A stretch of 24,000 bases of DNA from an uncultured Acidobacteriota bacterium. Its GTDB lineage: Bacteria > Acidobacteriota > Terriglobia > UBA7540. The position numbers and the translations under genes were made by a program. The stretch lies in contig CAWEFC010000006.1 of assembly GCA_963808085.1 (NCBI GenBank), forward strand, positions 137,328 to 161,327. Reading direction: 5' to 3'. A model generated the notes under the pieces. That model did not search any database. It was not told where the DNA came from and saw only the letters and a list, made by a program, of their open reading frames with translations. Each line of letters starts with the position of its first letter. Positions within the stretch are counted from its first letter, which is position 1. Of this stretch, positions 1 to 24,000 are shown one piece after another.

Positions 1-102
1 GATGAGCGTAACGGTGGCAATCACCACCCCCAAGAGAGTGAGAAATGAACGAAGCTTATGCGCCCGCAAAGCTTCCATCGCGATCCAGAAGGCTTCGCGC
101 AC
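1..102 (-). CDS. ABC transporter permease, MacB/FtsX-like (N-terminal fragment, continues off the left edge)
   Basis: Reverse-strand translation reads ...VREAFWIAMEALRAHKLRSFLTLLGVVIATVTLI into the window edge. The ALRAxKLRSFLTxLGxxI signature is typical of the first helix of MacB/FtsX-type permeases. Start is uncertain: GTG at 102, or upstream as far as about 183. Not in the ORF track because it is truncated. It is preferred over the + strand ORF 2..256. Confidence 0.45.
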   Translation of the reverse strand, partial: MREAFWIAMEALRAHKLRSFLTLLGVVIATVTLI

Positions 103-524
103 CGTTACCCAGACGCCGGAACGCGCTCGGCGGCGGGCAGCAAGCTCGCCGGGCAGGGAAGCGGTTTGGCCAAAAGACGCCAGAATTACTCCTGTTTTCG
201 ATTTTGGAATTCTGATCTGTGATGGAAGAGAAGGTGGCTGCGAAACAGTCCTGTAATCATGATCCGCATGCCGCCCACCTGAAGATACTCCCGTCCGCCA
301 CCCAATGCAACCGCGAGGTCGGGGTCGCAGCAGGTGCGGTAGCGCGGCAAAACTATAGCTTTTCGAGCGTCGCCCGCTAAGTTTAATACGATCAATCGGA
401 TAGCTTAGCCGAAGGGGTTACGATCTAATTTGATTATAATGCTCTCCCTGTAGTGTGTGTCCTGGGCACCTGTGATAGAATACCGCTTTCACGGCAACTG
501 AAGATTTGGCTCTGAGATCACGCA

Positions 525-1403
525 ATGTCATCCTTTACAACCCAGCAGGCCGATGAACCCCAGCCGCGCGTCATGGAACTGAAGCTGGCGCACAGCCCGG
601 ATTCCGACGATGCCTTCATGTTCTATGCCTTGGCAACCAAGAAGCTCCCCACCTCGAACTTGGTGTTCAAGCACGTTCTGGAGGATATCGAGTCGTTGAA
701 TCAGAAGGCAATGCAGGGCGTTTACGATATCACTGCGGCTTCCTTTCACGCTTATCCCTATCTGGCGGAACGCTACGTCCTGTTGCCGTCGGGTGCGAGT
801 TTCGGTGAGCGATATGGTCCCATCGTGGTCGCGCGGTCCAAGCCTGGACCAGAGGGCCTGCGGGGTAAGCGCATTGCCGTGCCGGGAAAGCTGACCACCG
901 CTCACTTGGTTCTGCGACTCTACGAAAGCGATTTTGAGCCTGTTTTAACTCCCTTTGACCGAATCCTCGATACGGTAACCGCAGGCAAGGCCGACGCGGG
1001 TGTGGTGATCCACGAAGGCCAATTGACCTACGCTGAGGTGGGATTAAAGAAGATTGTGGACTTAGGGGAATGGTGGCATAAGGAGACCGCTCTGCCGCTA
1101 CCGCTCGGTGCGAACCTCATCTTGCGATCCCTTGACCGCCGCACGGTGCGGGCCGTGGCAAAGTTACTGAAGCAGAGTATTCAATATGCGCTCGACCATC
1201 GCGAGGAAGCCCTGAATTACGCCCTGCAATTCGGGCGCGGTCTGGATAGTTCCACGGCGGACCGTTTCGTCGCCATGTATGTGAACGAATGGACGCTCGA
1301 TTACGGCGAGCGCGGCCGCAAGGCAGTGCAGACGCTCCTCGACCGCGGCTTCGAAAAGGGCATCCTGCCGAGCCGCGTGCAGGCGGAGTTTGTGGAGCTG
1401 TAA
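525..1403 (+). CDS. MqnA/MqnD/SBP-family protein (futalosine-route menaquinone biosynthesis family)
   Basis: 292-aa ORF. The N-terminal motif LAHSPDSDDAFMFYAL and periplasmic-binding-protein-like length are typical of the MqnA/MqnD family. The true start may be the internal ATG at 573 (MELKLAHSPD...). Confidence 0.7.
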   Translation: MSSFTTQQADEPQPRVMELKLAHSPDSDDAFMFYALATKKLPTSNLVFKHVLEDIESLNQKAMQGVYDITAASFHAYPYLAERYVLLPSGASFGERYGPIVVARSKPGPEGLRGKRIAVPGKLTTAHLVLRLYESDFEPVLTPFDRILDTVTAGKADAGVVIHEGQLTYAEVGLKKIVDLGEWWHKETALPLPLGANLILRSLDRRTVRAVAKLLKQSIQYALDHREEALNYALQFGRGLDSSTADRFVAMYVNEWTLDYGERGRKAVQTLLDRGFEKGILPSRVQAEFVEL

Positions 1404-1428
1404 GAAAGTGTGAAGTTTGAAGTGTAAA

Positions 1429-1456
1429 GGGTAGAGGCGCAATCCTGCGTCTACCC
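1429..1456 (+). other. Stem-loop 26 nt after the stop codon (GGGTAGA..TCTACCC plus inner CGC/GCG), no T-tract
   Basis: GGGTAGAGGCGCAATCCTGCGTCTACCC gives 7 bp, a 2-nt bulge and 3 more bp. It lies inside a larger set of degenerate heptamer repeats (see findings). Confidence 0.35.
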
Positions 1457-1516
1457 GTTAGCTGACGACCTTCACCCTTTGCCCTTTATTTTACCCTTTA
1501 CCCTTTTTCCTTACGA

Positions 1517-2746
1517 ATGCCAAAGACCACTCTTCGCCAACGCATCTCTTACACCTCAACGCAAAAGAAAATGCTTTTCGCGCTCGCCTGCATGGTGGGA
1601 TTGCGCATGTTGGGGTTGTTCCTGGTTCTACCCGTCTTCACTCTTTATGGACTCCAGTTCACTTCATCGAAGTTTCTGGTGGGCTTCGCTTTCGGCGCCT
1701 ACGCGCTGGTCATGGCCATCCTACAAATTCCCATGGGGAGATTGTCGGACCGCATCGGCCGCCGCAAAGTGCTGGTGATGGGGATGACGCTGTTCAGCGT
1801 GGGCTCGTTCCTGTGTGCATTGCCGCCGCTGTTCCCTCATTCCTGGCAGATTTGGGAGCTCATTTTCGGGCGGCTCGTCCAGGGCGGAGGGGCGATCATC
1901 TCCGTAGCCTTCGCCACCGTGGCCGATCACATCGAGCCCGAGCGGCGCTCCACCGCCATGGCGATGCTGGGCATCCCCATCGGCATCTCGTTCGCGGTGG
2001 GAATTATCGTCGGGCCTATCCTGGCGGGTTGGTTTGGAACGGCTTTCCTTTTCTGGATGACCGGCGTCCTGGGCCTGGGGTCGGATTTCCTTCTGGTGCG
2101 CTACCTGAAAGATGAGGTGCCTCCACAGAAGGCGCCTGCGCCCTTGGCCGAAATCTTCTCCCATCCCTCACTCGTCGCCTATGCCGGCGGCGGGTTCCTG
2201 ATCAACTTTTTCATGACCACGTTTTTCTTCCATTTTCCGCTGATCGCCACCGGCCAGCATCACCTGAGAATGACCCAGTATTACCTGCTGCTGCTGCCGA
2301 TGATGTTGATCAGCGCCGTCACCATGTTCGGCTTTTCGCAAGGCGCGGACAAGGGTTGGGCGCGCCCCCTGGCCGCCTTGGCGTACTTGATGTTCATCCC
2401 TAGTTTTCTTCTGCTTTTCGAACCGGCATGGCTGGGCCAGAATCCCAGCCGTTTGACTCCGTTACTTTTGGCGGGAACACTCTTCTACATTGGCTTCACC
2501 GGCCTTGAGCCGATCCTTCCCAGCCAGGTCAGCAAGGCCGCCCCGGGCACTGCTTATGGGACAGCGCTGGGCTTTTATAACACCGCACAATTTGTGGGGA
2601 GTGCAGTTGGAGGCCCGTTAGCCGGTTACTTGGCCAATTTCCCGCCGGACCGCACGATGTTCACCATGATGATCGCCGCCGCCATCGGGTTCCTCGTGAT
2701 GCTAGCCACCAAGCCGCCCGCTCACACCGAAGCCGCACAACCGTAA
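1517..2746 (+). CDS. MFS transporter
   Basis: 409 aa and highly hydrophobic, roughly 12 TM-like segments. Classic MFS motif A is present between TM2 and TM3 (GRLSDRIGRRKVLVMG). Confidence 0.85.
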   Translation: MPKTTLRQRISYTSTQKKMLFALACMVGLRMLGLFLVLPVFTLYGLQFTSSKFLVGFAFGAYALVMAILQIPMGRLSDRIGRRKVLVMGMTLFSVGSFLCALPPLFPHSWQIWELIFGRLVQGGGAIISVAFATVADHIEPERRSTAMAMLGIPIGISFAVGIIVGPILAGWFGTAFLFWMTGVLGLGSDFLLVRYLKDEVPPQKAPAPLAEIFSHPSLVAYAGGGFLINFFMTTFFFHFPLIATGQHHLRMTQYYLLLLPMMLISAVTMFGFSQGADKGWARPLAALAYLMFIPSFLLLFEPAWLGQNPSRLTPLLLAGTLFYIGFTGLEPILPSQVSKAAPGTAYGTALGFYNTAQFVGSAVGGPLAGYLANFPPDRTMFTMMIAAAIGFLVMLATKPPAHTEAAQP

Positions 2747-2893
2747 CCCAAGAGCGACTCCGAAATTTTCTCTCGCGACGATATCTTAAGAGGTTGTAGA
2801 CGGACGGGGCGCCCCCAATGCACAATAGAAGAACCCCAGAAAACCAGCGGCCAGTCGTCAAAGTCGGCCAAGAACAATTGAGGAGACACGCTC

Positions 2894-4294
2894 ATGCCCC
2901 TGCACCGGAAAAGCGACGTCAAACCTGAAATGGTGGACGAGATTTACGCCTCGCACGATCTTTCCGTCTGTGTGCCCAAATACAAATTCCCCAAGGGATC
3001 GCAGGACCCCCGGCACGCCTACGCCATCGTTCACGATGAGCTGATGCTCGACGGCAACTCCCGCCAGAACCTGGCCACCTTTTGTCAGACGTGGTCGGAG
3101 CCGCAAGTCGCCCAGTTGATGGCGGAGTGCATCGACAAGAACATGATCGACAAGGATGAATACCCGCAGTCGGCGGAGATCGAGGGGCGTTGCGTCCACA
3201 TGCTCGCTGACCTTTGGAATTGCCCCGAGTCCGCCTGCACCATCGGCACTTCCACCACGGGATCGAGCGAGGCTGCCATGTTGGGCGCCATGGCTCTAAA
3301 GTGGAAATGGCGCGAGAAAAGGCGGGCCCAACACCGGTCCGCGGAACGCCCCAACCTGGTGACGGGACCCGTGCAAGTGTGCTGGCACAAGTTCTGCCGC
3401 TATTGGGATGTCGAGCTTCGCGAGATCCCGCTCGACGGTGATCGTTTGCTGCTGACGCCGGAGCAGGTCGTCGAGCATTGCGACGAGAACACCATCGGGG
3501 TCGTGCCCACACTGGGTGTGACGTTCACCTGCCAGTACGAGCCGGTCAAGGAGGTCAGTGATGCGCTCGATGAACTGCAAGAAAAGCAGGGGCTCGACAT
3601 CCCCATTCACGTCGATGCGGCCAGCGGCGGCTTCCTGGCGCCTTTTATCCAGCCCGATCTGGTGTGGGATTTCCGCCTGCCGCGCGTGAAGTCCATCAAT
3701 ACCTCGGGGCACAAGTACGGACTCGCGCCGCTGGGAGTCGGCTGGGTGATCTGGCGCGAGCATTCCGACTTGCCGGATGACTTGGTGTTTGAGGTGAACT
3801 ACCTTGGCGGCAGCATGTCAACGTTCGCGCTGAATTTCTCGCGGCCTGGCGGCGAAGTGATCTGCCAGTATTACAACTTCCTGCGCCTGGGCCGCGAGGG
3901 ATACCGCGAAGTTCACCAGGCTTGTCACTCGACCGCTGTGTACCTGGCCCGGGAGATTGCCAAGCTCGGCCCGTTCAAGATCATTTACGGCGGTACGGGC
4001 GGCCTGCCCGCGGTCTGCTGGACCCTTCAGGACGGCGAGAATCCTGGCTTCACGCTCTATGATTTCGCCGACCGCCTGCGAAGCCGGGGCTGGCAGGTGC
4101 CGGCCTACTCCATGCCGCCCAACCGCAGCGACCTTGTGGTGCAGCGCATCCTCGTGCGCCATGGCTTCAGTCGAGATCTCGCCGCGCTTCTGCTCGAGGA
4201 CTTCCGGCGCACACTCGACTACTTTACCCAACACCCTGTGGCAACGCCTCTGGCGAAACACGAAGCCGGCGGACACGACCACAGTGGCCGGTAG
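2894..4294 (+). CDS. gad: Glutamate decarboxylase (PLP-dependent, GadA/GadB family)
   Basis: 466 aa. [13 protein letters not shown] and the PLP-lysine region [22 protein letters not shown] closely match the GadB signature. GAGGAG Shine-Dalgarno lies 8 nt upstream of the ATG. Confidence 0.9.
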
Positions 4295-4357
4295 CAAATG
4301 CTCTTTGGCAGCGCATTTCTGCCCTGCCATGTTGGGAGTTTGGGGGAGCGACGCCGA

Positions 4358-6214
4358 TCAGGCTCGAACCAACTGGTCCTCTTCCGGTGATTGTGCCACC
4401 GGGCGCGGTGGAGGAATGTAGCCCTCGGGCAAGTCTCCATTGTCAGGGCGCAGGTATTGCAAATAACGTGGCTTGAGGGAGGCGACCAGCTCGCGGCGCG
4501 TTTTGGTTTTGAGCGGCCGGCCAGGATAAATCTTTCCCACCCGCGCGAGCATTTTCTCCGAGAGCAGTCCGGAGAACATCACGAGCGGCCATTTAAAGTT
4601 CGGGCCATTCGTGCGCCGCAGCTTCAGAAGCCAGACGATGAGCGAGCCGAATTTCCACATAAGCGGCGCCCACCAAGTGTTGGAGGTCGGACCTAAATCC
4701 ATCTTCCAACACTTCATGATGATTTGCCACTGCAGCGGCGTAAGCTGCCGCGTCTCGGAAACGCCATGCTGCTTTTCCATGCGCGTGTCGTGCAGCGGGG
4801 TGAAGATGGATGGGACGAGAATGGCGAAAAGGCCACGGCGCTCGATTTCATAGAGCAAGTCGAGGGTGGCCCGCGAATCGTCGTCGGTCTCGCCGGGATT
4901 GCCCACCATCAATGTCATCACGGGGAACCAGTTGTTTTCATTGGCTACACGCAGGCCTTCCAGAATTACACTGGGCCAGTCGTCGATGGAGAACGGCACA
5001 CCCTTACTGGGCATGATCTGCTTGGCCATACGCACCGACCCGGTTTCAAATCCGATCAGCGGCGAGAGCGCGCGCTTCTCCGGGTGCGTGCTCAGGCGAA
5101 TGCGCACGGGGCTCTTGTCGAGAATCTTCGCGGAGAGTTGTTTGATCAGCAGCGGGTCGACAACAAAGGGCGCCATGGTGCTGTGGCTCAGCAGGTGGCT
5201 CTTCACGCCGGGGGTATCGACAATGTCGGTGTAGAGAGATACCAGCGCCTCGCGATTGGGAAAGAAAAACGGCGTGCCGGTCCGCACCTGGCCCCAAATA
5301 AACATGTCCTCGGTGGCCAGGGAAATCTGATTGTTACCCTCGCGGACGTTGGCGCGAACCGCCGCCATGATCTTGTCTTTGGGAACATCAAGTTGCGGAT
5401 TCAAGTCGGGCACGCAGAACTGGCATCGCCGCCCGCAGCCAGTGGTCATTTCGATGACGCCAAACGTGGTGCGCTTTTCCGGCACCAGAATGGCCTCGCG
5501 GTCCATGGGATGCGCCACGTTGACCTCGCGGGGCAGGGGTTCACCCCGGACGGCCTGGTGAAACAGGCTGACGGCGTCCACCGATTCGCTGCGTCCTTCC
5601 ACCACGCAATCCACGCTCAAACTCTCGAAGCTGTTGGTTTGGGTGATCTGCCAGCCGCCTGATCCACCCACGATGACTTTGAAATTCTGGCGGAAGGGAT
5701 TGGCCTTGATCTTCGCGAACATCATCTTGGCGTAGTGAGAATTAATGGGTTCTTTCGAAGATCCAAACATCGAGGTGTAAACACCCGCGGCGAACGTGAC
5801 GCCGAGCGGGTTATGGGTTGAGACGCCGACCGCGCGCGTTCGAGGGCCGAGGAATTTGTCGAGATCGTCGGGATAGCAAACCACGATGTCTTCAGGGCGA
5901 AATTCCCTCAGCAGGGATTTTTCCACCAGGCGCACGCCCGCCGGCATGTAACGCGCTGTACCATCGGCGTTGTGTTCCACCTTGCGCCACGTGGGGTATT
6001 TATCGTTAATGACGAATTCCATCCAGATCGGCAAAGAAGCCAGGGCCATCTGAATGAAATAGCCGGCGTGATCGATGGTCTCGGTCAGCGGAGCCGTCAG
6101 GACGATGAGCTTGCCGCCGTCCGCAGGCGGTGCGTATGGTGGAGCAACGACCCCGCCACGATGCGTGCCGTTGCCGTTCGTATGGCTGTTCCCACGGAAC
6201 AGACCTTTAAGCAT
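4358..6214 (-). CDS. Radical SAM protein with N-terminal B12-binding-like domain and extended C-terminal region
   Basis: 618 aa. The CxxxCxxC cluster motif is in TTGCGRRCQFCVPD, preceded by a Rossmann-like segment (KVIVGGSGG). Convergent with gad. Confidence 0.8.
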   Translation of the reverse strand: MLKGLFRGNSHTNGNGTHRGGVVAPPYAPPADGGKLIVLTAPLTETIDHAGYFIQMALASLPIWMEFVINDKYPTWRKVEHNADGTARYMPAGVRLVEKSLLREFRPEDIVVCYPDDLDKFLGPRTRAVGVSTHNPLGVTFAAGVYTSMFGSSKEPINSHYAKMMFAKIKANPFRQNFKVIVGGSGGWQITQTNSFESLSVDCVVEGRSESVDAVSLFHQAVRGEPLPREVNVAHPMDREAILVPEKRTTFGVIEMTTGCGRRCQFCVPDLNPQLDVPKDKIMAAVRANVREGNNQISLATEDMFIWGQVRTGTPFFFPNREALVSLYTDIVDTPGVKSHLLSHSTMAPFVVDPLLIKQLSAKILDKSPVRIRLSTHPEKRALSPLIGFETGSVRMAKQIMPSKGVPFSIDDWPSVILEGLRVANENNWFPVMTLMVGNPGETDDDSRATLDLLYEIERRGLFAILVPSIFTPLHDTRMEKQHGVSETRQLTPLQWQIIMKCWKMDLGPTSNTWWAPLMWKFGSLIVWLLKLRRTNGPNFKWPLVMFSGLLSEKMLARVGKIYPGRPLKTKTRRELVASLKPRYLQYLRPDNGDLPEGYIPPPRPVAQSPEEDQLVRA

Positions 6215-6646
6215 GCCAATGCTCCGAGTGAAGATTCGCCGAATGTAAGCTTGGCTTGTCCAGGCGCCCTGAACTCTGATCTAACGCGCTTTCAAATTCT
6301 ACCCGAAATGAATTGCTGAATCCATAACTATTGAGGGACGGGTCAGGATTTCGTCATTGTCTCGTGAAAATTCGCCTTGGGAGTCATGGCGAAAACTTGG
6401 CTATGAGCCCGATGTGAGCGGCCACGCGCGATGGAAAACCCAACTTTCTCACCATGTGAAAATTTCTCTTGCATTCCCGCTTTTTCCTATGGCGATATTG
6501 CTTTGCGTAGGAAAACGCCCGATATGGTCTATACAACATCCAATTCGCAGCTCGGTCGGCTCCGGCCAAGCGGCGGCAAAGACTGCACCCGGGCGTCACT
6601 CGAGCCCCTTCGGTAAGGTTCGACGGTCCTGACCTGCGCTCTTCCT

Positions 6647-6652
6647 CATAAT
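6647..6652 (+). promoter_or_regulatory. Candidate -10 box CATAAT placed 5-7 nt before the first Y-RNA-like module
   Basis: CATAAT at 6647-6652. Module 0 starts at G6657. No convincing -35 was found, so this is weak. Confidence 0.25.
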
Positions 6653-6656
6653 TTTT

Positions 6657-6726
6657 GACTGGGTGGCGCCGATGGCGGCTACATCGATTTGAAAACCGAC
6701 TGCCGCCGTTACTTGTTCCCCCAGTC
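6657..6726 (+). ncRNA. Y-RNA-like module 0 (short, degenerate)
   Basis: Terminal stem GACUGGG/CCCAGUC (6657-6663 with 6720-6726). The 3' strand carries the shared CUUGUUCC motif. Upper helix is GGCGGC/GCCGCC. The 5' strand has a 4-nt bulge where the other modules have a single U. Confidence 0.35.
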
Positions 6727-6732
6727 GGGTTC

Positions 6733-6821
6733 GGCCAGTGGTGAAGGTTGCGGTTACTTCGTGGCAGACCTTGTAAAAGGTGGGGTTCGAATCCCCGGTC
6801 CGCGCCACTAGTTCCCTGGCC
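6733..6821 (+). ncRNA. Y-RNA-like module 1 (Ro-binding-like stem plus GNRA hairpin plus T-arm-like hairpin)
   Basis: Stem layout: GGCCAG/CUGGCC, bulged U, GG/CC, bulged U, GA/UU, asymmetric internal loop, then GG(U)UGCGG/CCGCGCC. The apex holds ACCUU-GUAA-AAGGU (6768-6781) and GGGG-UUCGAAU-CCCC (6782-6796). Confidence 0.55.
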
Positions 6822-6827
6822 CTAATT

Positions 6828-6993
6828 TCGCCGGTGGTGAAAGGTAAGGGTTACTTCGCCGCCAACCAACAACGCGCAGAGGCGGGCGCCTCTGCCAGGG
6901 CTTGAGCTAGCCGGGACGGGAGCGTAGCTCCGATTCGCCAGGTTCCGGCGGGTGATGCCTTGAGTTGGTCCCTTGCCGCAAGTTCCCCGGCGA
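6828..6993 (+). ncRNA. Y-RNA-like module 2 (long, multi-hairpin apex)
   Basis: Stem layout: UCGCCGG/CCGGCGA, bulged U, GG/CC, bulged U, GA/UU, internal loop, then GGUAAGGG/CCCUUGCC (8 bp, one U-G). The apex contains GCAGAGGC-GGGC-GCCUCUGC and GGAGC-GUA-GCUCC. It shares the 9-mer GCGTAGCTC with the D-arm region of module 3. Confidence 0.5.
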
Positions 6994-7007
6994 GCGTTTC
7001 AGTACGT

Positions 7008-7085
7008 TTCACCGCCGAGGCGCTGAGGCGCAGAGAAGAGATCTCGCGTTTGCAAACCTCAGCGCCTTGGCGTCTCAGTGGTGAA
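7008..7085 (+). other. Long imperfect hairpin between modules 2 and 3
   Basis: UUUCACC/GGUGAAA (7 bp) encloses GCCGAGGCGCUGAGG/CCUCAGCGCCUUGGC (15 bp, one G-U). The 3' side contains another CAG-U-GG-U-GA-A motif with no matching GUUCC partner. Confidence 0.4.
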
Positions 7086-7093
7086 AAAGCAAG

Positions 7094-7230
7094 TTCGGAC
7101 GGTGGTGAAGACTTGGGTTACTTCGCCTTGTAAGCGGGTGGTGCAGGTTCGAATCCTGTCGTGGGCATAAGACGCCCGCGTAGCTCAGTGGTAGAGCACC
7201 TATACCCAGTCGCTTGTTCCCCGTCCGGAA
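7094..7230 (+). ncRNA. YrlA-like Y RNA (module 3): Ro-binding-like stem capped by a circularly permuted tRNA-like domain
   Basis: Stem layout: CGGACGG/CCGUCCG (7096-7102 with 7221-7227), bulged U, GG/CC, bulged U, GA/UU, internal loop, then UUGGGU/ACCCAG. The apex reads in this order:
- anticodon-like arm UUCGC-CUUGUAA-GCGGG
- UGGU
- T arm GCAGG-UUCGAAU-CCUGU
- CGUGGGC, loop AUAAGAC, GCCCGCG (a closed acceptor stem)
- UA
- D arm GCUC-AGUGGUA-GAGC. Confidence 0.7.
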
Positions 7231-7239
7231 GATGAATCA

Positions 7240-7360
7240 GGGGTTAGGGGTCAGGGATTAGGGGTTAGGGGCCTAGGGCTTATGGTTCGAGTGTGGCCCA
7301 GCGGTTCTCGGTAGAACGTAGTTGGTTTTCCCTAACCCCTAATCCCTGACCCCTAACCCC
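7240..7360. repeat. Perfect 31-bp inverted repeat of G-rich heptamers flanking a 59-nt loop
   Basis: GGGGTTAGGGGTCAGGGATTAGGGGTTAGGG (7240-7270) is the exact reverse complement of 7330-7360. The left arm reads as heptamers GGGGTTA GGGGTCA GGGATTA GGGGTTA. Confidence 0.9.
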
Positions 7361-7397
7361 AAACCCCGTGTCCCGTAACGAAAGGAGGCACCGCATC

Positions 7398-8717
7398 ATG
7401 GCACGTTTGAATCTGCAGAATTGGCGGTCGTGGCTTGCTCACCGCACGCACGAAGGTGGGCCGGCCAAGACCATTACGCCGGAGCTGGAGCTTCGGCGCT
7501 CGGTAATGGCCTGCTTGCTTTGGGAGGACCAGTTCTACGAGGACGGAGTCGCCATCGCCGGCCGCATCGCCGAGTTGGTTCCTCGCGTCGAGGCCGGCCA
7601 TGTGGCGGACATCGCCATTGAAGCGCGCGAAAAGATGCACTTGCGGCATGCGCCTCTCTTGCTCGTGCGGGAGATGGCCCGGCACTCGACGCACCGCGCG
7701 CTGGTGGGAGAGACGCTGGCGCGGGTCATTCAGTGCGCCGACGAGCTCACCGAGTTCCTGGCCATCTACTGGAAGGACGGCCGTGTGCCGCTTTCCGGGC
7801 AGGTGAAGAAGGGTTTGGCGGCGGCCTTCGGCAAGTTTGATGCCTACCAGCTTGCCAAGTACGACCGCCCAGGCCCCGTGCGCCTGCGCGACGTGCTCTT
7901 CCTCTCGCACGCCAAGCCTCGCGATGAGGCTCAGGCGGAAGTGTGGAAGGGTTTGGTGGAGGGCAAGCTCGCCTCGCCCGACACCTGGGAAGTAGCGCTT
8001 TCCGCGGGCGCCGACAAGCGTGCGGCGTGGGAGCGGCTGATCCAGGAGCGCAAGCTCGGCGCGCTGGCCTTGCTGCGGAACCTCCGCAACATGCAGGCAG
8101 CCGGGGTGGAGCGGGAACTCGTGCTGGGCGCGATCCGTTCCATGCGCACGGACCGGGTTCTGCCCTTCCGCTTCATCGCCGCCGCGCGCCACGCCCCGCA
8201 GTGGGAGGAGGCGCTGGAAGAGGCCATGCTCAAGAGCCTCGCCGAGCGCCCCAAGCTGCCGGGGAAGACCGTGCTGCTGGTGGACGTCTCCGGCAGCATG
8301 ACGGCGGCCCTGTCGCGCCAGTCGGAAATGTTGCGTACCGACGCGGCACACGGGCTGGCGATTCTGCTGCGCGAACTCGCCGAGCGGGCAAGCATCTACA
8401 GCTTCTCGAACAAGCTGGTGGAGGTTCCCGCGCGGCACGGCTTCGCCTTGCGCGATGCCATTGACCAGAGCCAGACCCACGGGGGCACCCTGCTCGGTGG
8501 AGCTCTCGCGGGGATGCAGAAACGGTTCGACCGCCTCATCGTCATCACCGACGAGCAGGCGCACGACAAGGTTCCTGCTCCCCGGGGCCGCGGCTACGTC
8601 ATCAACGTGGGCAGCTTTAAGAATGGCGTGGGCTACGGCGAGTGGGTGCACATCGACGGCTGGAGCGAAGCCGTGATCGAATACATCCGCTCGCTGGAAG
8701 AACTCCGCGCCGATTAG
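7398..8717 (+). CDS. rsr: TROVE-domain / vWA-domain protein (Ro60 ortholog-like, Rsr)
   Basis: The N-terminal region (HEGGPAKTITPELELRRSVMACLLWEDQFYEDG...) resembles the bacterial TROVE module. The C-terminal vWA domain has a MIDAS motif in VLLVDVSGSM. AAAGGAGG lies 9 nt upstream of ATG 7398; the track's GTG at 7368 would sit inside the inverted repeat. The Y-RNA-like array directly upstream on the same strand supports the call. Confidence 0.75.
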   Translation: MARLNLQNWRSWLAHRTHEGGPAKTITPELELRRSVMACLLWEDQFYEDGVAIAGRIAELVPRVEAGHVADIAIEAREKMHLRHAPLLLVREMARHSTHRALVGETLARVIQCADELTEFLAIYWKDGRVPLSGQVKKGLAAAFGKFDAYQLAKYDRPGPVRLRDVLFLSHAKPRDEAQAEVWKGLVEGKLASPDTWEVALSAGADKRAAWERLIQERKLGALALLRNLRNMQAAGVERELVLGAIRSMRTDRVLPFRFIAAARHAPQWEEALEEAMLKSLAERPKLPGKTVLLVDVSGSMTAALSRQSEMLRTDAAHGLAILLRELAERASIYSFSNKLVEVPARHGFALRDAIDQSQTHGGTLLGGALAGMQKRFDRLIVITDEQAHDKVPAPRGRGYVINVGSFKNGVGYGEWVHIDGWSEAVIEYIRSLEELRAD

Positions 8718-8720
8718 CAG

Positions 8721-8763
8721 CGGCCGGCCGGGAAGAACGTTCTCCCGGCTGGCCGTTTCTTTG
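8721..8763 (+). terminator. Rho-independent terminator after rsr
   Basis: CGGCCGGCCGGGAAGAAC / GTTCTCCCGGCTGGCCG forms a near-perfect hairpin starting 4 nt after the TAG, followed by TTTCTTTG. Confidence 0.7.
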
Positions 8764-9604
8764 TGTCGGGGCAATCCGCTTTGGCCTCGCTCGCTTGGGC
8801 GTACTTGGCCCTCCGCTAAATGACTTATTTTCAGATACTTATTCGGATACCACAAAGTCCGTAGTCATAAGTAACTTATTTTCTTCAAGTTATCCGGGTA
8901 GTGGGAATGGAGCGGAAAAATGGGGAGTTTTTCGAGTCAAAGATCGATGTAACTAGGTTTGTTTTCTATAATTAATCGGCTATTTTATATAACTATATTG
9001 TTTTCAAATACTTGGTGGCTTCCGCCATTTTGTCAGAAATTTGTCCGTTTTTTTCAATAACTTATCGGGACCACCCTTCATTTCGACATCTTTTTTATTT
9101 TCGCTGGTGGGCTTGATTAGCATCGATAAAATGTCGATTGGTACGGCCTTCGGAGGATCAATTCGTCGCTTCCTCTCTCGACTTCCGGCCCGCAGGAGGG
9201 GCTTTTTCCACCCCGCAGAAGGCGCGCGAATTCACACAACCAACCTGGAGCCAAGCAATCTTGTCTCCAAACTCTGCGCCGACCCGACAGGCTGTCCAGT
9301 AACAGGAAGAATCTTCTTGTCGAATTATCGCCCGATGTTCCGGGGACTACGTTCCGGAGGCACCTCGTTTTCTGGTTCTGGAGTGGCGGAAGGTGGCCGC
9401 TGCCAAGCCTCGTGGACCGAAGGCAGAGACCGTTGACTTTCGCCCCACCGCGACGGTCCCAGCCGCCACCCGTGCGAAAACCAGTGTAACGAGTGTCCTG
9501 TCCCCGGGTCCCCGGATGACGGTCTGCGGAAAAGATTGGATAGGGCAGATTCAAGATTTAACAACAAGCTCCGCCTGTAACTACTGTACGTCGCGGGTCT
9601 CTGC

Positions 9605-9934
9605 TCACTCCAGACGATCGCGACGTAGGAATGCTTCGAGGTCTCGTGAGGCGTGGACGACCCGAAGAATCTCTACTCCATCCGGGCGCGGTCGGTAGAG
9701 TACGAGCATTCTCTCGAAGCCCGAGACTCGAAACACCCGCAAAGCGACAAGAGCAGGGTTCTTGAGGCGAGAATACCATCCCATGTTGGGCTGGGTGGCG
9801 AGGAGCGAAAATGTTTCGTGGGCTGCGAGGAGAAAGTTGTGACCAACTTTGGGGCTTGCGTGAGTAGCAAGATAATAAGCCTGGTCGTCAAGATCTTGAT
9901 CGGCCTTGGGGCGAATAACGTAGCGGGCACTCAG
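9605..9934 (-). CDS. parE: ParE/RelE-family toxin (109 codons, no ATG/GTG/TTG start; candidate CTG start overlapping the antitoxin stop)
   Basis: Manual translation gives (L/M)SARYVIRPKADQDLDDQAYYLATHASPKVGHNFLLAAHETFSLLATQPNMGWYSRLKNPALVALRVFRVSGFERMLVLYRPRPDGVEILRVVHASRDLEAFLRRDRLE*. This has typical ParE architecture and length. The frame opens after a TGA. The only plausible start is CTG at 9934-9932, within CTGA, which overlaps the antitoxin TGA stop. Absent from the ORF track. Confidence 0.65.
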   Translation of the reverse strand: MSARYVIRPKADQDLDDQAYYLATHASPKVGHNFLLAAHETFSLLATQPNMGWYSRLKNPALVALRVFRVSGFERMLVLYRPRPDGVEILRVVHASRDLEAFLRRDRLE

Positions 9935-10173
9935 CGAGTACCGGTCTTCTTCAGGCGTTCATCCAACGAGCGATGTTTGGCTTCCCAATAACCCGGCCCG
10001 GTCTCGATTGGTTCGCCGGAATAGAGACCTTCGAGGGCCAAAGCTTCAAGCTCGTCCTCTGCCCGCTGCTCAGCGCGGACCAAACGCTCGACATAGGCTT
10101 CCACCGTAAGTCCGTCAGCCTCCGCTCGGGAGCGGAGCCTTACTTCGAGCTCGGGATGGATCGCAATCGTCAT
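9931..10173 (-). CDS. parD: ParD-type antitoxin
   Basis: MTIAIHPELEVRLRSRAEADGLTVEAYVERLV...LEGLYSGEPIETGPGYWEAKHRSLDERL resembles ParD-family antitoxins. The ORF-track version extends to 10260; the shorter ATG at 10173 gives the usual 80-aa size. Start is uncertain. Confidence 0.7.
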   Translation of the reverse strand: MTIAIHPELEVRLRSRAEADGLTVEAYVERLVRAEQRAEDELEALALEGLYSGEPIETGPGYWEAKHRSLDERLKKTGTR

Positions 10174-10465
10174 GGGGCTTTCGCTCGTGCTGACAAAAGC
10201 CATTTTACGACATTTTCGCTCAACGGTCGAGCGGCGTAGCGCAGCGCGGCGGAGCCGCAACCAAACAGGATCACCACAGAAACCGCAGAGTGTCTGCCCG
10301 CCTTTGGCGGGTCCATAGTGCCGGAAACTTCCCGTTGCCGTTACGAATAATCAATAACTTACGTGAAGTTTCTGGAGAGACCACGGAGGCAGAACACCGA
10401 GCACGTTTTGCTTCGTGGGCTCTGTACTACTATTCCCGAGATTCTGCGCAGCGTGCAAAGGTTTT

Positions 10466-10517
10466 GTGCCACGGGCATCCTGCCCGTGCTCGAGCATGGC
10501 CAGGATGGCCATGGCAC
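10466..10517. repeat. REP-like compound palindrome centred on CTCGAG
   Basis: There are two adjacent perfect hairpins, CACGGGCA-TCC-TGCCCGTG and CATGGCCA-GGA-TGGCCATG. The two halves are also imperfect reverse complements of each other (19 of 23 positions). Confidence 0.6.
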
Positions 10518-10526
10518 GGCGGGTAG

Positions 10527-10562
10527 CCACGGTCAACGTTTTTTTGACCGTGGTCTTTTCTC
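10527..10562 (+). terminator. Intrinsic-terminator-like hairpin with no obvious upstream + strand gene
   Basis: CCACGGTCAA-cgttttt-TTGACCGTGG (10-bp perfect stem) followed by TCTTTTCTC. Confidence 0.45.
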
Positions 10563-10782
10563 ACGCCATTACTCCGATCATTGTTATAAGCGCCGTCGCG
10601 ACAATAATTCAACTTCGTTCGACATCGAGGGGAAAACCCAAGGACAGGAAAGCACTGTCCGTGGCTACCCACCTAACCCGCGGCCCCTAATCCCTAAATT
10701 CCCCGCCGAGCAAACCTCGACGCATCAGATCTGGTATGTTAGTTTTAAATCTTCTTAAGCATTTTGGCTGGAAGTGAGGCAC

Positions 10783-12114
10783 ATGGCAGAAATCTTCCCT
10801 TTTCGCGCGCTTCATTACGACCCACGGAGAATTCCCGACCTCGGCGCGGTAGTTACTCAGCCCTACGACAAGATTTCTTCCGAGATGCAAGCGCGGTACT
10901 ACGAACGGAGCCCGTACAACCTGGCGCGCATCATTCGTGGACGGACCCTGCCGGAGGACGGTCCCGCGAACAATGTTTATACGCGTGCGGCGCGGGACTT
11001 CCAAGACTGGATTCAAAAGGGTGTCCTGATTTCCGAGCCTGAGCCCGCCATTTATCCCTATTACCAAGAATACGAAATCCCCGGGCAGCCCGGCGTGCGC
11101 AAGCAGCGCCGCGGTTTCATTGCTTTATTGCGCCTGGAAGATTATTCCGCGCGTGTGGTGCATCGGCACGAAGAAACGCTTTCCGGCCCCAAGGCTGACC
11201 GGTTGGAATTGCTGAAGGGCACACGCGGGCACTTCGGCCAGCTCTTCATGCTTTATAGCGACCCCACCGGAGCAATCGAGAACCTGCTGGCGGCGCCAGC
11301 GGCAGGCGAGCCCTGGGAGCAAGCGGCGGATGAATATGGCACTCGGCATACGGCCTGGCGCGTCGGTGATCCACGGATTGTTGCCGAAGTGGCGGCGGCC
11401 ATGCGCGAAAAGGCGCTGGTGATCGCGGACGGCCACCATCGGTACGAAACGGCGCTCGCGTATCGCAATTACCGCCGCGAGATGGGCCGGCGCGACGCGG
11501 AATACGTGATGATGACCTTCGTGCGCATGGAAACCGACGGACTCACTATCCTGCCCACGCACCGTATGGTCCATAGCCTGGCGAACTTCGATTGGGCAAG
11601 TTTTAGCGCCAATGCGCGGGCGATTTTCGACTGGGAAGATGTCGCGGTGAATGGCCCGGCAAGTGAATGGACGGCGCAATTCCTGGGCAAGCTTAACGCG
11701 GCGGGCCACGAGCGGCCTGCGATGGGCGCCTTTGCGGGCAATGGAAGGCTGGCTGTGCTGCGTCTGCGCCCGGATTTCGATTTAGGCCGCGCACTCCCGG
11801 ATCTCGCTCCCACGCTGCGCCGCCTCGACGTCGTGTTGCTGCATCGTCTGGTGCTCGATCGCCTGTTGGGCGTCACCGGGCAAGCCGTGCGAGAGGAAAG
11901 GAACTTATCGTACTATCGCGAGGCGGCGCTTGCTTGTGAAGGCGTGGAGAAGGGTAGGGGCCAGATCGCGTTCCTGCTCAACCCCACACCCGTCGAGGCT
12001 GTTCACGCCAACGCTCTCGCCGACTGCCCAATGCCGCAAAAATCCACCGACTTCTATCCCAAACTTTTGTCCGGATTAACGATTTATTGGCTGGATAATC
12101 CCGCGAGGATTTAG
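10783..12114 (+). CDS. DUF1015-family protein
   Basis: MAEIFPFRALHYDP...VTQPYDKIS...LYSDP...ADGHHRYETAL matches the conserved blocks I associate with DUF1015 (COG4198). The ATG at 10783 is preferred over the track's GTG at 10774. Confidence 0.75.
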   Translation: MAEIFPFRALHYDPRRIPDLGAVVTQPYDKISSEMQARYYERSPYNLARIIRGRTLPEDGPANNVYTRAARDFQDWIQKGVLISEPEPAIYPYYQEYEIPGQPGVRKQRRGFIALLRLEDYSARVVHRHEETLSGPKADRLELLKGTRGHFGQLFMLYSDPTGAIENLLAAPAAGEPWEQAADEYGTRHTAWRVGDPRIVAEVAAAMREKALVIADGHHRYETALAYRNYRREMGRRDAEYVMMTFVRMETDGLTILPTHRMVHSLANFDWASFSANARAIFDWEDVAVNGPASEWTAQFLGKLNAAGHERPAMGAFAGNGRLAVLRLRPDFDLGRALPDLAPTLRRLDVVLLHRLVLDRLLGVTGQAVREERNLSYYREAALACEGVEKGRGQIAFLLNPTPVEAVHANALADCPMPQKSTDFYPKLLSGLTIYWLDNPARI

Positions 12115-12168
12115 CAAGTCCGGGTAACTTGAGCCATCGATCATTTTTCTTGTGGAGGTAATGGGGCA

Positions 12169-13803
12169 GTGCCAAAATTCAGCAAAGTCTTTGAGGTCTC
12201 GAGCCCTCACATCGAATCTCTGGCGGCGCTCCCGGAACCCGTGCGTCCGATCGAGTCCATCCTGGCCGTGGCGGAGAGAAGCCCCGGCCTCGATGTGGAG
12301 GACGCCGCTTCGCTGATGGCCTGGGCGCGCGACCCCGAACGGCGCGCGGAAATCCACGCCGCGGCGCAGAGGGTTCGCGAGCGGGTGGCGCCACCCACGG
12401 TTGAGTTTGTCATTCCGGTATATCTCACTAGTTATTGCCAGAACGAATGCCTCTATTGTGGTTACCGGGAAAGCAATGCGCTGGCCGAGCGCGCGCGCCT
12501 GAGCCTGGATGAATTCAGCCGGGAGCTCGACTTGATTCTTTCCTGGGGCCACCGGCAGATTGAGCTGGTGCTTTCGGAAGACCCCGAGTTTGGCCCCGAA
12601 GTGGTGGCGCGCTACGTCGAATTGACCCGCCGGAGGCTCGACGCGCTGGGCGGTGGCGTGGTGGGGCTCTGCTCGCCCGTGTATGAGCGTGATGACTATG
12701 TGCGGCTGCGCGAGGCCGGCCTTGAATGGGTGGTGGAGTGGCAAGAGACTTATCACCAACCCCATTTCGATCGCTGGCATGTGGCGGGCTCGCCCAAGCG
12801 GGATATCGAATATCGCCTGGACTTGTGGGACCGCGTCATTGCCGCGGGCATCAAGAAGGTTGCCCTGGGCGCGCTGCTGGGTCTCTACGACTGGCGCTTC
12901 GACGCGCTGGCCACCATCGAGCACGGCAATTACCTGCGGCGAACCTATGGCCTGGAGCCGCACGCGATCGGCATCCCGCGCCTCAAGCCCGCGCGCGGCG
13001 TGCTGGCGTCGCAGAAGGCATCGCGCTTCACGGTCGAGGATGACGACTACCGTTTGATCCTCAGCCTCTATCATCTTGCCTTTCCGCGCTCGCGGTTGTT
13101 CTTCAATACCCGCGAGAATTACGAGATGAATATCTCGATGGTGGCCGCGGGCGACCTCTTCACCGTGGACTGCGATACCTTTCCGGGGGGCTACCTTCGT
13201 AATGACACCCCTGGGCAATTTTCGACATTCGGATTTCCCACGCGACAAGAGGTTGCCGCGGTATTCGCCGCGCGCGGGCTCAGGAGTTTGTACCTGGAGG
13301 CAGAAACGCCCCTGGCTGCTGCTCATTGCTCCCCGACATCTGCGCCCGCCGACATCGCGAAGTGGCAAGGGGAGCACGAAACGATACGCGCCGCCTTGCA
13401 CGATTGGCAGGCGATTCTCGCGGGGTTGGATTTGCACCACGGTGACAAGCTCATCGACCGGCAGGCGGCGCTCGGCGCGTTGCGCATGACGATGCATTTT
13501 TTCAAGACTTATGTCATGGACCATTGCCGCCGGGAAGAGAATGGTGTGTTCCCTGCGTTTGCGGAAGGCCGCGGATTGACCGCGAACCTCCAGACATTTC
13601 GAGATGGGCACGAGCGCTTGGGAATCGATTTGGACAAGTTTGAACGGCAGATGGCCTCTTACCAGCTCTCGGGCGACCCCTGCGTGCTGCTCAATATGGG
13701 GCAGCGCATTATCCGGGAACTGGGCGAGCACCTTGCCATGGAAGAAAGGTTTGCGCCAGAGCAGGCTCTCGTGAGTCGTTCGGGGACGCTCACTTCAAAT
13801 TGA
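12169..13803 (+). CDS. Radical SAM enzyme of the ThiH/HydG (tyrosine-lyase-like) type fused to a C-terminal hemerythrin-like (HHE) domain
   Basis: VYLTSYCQNECLYCGY is the ThiH/HydG-style CxxxCxxC motif. The C-terminal ~150 aa carry H...E / HCRREENGVFP / EHLAMEE motifs typical of hemerythrin-like di-iron domains. GGAGGT lies 9 nt upstream of the GTG start. Confidence 0.75.
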   Translation: MPKFSKVFEVSSPHIESLAALPEPVRPIESILAVAERSPGLDVEDAASLMAWARDPERRAEIHAAAQRVRERVAPPTVEFVIPVYLTSYCQNECLYCGYRESNALAERARLSLDEFSRELDLILSWGHRQIELVLSEDPEFGPEVVARYVELTRRRLDALGGGVVGLCSPVYERDDYVRLREAGLEWVVEWQETYHQPHFDRWHVAGSPKRDIEYRLDLWDRVIAAGIKKVALGALLGLYDWRFDALATIEHGNYLRRTYGLEPHAIGIPRLKPARGVLASQKASRFTVEDDDYRLILSLYHLAFPRSRLFFNTRENYEMNISMVAAGDLFTVDCDTFPGGYLRNDTPGQFSTFGFPTRQEVAAVFAARGLRSLYLEAETPLAAAHCSPTSAPADIAKWQGEHETIRAALHDWQAILAGLDLHHGDKLIDRQAALGALRMTMHFFKTYVMDHCRREENGVFPAFAEGRGLTANLQTFRDGHERLGIDLDKFERQMASYQLSGDPCVLLNMGQRIIRELGEHLAMEERFAPEQALVSRSGTLTSN

Positions 13804-13832
13804 TTCCGTAGCGGCGAGTCTGCCTCGCCACT

Positions 13833-13858
13833 CGGCGGCGCATCGCCGCCGCTGTTTC
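13833..13858 (+). terminator. Candidate terminator hairpin after the radical SAM gene
   Basis: CGGCGGCG-cat-CGCCGCCG (8 bp) followed by CTGTTTC, a weak T-tract. It is preceded by a second hairpin, GGCGAG-tctgc-CTCGCC. Confidence 0.35.
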
Positions 13859-13946
13859 ATATCGCCGCGCGGAACGTCCGCCCCAATGATGACTTGCCCC
13901 TTGTAAAGATGTTACGCTGGCAGAATATGCCGGCGTGGTCCAACCG

Positions 13947-15224
13947 ATGAGCGATGTGGTCATTCGAGTCGAGCAGCTCGGCAAGCGCTACCGCATTGGC
14001 GAACACGAACGCTACCTGGCGCTGCGCGATGTGATGGCCCGCGCCCTTACCGCCCCGCTGCGAATCTTCCAACGTCAGAATCCCTCTGCTCCCAATGGCG
14101 ATGCCGGGCACTTCTGGGCGCTCAAGGATGTTTCCTTTGAAGTTCGCCAGGGCGAAGTGACAGGCATCATCGGCCGCAACGGAGCGGGGAAGAGCACTCT
14201 GCTGAAGATACTGGCTCGCGTCACCAAGCCCACCCTGGGAGCCGCGGAGGTTCGCGGTCGTCTGGGGAGCCTGCTTGACGTGGGCACGGGGTTCCACCCC
14301 GAGCTTACCGGGCGGGAGAACATTTATTTGAACGGCGCCATCCTGGGAATGAGCAAGCAGGAAATCGATCGCAAGTTTGACGAAATCGTTGCCTTCTCGG
14401 AAGTGGAAAAGTTCATCGATACCCCCGTCAAGCACTACTCGAGTGGGATGTACGTGCGTCTGGCGTTCTCGGTGGCCGCCCACCTGGAGCCGGAAATCCT
14501 CTTAGTCGATGAGGTCCTGGCTGTCGGGGATGTCGCATTCCAGAGAAAGTGCCTGGGAAGGATGGGGGATGTCGCGAAGCAAGGCCGCACGATTCTGTTT
14601 GTGAGCCACAGCATGGCCGCCGTAGCCTTGCTGTGCAAAACCGTGGTCGTGCTGGAAAGGGGTTGCGTTAAGACGTTTGGATCTAGCCAGAACGGCATCA
14701 CAGAATACCTCGTGGGGGCCATGGACCGCCAGACGGAAGTTTATAACGTGGAAGGCGTGCCGCGGGTCGTTCATGATTTGAACAAGCGGGTGGAATTCCT
14801 GTCCTTGGAATTCGAAGGCCTTCACGGGAAACTCGTGTCCGCCGATTCGGACATTTGCGTTCGGATGAGCGTACGTGGGAACGAGACCGTGGACAGCTTC
14901 CGTTTTTCGCTGACTCTTCACGGGGTCGATGGAACGCCCGTGGGAAGCTGCTTTGGGCCGCAAATACATGAAATCGAGAAGGGCGAGGTGGCGATCTACC
15001 GGCTGAGGCTTCCCAATCCGGCTCTGGCCCAGGGCCTTTACCGGTTTGAGCTGGGAGTGGGAACGGGCAACGAACGCGAGGGTTATCGTGAGTTCGACAT
15101 CGTTCACGACGTTCTCCATTTTGAAGTTTTGCCTCCGCCGGGACATGATGGAACCATGTCTGCCTGGGACAGAAGTTGGGGCACCATCCGCTTTCAGGAA
15201 CCGGTGACGGAGAAGTGCGTGTAG
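13947..15224 (+). CDS. wzt: Polysaccharide/O-antigen ABC exporter ATP-binding protein (Wzt/TagH type) with C-terminal glycan-binding-like domain
   Basis: FWALKDVSFEVRQGEVTGIIGRNGAGKSTLLK (Walker A), YSSGMYVRLAFS (signature) and ILLVDEVLAVGD (Walker B) form the Wzt/TagH pattern. About 170 extra C-terminal residues are present. The ATG at 13947 (MSDVVIRV) is preferred over GTG 13935. Confidence 0.85.
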   Translation: MSDVVIRVEQLGKRYRIGEHERYLALRDVMARALTAPLRIFQRQNPSAPNGDAGHFWALKDVSFEVRQGEVTGIIGRNGAGKSTLLKILARVTKPTLGAAEVRGRLGSLLDVGTGFHPELTGRENIYLNGAILGMSKQEIDRKFDEIVAFSEVEKFIDTPVKHYSSGMYVRLAFSVAAHLEPEILLVDEVLAVGDVAFQRKCLGRMGDVAKQGRTILFVSHSMAAVALLCKTVVVLERGCVKTFGSSQNGITEYLVGAMDRQTEVYNVEGVPRVVHDLNKRVEFLSLEFEGLHGKLVSADSDICVRMSVRGNETVDSFRFSLTLHGVDGTPVGSCFGPQIHEIEKGEVAIYRLRLPNPALAQGLYRFELGVGTGNEREGYREFDIVHDVLHFEVLPPPGHDGTMSAWDRSWGTIRFQEPVTEKCV

Positions 15225-15278
15225 TTTTCTGCTTTTTGTGCCAGCCCGGCCGGTTGAATTCCAACTTCGATAAGCAGA

Positions 15279-17078
15279 ATGCGTTCACGGCGTAGAGCGG
15301 CGCTGACCCCGAGGGCCGAACACGGGAAGAGTGAAGAGTTGGATAGGCTGAGCATGAGCTTGCAAAAGAGGTCAGCGTTGAGCGGAGATGTCCACGACTC
15401 TTTGCGGCGGGGAGTCACATTGCAACGCGCGGCTTCCAAGGAGTTTTATCGAGCTCTTAATCGCGCAAATAAAGCAGAGGCGGATGGCAAGCCTGAGTTG
15501 GCGATCGATTGGTGCCGTTATGGAGCATCCGTGGCCTGGTGGTCGAATCCTGGTTTCCTGTACTGCCATGAGATGGAGCAGCTCCTCACGGAAGTTGGTC
15601 GGGATTATGGGAAACCGCTCACCAACTCCTTCTCCGCGAAGTGGCCTCCGAATCGATTCTTGCACGTGATGACCACTGCGTACGAGACGGGCGGACACAC
15701 GCGCGTGGTCGCCCGTTGGATTGAGACTTGCGCTCAGCACGCTCACACGGAACGGCATTCGATCCTGATTTCAAAGCAGGGGGACGAGCGGTTGCCCGCC
15801 TGGCTAGCTCGTGCTACGCAGAAAAGCGGGGGAGAACTATTCCGATTGTCATCGACGTTGTCCTGCTTGGAGGCCGCGACGGAATTACGCGCCAAGTCGT
15901 TGGATTTCGATGTCGTCGTCTTGCACATTCACCCTAATGATCCTCTGCCGAACCTGGCCTTCCATGACCAGCCCAGGCCCGTGATGTTCTTTAACCATGC
16001 GGACCATGTGTTTACCCTCGGCATGGATGCGGCAAGGGTCATCGCCGATTACCGATCCATCGGTCAGGACGTTTCCTCGCGCCTTCGCGCCAAACGGCCG
16101 CGGAAAGCGATGATCCCAATACCGCTGATCGACGACCAATCCTTCCCGGCGGATAAGGCGGACGCGCGCAGAAAACTTGGGCTGCCCGCGGACGCCCTCG
16201 TCGCACTCACGATCGGCCAAGCTTATAAGTTTAGCCCGGTTTTCGGATACAGCTTCTCCGAGGCTGCGCAAGCCATTTGTAACGGGGACCCTCGCATCAT
16301 CATTGTTGCGATCGGAGATCCAGAGAGCCAACCATGGGCGAAGTTGCAGCAGTCGACGCAGGGTCGGTTCCGGCCCGTCGGGGAGGTGGCCGATCCCGAG
16401 ATTCTCGAATTGTACTATTCCTCCGCGGATGTCTATTTGGACTCGTTTCCTTGCGGGTCCCTAACGGCGGCATTGGATGCTGCCCGGCACGCAATTGGAG
16501 TTCAGCGATTGAATATTCCATTGCAGCCACTTCTTTATTCTGACGACTTGGCGTTGGACTCCGTTTTAACCGGGGCTTCGAGTCAGAGCGAATATGTGGA
16601 GAGAGTGCTGCAATGGCTCCGATGGTCGGATGACCAGCGATCTGAACTCGGGGGCCGTCTGCGAGCCGCGGTTTTGAAAGAACACGTTGGAGCTTCGTGG
16701 AAGACGAAGTGGCTTGACGCGGCCGTGAACGCTCTCAATGCGCCTTGCGACACCCCCGCCCAATCCCGGCTTGGACCCCTGGAAGGCGAGCAAGATCGTT
16801 TCCTAACCTTTGCGGAATTGGGCTTACTGGATTGCCCCGCAAGCATGTTTGTCGCCGCTGCGGTCCTCGGCTTGAATGATTTGCCTCGGCCCATCCGAAT
16901 GTCGGGCGTGATGCACTCCTTCCGGCCATTGCTGTTTGATACCGCTCATGATGGGAGGGCGCGGGAGCGATTTCTGATGTTCAAAGACTTAACCAAGACA
17001 GTATTGCCGAAGGCAGTGATAACCGGAATAAATAAAGTCTTTCGGCCCGCCCTCAAGAGGCTGCGCATCAAAAAGTAG
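15279..17078 (+). CDS. Putative GT-B-fold glycosyltransferase-like protein
   Basis: 599 aa. The mid region has TTAYETGGHTRVV. The C-terminal half follows the GT4-like pattern (IIIVAIGD...RFRPVGEV.DPEILELYYSSADVYLDSFPCGSLTAALDAARHAIGV). This is a weak, motif-level call, and the start is uncertain (15279 or ATG 15354). Confidence 0.4.
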   Translation: MRSRRRAALTPRAEHGKSEELDRLSMSLQKRSALSGDVHDSLRRGVTLQRAASKEFYRALNRANKAEADGKPELAIDWCRYGASVAWWSNPGFLYCHEMEQLLTEVGRDYGKPLTNSFSAKWPPNRFLHVMTTAYETGGHTRVVARWIETCAQHAHTERHSILISKQGDERLPAWLARATQKSGGELFRLSSTLSCLEAATELRAKSLDFDVVVLHIHPNDPLPNLAFHDQPRPVMFFNHADHVFTLGMDAARVIADYRSIGQDVSSRLRAKRPRKAMIPIPLIDDQSFPADKADARRKLGLPADALVALTIGQAYKFSPVFGYSFSEAAQAICNGDPRIIIVAIGDPESQPWAKLQQSTQGRFRPVGEVADPEILELYYSSADVYLDSFPCGSLTAALDAARHAIGVQRLNIPLQPLLYSDDLALDSVLTGASSQSEYVERVLQWLRWSDDQRSELGGRLRAAVLKEHVGASWKTKWLDAAVNALNAPCDTPAQSRLGPLEGEQDRFLTFAELGLLDCPASMFVAAAVLGLNDLPRPIRMSGVMHSFRPLLFDTAHDGRARERFLMFKDLTKTVLPKAVITGINKVFRPALKRLRIKK

Positions 17079-17097
17079 GGTTCGCGGGAACCACTCT

Positions 17098-18147
17098 ATG
17101 GCTCGTACCCCCATGGTCAGCGTTTGCATTCCCTCCTATAACCACGCGCGTTTCCTGCCTGAAACGTTGGGCTCAATCCTAAGCCAGACCTTCCGCGACT
17201 TCGAACTCGTCGTAGTTGACGACGGATCGACGGATAACAGCCTGGAAATCTTACAGAGGTACGCCCGTGAATATCCCGAGATTGTGCGCGTATTCACCCA
17301 TCCCGGGCAGCGGAACCTGGGAATCACGGTCACAGAGAATTTGGCGGTCCAGAATGCTCGGGGACTCTATTGGTGCGGGAACGATTCGGACGATGTTTCC
17401 TACCCGGACCGACTCGCGCGACAGGTGGACTTTTTGGAAAGTCATCCTGACATAGGGTGGGTGTATGGTGTTGCCGAGTACATCGACAAGGAGGGGACGC
17501 GGCTCAGCGATCAGATGGGCCAGGATCTGTCCGCGTTCCCGGATTTGGCGGAAGAGCTCATCATGCAAAATACGATCGTCGCCCCCACCACGATGGTGCG
17601 AATGAAGTGCATGAGGGAAGTTGGGGCGTTCGAACCAGGATTGATCTATGGCGATTGGGAACTTTGGATTCGGCTGTCCACGCGCTTTCCGAGTGCATTT
17701 CTGCCGGGCCCCGTGGTCGGGTATCGCTGCCATGATTACAACACCTCGGTGAGCTTTCCCCAAGCGGAGGACCCGGTACGCAGTCGCGAGAACATCAGAA
17801 ACGGGCTTGTGGTTATCACCACTCTACGACGGAAGGCGGAAACAGCGGAAGGCCAATTGGGACTCCCACGAACGAAAGCTCTGCTCGACTTGCGCCGTGC
17901 GGCGTTTCATCTTTTACTCAACGAAAGGGATTCTGCATCTATGGCGGTAGCGGCGGCGTTTAGAAGCGATCCCTCGATTCGCTATGACTGGAAGCACCTG
18001 GCGAATTGCTTGACCCGGTTCGAGAGGCTGCGGCTGGCGTTCATGACCATCCGGGAGCTCGGGTTCCCGCCAACATGGCTAGGGGATAAGGCTTTCACCT
18101 CTGCCGTACTGCGGCTTGGCGCCAATCGAATTCGACGGCTTTCCTAG
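17098..18147 (+). CDS. Family 2 glycosyltransferase
   Basis: VSVCIPSYNHARFLPETLGSILSQTFRDFELVVVDDGSTDNS is a canonical GT2 N-terminus; the DxD region follows. Confidence 0.85.
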   Translation: MARTPMVSVCIPSYNHARFLPETLGSILSQTFRDFELVVVDDGSTDNSLEILQRYAREYPEIVRVFTHPGQRNLGITVTENLAVQNARGLYWCGNDSDDVSYPDRLARQVDFLESHPDIGWVYGVAEYIDKEGTRLSDQMGQDLSAFPDLAEELIMQNTIVAPTTMVRMKCMREVGAFEPGLIYGDWELWIRLSTRFPSAFLPGPVVGYRCHDYNTSVSFPQAEDPVRSRENIRNGLVVITTLRRKAETAEGQLGLPRTKALLDLRRAAFHLLLNERDSASMAVAAAFRSDPSIRYDWKHLANCLTRFERLRLAFMTIRELGFPPTWLGDKAFTSAVLRLGANRIRRLS

Positions 18148-18408
18148 GGGGCAGATATTCTGGCTCGAGTGCCTTCGTCTGATGTGTTCGACGCGCGCCC
18201 TGCCTAATTCCAGCAAGGGCCGCGGTGGCAAAGGCGCGATAAAATCCGGCGCTAGCTGCCGGCGTCGGCGCTGGCCCCAAGCGCTGTTTAGCTCTGAAAC
18301 CACAGGCTTCAAACGCGGAAAGGAATTGCATGAAATTCGCGCCAGGCGATAGTATGAGCGAGACGGAGAGGCCGAGTGTTTTTTCGACATTGATAATACC
18401 TATCGCTT

Positions 18409-19182
18409 ATGGGGAACTGCATGAGTCTAACTGAAGACCAATATCGGAGATACGCCAACCTTACTTTTGATGACATGCGGCGGATGGCTAAGGACGAATC
18501 CTTAAGCCAATACGAGAAGATCGGGTTCCCCGATTCATACCGAAAAGGCAAGGAAGAGCTCATTTTTCAAAGTATTCTTTCCAATCTGCCCCTGCTCAAT
18601 GACAGCGGGAAGGTGGTTCTCGACGTCGGCCCCGGTTGTAGTGGATTGCCCCACATGATGATTGACCTCTGCCGCCACCGAGGCCATAAGCTTTTGCTCG
18701 TGGACTCCGAGGAGATGCTCGCGCACCTGCCCAACGACGATTTCATTCAAAAGTTTCCAGCGTATTACCCGCAATGCGATGCTCTCTTTGAAGCATATTC
18801 CTCAAAAGTGGACGTGCTCCTCACGTATAGTGTGCTTCATTTGGTCTTTGTTGAAGGGAATCTCTGGGACTTCCTGGACCGGTCGCTCGAACTTTTGGCG
18901 GAAGGCGCGCAAATGATGATCGGTGACATACCTAACATCTCAAAGCGCCGCCGGTTCTTCAGTAGTTCCAACGGCGTAAAGTTTCACCAGCAGGTCATGA
19001 ACACCCAGAGTCGGCCCGAGCTGAATTTCAATCGCTTAGACCGGCGCCAGATTGATGACTCCGTAATACTGGCCATGATCAGCCGGGCGAGGAATCAGGG
19101 ATTTGACGCGTATCTATTGCCCCAACCTCCCGGCCTGCCCCTTGAGAATCGCCGTGAAGATGTGCTGATCAGGCGGCCGTAA
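18409..19182 (+). CDS. SAM-dependent methyltransferase (class I-like)
   Basis: Motif I-like VLDVGPGCSGL, with the acidic residue after beta-2 (LLLVDSEE). The gene is visibly more AT-rich than its neighbours. Confidence 0.55.
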   Translation: MGNCMSLTEDQYRRYANLTFDDMRRMAKDESLSQYEKIGFPDSYRKGKEELIFQSILSNLPLLNDSGKVVLDVGPGCSGLPHMMIDLCRHRGHKLLLVDSEEMLAHLPNDDFIQKFPAYYPQCDALFEAYSSKVDVLLTYSVLHLVFVEGNLWDFLDRSLELLAEGAQMMIGDIPNISKRRRFFSSSNGVKFHQQVMNTQSRPELNFNRLDRRQIDDSVILAMISRARNQGFDAYLLPQPPGLPLENRREDVLIRRP

Positions 19183-19225
19183 GGGGTGACAATTAGAACC
19201 CATTCTTGCCTAACGCCCGGCAGTT

Positions 19226-20182
19226 ATGAGTCGTGAAACCCGAGTACGTGTGGAGGTTTACGAGCCAAAGTACGAGGCTTGCTGGGATGAGTTTGTCCGT
19301 CAATCCAAGAATGGCGTGTTCATCTTCGACAGAGGTTACGTTGAATATCACGCCGATCGATTCACTGACCACTCACTTCTGTTCTTTCAAGACGATCAAC
19401 TGATAGGCGTCATGCCCGCAAACCGGGTCGAGGACACGGTGGTGTCACACGGAGGCCTCACGTTCGGCGGAATAATCTCCGGCCAGAGGATGAAGACGCA
19501 TCGGATGTTGGAAGTTTTTGCAGCTCTTGTGAACGACCTGCGCGCTCGGAGAGCGAAGAAGCTGATTTATAAGGCGATTCCTCATATTTATCATGTCCTT
19601 CCCGCAGAGGAAGACCTCTACGCGCTATTTCGGCACAACGCCAAGCTCGTTCGGCGGGATGTGTCTTCCACGGTGGCCACCGGACAGAAACTTCCGCTTC
19701 CCAAAGGACGGAAGGGAGCTCTACGGAGAGGAGTGGTGAAGGGGTTGGAAGTGGCACGCACACACGCGCTTTCCTCGTTCATAGCCATTGAGGAAGCGAA
19801 TCTCCAATCGCGTTACGGCGTGCGGCCGGTGCACACTGCCGCTGAAATGCAGCTTCTGGCCGATCGCTTTCCCGAGAACATCAAGCTTTTCACCGCGAGC
19901 CTTCAGGGCGAAGTGGAGGCGGGGGTAGTTATCTACGAGAGCAGAAATGTTGCGCACTGTCAGTATATTGGGGCCACGGAAAAGGGAAAAAGTCTTGGGG
20001 CGTTGGACTGCATCATGGAAGTGCTCCTGAATGAAGTTTACGCGGCCAAGCCCTATTTTGATTTCGGCATCTCGACCGTGGACAATGGACGCACCCTGAA
20101 CGCCGACTTGATCCAAAACAAGGAAAGTTATGGGGCGCGCGCGACGGTGTATGATTTCTATGAATTGAGCCTGGGAACATAA
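19226..20182 (+). CDS. FemAB/GNAT-fold acyltransferase-like protein commonly found in amino-sugar clusters
   Basis: 318 aa. The WDEFV...YHADRF..HSLLF...GGLTFGG pattern resembles the GNAT/FemAB-like family found next to FdtA/WxcM genes. This is a recollection-level call. Confidence 0.5.
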   Translation: MSRETRVRVEVYEPKYEACWDEFVRQSKNGVFIFDRGYVEYHADRFTDHSLLFFQDDQLIGVMPANRVEDTVVSHGGLTFGGIISGQRMKTHRMLEVFAALVNDLRARRAKKLIYKAIPHIYHVLPAEEDLYALFRHNAKLVRRDVSSTVATGQKLPLPKGRKGALRRGVVKGLEVARTHALSSFIAIEEANLQSRYGVRPVHTAAEMQLLADRFPENIKLFTASLQGEVEAGVVIYESRNVAHCQYIGATEKGKSLGALDCIMEVLLNEVYAAKPYFDFGISTVDNGRTLNADLIQNKESYGARATVYDFYELSLGT

Positions 20183-20637
20183 TGCGAATACATGACGCCG
20201 GCGCTCGGAGTGCGGAGTCGCATAATTCGACGCTCGCAAGTTGCCAGATCATCCGCTTGCCGCGGGTCGAGGATGTGCGTGGAAACCTTTCTTTTGTGGA
20301 GGAGAAACTCCATATCCCCTTTGCCATAAAGCGGGTCTATTGGGTCTATGATGTTCCCGGAGGGGCGACGCGCGACGGTCATGCCTACCGCACCCTGGAA
20401 GAGTTCATCATTGCCGTCTCCGGCAGCTTCGATGTGGCGATAGACGATGGCAAGGAACAGCAGGTGGTGCAACTGAACCGATCCTACATGGGGATATACG
20501 TTCCCCCCATGGTTTGGCGCAGCCTCGAGAACTTCTCCAGCAATTCGGTAGCGCTCATCCTGGCGTCCCAAACATACTCCGAGGACGATTACCTGCGCGA
20601 GTATCAAGAATTCACGCGTCTGCTGAACACGAAATGA
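20182..20637 (+). CDS. FdtA/QdtA/WxcM-like sugar 3,4-ketoisomerase cupin (copy 1)
   Basis: LPRVEDVRGNLSFVEE...IPFAIKRVYWVYDVPGG..RDGHAYR...ILASQTYSEDDY is the FdtA-type cupin pattern. The start ATG overlaps the upstream stop (TAATG). Confidence 0.75.
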   Translation: MRIHDAGARSAESHNSTLASCQIIRLPRVEDVRGNLSFVEEKLHIPFAIKRVYWVYDVPGGATRDGHAYRTLEEFIIAVSGSFDVAIDDGKEQQVVQLNRSYMGIYVPPMVWRSLENFSSNSVALILASQTYSEDDYLREYQEFTRLLNTK

Positions 20638-21050
20638 TCACCGTAGACGACTGCCGTTTGCTCGAGCTGCCGAGGATTGTTCAGCCCGGCCACGGCAGCA
20701 TCACGCCCGTGGAAGGTGGAAAGGACTTTCCGTTTGCCATTGCTCGCGTTTATTACCTCTACGATGTCCCCGGAGGTGAGTCGCGCGGGGGTCATGCACA
20801 CAAGGAATTGGAACAGGTAATCGTCGCCGCCCTGGGGTCTTTCGAGGTAGAGGTCGACGATGGTGCACACAAGAGGACGTTCCAACTGAACCGGAGCTAC
20901 CGCGGTTTCTACCTGCCGCGCCTGATTTGGAGGGAACTCAAGAATTTTTCATCCGGGGCAATCTGCCTGGTGATGGCCTCTCATCCATACCGCGAGGAGG
21001 ACTACTTTCGGGACTATTCGGAATTCGTTCGGCACCGGCAGGGGGGATGA
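20634..21050 (+). CDS. FdtA/QdtA/WxcM-like sugar 3,4-ketoisomerase cupin (copy 2)
   Basis: MITVDDCRLLELPRI...FPFAIARVYYLYDVPGGESRGGHAHKELEQ...VMASHPYREEDY. The ATG overlaps the stop of copy 1 (ATGA). The track's earlier start at 20514 lies inside copy 1. Confidence 0.75.
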   Translation: MITVDDCRLLELPRIVQPGHGSITPVEGGKDFPFAIARVYYLYDVPGGESRGGHAHKELEQVIVAALGSFEVEVDDGAHKRTFQLNRSYRGFYLPRLIWRELKNFSSGAICLVMASHPYREEDYFRDYSEFVRHRQGG

Positions 21051-21200
21051 GGTCATCTCGGTTGCGCACACCTTCATTGGCACGGCCGTGGCAATCGCGG
21101 GGACAGGAGCGACGCCGGTCTTTATTGATGTCGACCCCCCGACATACACCGTTGCCCTGGAGCAGTTGGCTTCAGCGTTCTCTCCGAACGGTGGCCAGAT
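21040..21200 (+). pseudogene. Remnant of a DegT/DnrJ/EryC1-type sugar aminotransferase (internal ~50-aa fragment only)
   Basis: Frame-1 translation GRGDEVISVAHTFIGTAVAIAGTGATPVFIDVDPPTYTVALEQLASAFSP matches the GDEVI..TF.AT..AI...GA.PVF.D.D..T motif block of DegT-family enzymes. The N-terminal ~80 aa and everything from the PLP-lysine region onward are absent. Homology stops near 21200. Confidence 0.65.
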
Positions 21201-21226
21201 CATGCCCTGCCGCACTGTCCCGCTTT

Positions 21227-21255
21227 TTGACGGTTTCGGCGGGGAGCGTTATAAT
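21227..21255 (+). promoter_or_regulatory. Near-consensus sigma-70-type promoter
   Basis: TTGACG (21227-21232), a 17-nt spacer, then TATAAT (21250-21255). It sits 33 nt upstream of the fmdB-like start, with GAGGAGG at 21276-21282. Confidence 0.6.
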
Positions 21256-21287
21256 TTACTGGATTCATCGCCATCGAGGAGGCTTTC

Positions 21288-21611
21288 TTGCCCCTTTACG
21301 AGTACAAGTGTAAAAAATGCGGGCGAAAGGTAGAGAAAATCCGGAAATTCTCGGACCCGCCTCTTACGACCTGTGAAAGTTGTGGAGGAAAACTCGAGCA
21401 ACTGCTCTCCTCGCCTGCCATTCGCTTCAAGGGTTCGGGTTTTTACGTCAACGATTACGCGCGGAAATCGTCAGACCCCAGCAGCACATCCTCTGCTGAT
21501 TCTGCCCCTTCCACCGATAAAAAAGAAACAGCTAAGGATAAGGGAACGGAAAAAGGGAAGGAATCCAGCAAGCCAAGTGAATCCGCCACTGCCGGTTCCA
21601 GCAAAACATAG
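21288..21611 (+). CDS. FmdB-family zinc-ribbon protein with Ser/Lys-rich C-terminal tail
   Basis: (M)PLYEYKCKKCG...TCESCGG...FKGSGFY is the FmdB/CxxC-CxxC zinc-ribbon signature. TTG start lies 5 nt after GAGGAGG. Confidence 0.8.
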   Translation: MPLYEYKCKKCGRKVEKIRKFSDPPLTTCESCGGKLEQLLSSPAIRFKGSGFYVNDYARKSSDPSSTSSADSAPSTDKKETAKDKGTEKGKESSKPSESATAGSSKT

Positions 21612-21614
21612 AGC

Positions 21615-21706
21615 CTGGGGGCAGTTGAAATTACGAATTACATTTGACGACCGCAATTCGTGATTTTGAATCCCCCTGACACTTGCTATTAGACCCCTGC
21701 CCCCAG
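21615..21706. other. Nested inverted repeats between convergent genes
   Basis: CTGGGGGCAG (21615-21624) pairs with CTGCCCCCAG (21697-21706). These enclose ACGAATT (21633-21639) and AATTCGT (21655-21661). Confidence 0.5.
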
Positions 21707-21716
21707 TGCCGAGCCC

Positions 21717-22595
21717 CTAAATGTCCAGCGACTTTAGATAGCGGCGAAAGGCTTTGCCCATGTCGGGCCGCTTTAGCGCGATTTCCACCGTCGCTTGCAG
21801 GAAACCCAGCTTATCACCCGCATCGTACCGCTTGCCTTCGAATACATATCCATAAATGGGTTCGCTGGCTAGGAGCCGCCGCAGTCCATCAGTGAGTTGA
21901 ATCTCCCCGCCGGCCCCGGGGATCGTGTTCGATAGGGCCTTCCAAATCGATGGACTCAGGATATAACGCCCAATGACCGCGAGATTCGAAGGGGCCTCCG
22001 AGGGCGAGGGCTTTTCGATCATATCCTCGATTTGGTAAAGCCGACCGTGGCTTTCTCGGTCCGAAACCAAATGCGCGCGAATGATACCGTAGCTGGACAC
22101 CGACTTTCGGGGTACCCGCTGAATCGCCACCACACTGTGCCCAAATCGTTCGTAGACTTCCATCATCTGCTTCAAACAGGGAACCTCGTTCACAATAATG
22201 TCGTCGGAAAGGAGTACCGCGAAGGGTTCATCCTCCACTAAGCCGCGTGCCGTCAGGATGGCATCGCCGAGTCCTTTGGGGATCTGCTGCCTTACATACG
22301 CAAAGCGCAGCATGCCGGAAATCTTCCGGAGTTGGCGGCGAAGTTCCTCTTTCCCTCTGCCGGCCAGTTCCTGCTCGAGTTCCGCGGAAACATCGAAGTG
22401 ATTTTCGATGGCCTGCTTGCCGCGTCCGGTAACGAACACCACCATGGGAATCCCGGAAGCAGCCACTTCCTCCACCGCATATTGCACTAGCGGCTTGTCT
22501 ACGATTGGCAACATCTCCTTGGGCTGGGCTTTGGTTGCTGGCAGGAAGCGCGTGCCGAGCCCTGCAACTGGTAACACCGCCTTGCGAATTCGCAT
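21717..22595 (-). CDS. galU: UTP-glucose-1-phosphate uridylyltransferase
   Basis: MRIRKAVLPVAGLGTRFLPATKAQPKEMLPIVDKPLVQYAVEE is the canonical GalU N-terminus. The start is taken at that Met (22595), not the track's upstream 22676. Confidence 0.9.
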   Translation of the reverse strand: MRIRKAVLPVAGLGTRFLPATKAQPKEMLPIVDKPLVQYAVEEVAASGIPMVVFVTGRGKQAIENHFDVSAELEQELAGRGKEELRRQLRKISGMLRFAYVRQQIPKGLGDAILTARGLVEDEPFAVLLSDDIIVNEVPCLKQMMEVYERFGHSVVAIQRVPRKSVSSYGIIRAHLVSDRESHGRLYQIEDMIEKPSPSEAPSNLAVIGRYILSPSIWKALSNTIPGAGGEIQLTDGLRRLLASEPIYGYVFEGKRYDAGDKLGFLQATVEIALKRPDMGKAFRRYLKSLDI

Positions 22596-22709
22596 GTGCC
22601 CTCGCTCGACCTGTGATTTCAATGCGACATCTACCCTTGCAATCCTCAGTGTATCCCTCGCTTCACCGCACGTCAAAGACTGCGTGAGATAGGCTCCATG
22701 GCAATTCGC

Positions 22710-22738
22710 TTGACTTTCACGAGCATTGCCATTAATCT
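22710..22738 (+). promoter_or_regulatory. Candidate promoter for the leader ORF and tRNA array
   Basis: TTGACT (22710-22715), a 17-nt spacer, then TAATCT (22733-22738). Confidence 0.45.
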
Positions 22739-22763
22739 AGAGTTTCATTCGAAGGAACATATA

Positions 22764-22847
22764 ATGCGATTTTCCTTAGGCTCCTCACTCTTGTCGCTAT
22801 CGTCGCTGAGTTATCTCAGCATGAACAGGGCGGAGGGGTCTGGGTAA
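22764..22847 (+). CDS. Candidate 27-codon leader peptide, Ser/Leu/Tyr-rich
   Basis: GAAGGAA lies 6 nt upstream of the ATG. The peptide is MRFSLGSSLLSLSSLSYLSMNRAEGSG. It is followed by a terminator and the tRNA array. Too short for the ORF track; see the finding. Confidence 0.4.
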   Translation: MRFSLGSSLLSLSSLSYLSMNRAEGSG

Positions 22848-22868
22848 CCGGAATTACATCAAAACCCC

Positions 22869-22904
22869 AAAAAGCCGCCCGTAAAAAGGCGGCTTTTTTA
22901 TTTT
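22869..22904 (+). terminator. Intrinsic terminator (bidirectional in shape) abutting the first tRNA
   Basis: AAAAAGCCGCC-cgtaaaaa-GGCGGCTTTTTTATTTT. The T-tract ends at 22904 and tRNA 1 starts at 22905. Confidence 0.75.
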
Positions 22905-22981
22905 GCGCGGGTGATGCAATGGGCAGACATGGCGGTCTCAAAAACCGCTTCTTGTGGGTTCAAATCCCTCTCCGCGCACCA
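22905..22981 (+). tRNA. tRNA with Leu anticodon CAA, 77 nt, short (5-nt) variable loop, CCA encoded
   Basis: Manual fold:
- acceptor GCGCGGG/TCCGCGC
- D arm ATG(C)-AATGGGCAG-(A)CAT
- anticodon arm GCGGT-CTCAAAA-ACCGC
- variable TTCTT
- T arm GTGGG-TTCAAAT-CCCTC (one mismatch)
- A73, then CCA. Confidence 0.75.
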
Positions 22982-22982
22982 G

Positions 22983-23073
22983 GGAAGCGTGGCTCAGTGG
23001 CGACGGCAGCGGGCTGTAGACCCGCCACCCCTTGTGGGTAACACCGAAGGTTCGACTCCTTCCGCTTCCACCA
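22983..23073 (+). tRNA. tRNA-Tyr (GUA), 91 nt, long variable region, CCA encoded
   Basis: Manual fold:
- acceptor GGAAGCG/CGCTTCC
- anticodon arm GCGGG-CTGTAGA-CCCGC
- ~20-nt variable region CACCCCTTGTGGGTAACACC
- T arm GAAGG-TTCGACT-CCTTC
- A73, then CCA. Confidence 0.8.
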
Positions 23074-23079
23074 AGATTT

Positions 23080-23158
23080 GCCGGGATGGTCAAAATGGCA
23101 AAGGCGCTCCGTTCAGACCGGAGAGATTTTGCGAGTTCGACTCTCGCTCCCGGCACCA
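23080..23158 (+). tRNA. tRNA with Leu anticodon CAG, 79 nt, short (7-nt) variable loop, CCA encoded
   Basis: Manual fold:
- acceptor GCCGGGA/TCCCGGC
- D arm GTC-AAAATGGCAAA-GGC
- anticodon arm CTCCG-TTCAGAC-CGGAG
- variable AGATTTT
- T arm GCGAG-TTCGACT-CTCGC
- A73, then CCA. Confidence 0.75.
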
Positions 23159-23164
23159 AGTTCG

Positions 23165-23238
23165 GCCCAAGTGACGCAATCGGTAGACGTGCCACTTTGA
23201 GATGGTGGATGTTGGAGGTTCGAATCCTCTCTTGGGCA
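23165..23238 (+). tRNA. tRNA with Leu anticodon GAG, 74 nt to the discriminator, short (5-nt) variable loop, CCA not fully encoded (ACC then next tRNA)
   Basis: Manual fold:
- acceptor GCCCAAG/CTTGGGC
- D arm ACG(C)-AATCGGTAG-(A)CGT
- anticodon arm CCACT-TTGAGAT-GGTGG
- variable ATGTT
- T arm GGAGG-TTCGAAT-CCTCT
- A73. Confidence 0.75.
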
Positions 23239-23240
23239 CC

Positions 23241-23328
23241 GGAAGAATGGCCGAGCGGTAAGGCACCGAGTTGCTAACTCGGAGTCTGGGTAAAACCGGC
23301 GCAGGTTCGATCCCTGTTTCTTCCGCCA
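23241..23328 (+). tRNA. tRNA-Ser (GCU), 88 nt, long variable arm, CCA encoded
   Basis: Manual fold:
- acceptor GGAAGAA/TTCTTCC
- D region GCCGAGCGGTAAGGCA
- anticodon arm CCGAG-TTGCTAA-CTCGG
- 18-nt variable arm
- T arm GCAGG-TTCGATC-CCTGT
- G73, then CCA. Confidence 0.85.
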
Positions 23329-23335
23329 AATTTTC

Positions 23336-23425
23336 GGAAGGTTGGCCGAGTCCGGTAAGGCTCCGGTCCTGAAAACCGGTGACTCCGTAAAAGGAGCAGG
23401 GGTTCGAATCCTCTACCTTCCGCCA
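23336..23425 (+). tRNA. tRNA-Ser (UGA), 90 nt, long variable arm, C at position 33, CCA encoded
   Basis: Manual fold:
- acceptor GGAAGGT/ACCTTCC
- D region GCCGAGTCCGGTAAGGCT
- anticodon arm CCGGT-CCTGAAA-ACCGG
- variable arm TGACTCCGTAAAAGGAGC
- T arm AGGGG-TTCGAAT-CCTCT
- G73, then CCA. Confidence 0.8.
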
Positions 23426-23430
23426 ACATT

Positions 23431-23504
23431 GGGGCCATAGCGAAATGGCATAGCAGAAGTCTTAAACACTTCGTTTCCGGGTTCGAATCCCGGTGGCCCC
23501 ACCA
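23431..23504 (+). tRNA. tRNA with Leu anticodon UAA, 74 nt, short (4-nt) variable loop, CCA encoded
   Basis: Manual fold:
- acceptor GGGGCCA/TGGCCCC
- D arm GCGA-AATGGCA-TAGC
- anticodon arm GAAGT-CTTAAAC-ACTTC
- variable GTTT
- T arm CCGGG-TTCGAAT-CCCGG
- A73, then CCA. Confidence 0.75.
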
Positions 23505-23514
23505 AAGCAGGAAA

Positions 23515-23541
23515 CAATTGCCGATCGCCGATTGCCGATTG
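23515..23541. repeat. Heptamer repeat block ATTGCCG x ~3.5 (inverted relative to 23597-23669)
   Basis: CA ATTGCCG ATCGCCG ATTGCCG ATTG. Confidence 0.8.
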
Positions 23542-23596
23542 AGCGCCAGGGATTGACCAATGCCGGCCGACAACAAAAAACTCACCCTCTGCGGAC

Positions 23597-23669
23597 AATC
23601 GGCAATCCTCAATCGACAATCGGCAATGGTGAATTGACAATCGGCAATCGGCAATCGAAAATCGTCAAT
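23597..23669. repeat. Tandem heptamer array, consensus CAATCGG, about 10.5 units, ending at the tsaD start codon
   Basis: CAATCGG CAATCCT CAATCGA CAATCGG CAATGGT GAATTGA CAATCGG CAATCGG CAATCGA AAATCGT CAAT, followed directly by ATG. Confidence 0.85.
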
Positions 23670-24000
23670 ATGCTTGTCCTAGGGATTGAATCCAGTTGCG
23701 ATGAAACGGCGGCGGCGGTCGTGGCCGACGGCGAGCGCATTCGCTCGAGCGTTGTGGCCTCACAGATTCTGACGCATGAAAAATACGGAGGCGTAGTTCC
23801 CGAACTCGCTTCGCGGGAGCACTTGCGTGCGATCGAACCGATTGTGGATGAAGCCTGCAGTCAGGCCGATGTGAAACTGCGCGAAGTGGACGCGATCGCG
23901 GTCACCGAAGGTCCGGGCTTGATTGGGTCGCTGTTGGTGGGTCTGGTTTACGGCAAGGCTTTGGCGTTATCCCTGAATAAACCTTTGGTGGGGGTAAATC
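23670..24000 (+). CDS. tsaD: tRNA N6-adenosine threonylcarbamoyltransferase TsaD (N-terminal part, continues off the right edge)
   Basis: [18 protein letters not shown]...[18 protein letters not shown]...[14 protein letters not shown] is the canonical TsaD/Kae1 N-terminus. Not in the ORF track because there is no stop codon in the window. Confidence 0.9.

What the first reader, a model, noticed from the sequence alone, without database searches (positions are those of the whole stretch)
6647..8717. Ro60/TROVE-vWA (Rsr-like) gene preceded on the same strand by a tandem array of four Y-RNA-like modules
Modules at 6657-6726, 6733-6821, 6828-6993 and 7094-7230 each close with a terminal 6-7 bp stem. 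The same inner layout follows in modules 1-3:
- a bulged U
- GG/CC
- a bulged U
- GA/UU
- an asymmetric internal loop
- an upper helix

Module 0 replaces the second bulged U with a 4-nt bulge.

The 5' strands share xxU-GG-U-GA-A followed by GGUUACUUCG. The 3' strands share (U/A)(U/A)GUUCC. This resembles the conserved Ro-binding helix of Y RNAs. Human Y RNA, as I recall it, has 5' UGGUCCGAAGGUAGUGAGUUAUC paired with 3' GCACUUGAC, giving a bulged pyrimidine next to GA/UU and an asymmetric loop.

Bacterial Rsr proteins are known to be encoded next to Y RNA or YrlA genes. The unusual points here are the copy number and the packing. Modules 0-2 are separated by only about 6 nt, so the modules appear to be one multi-module precursor. 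A weak -10 (CATAAT) sits just upstream of module 0.
Basis: partly seen in the sequence, partly recalled or inferred. Interest (0 to 1): 0.8.

Follow-up and report, generated by a model that had tools for sequence, protein, structure and literature searches.

The report
Ro60 gene with four Y-RNAs
A soil acidobacterium carries a gene for the RNA-quality-control protein Ro60 (Rsr) preceded by four different small structured "Y RNA" genes in a row, and the same ordered set recurs upstream of this gene in dozens of related genomes, which makes it a known kind of system in an unusually rich and previously unannotated form.

Summary
Window 7398-8717 encodes a Ro60/Rsr protein (Pfam TROVE above cut-off; full-length match to the solved phage Ro60, 9KOP). 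Upstream on the same strand lie four structured modules at the stated coordinates.

They share a chassis: terminal stem, GG(U/C)GAAG motif, UUAC-UUCG box and 3' (U/A)(U/A)G-UUCC. Their inner domains differ:
- M0: a plain hairpin.
- M1: a small hairpin plus a T-arm.
- M2: a 166-nt multi-helix domain.
- M3: a full permuted tRNA-like domain (T arm, closed acceptor stem, D arm). It is a divergent YrlA, at 38.9 bits against the Rfam threshold of 69.

Each type has orthologues in Terriglobia genomes, always upstream of rsr on its strand, in the order M0-M1-M2-M3. All four structures show compensatory changes (93-98% of cells paired, against 34-64% in slid controls).

Four copies is therefore ordinary for this class, where 1-7 were found per locus. 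Multi-Y precursors are already known in Mycobacterium and Deinococcus.

Two details are corrected. M0 carries GCC where relatives have GAA. The conserved promoter-like boxes lie about 160-190 nt upstream of M0, ahead of a conserved leader holding a 30-codon ORF, not at CATAAT.

Verdict: new variant of a known kind. Rsr binding and co-transcription remain untested.

The parts
6469..6499 (+). Promoter-like boxes: -35-like TTGCAT at 6469-6474 and a -10 region TATGGCGATATT at 6488-6499.
   Evidence: The boxes hold the same position in 27 loci from several clades. Relatives read CTTGCA or TTGTCA, then 17 nt, then TGG-CATCTT, or TTCACA-17-TACTCT. The generic sigma-70 scan called nothing here. Inferred, not shown.
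6503..6640 (+). Conserved leader. It holds GCGUAGGAAAACGCCC (Shine-Dalgarno-like), an ATG at 6524, a 30-codon ORF at 6524-6616, an internal covarying hairpin, and a possible closing stem GCGUAGG/CCUGCGC.
   Evidence: An ORF of exactly 30 codons with a Shine-Dalgarno-like box occurs in 27 loci. The hairpin shows compensatory changes (A6). There is no codon-position bias (377/346/377), so coding status is unresolved.
6657..6726 (+). Module 0: a 70-nt hairpin-type Y-RNA-like gene. Terminal stem GACUGGG/CCCAGUC, then U, GG/CC, and an inner helix. The motif position reads GGCGCCG instead of GGCGAAG.
   Evidence: Folds with z = -4.6. The pattern search found 39 further loci with an M0-type module (40 counting the window), always first in the array. 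In the 16-sequence alignment A2, 95.2% of cells are paired against 34-64% when slid, and 7 pairs show double changes.
6733..6821 (+). Module 1: an 89-nt Y-RNA-like gene. Chassis with GGUGAAG, then a small variable hairpin, then a T-arm GGGGUUCGAAUCCCC.
   Evidence: In the 34-sequence alignment A3, 98.0% of cells are paired against 39-53% when slid, with compensatory changes in the terminal stem, inner helix and T stem.
6828..6993 (+). Module 2: a 166-nt Y-RNA-like gene. Chassis with GGUGAAA, then a multi-helix domain that includes the conserved hairpin CGGGAGCGUAGCUCCG.
   Evidence: In the 14-sequence alignment A4, 96.0% of cells are paired against 40-56% when slid, and 22 of 36 pairs show double changes. 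No Rfam match even at E = 10.
7007..7086 (+). Inter-module hairpin. Its 3' arm contains CAGUGGUGAA.
   Evidence: Inverted repeat I3/I7. Folds with z = -5.4. Conserved only in L001 and L002. Role inferred: processing or exonuclease stop.
7094..7230 (+). Module 3: a YrlA-type Y RNA. Terminal stem 7094-7102/7221-7229. GGUGAAG at 7104-7110. UUAC at 7118-7121. T arm 7143-7159. Closed 7-bp acceptor-like stem 7160-7180. D arm 7183-7197. 3' strand GCUUG-UUCC at 7212-7220.
   Evidence: Rfam YrlA matches model positions 1-114 at 38.9 bits, E = 9.3e-7. In the 37-sequence alignment A1, 20 of 31 predicted pairs show compensatory changes. 93.2% of cells are paired against 41-47% when slid.
7240..7360 (+). 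Long hairpin with perfect 31-bp arms made of GGGGTTA-type heptamers, lying between module 3 and the rsr ribosome-binding site.
   Evidence: Inverted repeat I1 is 100% complementary. Folds with z = -8.9. Found only here and, at a different position, in L001.
7384..7388 (+). Ribosome-binding site GGAGG of rsr, 9 nt before the ATG.
   Evidence: Read from the sequence.
7398..8717 (+). rsr: a Ro60/TROVE plus vWA protein of 439 aa, with MIDAS motif DVSGS at residues 296-300.
   Evidence: Pfam TROVE 58.3 bits; vWA families score just under their cut-offs. 9KOP/9L5Y at E = 7e-27 over residues 15-434. 252 relatives were confirmed by tblastn among the 370 pattern-matching stretches of the genome collection.
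8716..8768 (+). Terminator-like GC-rich hairpin followed by the U-rich tail GUUUCUUUGUGU.
   Evidence: Folds at -41.3 kcal/mol, z = -4.4. The pattern scan did not call it.

Best explanation
This is the Ro60 (Rsr) ribonucleoprotein locus of a Terriglobia (Acidobacteriota) chromosome.

Proposed layout, in order:
- a promoter near 6469-6499;
- a conserved leader;
- four Y RNA genes;
- rsr;
- a terminator-like hairpin.

Proposed mechanism. Each Y RNA pairs its 5' and 3' ends into the same chassis: a terminal stem, a bulged helix carrying GG(U/C)GAAG on the 5' strand and UUCC on the 3' strand, an asymmetric loop, and an inner helix ending in the UUAC box. By analogy with characterised Y RNAs, this chassis is the docking site for the Rsr ring.

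The four RNAs differ in the distal 'effector' domain:
- M0: a plain hairpin.
- M1: a V-like hairpin plus a T-arm.
- M2: a large multi-helix domain of unknown partner.
- M3: a complete circularly permuted tRNA mimic (YrlA type).

They would therefore tether or gate Rsr for different partners. PNPase is the known partner elsewhere.

The RNAs are probably cut from one precursor. The tight 6-nt spacers and the long hairpins at 7007-7086 and 7240-7360 would serve as processing sites or exonuclease stops.

What is shown:
- the protein family;
- the four conserved structures with covariation;
- the strand and order conservation.

What is inferred:
- Rsr binding;
- distinct partners for each RNA;
- a single precursor;
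- the promoter and terminator roles.
For: Protein:
- Pfam TROVE scores 58.3 bits against a cut-off of 23.
- It aligns over its full length to the solved phiLo Ro60 at E = 7e-27. That protein binds two upstream Y-like RNAs with CGAA motifs and forms a complex with PNPase (PMC12135203).

RNAs:
- M3 matches Rfam YrlA end to end at E = 9e-7. Its arms run T, closed acceptor stem, D, as in the solved YrlA structure (10.1101/312249).
- Unbiased MAFFT plus RNAalifold on orthologues gives compensatory changes in 20 of 31 pairs (M3), 7 of 17 (M0), 8 of 21 (M1) and 23 of 37 (M2).
- Pair counts are 93-98% of cells paired, against 34-64% with slid partners.

Linkage to rsr:
- All 483 raw HMM hits are on the rsr strand. 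After overlaps are resolved, every listed module lies upstream of rsr.
- The order M0-M1-(M1')-M2-M3-(M3') recurs across the 77 related loci that carry at least one module.
- No copy occurs elsewhere in the 24-kb window.

Binding motif:
- The most conserved columns of every family are the GGUGG.GAAG and UUCC(C) blocks.
- U and C alternate at the motif's third position: GGTGAAG 81 times, GGCGAAG 38 times. This matches GNCGAAN0-1G (PMC4201824).

Precedent for one precursor: M. smegmatis YrlA and YrlB, and D. radiodurans Yrn2-tRNAAsp-Yrn1.
Against: - No expression, end-mapping or binding data exist for any of these RNAs.
- M3 is below the Rfam gathering score, and none of 20 related loci reaches it either.
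- Window M0 has GCC in place of the motif's GAA, so its binding to Rsr is doubtful.
- The motif's C is U in M1-M3.
- The generic scan found no sigma-70 promoter or terminator anywhere in 6150-8900, so internal promoters cannot be excluded.
- In relatives the arrays span up to about 2.9 kb and include an ORF, which makes a single precursor less certain there.
- The window holds no PNPase or RtcB partner gene.
Confidence: 0.8

Rival explanations
1. The modules are cis-acting parts of a long structured 5' UTR of the rsr mRNA. For example, they could be Rsr-binding autoregulatory sites that control mRNA stability or translation, rather than released trans-acting small RNAs.
For: - They lie on the same strand directly upstream of rsr, and no terminator was detected between them and the gene.
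- A conserved promoter and leader sits upstream of the whole block.
- The long hairpin 7240-7360 abuts the ribosome-binding site.
Against: - Homologous YrlA RNAs in Salmonella and M. smegmatis are stable, Rsr-bound small RNAs cut from precursors (PMC4201824).
- Each module is a self-closed unit with its own terminal stem.
- The four distinct effector domains are conserved far more than autoregulation would need.
- In relatives the arrays lie up to 2.9 kb from rsr with an ORF in between.
Confidence: 0.1
2. The modules are bound by, or work with, a protein other than Rsr, and are linked to rsr only by operon context. Candidates are the small Cys-rich protein encoded inside the array in many relatives, or tRNA-processing or tRNA-modifying enzymes.
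For: - A conserved ORF of about 105 aa with no Pfam family lies inside the array, on the same strand, in roughly 45 of the 80 loci.
- The T and D arms are tRNA-enzyme recognition elements.
Against: - That ORF is absent from this window and its closest relatives, yet all four modules are retained.
- The invariant block is the published Rsr-binding motif.
- The modules track rsr in every locus examined.
Confidence: 0.06
3. The modules are decaying tRNA-derived repeats or pseudogenes with no function of their own.
For: - M1 and M3 carry tRNA-like T and D arm sequences.
- Rfam tRNA gives a weak hit at 7102-7160, 18.5 bits.
- Two orthologues reach the tRNA threshold by about one bit.
Against: - ARAGORN calls no tRNA here.
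- The arm order is permuted (T before D), as in YrlA.
- Strong purifying selection with compensatory changes acts on all helices across genomes whose Rsr proteins are only 67-75% identical.
- M0 and M2 have no tRNA features.
Confidence: 0.02

Closest known systems
YrlA RNAs (Rfam RF02553; Chen et al. 2014, PMC4201824; crystal structure in Wang et al. 2018, 10.1101/312249)
   Same: Module 3 shares the following with YrlA:
- It lies next to rsr on the same strand.
- Its 5' and 3' ends pair into a stem that carries the Rsr-binding motif.
- It has the YUAY box (UUAC).
- It has a T stem-loop, a closed acceptor-like stem-loop and a D stem-loop, in that permuted order.
- It keeps the tRNA core nucleotides: U8/A9-like UA, A14, G18G19, and the UUCGAAU T-loop.
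   Different: - It scores 38.9 bits against the gathering score of 69, and no Terriglobia copy tested reaches the threshold.
- The motif reads GGUGAAG, with U where the consensus has C.
- The acceptor-like stem is 7 bp, the length at which M. smegmatis YrlA becomes an RNase P substrate. This was not tested here.
Second Y RNAs of bacteria: S. Typhimurium YrlB, M. smegmatis YrlB, D. radiodurans Yrn1/Yrn2, phage phiLo Yrl1/Yrl2
   Same: - Extra Y RNAs are encoded beside the YrlA-type one upstream of or next to rsr.
- They are made from a shared precursor in M. smegmatis and D. radiodurans.
- One is a long hairpin (like M0) and one has only a T-arm (like M1) (PMC4201824).
- phiLo has two upstream Y-like RNAs with CGAA motifs that bind its Ro60 (PMC12135203).
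   Different: - Here there are four distinct, individually conserved paralogue families. Relatives carry up to 6-7 copies in a fixed order, against two described per species elsewhere.
- M2, at 166-200 nt with a multi-helix junction, has no described counterpart.
- There was no sequence match to any Rfam family for M0-M2.
Ro60/Rsr proteins: X. laevis Ro60, D. radiodurans Rsr, Thermus phage phiLo Ro60 (PDB 9KOP/9L5Y)
   Same: It has a TROVE region followed by a vWA domain with a DxSxS MIDAS motif. It aligns over its full length to phiLo Ro60.
   Different: - It is shorter, at 439 aa against about 500-540.
- Pfam TROVE matches only residues 190-277.
- The vWA families fall just under their cut-offs.
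- Among solved structures only the phage protein is detected by sequence, not the D. radiodurans or Xenopus proteins.
Vertebrate Y RNA sets (human Y1, Y3, Y4, Y5)
   Same: Several paralogous Y RNAs share one Ro-binding stem and differ in the loop or effector region (PMC4030889, abstract seen).
   Different: The vertebrate genes are separate Pol III units. Here the genes form a tandem bacterial array next to the protein gene. The resemblance is in logic, not in shared ancestry of the paralogues.

Membership tests
Ro60/Rsr (TROVE) protein | TROVE (HEAT-repeat ring) domain | tested here: met
   Pfam PF05731 scores 58.3 bits against a cut-off of 23, E = 1e-15, but covers only residues 190-277. The phmmer alignment to 9KOP covers residues 15-434.
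Ro60/Rsr (TROVE) protein | C-terminal vWA domain with a MIDAS motif | tested here: inconclusive
   vWA_Ro60 scores 22.0 bits against 27.7, and VWA_2 scores 23.4 against 27, both just under their cut-offs. DVSGS (DxSxS) is present at residues 296-300 and aligns to the same motif in 9L5Y.
Ro60/Rsr (TROVE) protein | Ring-shaped fold that binds the Y RNA stem on its outer surface | not tested
   No structure prediction was run. Sequence similarity to a solved ring-shaped homologue is the only basis.
YrlA (module 3) | Encoded within 4 kb of rsr on the same strand | tested here: met
   7094-7230 on the + strand, 168 nt upstream of the rsr ATG. The same holds in the 36 orthologous copies aligned from related loci.
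YrlA (module 3) | GNCGAAN0-1G motif on the 5' strand of the end-pairing stem | tested here: inconclusive
   The window has GGUGAAG, with U for C. Across the 5'-strand hits in all loci this position alternates: GGTGAAG 81, GGCGAAG 38, GGTGAAA 29, GGCGTAG 12.
YrlA (module 3) | T stem-loop, closed acceptor-like stem-loop and D stem-loop in that order, plus the YUAY box | tested here: met
   RNAalifold on 37 sequences recovers all three arms. They are 97-99.5% paired, with compensatory changes. UUAC is at 7118-7121.
YrlA (module 3) | Reaches the Rfam RF02553 gathering score | tested here: not met
   38.9 bits against 69, although it matches model positions 1-114 at E = 9.3e-7. There was no gathering-level hit in the window or in 20 related loci. 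I therefore file it as a divergent YrlA-type RNA, not as an Rfam-defined member.
Y RNA (functional definition) | Stable small RNA bound by Ro60/Rsr | not testable with these tools
   Needs RIP-seq, gel-shift or northern blots.
Y RNA (modules 0-2) | 5' and 3' ends pair into a conserved bulged stem that carries the Ro-binding motif next to the Ro60 gene | tested here: met
   The stems show covariation and the GG.GAAG and UUCC blocks are invariant in M1 and M2. M0 has the stem, but in this window the motif reads GGCGCCG.
tRNA | Cloverleaf detected by ARAGORN or Rfam | tested here: not met
   ARAGORN finds no tRNA in 6600-7400. Rfam tRNA scores 18.5 bits against 29.
Polycistronic Y-RNA precursor | One transcript spans all modules | not testable with these tools
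   Only indirect support. Spacers are 6 nt, one conserved promoter-like site lies upstream, and no internal promoter or terminator was called.

The most novel reading that the evidence does not exclude
Terriglobia run a single stress-responsive 'Ro operon' with two unusual properties.

First, a conserved leader with a translated 30-codon ORF senses the state of translation. Its length and Shine-Dalgarno box are conserved, but its peptide sequence is not. It would set how much of the downstream Y-RNA array and rsr is made.

Second, the four to six ordered Y RNA paralogues, including the undescribed M2 class, each recruit Rsr to a different partner.

This would be the largest and most differentiated Y RNA repertoire known in any organism.
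Probability: 0.15. Interest if true: 0.8.

Novelty: new variant of a known kind. Interest (0 to 1): 0.55.

Why it matters
Bacterial Ro60 and Y RNA biology rests on three species with two Y RNAs each. What the variable 'effector' halves of Y RNAs do is still largely open.

This locus, and dozens of Terriglobia relatives, offer four separately conserved Y RNA types on one shared Rsr-binding chassis:
- a full tRNA mimic;
- a T-arm-only form;
- a bare hairpin;
- a large new domain.

That is a natural comparative series for asking which parts bind Rsr and which recruit partners. It also shows that curated models (Rfam YrlA) miss an entire bacterial class. A few of these RNAs are borderline-called as tRNAs, which matters for annotating soil metagenomes.

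Tried and rejected
- Rfam at gathering thresholds found only the seven tRNAs in the window. In 20 related loci it found no YrlA, only two Acido-Lenti-1 hits and two borderline tRNA calls.
- The generic promoter and terminator scan of 6150-8900 found nothing. The promoter-like and terminator-like sites I report come from comparative alignment and folding, and are inferences.
- CATAAT (6647-6652) as the promoter. It is kept only as an A/T-rich patch in L001-L003 and has no -35 box. It lies downstream of the conserved promoter and leader, so I rejected it as the main promoter.
- The single-sequence MFE fold of M3 pairs GGUGAAG with CUUCGCC. On 37 orthologues this helix is 93% pairable, but it has 0 compensatory changes and 12 uncompensated breaks, so it is not supported.
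- The 30-codon leader ORF as a conserved peptide. Substitutions are flat over codon positions (377/346/377). The synonymous fraction is barely above shifted frames (154/593 against 121/551 and 106/577). There is no evidence for selection on the peptide.
- An intrinsic-terminator attenuator between the leader and M0. No conserved hairpin plus U-tract is seen across clades in the sequences.
- A scan of viral contigs with the 5'-strand pattern gave 5 hits. None had an Rsr homologue or a complete module in the DNA held, so this was a dead end.
- Two review papers (PMC10870794, PMC6542706) are not in the library. No held paper describes Y RNA arrays in Acidobacteria.
- No RtcB, RtcA or PNPase gene is in the window.


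Full report
**What is there**

The window comes from a bacterial chromosome, not a phage. Its neighbours are housekeeping genes: MqnA-type menaquinone synthesis, an MFS transporter, a PLP decarboxylase, radical-SAM enzymes, DUF1015 and O-antigen-type genes. The closest homologous loci are all from Acidobacteriota, class Terriglobia, mostly metagenome-assembled genomes.

ORF 7398-8717 has an ATG preceded by GGAGG at 7384-7388 and encodes a 439-aa protein.
- It passes Pfam TROVE at 58.3 bits against a cut-off of 23.
- It has weak vWA hits just under their cut-offs.
- It has a DVSGS MIDAS motif.
- It aligns over residues 15-434 to the solved Ro60 of Thermus phage phiLo (9KOP/9L5Y, E = 7e-27). That protein binds two upstream Y-like RNAs and forms a complex with PNPase (PMC12135203).

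It is therefore an Rsr/Ro60 homologue, somewhat short and divergent.

**The four modules are real**

- The 5' strand is a 33-nt direct repeat present three times. The 3' strands also repeat.
- GTGGTGAA-N6-7-GGTTACTTCG occurs three times in the window and never in 100 shuffles.
- The block 6640-7400 folds with z = -7.2.
- Module 3 (7094-7230) matches Rfam YrlA over the entire model (38.9 bits, E = 9.3e-7). This is below the curated score of 69.
- Its anatomy is that of YrlA as described and solved: an end-pairing stem with the Rsr motif, UUAC (the YUAY box), a V-like hairpin, a T arm at 7143-7159, a closed 7-bp acceptor-like stem at 7160-7180, and a D arm at 7183-7197.

**Comparative test**

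I fetched 80 loci encoding relatives of this Rsr, at 96% down to 67% identity, each with 3 kb of flank.
- Profile HMMs of the four module types gave 483 raw hits, every one on the rsr strand. After overlaps were resolved, every listed module lies upstream of rsr.
- The recurrent order is M0-M1-(second M1-like)-M2-M3-(second M3-like).
- There are 1-7 modules per locus, most often 5. Some counts are limited by the 3 kb of upstream sequence held.
- The window's M0-M1-M2-M3 architecture is shared with L001, L002 and L005.

Orthologues of each type were collected by sequence similarity, without using structure, and aligned with MAFFT. RNAalifold then recovered the proposed helices.

| Module | Sequences | Pairs with compensatory change |
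|---|---|---|
| M3 | 37 | 20 of 31 |
| M0 | 16 | 7 of 17 |
| M1 | 34 | 8 of 21 |
| M2 | 14 | 23 of 37 |

Pair counting with controls gave the following.

| Module | Cells paired | Paired with 3' partner slid |
|---|---|---|
| M3 | 93.2% | 41-47% |
| M0 | 95.2% | 34-64% |
| M1 | 98.0% | 39-53% |
| M2 | 96.0% | 40-56% |

Double-change cells numbered 115, 27, 47 and 81 respectively, against 0-29 in slid controls. The structures for M0-M2 were derived from the same alignments, which favours them somewhat. The margin is large.

**Shared chassis, different heads**

All four types share these features:
- a terminal stem whose sequence varies and covaries;
- U-GG-(U/C)-GAA-(G/A) on the 5' strand;
- an inner helix ending in (U/C)UAC-UUCG;
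- on the 3' strand, (C)(G/A)C-(U/A)(U/A)G-UUCC.

These blocks are the most conserved columns of every alignment.

The motif is a one-base variant of the published bacterial Rsr-binding motif GNCGAAN0-1G. Among the 5'-strand hits in all loci the third position alternates U and C: GGTGAAG 81, GGCGAAG 38, GGTGAAA 29, GGCGTAG 12.

The distal domains differ:
- M0 is a simple hairpin.
- M1 has a small variable hairpin plus a canonical T-arm (GGGGUUCGAAUCCCC).
- M2 has a multi-helix domain with the conserved hairpin CGGGAGCGUAGCUCCG and no Rfam match.
- M3 is the full tRNA mimic.

This parallels what Chen et al. found in three species: one tRNA-like Y RNA, plus a hairpin type and/or a T-arm type.

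1. In window M0 the motif position reads GGCG-CC-G. Gap-free alignment to orthologues that read GGCG-AA-G shows this is a substitution shared by the window and L001-L003. The proposed '4-nt bulge followed by GA/UU' is not the homologous register. Whether this M0 still binds Rsr is open.
2. Copy number and tight packing are typical of the class, not peculiar to this window. Multi-Y precursors next to rsr are known.
3. CATAAT is not the conserved promoter.
   - Across 27 loci from several clades, -35/-10-like boxes keep their position about 25-35 nt upstream of a conserved leader. In the window these are TTGCAT at 6469-6474 and TATGGCGATATT at 6488-6499.
   - The leader consists of GCGUAGGA(G/A)AACGCCC (Shine-Dalgarno-like), an ATG or TTG, and an ORF of exactly 30 codons. 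In the window this is 6524-6616. It ends 39-97 nt, usually 39-58 nt, before M0.
   - The leader contains a covarying hairpin and conserved complementary boxes.
   - Substitutions show no codon periodicity. The peptide is therefore not conserved, and translation is unproven.

**Transcription unit**

A GC-rich hairpin with a U-rich tail follows rsr at 8716-8768 (z = -4.4).

Two long hairpins sit between M2 and M3 and between M3 and the ribosome-binding site:
- 7007-7086 (z = -5.4);
- 7240-7360, with a perfect 31-bp stem of GGGGTTA-type heptamers (z = -8.9).

Relatives have other GC-rich hairpins between modules. The heptamer hairpin occurs only here and, at a different position, in L001, so it is not a conserved part of the system.

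I infer one operon: promoter, leader, M0, M1, M2, M3, rsr, terminator. Endonuclease or exonuclease processing would act at the spacers and hairpins. This step is inference.

**Rivals**

- A purely cis-acting 5' UTR is unlikely. The modules are self-closed, the effector domains are conserved, YrlA is known to be a stable RNA, and arrays in relatives lie kilobases from rsr.
- tRNA pseudogenes are excluded by the permuted arm order, the absence of an ARAGORN call and the covariation.
- A different binding protein cannot be excluded. The candidate small Cys-rich ORF found inside the array in roughly 45 of the 80 loci is absent from this window, while all four modules persist.

**Novelty**

The kind is known: Rsr with adjacent Y RNAs, including a tRNA-like YrlA.

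What I could not find described in the searchable literature, and what Rfam does not capture:
- a class-wide, ordered array of four to six distinct Y RNA paralogues;
- three families (M0, M1, M2) without any curated model;
- a conserved leader with a fixed-length ORF.

The supplementary tables of Chen et al. 2014 were not available. They may list Acidobacteria YrlA-type hits.

I rate this a new variant of a known kind, with interest 0.55.

Noticed in passing
window 6503-6640 (ORF 6524-6616): A conserved leader lies upstream of module 0. It has a Shine-Dalgarno-like GCGUAGGAAAACGCCC, an ATG, and an ORF of exactly 30 codons in 27 loci from several clades. It also has an internal covarying hairpin and complementary boxes ACGCCC/GGGCGU and GCGUAGG/CCU(A/G)CGC. 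There is no codon-position bias, so it may be a translated leader whose peptide does not matter, or a purely RNA element.
   Followed up: partly
window 6469-6499: Promoter-like -35 box (TTGCAT) and -10 region (TATGGCGATATT). Their counterparts keep the same position in 27 related loci, while the generic sigma-70 scan calls nothing.
   Followed up: partly
window 7240-7360; L001 2595-2730: A perfect 31-bp hairpin built from GGGGTTA-type heptamers sits between module 3 and the rsr ribosome-binding site. It is found only here and in L001. In L001 a degenerate copy sits before module 3 and is flanked by a 19-nt duplication of the module's 5' end (TTCGGACGGTGGTGAAGAC at L001 2579-2597 and 2747-2765). 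That suggests an insertion or recombination event. L001 also has a different heptamer hairpin (GGGACAC/GGGATAC) before its ribosome-binding site.
   Followed up: partly
window 7007-7086: A strong hairpin (z = -5.4) lies between modules 2 and 3. Its 3' arm carries a fourth copy of CAGUGGUGAA paired into the stem. It is conserved only in L001 and L002. It may be a remnant of a module or a processing structure.
   Followed up: partly
window 22905-23504: Seven tandem tRNA genes, all with encoded CCA. Every anticodon belongs to Leu, Tyr or Ser: Leu-CAA, Tyr-GTA, Leu-CAG, Leu-GAG, Ser-GCT, Ser-TGA, Leu-TAA. The four Leu-anticodon genes are only 74-79 nt and have short variable loops. Bacterial tRNA-Leu normally has a long variable arm (my own knowledge).
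   Followed up: no
L037 2386-2712, and the same position in roughly 45 of the 80 loci: A conserved ORF of about 105 aa, rich in Cys (CxxC...C...C), lies inside the Y-RNA array on the rsr strand. It has no Pfam family. It is absent from this window and its closest relatives.
   Followed up: partly
L015 1276-1322 (-); L037 5039-5084 (+): Acido-Lenti-1 RNA (RF01687) is above its gathering score at two places. One copy sits in a spacer of the Y-RNA array on the opposite strand.
   Followed up: no
L055 2701-2771; L046 2175-2244: Two YrlA-type modules in relatives are called 'tRNA' by Rfam at 30.4 and 29.3 bits against a threshold of 29. This is an annotation pitfall for these genomes.
   Followed up: no
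window 7104-7127, and alignment A1 columns 16-22/33-39: The Rsr motif GGYGAAG is complementary to the conserved downstream CUUCGCC (93% of cells pairable). This gives a possible alternative local hairpin that would exclude the Ro-binding helix. It has no compensatory changes and 12 uncompensated breaks.
   Followed up: yes
window 8720-10770: About 2 kb downstream of rsr has no recognisable gene. ORFs 9041-9436, 9117-9554(-) and 10363-10758 have no Pfam family. The stretch 8810-9515 is conserved only in L001 and L002.
   Followed up: partly

Follow-up and report, generated by a model that had tools for sequence, protein, structure and literature searches.

Introduction

YrlA RNAs, a type of bacterial Y RNA, adjoin rsr, bind the Rsr protein, carry T, D, and acceptor-like arms, and are modified by TruB and DusA (Chen et al., 2014; PMC4201824). 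The same study defined the motif GNCGAAN0-1G, a proposed Rsr contact, and the motif YUAY. In M. smegmatis, YrlA is cleaved by RNase P and CCA is added, and Chen et al. linked this cleavage to a 7-bp acceptor stem (PMC4201824), the length also found in the copy described here. YrlA folds as a tRNA-like L (Wang et al., 2018; bioRxiv 10.1101/312249), and its resemblance to a circularly permuted tRNA with a closed acceptor was published earlier (PMC4201824; bioRxiv 10.1101/312249). According to Wang et al., no bacterial splicing-type enzymes for permuted tRNAs have been reported (bioRxiv 10.1101/312249). The effector domain of YrlA has been viewed as a tRNA elbow with variable appendages, and its effector was expected to read the elbow.

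In the present work, a 24,000-nucleotide stretch of an Acidobacteriota (Terriglobia) chromosome (hereafter the window) was analysed around a Y-RNA-like element that lies ahead of an rsr gene. Comparison with homologues from other Terriglobia and from viruses, phages, and plasmids points to an anticodon-arm mimic in this RNA.

Results

A YrlA-type Y RNA lies upstream of rsr

Positions 7094–7230 of the + strand were assigned as a bacterial Y RNA of the YrlA type, class A, just upstream of the Ro60/Rsr gene. The features are as follows.

7094..7230, + strand: assigned as a complete Y RNA of the YrlA type (class A, in which an anticodon-arm mimic belongs to the tRNA-like domain); Rfam YrlA, our models R1 and R2, covariation
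7094-7102 / 7221-7229, + strand: basal stem, 9 bp; covarying pairs 6/9 in Terriglobia and 9/9 in the viral set
7104..7110, + strand: GGUGAAG, counterpart of the GNCGAAN0-1G motif; sequence reading
7110-7118 / 7204-7211, + strand: helix 2, 8 bp with U7114 bulged; 5/8 pairs covary
7119..7124, + strand: junction linker UACUUC, overlapping the conserved YUAY (UUAC, 7118-7121)
7122-7138, + strand: hairpin UUCGC-CUUGUAA-GCGGG; sequence reading
7125..7135, + strand: predicted lower anticodon stem, G7125-C7135 and C7126-G7134 (tRNA 30-31:39-40), with the 7-nt loop CUUGUAA (7127-7133); pair types, loop signature
7136..7138, + strand: predicted upper anticodon stem, 3' strand (tRNA 41-43), pairing with 7199-7201; covariation
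7139..7142, + strand: variable loop proper, UGGU (4 nt); every class A member has 4-5 nt here
7143..7159, + strand: T arm GCAGG-UUCGAAU-CCUGU; 100% paired, 3/5 pairs covary
7160..7180, + strand: acceptor stem CGUGGGC (7160-7166) / GCCCGCG (7174-7180), 7 bp, with closing loop AUAAGAC (7167-7173); 6/7 pairs covary
7181..7197, + strand: U8-A9 (UA, 7181-7182) and D arm GCUC-AGUGGUA-GAGC (7183-7197); 3/4 D-stem pairs covary
7198..7201, + strand: A26 and predicted upper anticodon stem, 5' strand CCU (tRNA 27-29); covariation
7204..7229, + strand: 3' strands of helix 2 (7204-7211) and of the basal stem (7221-7229), with the conserved GCUUGUUCC (7212-7220) between them
7398..8717, + strand: rsr (Ro60 orthologue; TROVE and vWA domains); Pfam TROVE 1e-15 and vWA

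The element ends 168 nt before the start of rsr on the same strand (7230 to 7398, both +), well inside the distance of about 4 kb from a Ro60/Rsr (TROVE) gene that is typical of YrlA RNAs. The encoded Rsr protein is 96% identical to an Acidobacteriota MAG protein, and its closest relatives are from Acidobacteriota/Terriglobia MAGs (up to 96%). The genes around rsr are ordinary chromosomal genes. Pfam gave no match for the ORFs downstream of rsr (8642–10758) or for the ORF at 6357–6632, so that no effector candidate emerged from gene context. In a scan of 6200–7450, no sigma-70-like promoter or intrinsic terminator was found.

The Rfam YrlA model (RF02553) matched 7102–7226 over its full length (1–114 of 114) with 38.9 bits and an E value of 7e-7. 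Its gathering score is 69, and the lower score is partly due to an 11-nt insertion (gccuuguaagc) that the Rfam alignment places exactly where the hairpin sits. At the gathering threshold, Rfam returned only seven tRNAs from the window, at 22.9–23.5 kb. Many matches to miRNA models at 7237–7365 were rejected as an artefact of a long inverted repeat.

A reading made earlier from the sequence alone (the sequence-only reading) had described a complete tRNA cloverleaf in rotated order between the two strands of a Ro-binding-like stem. Every tRNA element that it listed was found again where it had been placed, and the proposal that the element is a YrlA-type tRNA mimic is supported by the sub-threshold Rfam match together with homologues beside Ro60/rsr genes. 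As in YrlA, whose T and D stem-loops are nearly invariant, these two arms are separated by an acceptor-like stem-loop and UA, and a GNCGAA-type motif lies near the 5' end inside the stem formed by the 5' and 3' ends, here as GGUGAAG with U replacing C; in homologues, this site reads GGUGAAG, GGCGAAG, or GGCGUAG. Of the tertiary partners typical of tRNA, the window copy has G18G19 and UUCGA, with G15.U48 in place of a standard 15:48 Levitt pair (G:C or A:U). The UACUUC linker is nearly invariant among Terriglobia, phage, and plasmid homologues, including those that have no hairpin.

The same reading had proposed folding 7094–7230 as a check. The predicted minimum-energy structure (−57.7 kcal/mol, z −2.9) kept the T, acceptor, and D hairpins but lacked the anticodon-like hairpin, using neither it nor the composite stem described below. 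This structure relies on non-native pairings across the Ro stem, and single-sequence folding was set aside as uninformative on the hairpin.

Homologues occur beside rsr in Terriglobia and beside Ro60 genes of viruses, phages, and plasmids

A covariance model (R1) was trained on three sequences, the element and its two nearest homologues. When the window and 80 rsr loci (81 sequences) were searched with R1, 255 modules were detected. Every one has the orientation of rsr, and nearly all precede it; about 45 of the 255 matches have the full architecture. In Terriglobia genomes, full-length homologues ahead of rsr reached 115 bits, and others were found beside Ro60/TROVE genes of viral contigs, phages, and plasmids. 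Only two criteria, model score and the length of the stretch preceding the T arm, were used to choose the 44 class A Terriglobia homologues. They share the pattern UAC-UUCGC-CUNNNNA-GCGGG, followed by a 4–5-nt loop and the T arm. The complete circularly permuted cloverleaf that the sequence-only reading had described, including a stem-loop like an anticodon arm, is conserved among them.

A second model (R2), built on class A, gave 138 matches in 91 Ro60 loci, of which 82 are from IMG/VR and nine from GenBank phages and plasmids (the viral set). A 7-nt loop at the equivalent place was found in 91 of the 138 matches. One phage homologue lies at 65452–65592 of Gordonia phage VanLee. A search for a YrlA of the mycobacteriophage ET08 type gave just weak Mycobacterium phage matches.

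Covariation points to a composite anticodon stem

The sequence-only reading had placed the break in the cloverleaf at the junction of tRNA positions 26 and 27, with 7122–7138 forming a continuous anticodon-like hairpin. Covariation did not agree with this break. It pairs G7137–G7138 (with or without G7136) with C7199–C7200 (with or without U7201), which follow the D arm and A26, indicating that the break lies inside the 5' strand of the anticodon stem (28/29–29/30). These data point to the hairpin as part of a composite 5-bp anticodon stem, in which the upper pairs would form with the strand after the D arm and the lower two pairs would close the 7-nt loop. Combining 7199–7201:7136–7138 and 7125–7126:7134–7135 with the loop CUUGUAA gives the make-up of an anticodon stem-loop mimic, with 5 bp directly below the D stem and position 26 and a 7-nt loop that carries U33 and purine 37, and the positions 7136–7138 and 7199–7201 are also paired in the Rfam alignment.

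In a MAFFT alignment of 41 full-length homologues, 91.6% of the cells of the whole composite structure were paired, compared with 38–46% in slid controls, and double-sided changes were seen at 26 of 38 pairs. The two models were compared in a gap-free mini-alignment. Under the continuous 5-bp hairpin model, six cells were broken at each of two pairs and the innermost pair alone covaried. Under the composite model, the strands compensate one another (GGG/CCU, CGG/CCG, CGU/ACG, AGG/CCU, and CGG/CUG). Where the equivalent of G7136 has become C or A, the change is compensated by the base after the D arm (GU29/CG4/AU2), whereas C7124, the hairpin partner of G7136, never changes, which leaves six broken pairs.

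The pair types in the viral set are CG32/GC32/UA16/AU8 and AU41/CG35/UA16 at the lower pairs (4–5 pair types per pair), and GC48/AU45/CG12/UA8 (middle pair) and GC74/UA15/CG12/AU9 at the upper pairs. The alignment of this set was fitted to the model structure, and its pair counts are biased toward that structure; the variety of pair types nevertheless goes far beyond that of the slid controls. Furthermore, plasmid YrlAs of Rhodococcus and Deinococcus carry an equivalent 11-nt insertion (CA-UUUGGGA-UG-ACG and CA-UUCGGA-UG-ACG, respectively), and both have CGU after the D arm.

Of 68 viral-set sequences with a 7-nt loop, 35 fit both models fully, 13 fit only the composite model, and 20 fit only the hairpin model. 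These counts leave the third pair, 29:41, ambiguous, and the nick could be one position higher. UUC stays invariant also where a module lacks the hairpin, and together with the ambiguity of 29:41 this places the nick at 28/29–29/30. For the window sequence alone, nearest-neighbour energies were −51.0 kcal/mol for the continuous hairpin and −47.1 kcal/mol for the composite stem, and both conformers are possible for this sequence.

A different reading makes the hairpin a long variable arm of the class II tRNA type. In that case, the anticodon stem would be merely a helix between the 5' and 3' segments, and no mimic of an anticodon loop would exist. Several published descriptions lean this way: Chen et al. 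(2014) labelled the stem-loop before the T arm 'V', with a conserved YUAY starting the V loop (PMC4201824), and Wang et al. (2018) described many YrlAs as having a long variable loop that contains a short duplex, and the S. Typhimurium YrlA as having no anticodon loop (bioRxiv 10.1101/312249). In addition, the hairpin is missing altogether from phage YrlAs and from the Rfam consensus. The position of the hairpin argues otherwise. A class II arm sits 3' of positions 41–43 and 5' of 48, whereas the hairpin here sits 5' of the three bases that covary with 27–29. After those three bases comes a variable loop of normal length (4–5 nt) with its Levitt partner, so that the covarying bases stand between the hairpin and an ordinary variable loop. 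The last base of this loop covaries with D-loop position 15 (Levitt 15:48) in class A, as G:C in 25 and A:U in 16 homologues, and in the viral set, as G:C in 75 and A:U in 39; the window copy departs from the rule with G15.U48. Moreover, the loop has 7 nt in 91 of the 138 independent matches, and it carries U33, R37, and A38. We consider the variable-arm explanation unlikely and retain the composite anticodon stem as the preferred structure.

The loop keeps an anticodon-loop frame around a drifting triplet

The 7-nt loop has the signature of an anticodon loop. In Terriglobia, C32 and U33 were each found in 43 of 44 homologues, R37 in 42, and A38 in 38; in the viral set, U33 was found in 71/73, R37 in 72/73, and A38 in 71/73. 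A 5-bp/7-nt hairpin with U33 and R37 arose in 0.3% of shuffles of a 17-mer of the same composition. Within this frame, positions 34–36 drift: 17 different triplets occur among the 44 homologues, while the acceptor stem is of one type throughout. The two closest relatives (L001 and L002; Rsr 95–96% identical) have UGG in the loops CUUGGCA and CUUGGGA, where the window has UGU. Drift of 34–36 inside an anticodon-loop frame (pyrimidine 32, U33, purine 37, A38) favours structural or enzyme-recognition mimicry over decoding, and the loop most likely acts as a mimic of this kind.

The dinucleotide at 36–37 is not random. It is U-A in 19 and G-G in 14 of the 44 Terriglobia homologues, and G-G was observed 11 times in the viral set against 1.8 expected. 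U-A and G-G match the determinants for t6A37 and for m1G37 formation by TrmD. The bias may be compatible with recognition by position-37 modification enzymes, and equally with shared ancestry.

The sequence-only reading had suggested descent of the element from a UGU-anticodon tRNA. In the form weighed here, module 3 (the element) would derive from the genome's tRNA-Thr(UGU) by recent permutation, its anticodon arm intact and its break at 26/27, and two neighbouring modules, 1 and 2, would be progressively decayed duplicates of it. Rotated into tRNA order, the sequence was called tRNA-Thr(tgt) by ARAGORN; the CUUGUAA loop, G1-C72, C2-G71, and A73 fit the identity elements of E. coli tRNA-Thr; and the continuous hairpin is the stabler of the two models for the window sequence. 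The ARAGORN call proved of little use as evidence for an anticodon arm: all 44 rotated homologues were called tRNA, spread over 13 amino acids, but so were 256 of 300 controls with a shuffled arm (85%). The UGG loops of the closest orthologues and the 17 triplets set against a single acceptor type speak against descent from tRNA-Thr(UGU), as the covariation of 41–43 with the strand after the D arm speaks against the 26/27 break. A genuine tRNA gene would be expected to conserve its anticodon, which the element and its two closest relatives do not share. In native order, ARAGORN found no tRNA at 7094–7230, where the acceptor is closed by a loop, and the Rfam tRNA model gave only a partial match (18.5 bits, E 0.67). 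Taken with the evidence on the two neighbouring modules given below, descent from tRNA-Thr(UGU) followed by decay is largely refuted, and we regard it as very improbable.

Modules 1 and 2 are distinct conserved paralogues

Two further Y-RNA-like modules precede the element.

6730..6825, + strand: module 1, a Y-RNA-like class with a hairpin and T arm and without acceptor or D arm; R1, 26.1 bits
6826..6996, + strand: module 2, a Y-RNA-like class of about 190 nt that is not tRNA-like; R1, 20.7 bits

The sequence-only reading had seen them as successive stages of duplication and decay, and module 1 does contain CCUUGUAA and a T arm. Comparison with orthologues gave another picture. Both module types are conserved across many genomes with structures of their own. 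An alignment of the window with 20 loci shows the module 1 class (96 nt) to be conserved in at least 21 sequences; its hairpin loops have 4–8 nt, and CCUUGUAA is unconserved among the orthologues. The module 2 class is found in at least 13 sequences (the window and 12 other genomes) and has a consensus fold of 57 pairs. Its GCGUAGCUC is likewise unconserved, and the hairpin at that place reads GGGGGCGUCGUCCC in orthologues. Many loci show the same order of modules, with a module 1 type first, a module 2 type next, and class A last. Judged by these alignments, modules 1 and 2 and class A are distinct conserved paralogues, each a separate Y-RNA class, and the idea of a decay series was abandoned.

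Discussion

A model for the class A Y RNA

The anatomy, conservation, and covariation of the element come from the present analysis. Its Rsr binding, co-transcription and processing, modification by TruB and Dus, and tethering of an effector are modelled on the Y RNAs of Salmonella, M. smegmatis, and D. radiodurans. By analogy with these characterised Y RNAs, the element would be made together with the other modules of the array upstream of rsr, which is probably transcribed with or ahead of rsr and then processed. The terminal stem with its GGUGAAG motif would bind the Rsr (Ro60) ring, as in published Y RNAs, and the remainder would fold as a tRNA-shaped effector domain. Mimicry would span the whole cloverleaf: the T arm, the closed 7-bp acceptor, U8-A9 and the D arm, the 4-nt variable loop, and the composite anticodon stem of 5 bp with its 7-nt loop. 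In the upper part of this stem, C7199, C7200, and U7201 would pair with G7138, G7137, and G7136, respectively, and the mini-hairpin 7125–7135 would supply the lower two pairs and the loop. Where the 5' strand of the anticodon stem is nicked, the Rsr-binding stem would branch off from a three-way junction; Salmonella YrlA has a UA kink at this point. Again by analogy, the tRNA-shaped domain may recruit or occupy a tRNA-binding factor. Taken as a whole, we consider this model likely.

Maturation could in principle follow M. smegmatis YrlA: RNase P would cut at 7173/7174, and 3' trimming and addition of CCA would yield a two-piece, full-length tRNA look-alike on Rsr that could be aminoacylated or could enter tRNA pathways. 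The full anticodon arm suits such a product, most viral-set homologues retain the 1:72 pair, and NCCA opens 7 of 73 closing loops. However, although the window copy keeps the 1:72 pair, only 20 of 41 Terriglobia homologues have one, and the window loop AUAAGAC encodes no CCA. No Y RNA is known to be aminoacylated, and a freely varying anticodon beside a constant acceptor stem argues against a fixed amino-acid identity. We therefore judge this route improbable. Also improbable is the proposal that class A YrlAs are full-length tRNA surrogates on the Ro60 ring. Their drifting 34–36 triplet in a conserved U33/R37/A38 frame and their 36–37 dinucleotides would then allow them to be substrates or sensors of enzymes that act on anticodon loops (modification enzymes or anticodon nucleases, for example), or decoys for them; if true, this would tie Ro60 to the surveillance of tRNA damage.

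Significance

Membership in the YrlA family, the idea of a permuted tRNA, and the existence of a hairpin 5' of the T arm were known already. What is new is that the 'V' stem-loop is re-assigned: it is probably a conserved mimic of the anticodon arm, and the break falls within the anticodon stem. Covariation in two independent sets supports this re-assignment. Comparative evidence suggests that many YrlAs from several phyla and from phages carry a conserved anticodon stem-loop mimic. In the structural model, a three-way junction would replace the kink, with the Ro-binding stem exiting inside the anticodon stem, and candidate partners would widen to proteins that read anticodon loops. Such a mimic also fits the proposal of a dimeric-tRNA origin, and it would explain why tRNA finders annotate the 5' halves of YrlAs as tRNA genes in phage genomes.

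Comparison with known systems

The element resembles the YrlA RNAs of S. Typhimurium and M. smegmatis (RF02553) in adjoining rsr on the same strand and in having a terminal stem of the GNCGAA type and YUAY. It also has the T arm, closed acceptor, UA, and D arm in the same order, and its class shows Levitt covariation. Unlike the Rfam/Salmonella consensus, it has an extra 11-nt hairpin and three covarying pairs that would complete an anticodon stem-loop; at the hairpin site, the stem of Salmonella YrlA is continuous, with a kink, and this RNA 'lacks the anticodon loop'. The element further differs from characterised YrlAs in sitting in an array with other Y-RNA classes and in scoring below the Rfam gathering threshold.

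The 'V' stem-loop, or long variable loop, of many YrlAs (Chen et al., 2014, Fig. 1-2; Wang et al., 2018, Fig. 4) occupies the same place, after YUAY and upstream of the T arm. The two are almost certainly one structure, in actinobacterial as in other YrlAs, including those of the Rhodococcus and Deinococcus plasmids and the viral set. It was published as a class II-like arm, whereas topology, covariation, loop length, and loop signature here point to the lower anticodon stem and loop.

The D. radiodurans Y RNA Yrn1 was likewise drawn with a 5-bp anticodon-like stem, an 'anticodon arm' (Chen et al., 2014). It differs in its 6-nt loop and in the orientation of its T and D elements, and its arm takes the place, between T and D, that the acceptor stem has in YrlA; it was judged an independent lineage. 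In Cyanidioschyzon and in some archaea, circularly permuted tRNA genes (cited by Wang et al., 2018) also have acceptor ends joined by a loop and termini elsewhere in the cloverleaf. Their transcripts are converted to real tRNAs by a splicing endonuclease and a ligase, whereas the termini of the element form a conserved stem, predicted to bind Rsr, and its anticodon is unconserved.

Arrays of Y-RNA-like modules upstream of rsr

The Ro60 orthologue gene rsr is preceded by same-strand arrays of Y-RNA-like modules, both in the window (6636-7365) and in the Terriglobia rsr loci L001-L080, with up to approximately 10 modules per locus. Across these 81 sequences a covariance model returned 255 matches, and the array modules fell into several conserved classes, as follows:

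Module classes in the Terriglobia arrays
T-arm-only class, 96 nt
Second array class, ~190 nt
Class A, YrlA-type, with an anticodon-arm mimic in its tRNA-like domain
Class B, whose 5-bp anticodon stem is continuous
Class C, with a mini-hairpin

The same succession of module classes was found again from locus to locus.

Variant modules at two of these loci (L059:2244-2377 and L069:2801-2938) showed a different element order, in which the D-arm 3' half (GUAGAGC) lies 5' of a 6-bp hairpin with a 4-nt loop, AGGUC and the T arm, followed by the acceptor stem and then the D-stem 5' strand. The permutation break of these modules is within the D loop, not the anticodon stem. A tandem duplication (GCTCAGTGGTAGCTCAGTGGTAGAAGC) was also observed in the D arm of a class A module (L006:232-384).

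Most substitutions between the window YrlA (7094-7230, + strand) and its closest relatives, L001 and L002, affect the tRNA-like core; the stems that bind Rsr are nearly identical. The window copy was also among the three exceptions in 44 homologues to covariation of the Levitt pair (D-loop position 15 with the last variable-loop base, 48), carrying G15 (7188) and U48 (7142).

Two additional strong hairpins were detected in the window array, at 7007-7086 (fold z-score -5.4) and 6655-6729 (fold z-score -2.8). The latter resembles a long-hairpin Y RNA whose 3' strand carries CUUGUUCCCCC. In the former, a second GGUGGUGAA motif (7079-7087) is paired with UUUCACCGC. Between YrlA and the rsr start, a long inverted repeat (7237-7365) is composed of GGGGTTA-like heptads and their complement, and L003 has tandem GGGACTC heptads at this place. 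The miRNA-model matches at 7237-7365 were spurious, being produced by the inverted repeat.

Other features in the window

No Pfam-matching ORF and no Y-RNA model match was found in the ~2 kb downstream of rsr (8717-10770). A cluster of seven tRNA genes (22905-23504) comprises only Leu (four), Ser (two) and Tyr; the four tRNA-Leu are 71-79 nt long with short variable loops, an unusual form for bacterial tRNA-Leu.

tRNA annotations and acceptor-closing loops

In phage Ro60 loci, class A YrlA matches are overlapped in their 5' halves by GenBank 'tRNA-Arg(tct)' and 'tRNA-Gln' annotations, the annotated anticodons being the loop triplets of the YrlA (UCU, CUG).

Annotation-overlap sites
L084 2129-2200, Gordonia phage VanLee
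L081 1673-1740, Caulobacter phage CcrColossus

Unrotated Terriglobia modules were likewise called tRNA by ARAGORN at at least 13 loci. These annotations and calls are probably mis-annotated Y RNAs.

In viral-contig homologues, such as those at L166:1815-1958 and L081:1666-1837, 7 of 73 acceptor-closing loops start with NCCA, resembling an encoded tRNA 3' end plus spacer. Such loops fit both the published proposal of a dimeric-tRNA origin and a possible maturation that leaves a CCA end.

Follow-up and report, generated by a model that had tools for sequence, protein, structure and literature searches.

A codon-matched leader reading frame in front of a seven-gene tRNA array: a candidate attenuator of tRNA genes

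Leader, terminator and tRNA array

The window, by which we mean the whole 24,000-nucleotide stretch of Acidobacteriota DNA analysed here, carries seven tRNA genes behind a short reading frame and an intrinsic terminator (Table 1). The tRNAs scored 48-60 bits against Rfam and decode Leu, Tyr and Ser only. Their tRNA-Leu genes have a short variable loop, a type that is common in phage arrays. A sequence-only reading made before this analysis had proposed that the reading frame and the terminator form a translation-coupled attenuator of the tRNA genes. Its description of the parts was borne out at every point. Each of the seven anticodons (CAA, GTA, CAG, GAG, GCT, TGA and TAA) has a cognate codon in the leader (7/7) and, as had been said, the leader codons CTA and TCC are without a cognate tRNA in the array. 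The dense Ser/Leu/Tyr run in codons 4-19 was confirmed by counting. The leader uses six of the six Ser codons, five of the six Leu codons (CTT is missing) and TAT; several of these had been suspected to be rare, and counts over the window's genes gave TTA, CTA, TCT and TCA a share of only 4-6% each within their codon families.

Table 1. Features of the tRNA locus, in positions of the window.
Feature	Position	Strand	Basis and remarks
Cassette: promoter-like site, leader ORF, terminator and seven tRNAs	22680-23516	+	comparison with relatives; 837 bp
Promoter-like site, TTGACT-17 nt-TAATCT	22710-22738	+	direct reading; TTGACT 22710-22715, TAATCT 22733-22738
Shine-Dalgarno-like GAAGGAA	22751-22757	+	6 nt before ATG 22764
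Leader ORF, predicted product MRFSLGSSLLSLSSLSYLSMNRAEGSG	22764-22847	+	reading and homologues; 27 codons, stop TAA 22845-22847
Putative codon-sampling run, codons 4-19	22773-22820	+	15/16 Ser/Leu/Tyr
1:2 hairpin, CU-rich sampling arm with G-rich 3' part of the ORF	22775-22844	+	MFE fold
Region 2, putative antiterminator strand GGGCGGAGGGGT, within codons 22-26	22828-22839	+	predicted pairing
Region 3, ACCCCAAAAAGCCGCCC, overlaps the terminator 5' arm	22864-22880	+	predicted pairing
Intrinsic terminator	22869-22904	+	stem 22869-22898, T-tract to 22904; 11 pairs; -16.5 kcal/mol
tRNA-Leu(CAA), short variable loop	22905-22981	+	tRNA call, Rfam
tRNA-Tyr(GTA)	22983-23073	+	tRNA call, Rfam
tRNA-Leu(CAG), short variable loop	23080-23158	+	tRNA call, Rfam
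tRNA-Leu(GAG), short variable loop	23165-23240	+	tRNA call, Rfam
tRNA-Ser(GCT)	23241-23328	+	tRNA call, Rfam
tRNA-Ser(TGA)	23336-23425	+	tRNA call, Rfam
tRNA-Leu(TAA), short variable loop	23431-23504	+	tRNA call, Rfam

The two promoter hexamers are present as had been described, but a consensus scan made no call there; because the score was 8/12 and thereby below the threshold of 9, we grade the site only as promoter-like. The Shine-Dalgarno-like motif ahead of the ATG that opens the leader was read as before. A longer frame of 49 amino acids from the in-frame ATG at 22698 was rejected, since its start is not conserved. The T-tract of the terminator runs up to the nucleotide before the first tRNA, so the abutment is as claimed. 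Direct reading also led us to reject a promoter concealed within the terminator, where no plausible -35 hexamer is found and from where a transcription start would land inside the tRNA.

The cassette in bacterial relatives and in phage DNA

The comparison of the cassette drew on two bacterial sequence types and a single close homologue from a phage. It was present in the strain type with a 99%-identical GalU and had no counterpart in the close relatives L087-L089 (GalU 90-93% identical), where the junction at the empty site reads ...CGTCAAAGA followed directly by ATTGCCGAT... and the called galU and tsaD genes are separated by a gap of ~30-160 nt. In the window tsaD is the next protein gene and lies outside the cassette. 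A GalU-based genome scan found 80 loci; tRNAs beside galU were seen at 0/60 loci scanned, and galU and tsaD are adjacent in the two closest relatives of that scan. One metagenome that was scanned yielded no sequences beyond those already known.

The viral contig IMGVR_UViG_3300036766_000125 carries the same seven tRNAs in unchanged order. They are preceded by a homologous leader, MRILSSSLLLSSLSYLSRDRGGGA, and the terminator after this leader abuts the first tRNA. At the viral locus L161 seven tRNAs in the window's order are followed by terminase and portal genes. The window's tRNA-Leu(CAG) is ~97% identical to the copy on the phage contig and 81% identical to that of the jumbo phage Tunturi_5. 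Because L161 shares the seven tRNAs and their order and carries phage structural genes, we concluded that the cassette is a phage-type tRNA array module. Judged by these comparisons it is phage-derived, a sub-array that now resides in the bacterial chromosome, and not a native tRNA operon. The phage origin is a point that the sequence-only reading did not contain.

For the two bacterial strain types, divergence was 8.3% in the leader ORF, 7.0% in the spacer with the terminator (~8% for leader and terminator together), 18.5-23.8% in the flanking non-coding DNA and 3.0% in the tRNAs. Relative to these flanks, conservation of the leader and terminator is 2.5-3 times higher. In the second strain type (L082) the leader ORF is intact, with the same start and Shine-Dalgarno-like motif and with the stop codon TAG instead of TAA; the -35 hexamer is the same and the -10 hexamer reads TAAACT. 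The segment TCGAAGGAAC is identical in both types, within a stretch that is 24% diverged. Conservation in relatives had been named as a check of the attenuator proposal, and the leader ORF, its Shine-Dalgarno-like motif and its stop were found to be kept in this strain type as well as in the phage homologue. The divergence pattern supports the view that leader and terminator have probably been under selection.

Leaders matched to their tRNA modules in phages

The composition of the leader tracks the downstream tRNA set in several lineages. The first leader of the viral contig IMGVR_UViG_3300036766_000125, MLRFPKPETKRERQGRPSIAMCAHWQFDRTVIATNPGRGGSG, has 42 codons and contains cognate codons for 25/25 tRNAs of its module; 5 of 1.17 million background windows do as well, a number that agrees with the 5 such windows lying in that contig's own loci. 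Tunturi_5 carries three tRNA modules, each behind a matching leader. When the best 15-codon window of each leader was scored against the three tRNA sets A, B and C, leader A gave 15, 4 and 8, leader B 1, 15 and 6, and leader C 2, 6 and 13, respectively. Leader A (Leu/Cys/Tyr/Ser) contains two Cys codons and its array includes a tRNA-Cys. Leaders A and B had no equal in the six frames of 53 kb. In an unrelated AT-rich phage contig (L129) the leader MNNRWFNNIRRRNGGG is followed by a terminator and then by Trp, Arg, Arg, Asn, Phe, Arg, Ile and Arg tRNAs, and no other place in the locus has its 12/12 matching codons. Matches between leader and module were seen three times in Tunturi_5, in L172 and in L129, and leaders with their own tRNA modules occur in three independent phage lineages. 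In each of two screens run with fixed rules over all phage tRNA modules, these leaders came out at the top. By direct reading, Shine-Dalgarno-like motifs are poor or absent in several of the phage leaders.

Against the background of 1.7 Mb such a leader composition is essentially unique. A six-frame reading of the 1.73 Mb of fetched DNA gave stop-free windows with at least 14/16 Ser/Leu/Tyr codons only in the window's leader and its homologue. The joint statistic over the whole ORF was modest for the window's leader alone (398 of 1.6 million windows, its own copies counted).

Most of the phage tRNA arrays examined have no such leader. Hairpins of the terminator type that abut tRNAs are common in phages, thus this feature alone is not special. 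The tRNAs of the cultured phages phiLo and Phosso are scattered, which made these phages uninformative, and no matching leader was found in them or in the jumbo contig L156; the Pro/Met/Phe modules of L300-L302 had no significant matching leader. Viral scans with the region 2 motif and with the leader palindrome returned nothing new, or only the known contig together with chance matches in coding DNA, and none of the 120 matches of a terminator-motif scan was followed by a tRNA. A scan with a 26-mer from tRNA-Tyr gave 0 matches though L161 contains this 26-mer, and we therefore do not regard the negative scans as reliable. A protein search with the 42-amino-acid leader found no homologues, and the relatives of the phage contig's TerL (at most 56% identity) carried no tRNAs.

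Folding of the leader and the proposed switch

In the MFE fold the CU-rich arm of the leader is paired with the G-rich 3' part of the ORF in a long 1:2 hairpin, and the whole leader has a z of -4.3. This strong hairpin had been overlooked in the sequence-only reading. The predicted energies were -35.3 kcal/mol for the 1:2 hairpin folded alone, -22.4 kcal/mol for the antiterminator domain and -16.5 kcal/mol for the terminator. The complementarity between GGGCGG-A-GGGGT in region 2 and ACCCC-AAAAAG-CCGCCC in region 3, from which an antiterminator had been proposed, is present, and this pairing alone has a predicted energy of -15.5 kcal/mol. A comparison of the two conformers, suggested at the same time, did not come out in favour of the antiterminator: equilibrium folding favoured the terminator at every ribosome position (P ~0.95 in the window), and with the complete leader and terminator the P of the terminator was at least 0.75 in four of the four leaders tested. 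A switch at thermodynamic equilibrium was rejected, as the terminator always wins; any antitermination would thus have to be kinetic.

In the switch model a ribosome was placed on the codons while the 3' arm of the terminator was still untranscribed. The predicted pairing of region 2 with region 3 in the window then had a P of ~0.8 with the modelled ribosome on codons 2-18 and of 0.3-0.6 on codons 19-28. For eight of the eight leaders modelled, the 5' arm was paired with region 2 with P 0.76-1.0 when the ribosome was on the sampling codons and with 0.1-0.6 once region 2 was covered. The terminators of these eight leaders are five different sequences, and the complement in region 2 is present in every case. 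In each of the eight, 20-31 nt separate the stop codon from the terminator core. Shuffle controls were individually weak: 16% of the shuffles of the window and 28% of those of L129 paired the 5' arm equally well, and the Fisher combination of five independent controls, by our own arithmetic, was ~7e-4. In the truncated RNA of the window the model still gave the antiterminator without a ribosome (P 0.76), so superattenuation is not cleanly predicted. In leader A of Tunturi_5 region 2 is, according to the model, no longer masked by a ribosome at the stop codon.

We propose that the element is a ribosome-mediated transcription attenuator with tRNA genes as the regulated genes, and put the probability of this reading at about 0.6. 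The trp/his-like control suggested by the sequence-only reading is supported because leader codons match the tRNAs in independent phage modules, the leader is conserved, and the predicted antiterminator pairing recurs. The direction of the switch given here is predicted from folding models with weak controls. The transcript would start near 22745 and carry the leader ORF, which would be translated and whose codons 4-19 would sample the Leu, Ser and Tyr codons decoded by the seven tRNAs downstream. With fast decoding the ribosome would advance through the G-rich end of the ORF to the stop codon and cover region 2, the terminator would form, and RNA polymerase would halt ahead of the first tRNA. 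Were one of the Leu, Ser or Tyr tRNAs scarce or uncharged, the ribosome would stall on the sampling codons with region 1 covered and region 2 free, and the free region 2 could pair with the terminator's 5' arm while the 3' arm is still to be synthesised, letting transcription enter the tRNA array. Without a ribosome the 1:2 hairpin would form, followed by termination. The outcome would be a negative feedback that matches tRNA supply to decoding demand. A shortage of tRNA could follow host tRNA cleavage by anticodon nucleases or host shut-off. We consider the odds even for a wider scenario, in which phages would keep tRNA modules each under its own leader attenuator, with approximately one codon per encoded tRNA so that any shortage turns the module on, and an Acidobacteriota lineage would have captured the Leu/Tyr/Ser module.

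The same parts might also act in the opposite direction. An undelayed ribosome that trails the polymerase would then block the terminator and cause read-through, stalling would uncouple the two and lead to termination, and tRNA transcription would rise with good decoding. In line with this, the stop codon lies just 20-31 nt before the terminator core in eight of the eight leaders, and the antiterminator was never favoured in equilibrium folding. PMC4824070 reports that a terminator a few bp past a gene is almost fully repressed and that efficiency grows with distance, which points the same way. A ribosome at the stop codon covers ~12-15 nt, however, which falls short of the terminator core. 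This scheme also has no use for the complement of the 5' arm that is found in the last codons of every leader despite the differing terminators, and it would amount to a positive feedback on tRNA supply without obvious benefit. We regard it as unlikely.

It is rather improbable that the leader is a structured RNA and not a translated sensor, i.e. a processing or stability signal of the tRNA precursor or else a small RNA that ends at a terminator of its own, in which the Ser/Leu-rich ORF would be a by-product of the CU-rich hairpin arm. Such an arm predicts Ser, Leu, Phe and Pro, and leaves unexplained both Tyr and the Cys codons that appear exactly where the array gains a tRNA-Cys. Unlike leaders match their own modules (N/Q/G/T/P/H/A/F, W/D/M/K/V/R/E and N/R/W/F/I; 25/25 tRNAs), and frame, start and stop are kept between strains. 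The points in its favour are structural: the hairpin of -35 kcal/mol at 22775-22844 and the z of the whole leader, the similarly long hairpin that encloses the ORF in leader A of Tunturi_5, the palindrome GCTGAGTTATCTCAGC in the window's leader, which accounts for its AGT and AGC codons, and the frequency of tRNA-abutting terminators in phage arrays. Finally, the arrangement could be a coincidence, with a terminator that ends an upstream transcript and tRNAs expressed by read-through or from an unrecognised promoter. The weak promoter-like site, the modest whole-ORF statistic of the window alone and the confinement of the pattern to few lineages would agree with this. Chance was already disfavoured by the absence of any further window with at least 14/16 Ser/Leu/Tyr codons in the fetched DNA and by the conservation of leader and terminator relative to the flanks; a leader that travels with seven tRNAs between phage and bacterium and the independent matches in Tunturi_5, L172 and L129 also speak against it, and we hold it to be very improbable indeed.

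The attenuator reading has relatives among known systems. Like the window, the trpL, hisL, leuL, thrL, ilvL and pheL attenuators of amino-acid operons have a short ORF enriched in regulatory codons and a terminator before the regulated genes, and they have the exclusive 1:2, 2:3 and 3:4 pairings, chosen by the position of the ribosome, that are predicted for the window. They regulate protein-coding biosynthetic genes and have a run of one or two amino acids in the leader, whereas here seven tRNA genes lie downstream and many codons are used, up to 15 amino acids and 25 tRNAs in other modules. The product sensed (decoding capacity) would here be the product made, and the element is phage-borne and modular. 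In E. coli, pheST is under the pheM leader attenuator, which responds to charged tRNA and likewise acts on part of the translation apparatus and not on biosynthesis; it regulates an aminoacyl-tRNA synthetase mRNA and senses a single amino acid, whereas here tRNA genes would be regulated. T-box riboswitches, like the model for the window, couple tRNA status to terminator read-through via the choice between terminator and antiterminator. They differ from the window in that they lack a leader ORF, sense uncharged tRNA by direct binding and control synthetase and amino-acid genes. When 22000-24000 was scanned against Rfam at permissive settings, no leader family matched (best Phe_leader, E 0.82, 22.5 bits with the gathering score at 55) and neither did the T-box (RF00230). 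A known RNA family was rejected, as Rfam yielded only the tRNAs and sub-threshold chance matches.

Phage tRNA arrays include a sub-array that is homologous to the seven tRNAs of the window and shares their order; in the window they lie on a bacterial chromosome. Regulation of bacterial tRNA genes is thought to act mainly at promoters, via growth rate and the stringent response. If our reading is true, this would be the first known case of attenuation acting on tRNA genes and a feedback loop directly on tRNA supply. To read decoding capacity codon by codon and adjust the corresponding tRNA genes would then be a regulatory principle new to tRNA homeostasis. In agreement with the sequence-only reading, which knew of no described attenuator of tRNA genes, we found no paper in the literature searched in full text that describes leader ORFs or attenuators before tRNA modules. 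The tRNA passages of the Tunturi paper (PMC11924767), which assigns 43 tRNAs to Tunturi_5, give the tRNA genes and do not mention leader ORFs. The proposed control would also account for the deployment of tRNA arrays solely under host tRNA limitation, with a mechanistic tie to host defences that target tRNAs, and for the division of arrays into modules. The cassette documents the transfer of a tRNA module, presumably a regulated one, between phage and bacterial chromosome, and leaders of this kind could be put to use as compact, programmable sensors that report whether specific tRNAs are available. Both Tunturi_5 and its host, Tunturiibacter psychrotolerans X4BP1, are cultured (PMC11924767), and the idea is thus directly testable.

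Leader, terminator and tRNA genes

All features listed in the sequence-only reading were confirmed in the window (table below). The hexamers of the promoter-like site are 17 nt apart, and the site has 8/12 matches, which is under the consensus-scan threshold. GAAGGAA lies 6 nt 5' of the leader ATG. The leader product is MRFSLGSSLLSLSSLSYLSMNRAEGSG; Ser, Leu and Tyr make up 15/16 of codons 4-19; none of the six Ser codons is missing, and five for Leu plus TAT also occur. The codons TTA, CTA, TCT and TCA are infrequent in the window's genes, each with a share of only 4-6% within its codon family. A single terminator was found in the scan, adjoining the first of seven tRNAs that are specific for Leu, Tyr and Ser only. 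The leader had no matching family in Rfam.

All four tRNA-Leu genes, 74-79 nt long, have short variable loops (class I-like). A long variable arm is normal for bacterial tRNA-Leu. The short-loop type was frequent in phage tRNA arrays, and 65 viral contigs matched one pattern.

Coordinates of features in the window
Feature	Position	Strand	Remark
Sugar-modification-like genes	~19200-21650		upstream of galU
Zinc-ribbon protein	21288-21611		
galU	21717-22676	minus	called ORF, read from ATG 22598; flanks cassette
Inserted segment	22680-23516		837 bp
Promoter-like site	22710-22715; 22733-22738		TTGACT; TAATCT
GAAGGAA	22751-22757		
Leader ORF	22764-22847		ATG 22764; stop TAA 22845-22847
Terminator stem	22869-22898		T-tract end 22904
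Seven tRNAs	22905-23504		ARAGORN, Rfam
Leu-CAA	22905-22981		short variable loop
Tyr-GTA			
Leu-CAG	23080-23158		short variable loop
Leu-GAG	23165-23240		short variable loop
Ser-GCT			
Ser-TGA			
Leu-TAA	23431-23504		short variable loop
Heptamer array	23517-23669		directly 5' of tsaD
tsaD	from 23671		flanks cassette on other side

The cassette and its bacterial neighbourhood

The window comes from a member of the Acidobacteriota, class Terriglobia. In species-level relatives galU is the direct neighbour of tsaD, the two genes diverge, and zero tRNAs separate them; in the closest of these relatives, L001, an N run at 546-555 within this intergenic region leaves a small part of the comparison blind. 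The window carries its 837 bp exactly at the junction where relatives read CGTCAAAGA directly followed by ATTGCCGAT; promoter-like site, leader, terminator and the seven tRNAs thus constitute a single acquired cassette. Contigs with GalU 90-93% identical have the called galU and tsaD only ~30-160 nt apart. The same region is present, at 91% DNA identity, in contigs with a 99%-identical GalU.

Between the two bacterial strain types divergence was 18.5-23.8% in flanking non-coding DNA, 8.3% in the leader ORF, 7.0% in the spacer plus terminator and 3.0% in the tRNAs. The ORF, TCGAAGGAAC and the stop (TAA changed to TAG) were retained. The in-frame ATG 22698 was tried as leader start and is absent from the other strain type; we therefore concluded that ATG 22764 is the start.

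Heptamer repeats (ATTGCCG / CAATCGG, 21-nt spaced copies, inverted arms) form an array whose left edge is the exact insertion point; the array overlaps promoter-like sites and is also found in relatives without the cassette. By their Pfam labels, the genes upstream of galU look like a sugar-modification cluster: two are FdtA-like, one is acetyltransferase-like and one encodes a zinc-ribbon protein whose tail is rich in Ser and Lys.

Phage leaders and their tRNA modules

The window's tRNA-Leu(CAG) has an 81% match in the Tunturiibacter phage Tunturi_5 and a ~97% match in viral contig IMGVR_UViG_3300036766_000125, in which more than 30 tRNAs are followed by terminase and portal genes. The final seven of these tRNAs are the window's seven in identical order. 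The 185-nt spacer between them and the preceding tRNA-Gln contains, in this order, an ORF (ATG...MRILSSSLLLSSLSYLSRDRGGGA, stop), a 20-nt spacer and a terminator (AGGCCGCC-CCTCAAAA-GGCGGCCT plus TTTTTGTTTT) adjoining tRNA-Leu(CAA). The cassette is of phage origin, and this ORF is the homologue of its leader. Negatives from our scan of the viral-contig collection are not dependable, as a 26-mer present in this contig returned no match.

A first leader in the same contig, MLRFPKPETKRERQGRPSIAMCAHWQFDRTVIATNPGRGGSG with stop and then a terminator, lies 5' of a 25-tRNA module; its end, CAGGGCGTGGAGGGAGCGGGTAG, is similar to the window's CAGGGCGGAGGGGTCTGGGTAA. It contains cognate codons for 25/25 tRNAs of its own module. 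Out of 1.17 million equally long stop-free windows, just 5 reached such coverage; the contig's own loci gave the same number, so these windows are apparently the first leader itself. A tRNA-like sequence (GCTGGTGTGGCACAGCGG...CCACCAGCTCCA), uncalled by ARAGORN and having an unusual anticodon loop, lies just 5' of this leader at ~4649-4725 of L172, the locus with the 25-tRNA module.

Tunturi_5 has three modules. Module A (Leu, Cys, Leu, Leu, Tyr, Leu, Ser, Ser, Ser) has an unannotated leader, MKTLCLSSYCLSSSLSLSDGWDLRTGRDADMI with stop, of which codons 4-18 are 15/15 Leu/Cys/Ser/Tyr, and the terminator adjoins the first tRNA. Module B (Asn, Gln, Gly, Thr, Pro, His, Ala, Phe) is preceded by ...MQHVSTFRFAVPATAGNPAGQQGTNACDTGGGKVVKW, stop and terminator, and module C (Trp, Asp, Met, Lys, Val, Arg, Glu) by gp308 (MKQILKQLGHDFDIRGKRGVVVDTWDITIRGERKWSDVRDMRVLRERPV), stop and terminator. 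When each leader was compared with each module (best 15-codon windows), the diagonal gave 15, 15 and 13 and the off-diagonal 1-8. Leaders A and B had no equal in 70,000 windows of the phage, and module tRNAs were covered 8/9, 14/15 and 14/14. ORF277 (L155, the Tunturi_5 locus, 4108-4335; 75 aa, hypothetical) is located midway in the Leu/Cys/Tyr/Ser module and is flanked by tRNA-Leu(CAG) and tRNA-Tyr.

In L129, an unrelated AT-rich 139-kb contig, a promoter-like site with TTGACA precedes the leader MNNRWFNNIRRRNGGG (with stop) and a terminator. Four tRNAs come next (Trp, Arg, Arg, Asn), then a gene for an HNH endonuclease and four more tRNAs (Phe, Arg, Ile, Arg). The 12/12 matching codons of this leader are unique in the locus. 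HNH genes within tRNA arrays were seen at L129 4346-4951, at L161 (the phage homologue) 1789-2334 and at L173 8149-8670. In modules split in this way the leader still samples tRNAs on either side, which suggests later homing-endonuclease insertion.

Two fixed-rule screens (243 modules; 127 ORF-module pairs) ranked these leaders top, and most phage tRNA arrays in them had no matching leader. At least 14/16 Ser/Leu/Tyr was reached only by Ser/Leu/Tyr leaders (1.73 Mb, six frames). A weaker case is the Ser/Leu/Tyr-rich ORF MDRRRYLRLTSSRSSSSLS with stop (L299, a high-GC 134-kb phage contig, 3415-3474), ending 3 nt 5' of a Ser-Ser-Leu-Tyr module from which no terminator separates it. This ORF could be a different form of the design, or else an artefact of reading GC-rich DNA out of frame. 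The comparison, covering three to four independent lineages, supports the interpretation of the element as a trp/his-like leader-peptide attenuator of tRNA genes.

RNA folding and relation to known attenuators

The minimum free energy fold of 22740-22904 contains a long hairpin (22775-22844), in which the CU-rich arm holding the sampling codons is base-paired to the G-rich ORF end, and then the terminator (z = -4.3). The sequence-only reading had recognised only the 2:3 and 3:4 pairings and missed this 1:2 hairpin; together the folds give the classical 1:2 / 2:3 / 3:4 layout. Computed energies (kcal/mol) put the 1:2 hairpin at -35.3, the antiterminator domain at -22.4 and the terminator at -16.5; the two antiterminator helices proposed earlier gave -15.5 on their own.

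The footprint of the modelled ribosome extended 15 nt to the 5' side of the A-site codon and 12 nt to its 3' side. A complete terminator had a probability of ~0.95 in the window and never below 0.75 in any of the four leaders tested, whatever the ribosome position; thus no switch results from equilibrium folding. With the 3' arm untranscribed and the ribosome on the sampling codons, the terminator 5' arm paired with region 2 (the G-rich antiterminator segment at the ORF end) with P 0.76-1.0, dropping to 0.1-0.6 with the footprint over the last 6-10 codons. This modelled effect was seen in 8/8 leaders, in all of which the stop codon is 20-31 nt 5' of the terminator core. From the modelling we infer a trp-like direction, in which stalling on the leader would cause read-through into the tRNA genes; the opposite direction, with termination upon stalling, is a less likely possibility. 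Translation of the leader and the signal sensed are likewise presumed.

The region 2 partner varies together with the terminator across leaders: GGGCGG : CCGCCC in the window, GGGGUGGC : GCCGCCCC in the phage homologue, GGUUGGG : CCCAGCC and UUGAGGG : CCCUCGA in Tunturi_5 A and C, and GGCGG : CCGCC in L129. Shuffle controls for the pairing gave 0.015-0.36, each weak alone, and ~7e-4 for five independent ones combined.

Our full-text literature search, of incomplete coverage, found no description of an attenuator or leader peptide before tRNA genes, and an earlier one is possible. The tRNA passages of the Tunturi paper (PMC11924767) list tRNAs and mention no leaders. The window element shares a short leader ORF, enrichment in regulatory codons and an intrinsic terminator with the leader-peptide attenuators of amino-acid operons; with its predicted antiterminator pairing it would act alike. 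Unlike these it would target tRNA genes, samples many codons instead of a run of one, and is phage-borne and modular.

Follow-up and report, generated by a model that had tools for sequence, protein, structure and literature searches.

Short-arm leucine tRNA genes in a phage-type cassette of Terriglobia and the predicted attenuator that precedes them

Four tRNA genes with leucine anticodons and short variable loops lie in a dense cluster of the window (the whole stretch of 24,000 nucleotides analysed here), and they raise the question of whether such molecules are genuine leucine tRNAs, where they stem from and what controls their synthesis. Short-arm tRNA-Leu in bacteria is treated as a curiosity by textbooks. 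By using ARAGORN we recovered exactly seven tRNA genes between 22905 and 23504, all on the forward strand (Table 1; lengths include the 3′ CCA), and each of them was recognised by Rfam RF00005 with 47.8-60.3 bits (gathering score 29) and E-values of 1.5e-7 to 5.4e-11. A previous sequence-only reading of this DNA had proposed that the cluster holds exactly the three class II families (Leu, Ser and Tyr), that the four Leu genes are 74-79 nt long with variable loops of 4-7 nt, and that the Tyr and both Ser tRNAs keep long variable arms; ARAGORN and the Rfam covariance alignments confirm this picture, and the ARAGORN coordinates agree with the spacers of 0-7 nt that it gave (in order: 1, 6, 6, 0, 7 and 5 nt). 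The CCA is encoded in six of the seven genes, while the 3′ end of Leu(GAG) reads ACC and adjoins Ser(GCT) directly; without CCA, the four Leu genes measure 71-76 nt.

Covariance-model folding, which had been suggested as the check on an overlooked long arm or other gene boundaries, produced neither: no long variable arm was hidden in the alignments of the four Leu genes, and one is impossible, since the gene lengths leave too little space for it. The short Leu tRNAs have standard 7-bp acceptor and 5-bp T stems around a short variable loop, and their anticodons (CAA, CAG, GAG and UAA) occupy positions 34-36 of a 7-nt loop with U33. The A73 discriminator, as had been read from the letters, is present in all four, and so are A14, A15:U48 and G18G19 (Rfam alignment). 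The D arm had been described as a 3-bp stem with a 13:22 mismatch and a Leu-like loop; this is accurate for Leu(CAA), Leu(GAG) and Leu(CAG), in which the loop follows AAWNGGNAR, and wrong for Leu(UAA), in which a G12:A23 mismatch and an A13-U22 pair accompany a 7-nt D loop. Leu(CAA) further shows a U50:U64 mismatch (Rfam alignment).

Table 1. Features of the inserted tRNA cassette (positions refer to the window).
Feature	Position	Strand	Details
Inserted tRNA cassette	22680..23516	+	~837 bp: promoter, leader ORF, terminator, seven tRNAs; between galU and tsaD
Predicted promoter	22710..22738	+	-35 TTGACT 22710-22715, 17-nt spacer, -10 TAATCT 22733-22738; from sequence
Shine-Dalgarno GAAGGA	22751..22756	+	7 nt before ATG; from sequence
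Leader ORF	22764..22847	+	27 codons plus stop; product MRFSLGSSLLSLSSLSYLSMNRAEGSG
Regulatory codon run	22773..22820	+	codons 4-19; Leu/Ser/Tyr in 15/16
Predicted antiterminator 5′ strand (region 2)	22828..22838	+	GGGCGG 22828-22833, GGGG 22835-22838; leader codons 22-25
Intrinsic terminator	22869..22904	+	AAAAAGCCGCC-CGTAAAAA-GGCGGCTTTTT then TATTTT; ends 1 nt before first tRNA
tRNA-Leu(CAA)	22905-22981	+	77 nt; type I, 5-nt variable loop UUCUU; ARAGORN + Rfam
tRNA-Tyr(GTA)	22983-23073	+	91 nt; long variable arm; ARAGORN + Rfam
tRNA-Leu(CAG)	23080-23158	+	79 nt; type I, 7-nt variable loop AGAUUUU; ARAGORN + Rfam
tRNA-Leu(GAG)	23165-23240	+	76 nt; type I, 5-nt variable loop AUGUU; CCA incomplete; ARAGORN + Rfam
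tRNA-Ser(GCT)	23241-23328	+	88 nt; long variable arm; ARAGORN + Rfam
tRNA-Ser(TGA)	23336-23425	+	90 nt; long variable arm; ARAGORN + Rfam
tRNA-Leu(TAA)	23431-23504	+	74 nt; type I, 4-nt variable loop GUUU; atypical D arm; ARAGORN + Rfam

With a Leu anticodon, a short variable loop and a standard 7/5 cloverleaf, the four genes have the structure of type I tRNALeu. Variable loops of 4-7 nt, as opposed to more than 10 nt plus a stem, rule out canonical bacterial class II tRNA-Leu, and the 7/5 cloverleaf with its short loop rules out an allo-tRNA (8/4 or 9/3 branch and a long arm; PMC5389517). The tRNA-Leu of animal mitochondria is also type I, but it is confined to a separate compartment that has a LeuRS of its own, and it shows no sequence relationship to the cassette family; unlike it, the cassette tRNAs possess the canonical bacterial elbow and D arm.

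Comparison with related genomes showed that the cluster is part of an insertion. In four relatives (L127-L130; GalU 93, 90, 87 and 84% identical, respectively) galU and tsaD are directly adjacent and tRNA-free; BLAST homology with L127 ends at 22679 and the native sequence resumes at ATTGCCGAT (23517), with boundaries uncertain by 1-2 nt. One further lineage (L173), 90% identical to the window, also carries the cassette. The two lineages differ by ~10% in coding DNA and by 18-24% in non-coding DNA, while their tRNAs are 93-100% identical (98.7% for Leu(CAA), 100% for both Ser(TGA) and Leu(TAA)) against 76-82% in the nearby non-coding DNA. The insertion between galU and tsaD would have occurred in the ancestor of these two uncultured Terriglobia (Acidobacteriota) lineages. 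The heptamer repeats GCCGATT/AATCGGC were considered as cassette ends and discarded, as they form part of the native galU-tsaD spacer in cassette-less relatives.

The nearest relative of the cassette lies in a phage contig, adjoining a terminase gene. In L149, a phage contig that encodes terminase and portal proteins, the tRNA genes follow the same order as in the cassette, with identities of ~98% for Leu(CAG) and ~90% for Tyr (the L149 sequence begins inside tRNA-Tyr), and a compensatory 30:40 change (C-G to G-C) separates the two versions of Leu(GAG). Leu(CAG) is also 80.7% identical to its counterpart in the acidobacterial jumbo phage Tunturi_5. A plasmid search for relatives of the cassette returned nothing, and no other phage genes were seen around it. 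To judge from these alignments, the cassette is a phage-type chromosomal insertion that is absent from closer relatives; it contains no tRNA-Leu(UAG), and the cassette-less relatives suggest that long-arm tRNA-Leu genes are present elsewhere in the same genome. The inserted status of the cluster, its kinship with phage and accessory arrays, and the leader ORF and terminator upstream of it had no place in the sequence-only reading.

The short-arm Leu tRNAs form a family of at least 74 distinct sequences, which spans at least eight phyla and is almost confined to the tRNA clusters of phages and to accessory tRNA arrays of bacteria. Its members were found in 23 IMG/VR contigs. A pattern scan of bacterial genomes listed at least 120 loci, ~100 of them ordinary long-arm tRNA-Leu (matched because GTTC occurs inside many variable arms) and at least 20 true ones, a sample rather than a census; among the matches listed, 18 of the 20 bacterial loci whose Leu tRNAs are short are dense tRNA arrays. 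Type I tRNA-Leu is present in many phage clusters and arrays, in contrast to the view of its rarity in PMC6614811. It had earlier been considered that the short-arm tRNA-Leu might be the normal form of the lineage; instead, it is characteristic of tRNA clusters that are accessory or belong to phages.

All 74 distinct sequences share A15, U48, G18 and A35, conservation reaches at least 90% at A14 and A73, and the cloverleaf has 98.3% of its cells paired. Compensatory changes were detected at all 20 base pairs, and the covariation score reached 0.93 (versus 0.22 for shuffled sequences and at most 0.17 for slid partners). In related phage clusters, short homologues can be aligned with long ones from end to end except for a clean gap of 10-14 nt at the variable arm (Leu(CAA), too, aligns with long-arm phage homologues outside this arm), which substantiates the previous idea that the Leu genes are variable-arm deletions of tRNA-Leu.

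Bacterial LeuRS is independent of the variable arm, while SerRS and bacterial TyrRS depend on it. These established identity rules would explain why arm loss is confined to Leu. The closest precedent is the type I tRNALeu(CAA) of Streptomyces coelicolor, which is leucylated by the cell's single LeuRS alongside long-arm isoacceptors (Fan et al. 2019, PMC6614811). Like the Leu tRNAs of the cassette, it combines a Leu anticodon and a short (5-nt) variable loop with an otherwise normal cloverleaf; it is, however, one isoacceptor of five and a stand-alone housekeeping gene, whereas the cassette carries four short-armed ones that are clustered, foreign and phage-related, and whose charging is predicted. 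The LeuRSs of the other bacteria tested by Fan et al. failed to charge the Streptomyces type I tRNALeu, so that charging by the Terriglobia enzyme is not assured. Nevertheless, the determinants of E. coli LeuRS (A73, A14, A15:U48 and G18G19; PMC6614811) are the very positions retained here. Leucylation of the four short Leu tRNAs is, in our view, plausible, and the earlier opinion that they keep Leu traits and could plausibly be leucylated gains from the conserved identity positions, the covariation and the S. coelicolor precedent.

Upstream of the tRNAs the cassette carries a putative leader region. Both promoter hexamers are kept in L173 (TTGACT and TAAACT) despite differences at 8 of the 17 spacer bases; the promoter is absent from the list of a consensus scanner because its -10 element fits just three of six positions. 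TATAAT at 22760-22765 was rejected as -10, since it shares letters with the start codon and L173 has not conserved it. The Shine-Dalgarno sequence is conserved in L173 and L179 and, loosely, in L167 and L172. The leader ORF itself is 92% identical to that of L173 (as compared with 76-82% in the neighbouring non-coding DNA), has further homologues in L167, L172, L179 and L158, and is made up of Leu, Ser or Tyr in 16 of 26 residues (binomial p=2.8e-5).

These residues are concentrated in a run of codons (TCC TTA GGC TCC TCA CTC TTG TCG CTA TCG TCG CTG AGT TAT CTC AGC) that contains a cognate codon for each of the seven downstream tRNAs, i.e. TTA-UAA, TTG-CAA, CTG-CAG and CTC-GAG for Leu, AGT/AGC-GCU and TCA/TCG-UGA for Ser, and TAT-GUA for Tyr. 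The cassette offers no directly cognate tRNA for CTA and the two TCC codons; TTA and CTA account for 4% each of the Leu codons in the genes of the window. The terminator that follows has 11 pairs (6 G-C) and a T run (terminator scan), is 94% identical to that of L173 and was stable in every full-length fold. The cassette leader matched neither the T-box riboswitch (Rfam RF00230, up to E 10) nor any Rfam leader family.

The terminator appears to have a competing partner. In transcripts cut before its 3′ arm, which mimic co-transcriptional folding and constitute weaker evidence than full-length folds, the GGGCGG/GGGG strand pairs with CCGCCC (22875-22880) and CCCC (22865-22868), and a simulated ribosome on codons 19-25 disrupts this pairing. 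In such truncated folds each of the six homologous leaders, a number too small for statistics, pairs the 5′ arm of its terminator with ORF codons 17-24, and in all leaders folded a ribosome on the neighbouring codons breaks the alternative pairing. The arrangement of the window recurs in five homologues; in L158 the terminator arms are swapped and the pairing partner is swapped to match, a compensatory change. The antiterminator also forms in truncated folds without a ribosome, and in block 1 of Tunturi_5 a ribosome at the stop codon leaves region 2 uncovered (truncated folds). Full-length minimum-energy folds kept the terminator at every simulated ribosome position, and the antiterminator would consequently have to win kinetically, as in classical attenuators.

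Leaders of this kind recur in front of other tRNA blocks. Tunturi_5 has three tRNA blocks, each preceded by its own ORF and terminator, the three leader-terminator units lying at about 231157-231314, 239171-239400 and 251573-251805 of PP885688.1, and the leader residues follow the amino-acid sets of the blocks (3x3 table, chi2=50.8, p=2.5e-10): the leader of block 1 contains two Cys codons and the block a tRNA-Cys, both lacking in the window, and the mixed regulatory codon sets of blocks 2 and 3 cover up to eight amino acids. Leaders of varied composition were also encountered in L146/L158, L138, L134, L145 (Leu/Pro/Gln/His/Asn/Lys), L048, L167, L172, L179 and L171. Terminators lie upstream in L146/L158, L167, L172 and L179 as well; the leaders of L134 and L145 have no canonical U-tract terminator, and in L138 the ORF continues through the hairpin. 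Overall, p<0.001 was reached in 7 of 151 forward upstream regions and in none of 123 reverse-complement controls.

We reason that these elements may act as a ribosome-mediated transcription attenuator. Translation of the Leu/Ser/Tyr codon run would require the tRNAs encoded downstream. When charged Leu, Ser or Tyr tRNAs are scarce, the ribosome would stall within the run, GGGCGG/GGGG (22828-22838) would pair with CCCC/CCGCCC (22865-22880), the terminator would be blocked and RNA polymerase would transcribe the tRNA genes. When tRNAs are plentiful, the ribosome would cover the G-rich strand, the terminator would form and the tRNA genes would be off. The outcome would be a feedback-controlled reserve of the three class II tRNA families, possibly used as a backup upon class II tRNA depletion (e.g., by toxins gripping the long variable arm). 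The gene structures, the insertion, the phage relatives, the conservation, the covariation and the agreement of leader composition with tRNA content were observed directly; regulation by ribosome stalling, leucylation and the biological use of the cassette are what we infer. We consider it probable, taking all parts jointly, that the four genes are genuine, selectively maintained type I tRNA-Leu that lost the variable arm, and that they reside in a phage-type cassette under ribosome-mediated transcription attenuation.

The leader could instead be an ORF of low complexity that arose by chance, or the gene of a small hydrophobic peptide that ends at its own terminator, with the tRNAs transcribed independently. 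Leu/Ser-rich peptides are frequent as low-complexity sequence, promoter and antiterminator are both predictions, the terminator persists in all full-length folds, and a separate tRNA promoter is a possibility beyond sequence inspection. Such a promoter would nonetheless find no space, since the terminator stops 1 nt short of the first tRNA; moreover, leader composition mirrors the tRNAs of each block in Tunturi_5 (three blocks) and those of phages with other tRNA sets, nothing comparable turned up in the reverse-complement controls, and the terminator's pairing partner covaries. On balance, we hold an ORF without sensing role to be unlikely. A still less probable account regards the short-arm Leu genes as pseudogenes or decaying remnants left by a phage tRNA cluster, functionless in the bacterium. 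The near-identity of the tRNAs between two lineages that diverged far more in their coding and non-coding DNA is difficult to reconcile with decay, as are the compensatory changes in all 20 pairs and the invariant tertiary positions of the wider family, and the Rfam scores far over threshold; what decay could explain is that the cassette is foreign, small and without surrounding phage genes, and that irregularities occur in Leu(CAA) (U50:U64 mismatch), Leu(UAA) (unusual D arm) and Leu(GAG) (incomplete CCA).

Could the short-arm tRNAs carry an amino acid other than Leu, or act as decoys or regulators (recoding or titration)? Without the arm, one of the distinguishing marks of class II tRNAs is gone, and the LeuRSs of several bacteria rejected the Streptomyces type I tRNALeu (PMC6614811). 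Yet the 74 sequences conserve A73, A14, A15:U48, G18G19 and the Leu-type D arm, the conserved positions coincide with the E. coli LeuRS determinants of the same study, the homology to long-arm tRNA-Leu is clear, and the leader's Leu codons stand beside Ser and Tyr codons as conventional identities would have it, all of which makes non-Leu roles very improbable. The mischarged, regulatory or pseudogene tRNAs that had been raised earlier as alternatives found no support. Hardly any weight is left for the short-arm tRNA-Leu as the normal housekeeping form of the bacterial lineage. Domestication does occur, as the type I tRNALeu(CAA) of S. coelicolor is the sole CAA isoacceptor and could not be deleted (PMC6614811); in the present case, however, relatives at 84-93% GalU identity are devoid of the cassette and must decode Leu by other genes, the nearest kin of these tRNAs are in phage contigs, and tRNA-Leu(UAG) is missing from the cassette.

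The attenuation model has obvious parallels. Classical attenuators (trp, his, leu, thr, ilv, pheA, pheST) control genes of amino-acid biosynthesis or synthetases, mostly in response to one or two amino acids. They share with the cassette a short ORF with regulatory codons, a terminator before the regulated genes and (predicted in the cassette) an alternative pairing over the 3′ part of the ORF that competes for the 5′ arm of the terminator; unlike them, the cassette would regulate the tRNAs themselves, through a mixed codon set that mirrors the tRNA set. Such control of tRNA genes was described neither in Rfam nor in the literature searched, which also yielded no paper on leader peptides before tRNA genes or on short-arm tRNA-Leu in phages (subscription journals being outside its scope).

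Horizontally transferred tRNA arrays, in which supernumerary tRNA genes are densely packed, are known from phages, plasmids and chromosomes, and have been proposed as anti-defence devices (Tran 2016 PMC4758250; Santamaria-Gomez 2021 PMC8421152; Yano 2026 PMC12803027). The cassette resembles them in its dense same-strand genes (7 in 600 nt), patchy presence and mobile-element homologues. With seven genes from class II families only, as against at least 20 genes in a tRNA array unit (PMC4758250), it corresponds to a sub-block or fragment of these arrays and not to an array unit. In Anabaena the array is silent until translational stress induces it, its control lying in promoter 9-nt direct repeats, whereas that of the cassette would lie in the leader ORF and terminator; the three papers (PMC4758250, PMC8421152, PMC12803027) make no mention of short-arm tRNA-Leu or leader peptides.

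A large phage and array family of short-arm tRNAs is relevant to tRNA recognition by LeuRS and to the question of why phages carry tRNAs. The regulation of bacterial tRNA genes is thought to reside chiefly at promoters. If our model holds true, a leader-peptide attenuator before tRNA genes would couple decoding capacity to tRNA synthesis by direct feedback, would explain the induction of 'silent' tRNA arrays by translational stress, and would represent a previously undescribed attenuator class, with tRNA genes that control their own expression by way of translation. Cultures exist of both Tunturi_5 and its host, Tunturiibacter psychrotolerans (PMC11924767), and because the phage has three units with different codon sets the idea is directly testable.

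More tentatively, and with expectations somewhat short of even, we extend this reading to phages that infect Acidobacteriota or other soil bacteria, and to the cassettes derived from them: each tRNA block would have its own leader as a 'codon meter' that triggers antitermination upon depletion, and the class II block would answer host toxins that recognise the arm, such as nucleotidyltransferases of the MenT/AbiE type, the arm-less tRNA-Leu being toxin-proof. MenT3 requires the long variable loop to extend the 3′ ends of tRNA-Ser and is counteracted by a CCA-adding enzyme, and the abortive-infection toxin AbiEii has an apparent preference for class II tRNAs (PMC11541572; bioRxiv 2026.01.19.700257). 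Hypothetically, a short-arm tRNA-Leu would lack the handle for toxins of the MenT3/AbiEii type. No class II-specific toxin was identified in the window or linked to these phages; if the link to variable-arm toxins holds, it would be a new move in the phage-host contest over tRNAs. In Tunturi_5, genes for a CCA-adding enzyme and RtcB are located next to the tRNA blocks.

The Rfam tRNA model recognized all seven tRNA genes called in the window, with scores of 47.8-60.3 bits where 29 is the threshold, and its alignments gave variable loops of 5, 7, 5 and 4 nt in the four leucine tRNAs, which bears out the short loops (4-7 nt) that the sequence-only reading had assigned to these ARAGORN-supported genes. 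The same alignments confirmed A73 in all four, as well as the long arms kept by the Tyr and the two Ser tRNAs, and neighbouring genes indeed lie 0-7 nt apart. The Leu-like D arm ascribed to the whole quartet (3-bp stem, 13:22 mismatch, loop AAWNGGNAR) was found in CAA, GAG and CAG and was lacking in UAA. Both the finding and its reading were upheld, and what changed is their meaning: the genes belong to a cassette (22680-23516; putative promoter, leader ORF, terminator and tRNA genes, between galU and tsaD) that supplies the chromosome with a phage-type reserve of class II tRNAs (the long-arm families Leu, Ser and Tyr), one that apparently regulates itself.

Features of the window cassette and of leader-bearing tRNA clusters elsewhere (window positions; L numbers denote loci)
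Feature	Location	Details
Promoter-like site	upstream of first tRNA	-35 TTGACT, -10 TAATCT; hexamers kept in L173, spacer variable
Shine-Dalgarno	between promoter-like site and leader ORF	GAAGGA
Leader ORF	22764-22847	MRFSLGSSLLSLSSLSYLSMNRAEGSG
Strong intrinsic terminator	22869-22904	ends one base before tRNA-Leu(CAA)
tRNA cluster	22905-23504 (+)	Leu(CAA), Tyr, Leu(CAG), Leu(GAG), Ser(GCU), Ser(UGA), Leu(UAA) (ARAGORN)
Phage Tunturi_5, block 1		tRNAs Leu, Cys, Tyr, Ser; leader MKTLCLSSYCLSSSLSLSDGWD...
Phage Tunturi_5, block 2		tRNAs Asn, Gln, Gly, Thr, Pro, His, Ala, Phe; leader ...FAVPATAGNPAGQQGTNA...
Phage Tunturi_5, block 3		tRNAs Trp, Asp, Met, Lys, Val, Arg, Glu, Ile; leader is annotated gp308, ...DIRGKRGVVVDTWDITIRGERKWSDVRDMRVLRER...
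Leader before Tyr-Leu4-Ser3	L146/L158	MKNLSSNSLSYSSSLLLSGLVLPDGWDG
Further Leu/Ser/Tyr-rich leaders	L138, L134, L171, L177, L162	
Homologues of window leader	L167, L172, L179	
Leu/Pro/Gln/His/Asn/Lys leader	L145	before just those tRNAs
Pro/Met-rich ORF	L142/L155	before Pro x5 and Met
Leader case in tRNA array	L048	Polyangia MAG

The short-arm form is widespread. A degenerate pattern (Leu-type D arm, Leu anticodon, short variable loop), run on one genome per species, matched mainly ordinary long-arm tRNA-Leu; true Leu tRNAs of 73-79 nt were present at 20 or more loci, from Acidobacteriota, Actinomycetota, Myxococcota, Cyanobacteria, Verrucomicrobiota, Gammaproteobacteria, Bacteroidota and Chloroflexota, and among the matches listed 18 of 20 lie in dense tRNA arrays. 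A second pattern recovered 23 viral contigs from IMG/VR (nearly all tRNA clusters), and a third 24 metagenomic contigs. A single cloverleaf fits 74 distinct short Leu tRNAs, with standard pairs in 98.3% of base-pair cells, two-sided changes in 20 of 20 pairs and a covariation score of 0.93 (0.22 when shuffled, at most 0.17 with slid partners). A15, U48, G18 and A35 are invariant and A14 and A73 are conserved at 90% or more, all positions listed by Fan et al. as E. coli LeuRS determinants (PMC6614811). Short and long Leu tRNAs of related clusters align over their full length except at the variable arm, where the short ones show a clean gap of 10-14 nt. Covariation, conserved determinants and gap together argue for functional-looking tRNA-Leu that have lost the variable arm, and the alignment and the short/long comparison thereby support the derivation from tRNA-Leu put forward earlier. 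The sole experimental precedent that we found in bacteria is the type I (short variable loop) tRNALeu(CAA) of Streptomyces coelicolor, which is charged by its own LeuRS, could not be deleted, and was held by Fan et al. to be nearly unique among bacteria (PMC6614811); the family is a new, broad extension of this known rarity.

The window derives from an uncultured member of the Terriglobia; its GalU protein is present on MAG contigs and has homologues that bear the name Terriglobia. Four relatives (GalU 93, 90, 87 and 84% identical) have galU directly beside a divergent tsaD, and no tRNA gene lies in between. Homology to the cassette-free L127 ends at 22679 and starts again at 23517; therefore, about 837 bp were inserted. 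The cassette occupies the same site in a second, syntenic lineage (L173/L178, ~90% identical), in which the tRNAs (93-100%), terminator (94%) and leader ORF (92%) are more alike than the native spacers (79-82%) or the 5' part of the cassette (76%; all values against L173), a contrast that indicates purifying selection since insertion. Outside these two lineages, the best match is a viral contig (L149) with the same gene order (Tyr-Leu(CAG)-Leu(GAG)-Ser(GCU)-Ser(UGA)-Leu(UAA)), a ~98% identical Leu(CAG), and terminase and portal genes directly after the tRNAs. The notion of a lineage with an odd tRNA-Leu was rejected, in favour of a phage-type set settled in the chromosome. The Leu(GAG) homologue of L149 (177-253), whose anticodon loop reads UCGAGAG, carries C33 at a position where U is near-universal. 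The native galU-tsaD spacer (23517-23669), only 79% conserved in L173, holds heptamer repeats (GCCGATT on one side, AATCGGC on the other) that make up three direct repeats of 21 nt as well as many inverted pairs; they also occur in L127 and may act as arrayed operators of the divergent promoters.

Leu, Ser and Tyr account for 15 of the 16 leader codons 4-19, and this run holds a cognate codon for each of the seven tRNAs. TTA and CTA, each only 4% of Leu codons in window genes, are both in the run. Comparison of the leader with Rfam gave no match, even with E values of up to 10 allowed. CTA is present both here (22773-22820) and in the block 1 leader of the acidobacterial jumbo phage Tunturi_5 (L131 5497-5595), and neither block has a tRNA-Leu(UAG); the window run also has two TCC codons, with no tRNA-Ser(GGA) in the block.

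We folded transcripts cut just before the 3' arm of the terminator, imitating the moment of decision. In these predicted folds the 5' arm pairs with a stretch in the final third of the ORF that lies right behind the regulatory run (GGGCGG 22828-22833 with CCGCCC 22875-22880, plus GGGG with CCCC); the pairing persists with a ribosome stalled on the run, is broken by one on codons 19-25, and forms without any ribosome too. The layout is shared by folds of all six homologous leaders and the three Tunturi_5 leaders, and in L158, where the terminator arms are exchanged (GGCGGC...GCCGCC), the upstream partner shows the corresponding exchange (AGCGGCCUC). Every full-length minimum-energy fold retains the terminator, as is likewise the case for classical attenuators, in which folding kinetics decide the outcome. 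The unit thus modelled probably follows classical attenuation logic: a stall in the leader would favour the antiterminator and read-through into the tRNA genes, and smooth translation would favour the terminator. In full-text searches covering few subscription journals we found no leader peptide ahead of tRNA genes, and in the only inducible array that has been studied, that of Anabaena, control is exerted by promoter repeats (PMC8421152); a leader-controlled tRNA block would be a new variant of attenuation.

Tunturi_5 (308 kb, infecting Tunturiibacter, a cultured acidobacterium) was the only Leu match among deposited phage genomes. The matched cluster holds four Leu (two with the short arm), Cys, Tyr and three Ser tRNAs, its genes wholly unannotated in the GenBank record. 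The phage's description counts 43 tRNAs and does not mention their form or regulation (PMC11924767); ARAGORN detected 41, in three blocks, and a small ORF with a terminator stands ahead of each block. Leader residues follow the amino-acid sets of their own blocks (3x3 table, diagonal 16/25/33, chi2=50.8, p=2.5e-10), and two Cys codons occur in the leader of block 1, a block that has a tRNA-Cys; both features are absent from the window. The block 3 leader (L133 1573-1722; PP885688.1 251573-251722) stands in GenBank as hypothetical protein gp308, and many phages probably have similar leaders concealed under the label 'hypothetical protein'. HNH endonucleases are scattered among the tRNAs, and a tRNA nucleotidyltransferase (gp279, L131 7475-8923) and an RtcB-type tRNA ligase (gp296, L132 43762-44943) adjoin the blocks; the Anabaena array keeps the same gene company (PMC8421152).

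A blind scan gave p<0.001 in 7 of 151 upstream regions against 0 of 123 reverse-complement controls. In L179 two Tyr codons in the run precede two tRNA-Tyr genes, and a few phage leaders are missing a standard U-tract terminator. In the viral contig L145, an amber suppressor tRNA (anticodon CUA; 1773) labelled Pyl by ARAGORN adjoins the tRNA block on the opposite strand.

The long variable arm is used by SerRS and bacterial TyrRS and not by LeuRS, which accounts for Leu being the family able to lose it. To disable tRNA-Ser, MenT3 requires the long variable loop; it is counteracted by a CCA-adding enzyme, and the abortive-infection toxin AbiEii seemingly prefers class II tRNAs (PMC11541572; bioRxiv 2026.01.19.700257). 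A CCA-adding enzyme and RtcB are encoded beside the Tunturi_5 tRNA blocks. Taken together, these points make it an attractive hypothesis that the short arm may evade toxins that depend on the variable arm.

ARAGORN also called tRNA-Tyr(GTA) of only 70 nt (L134 3763) and 79 nt (L078 3045), whose variable arm may be lost or shortened, a change that bacterial TyrRS is not expected to tolerate. Viral contigs carry tRNAs called Ile(UAU) of 92-93 nt (L136 8004, L139 13510, L140 739), a length that implies a long extra arm or an intron; with Asn(GTT) of 86-89 nt and Lys(TTT) of 88 nt (L137, L151, L080), they are class II-like tRNAs with unexpected anticodons. Elsewhere in the window, a 544-aa ORF (12169-13803) has both a radical SAM domain and, at its C-terminus, a hemerythrin domain; it adjoins a DUF1015 protein and a cluster for an O-antigen-type ABC transporter and glycosyltransferases.
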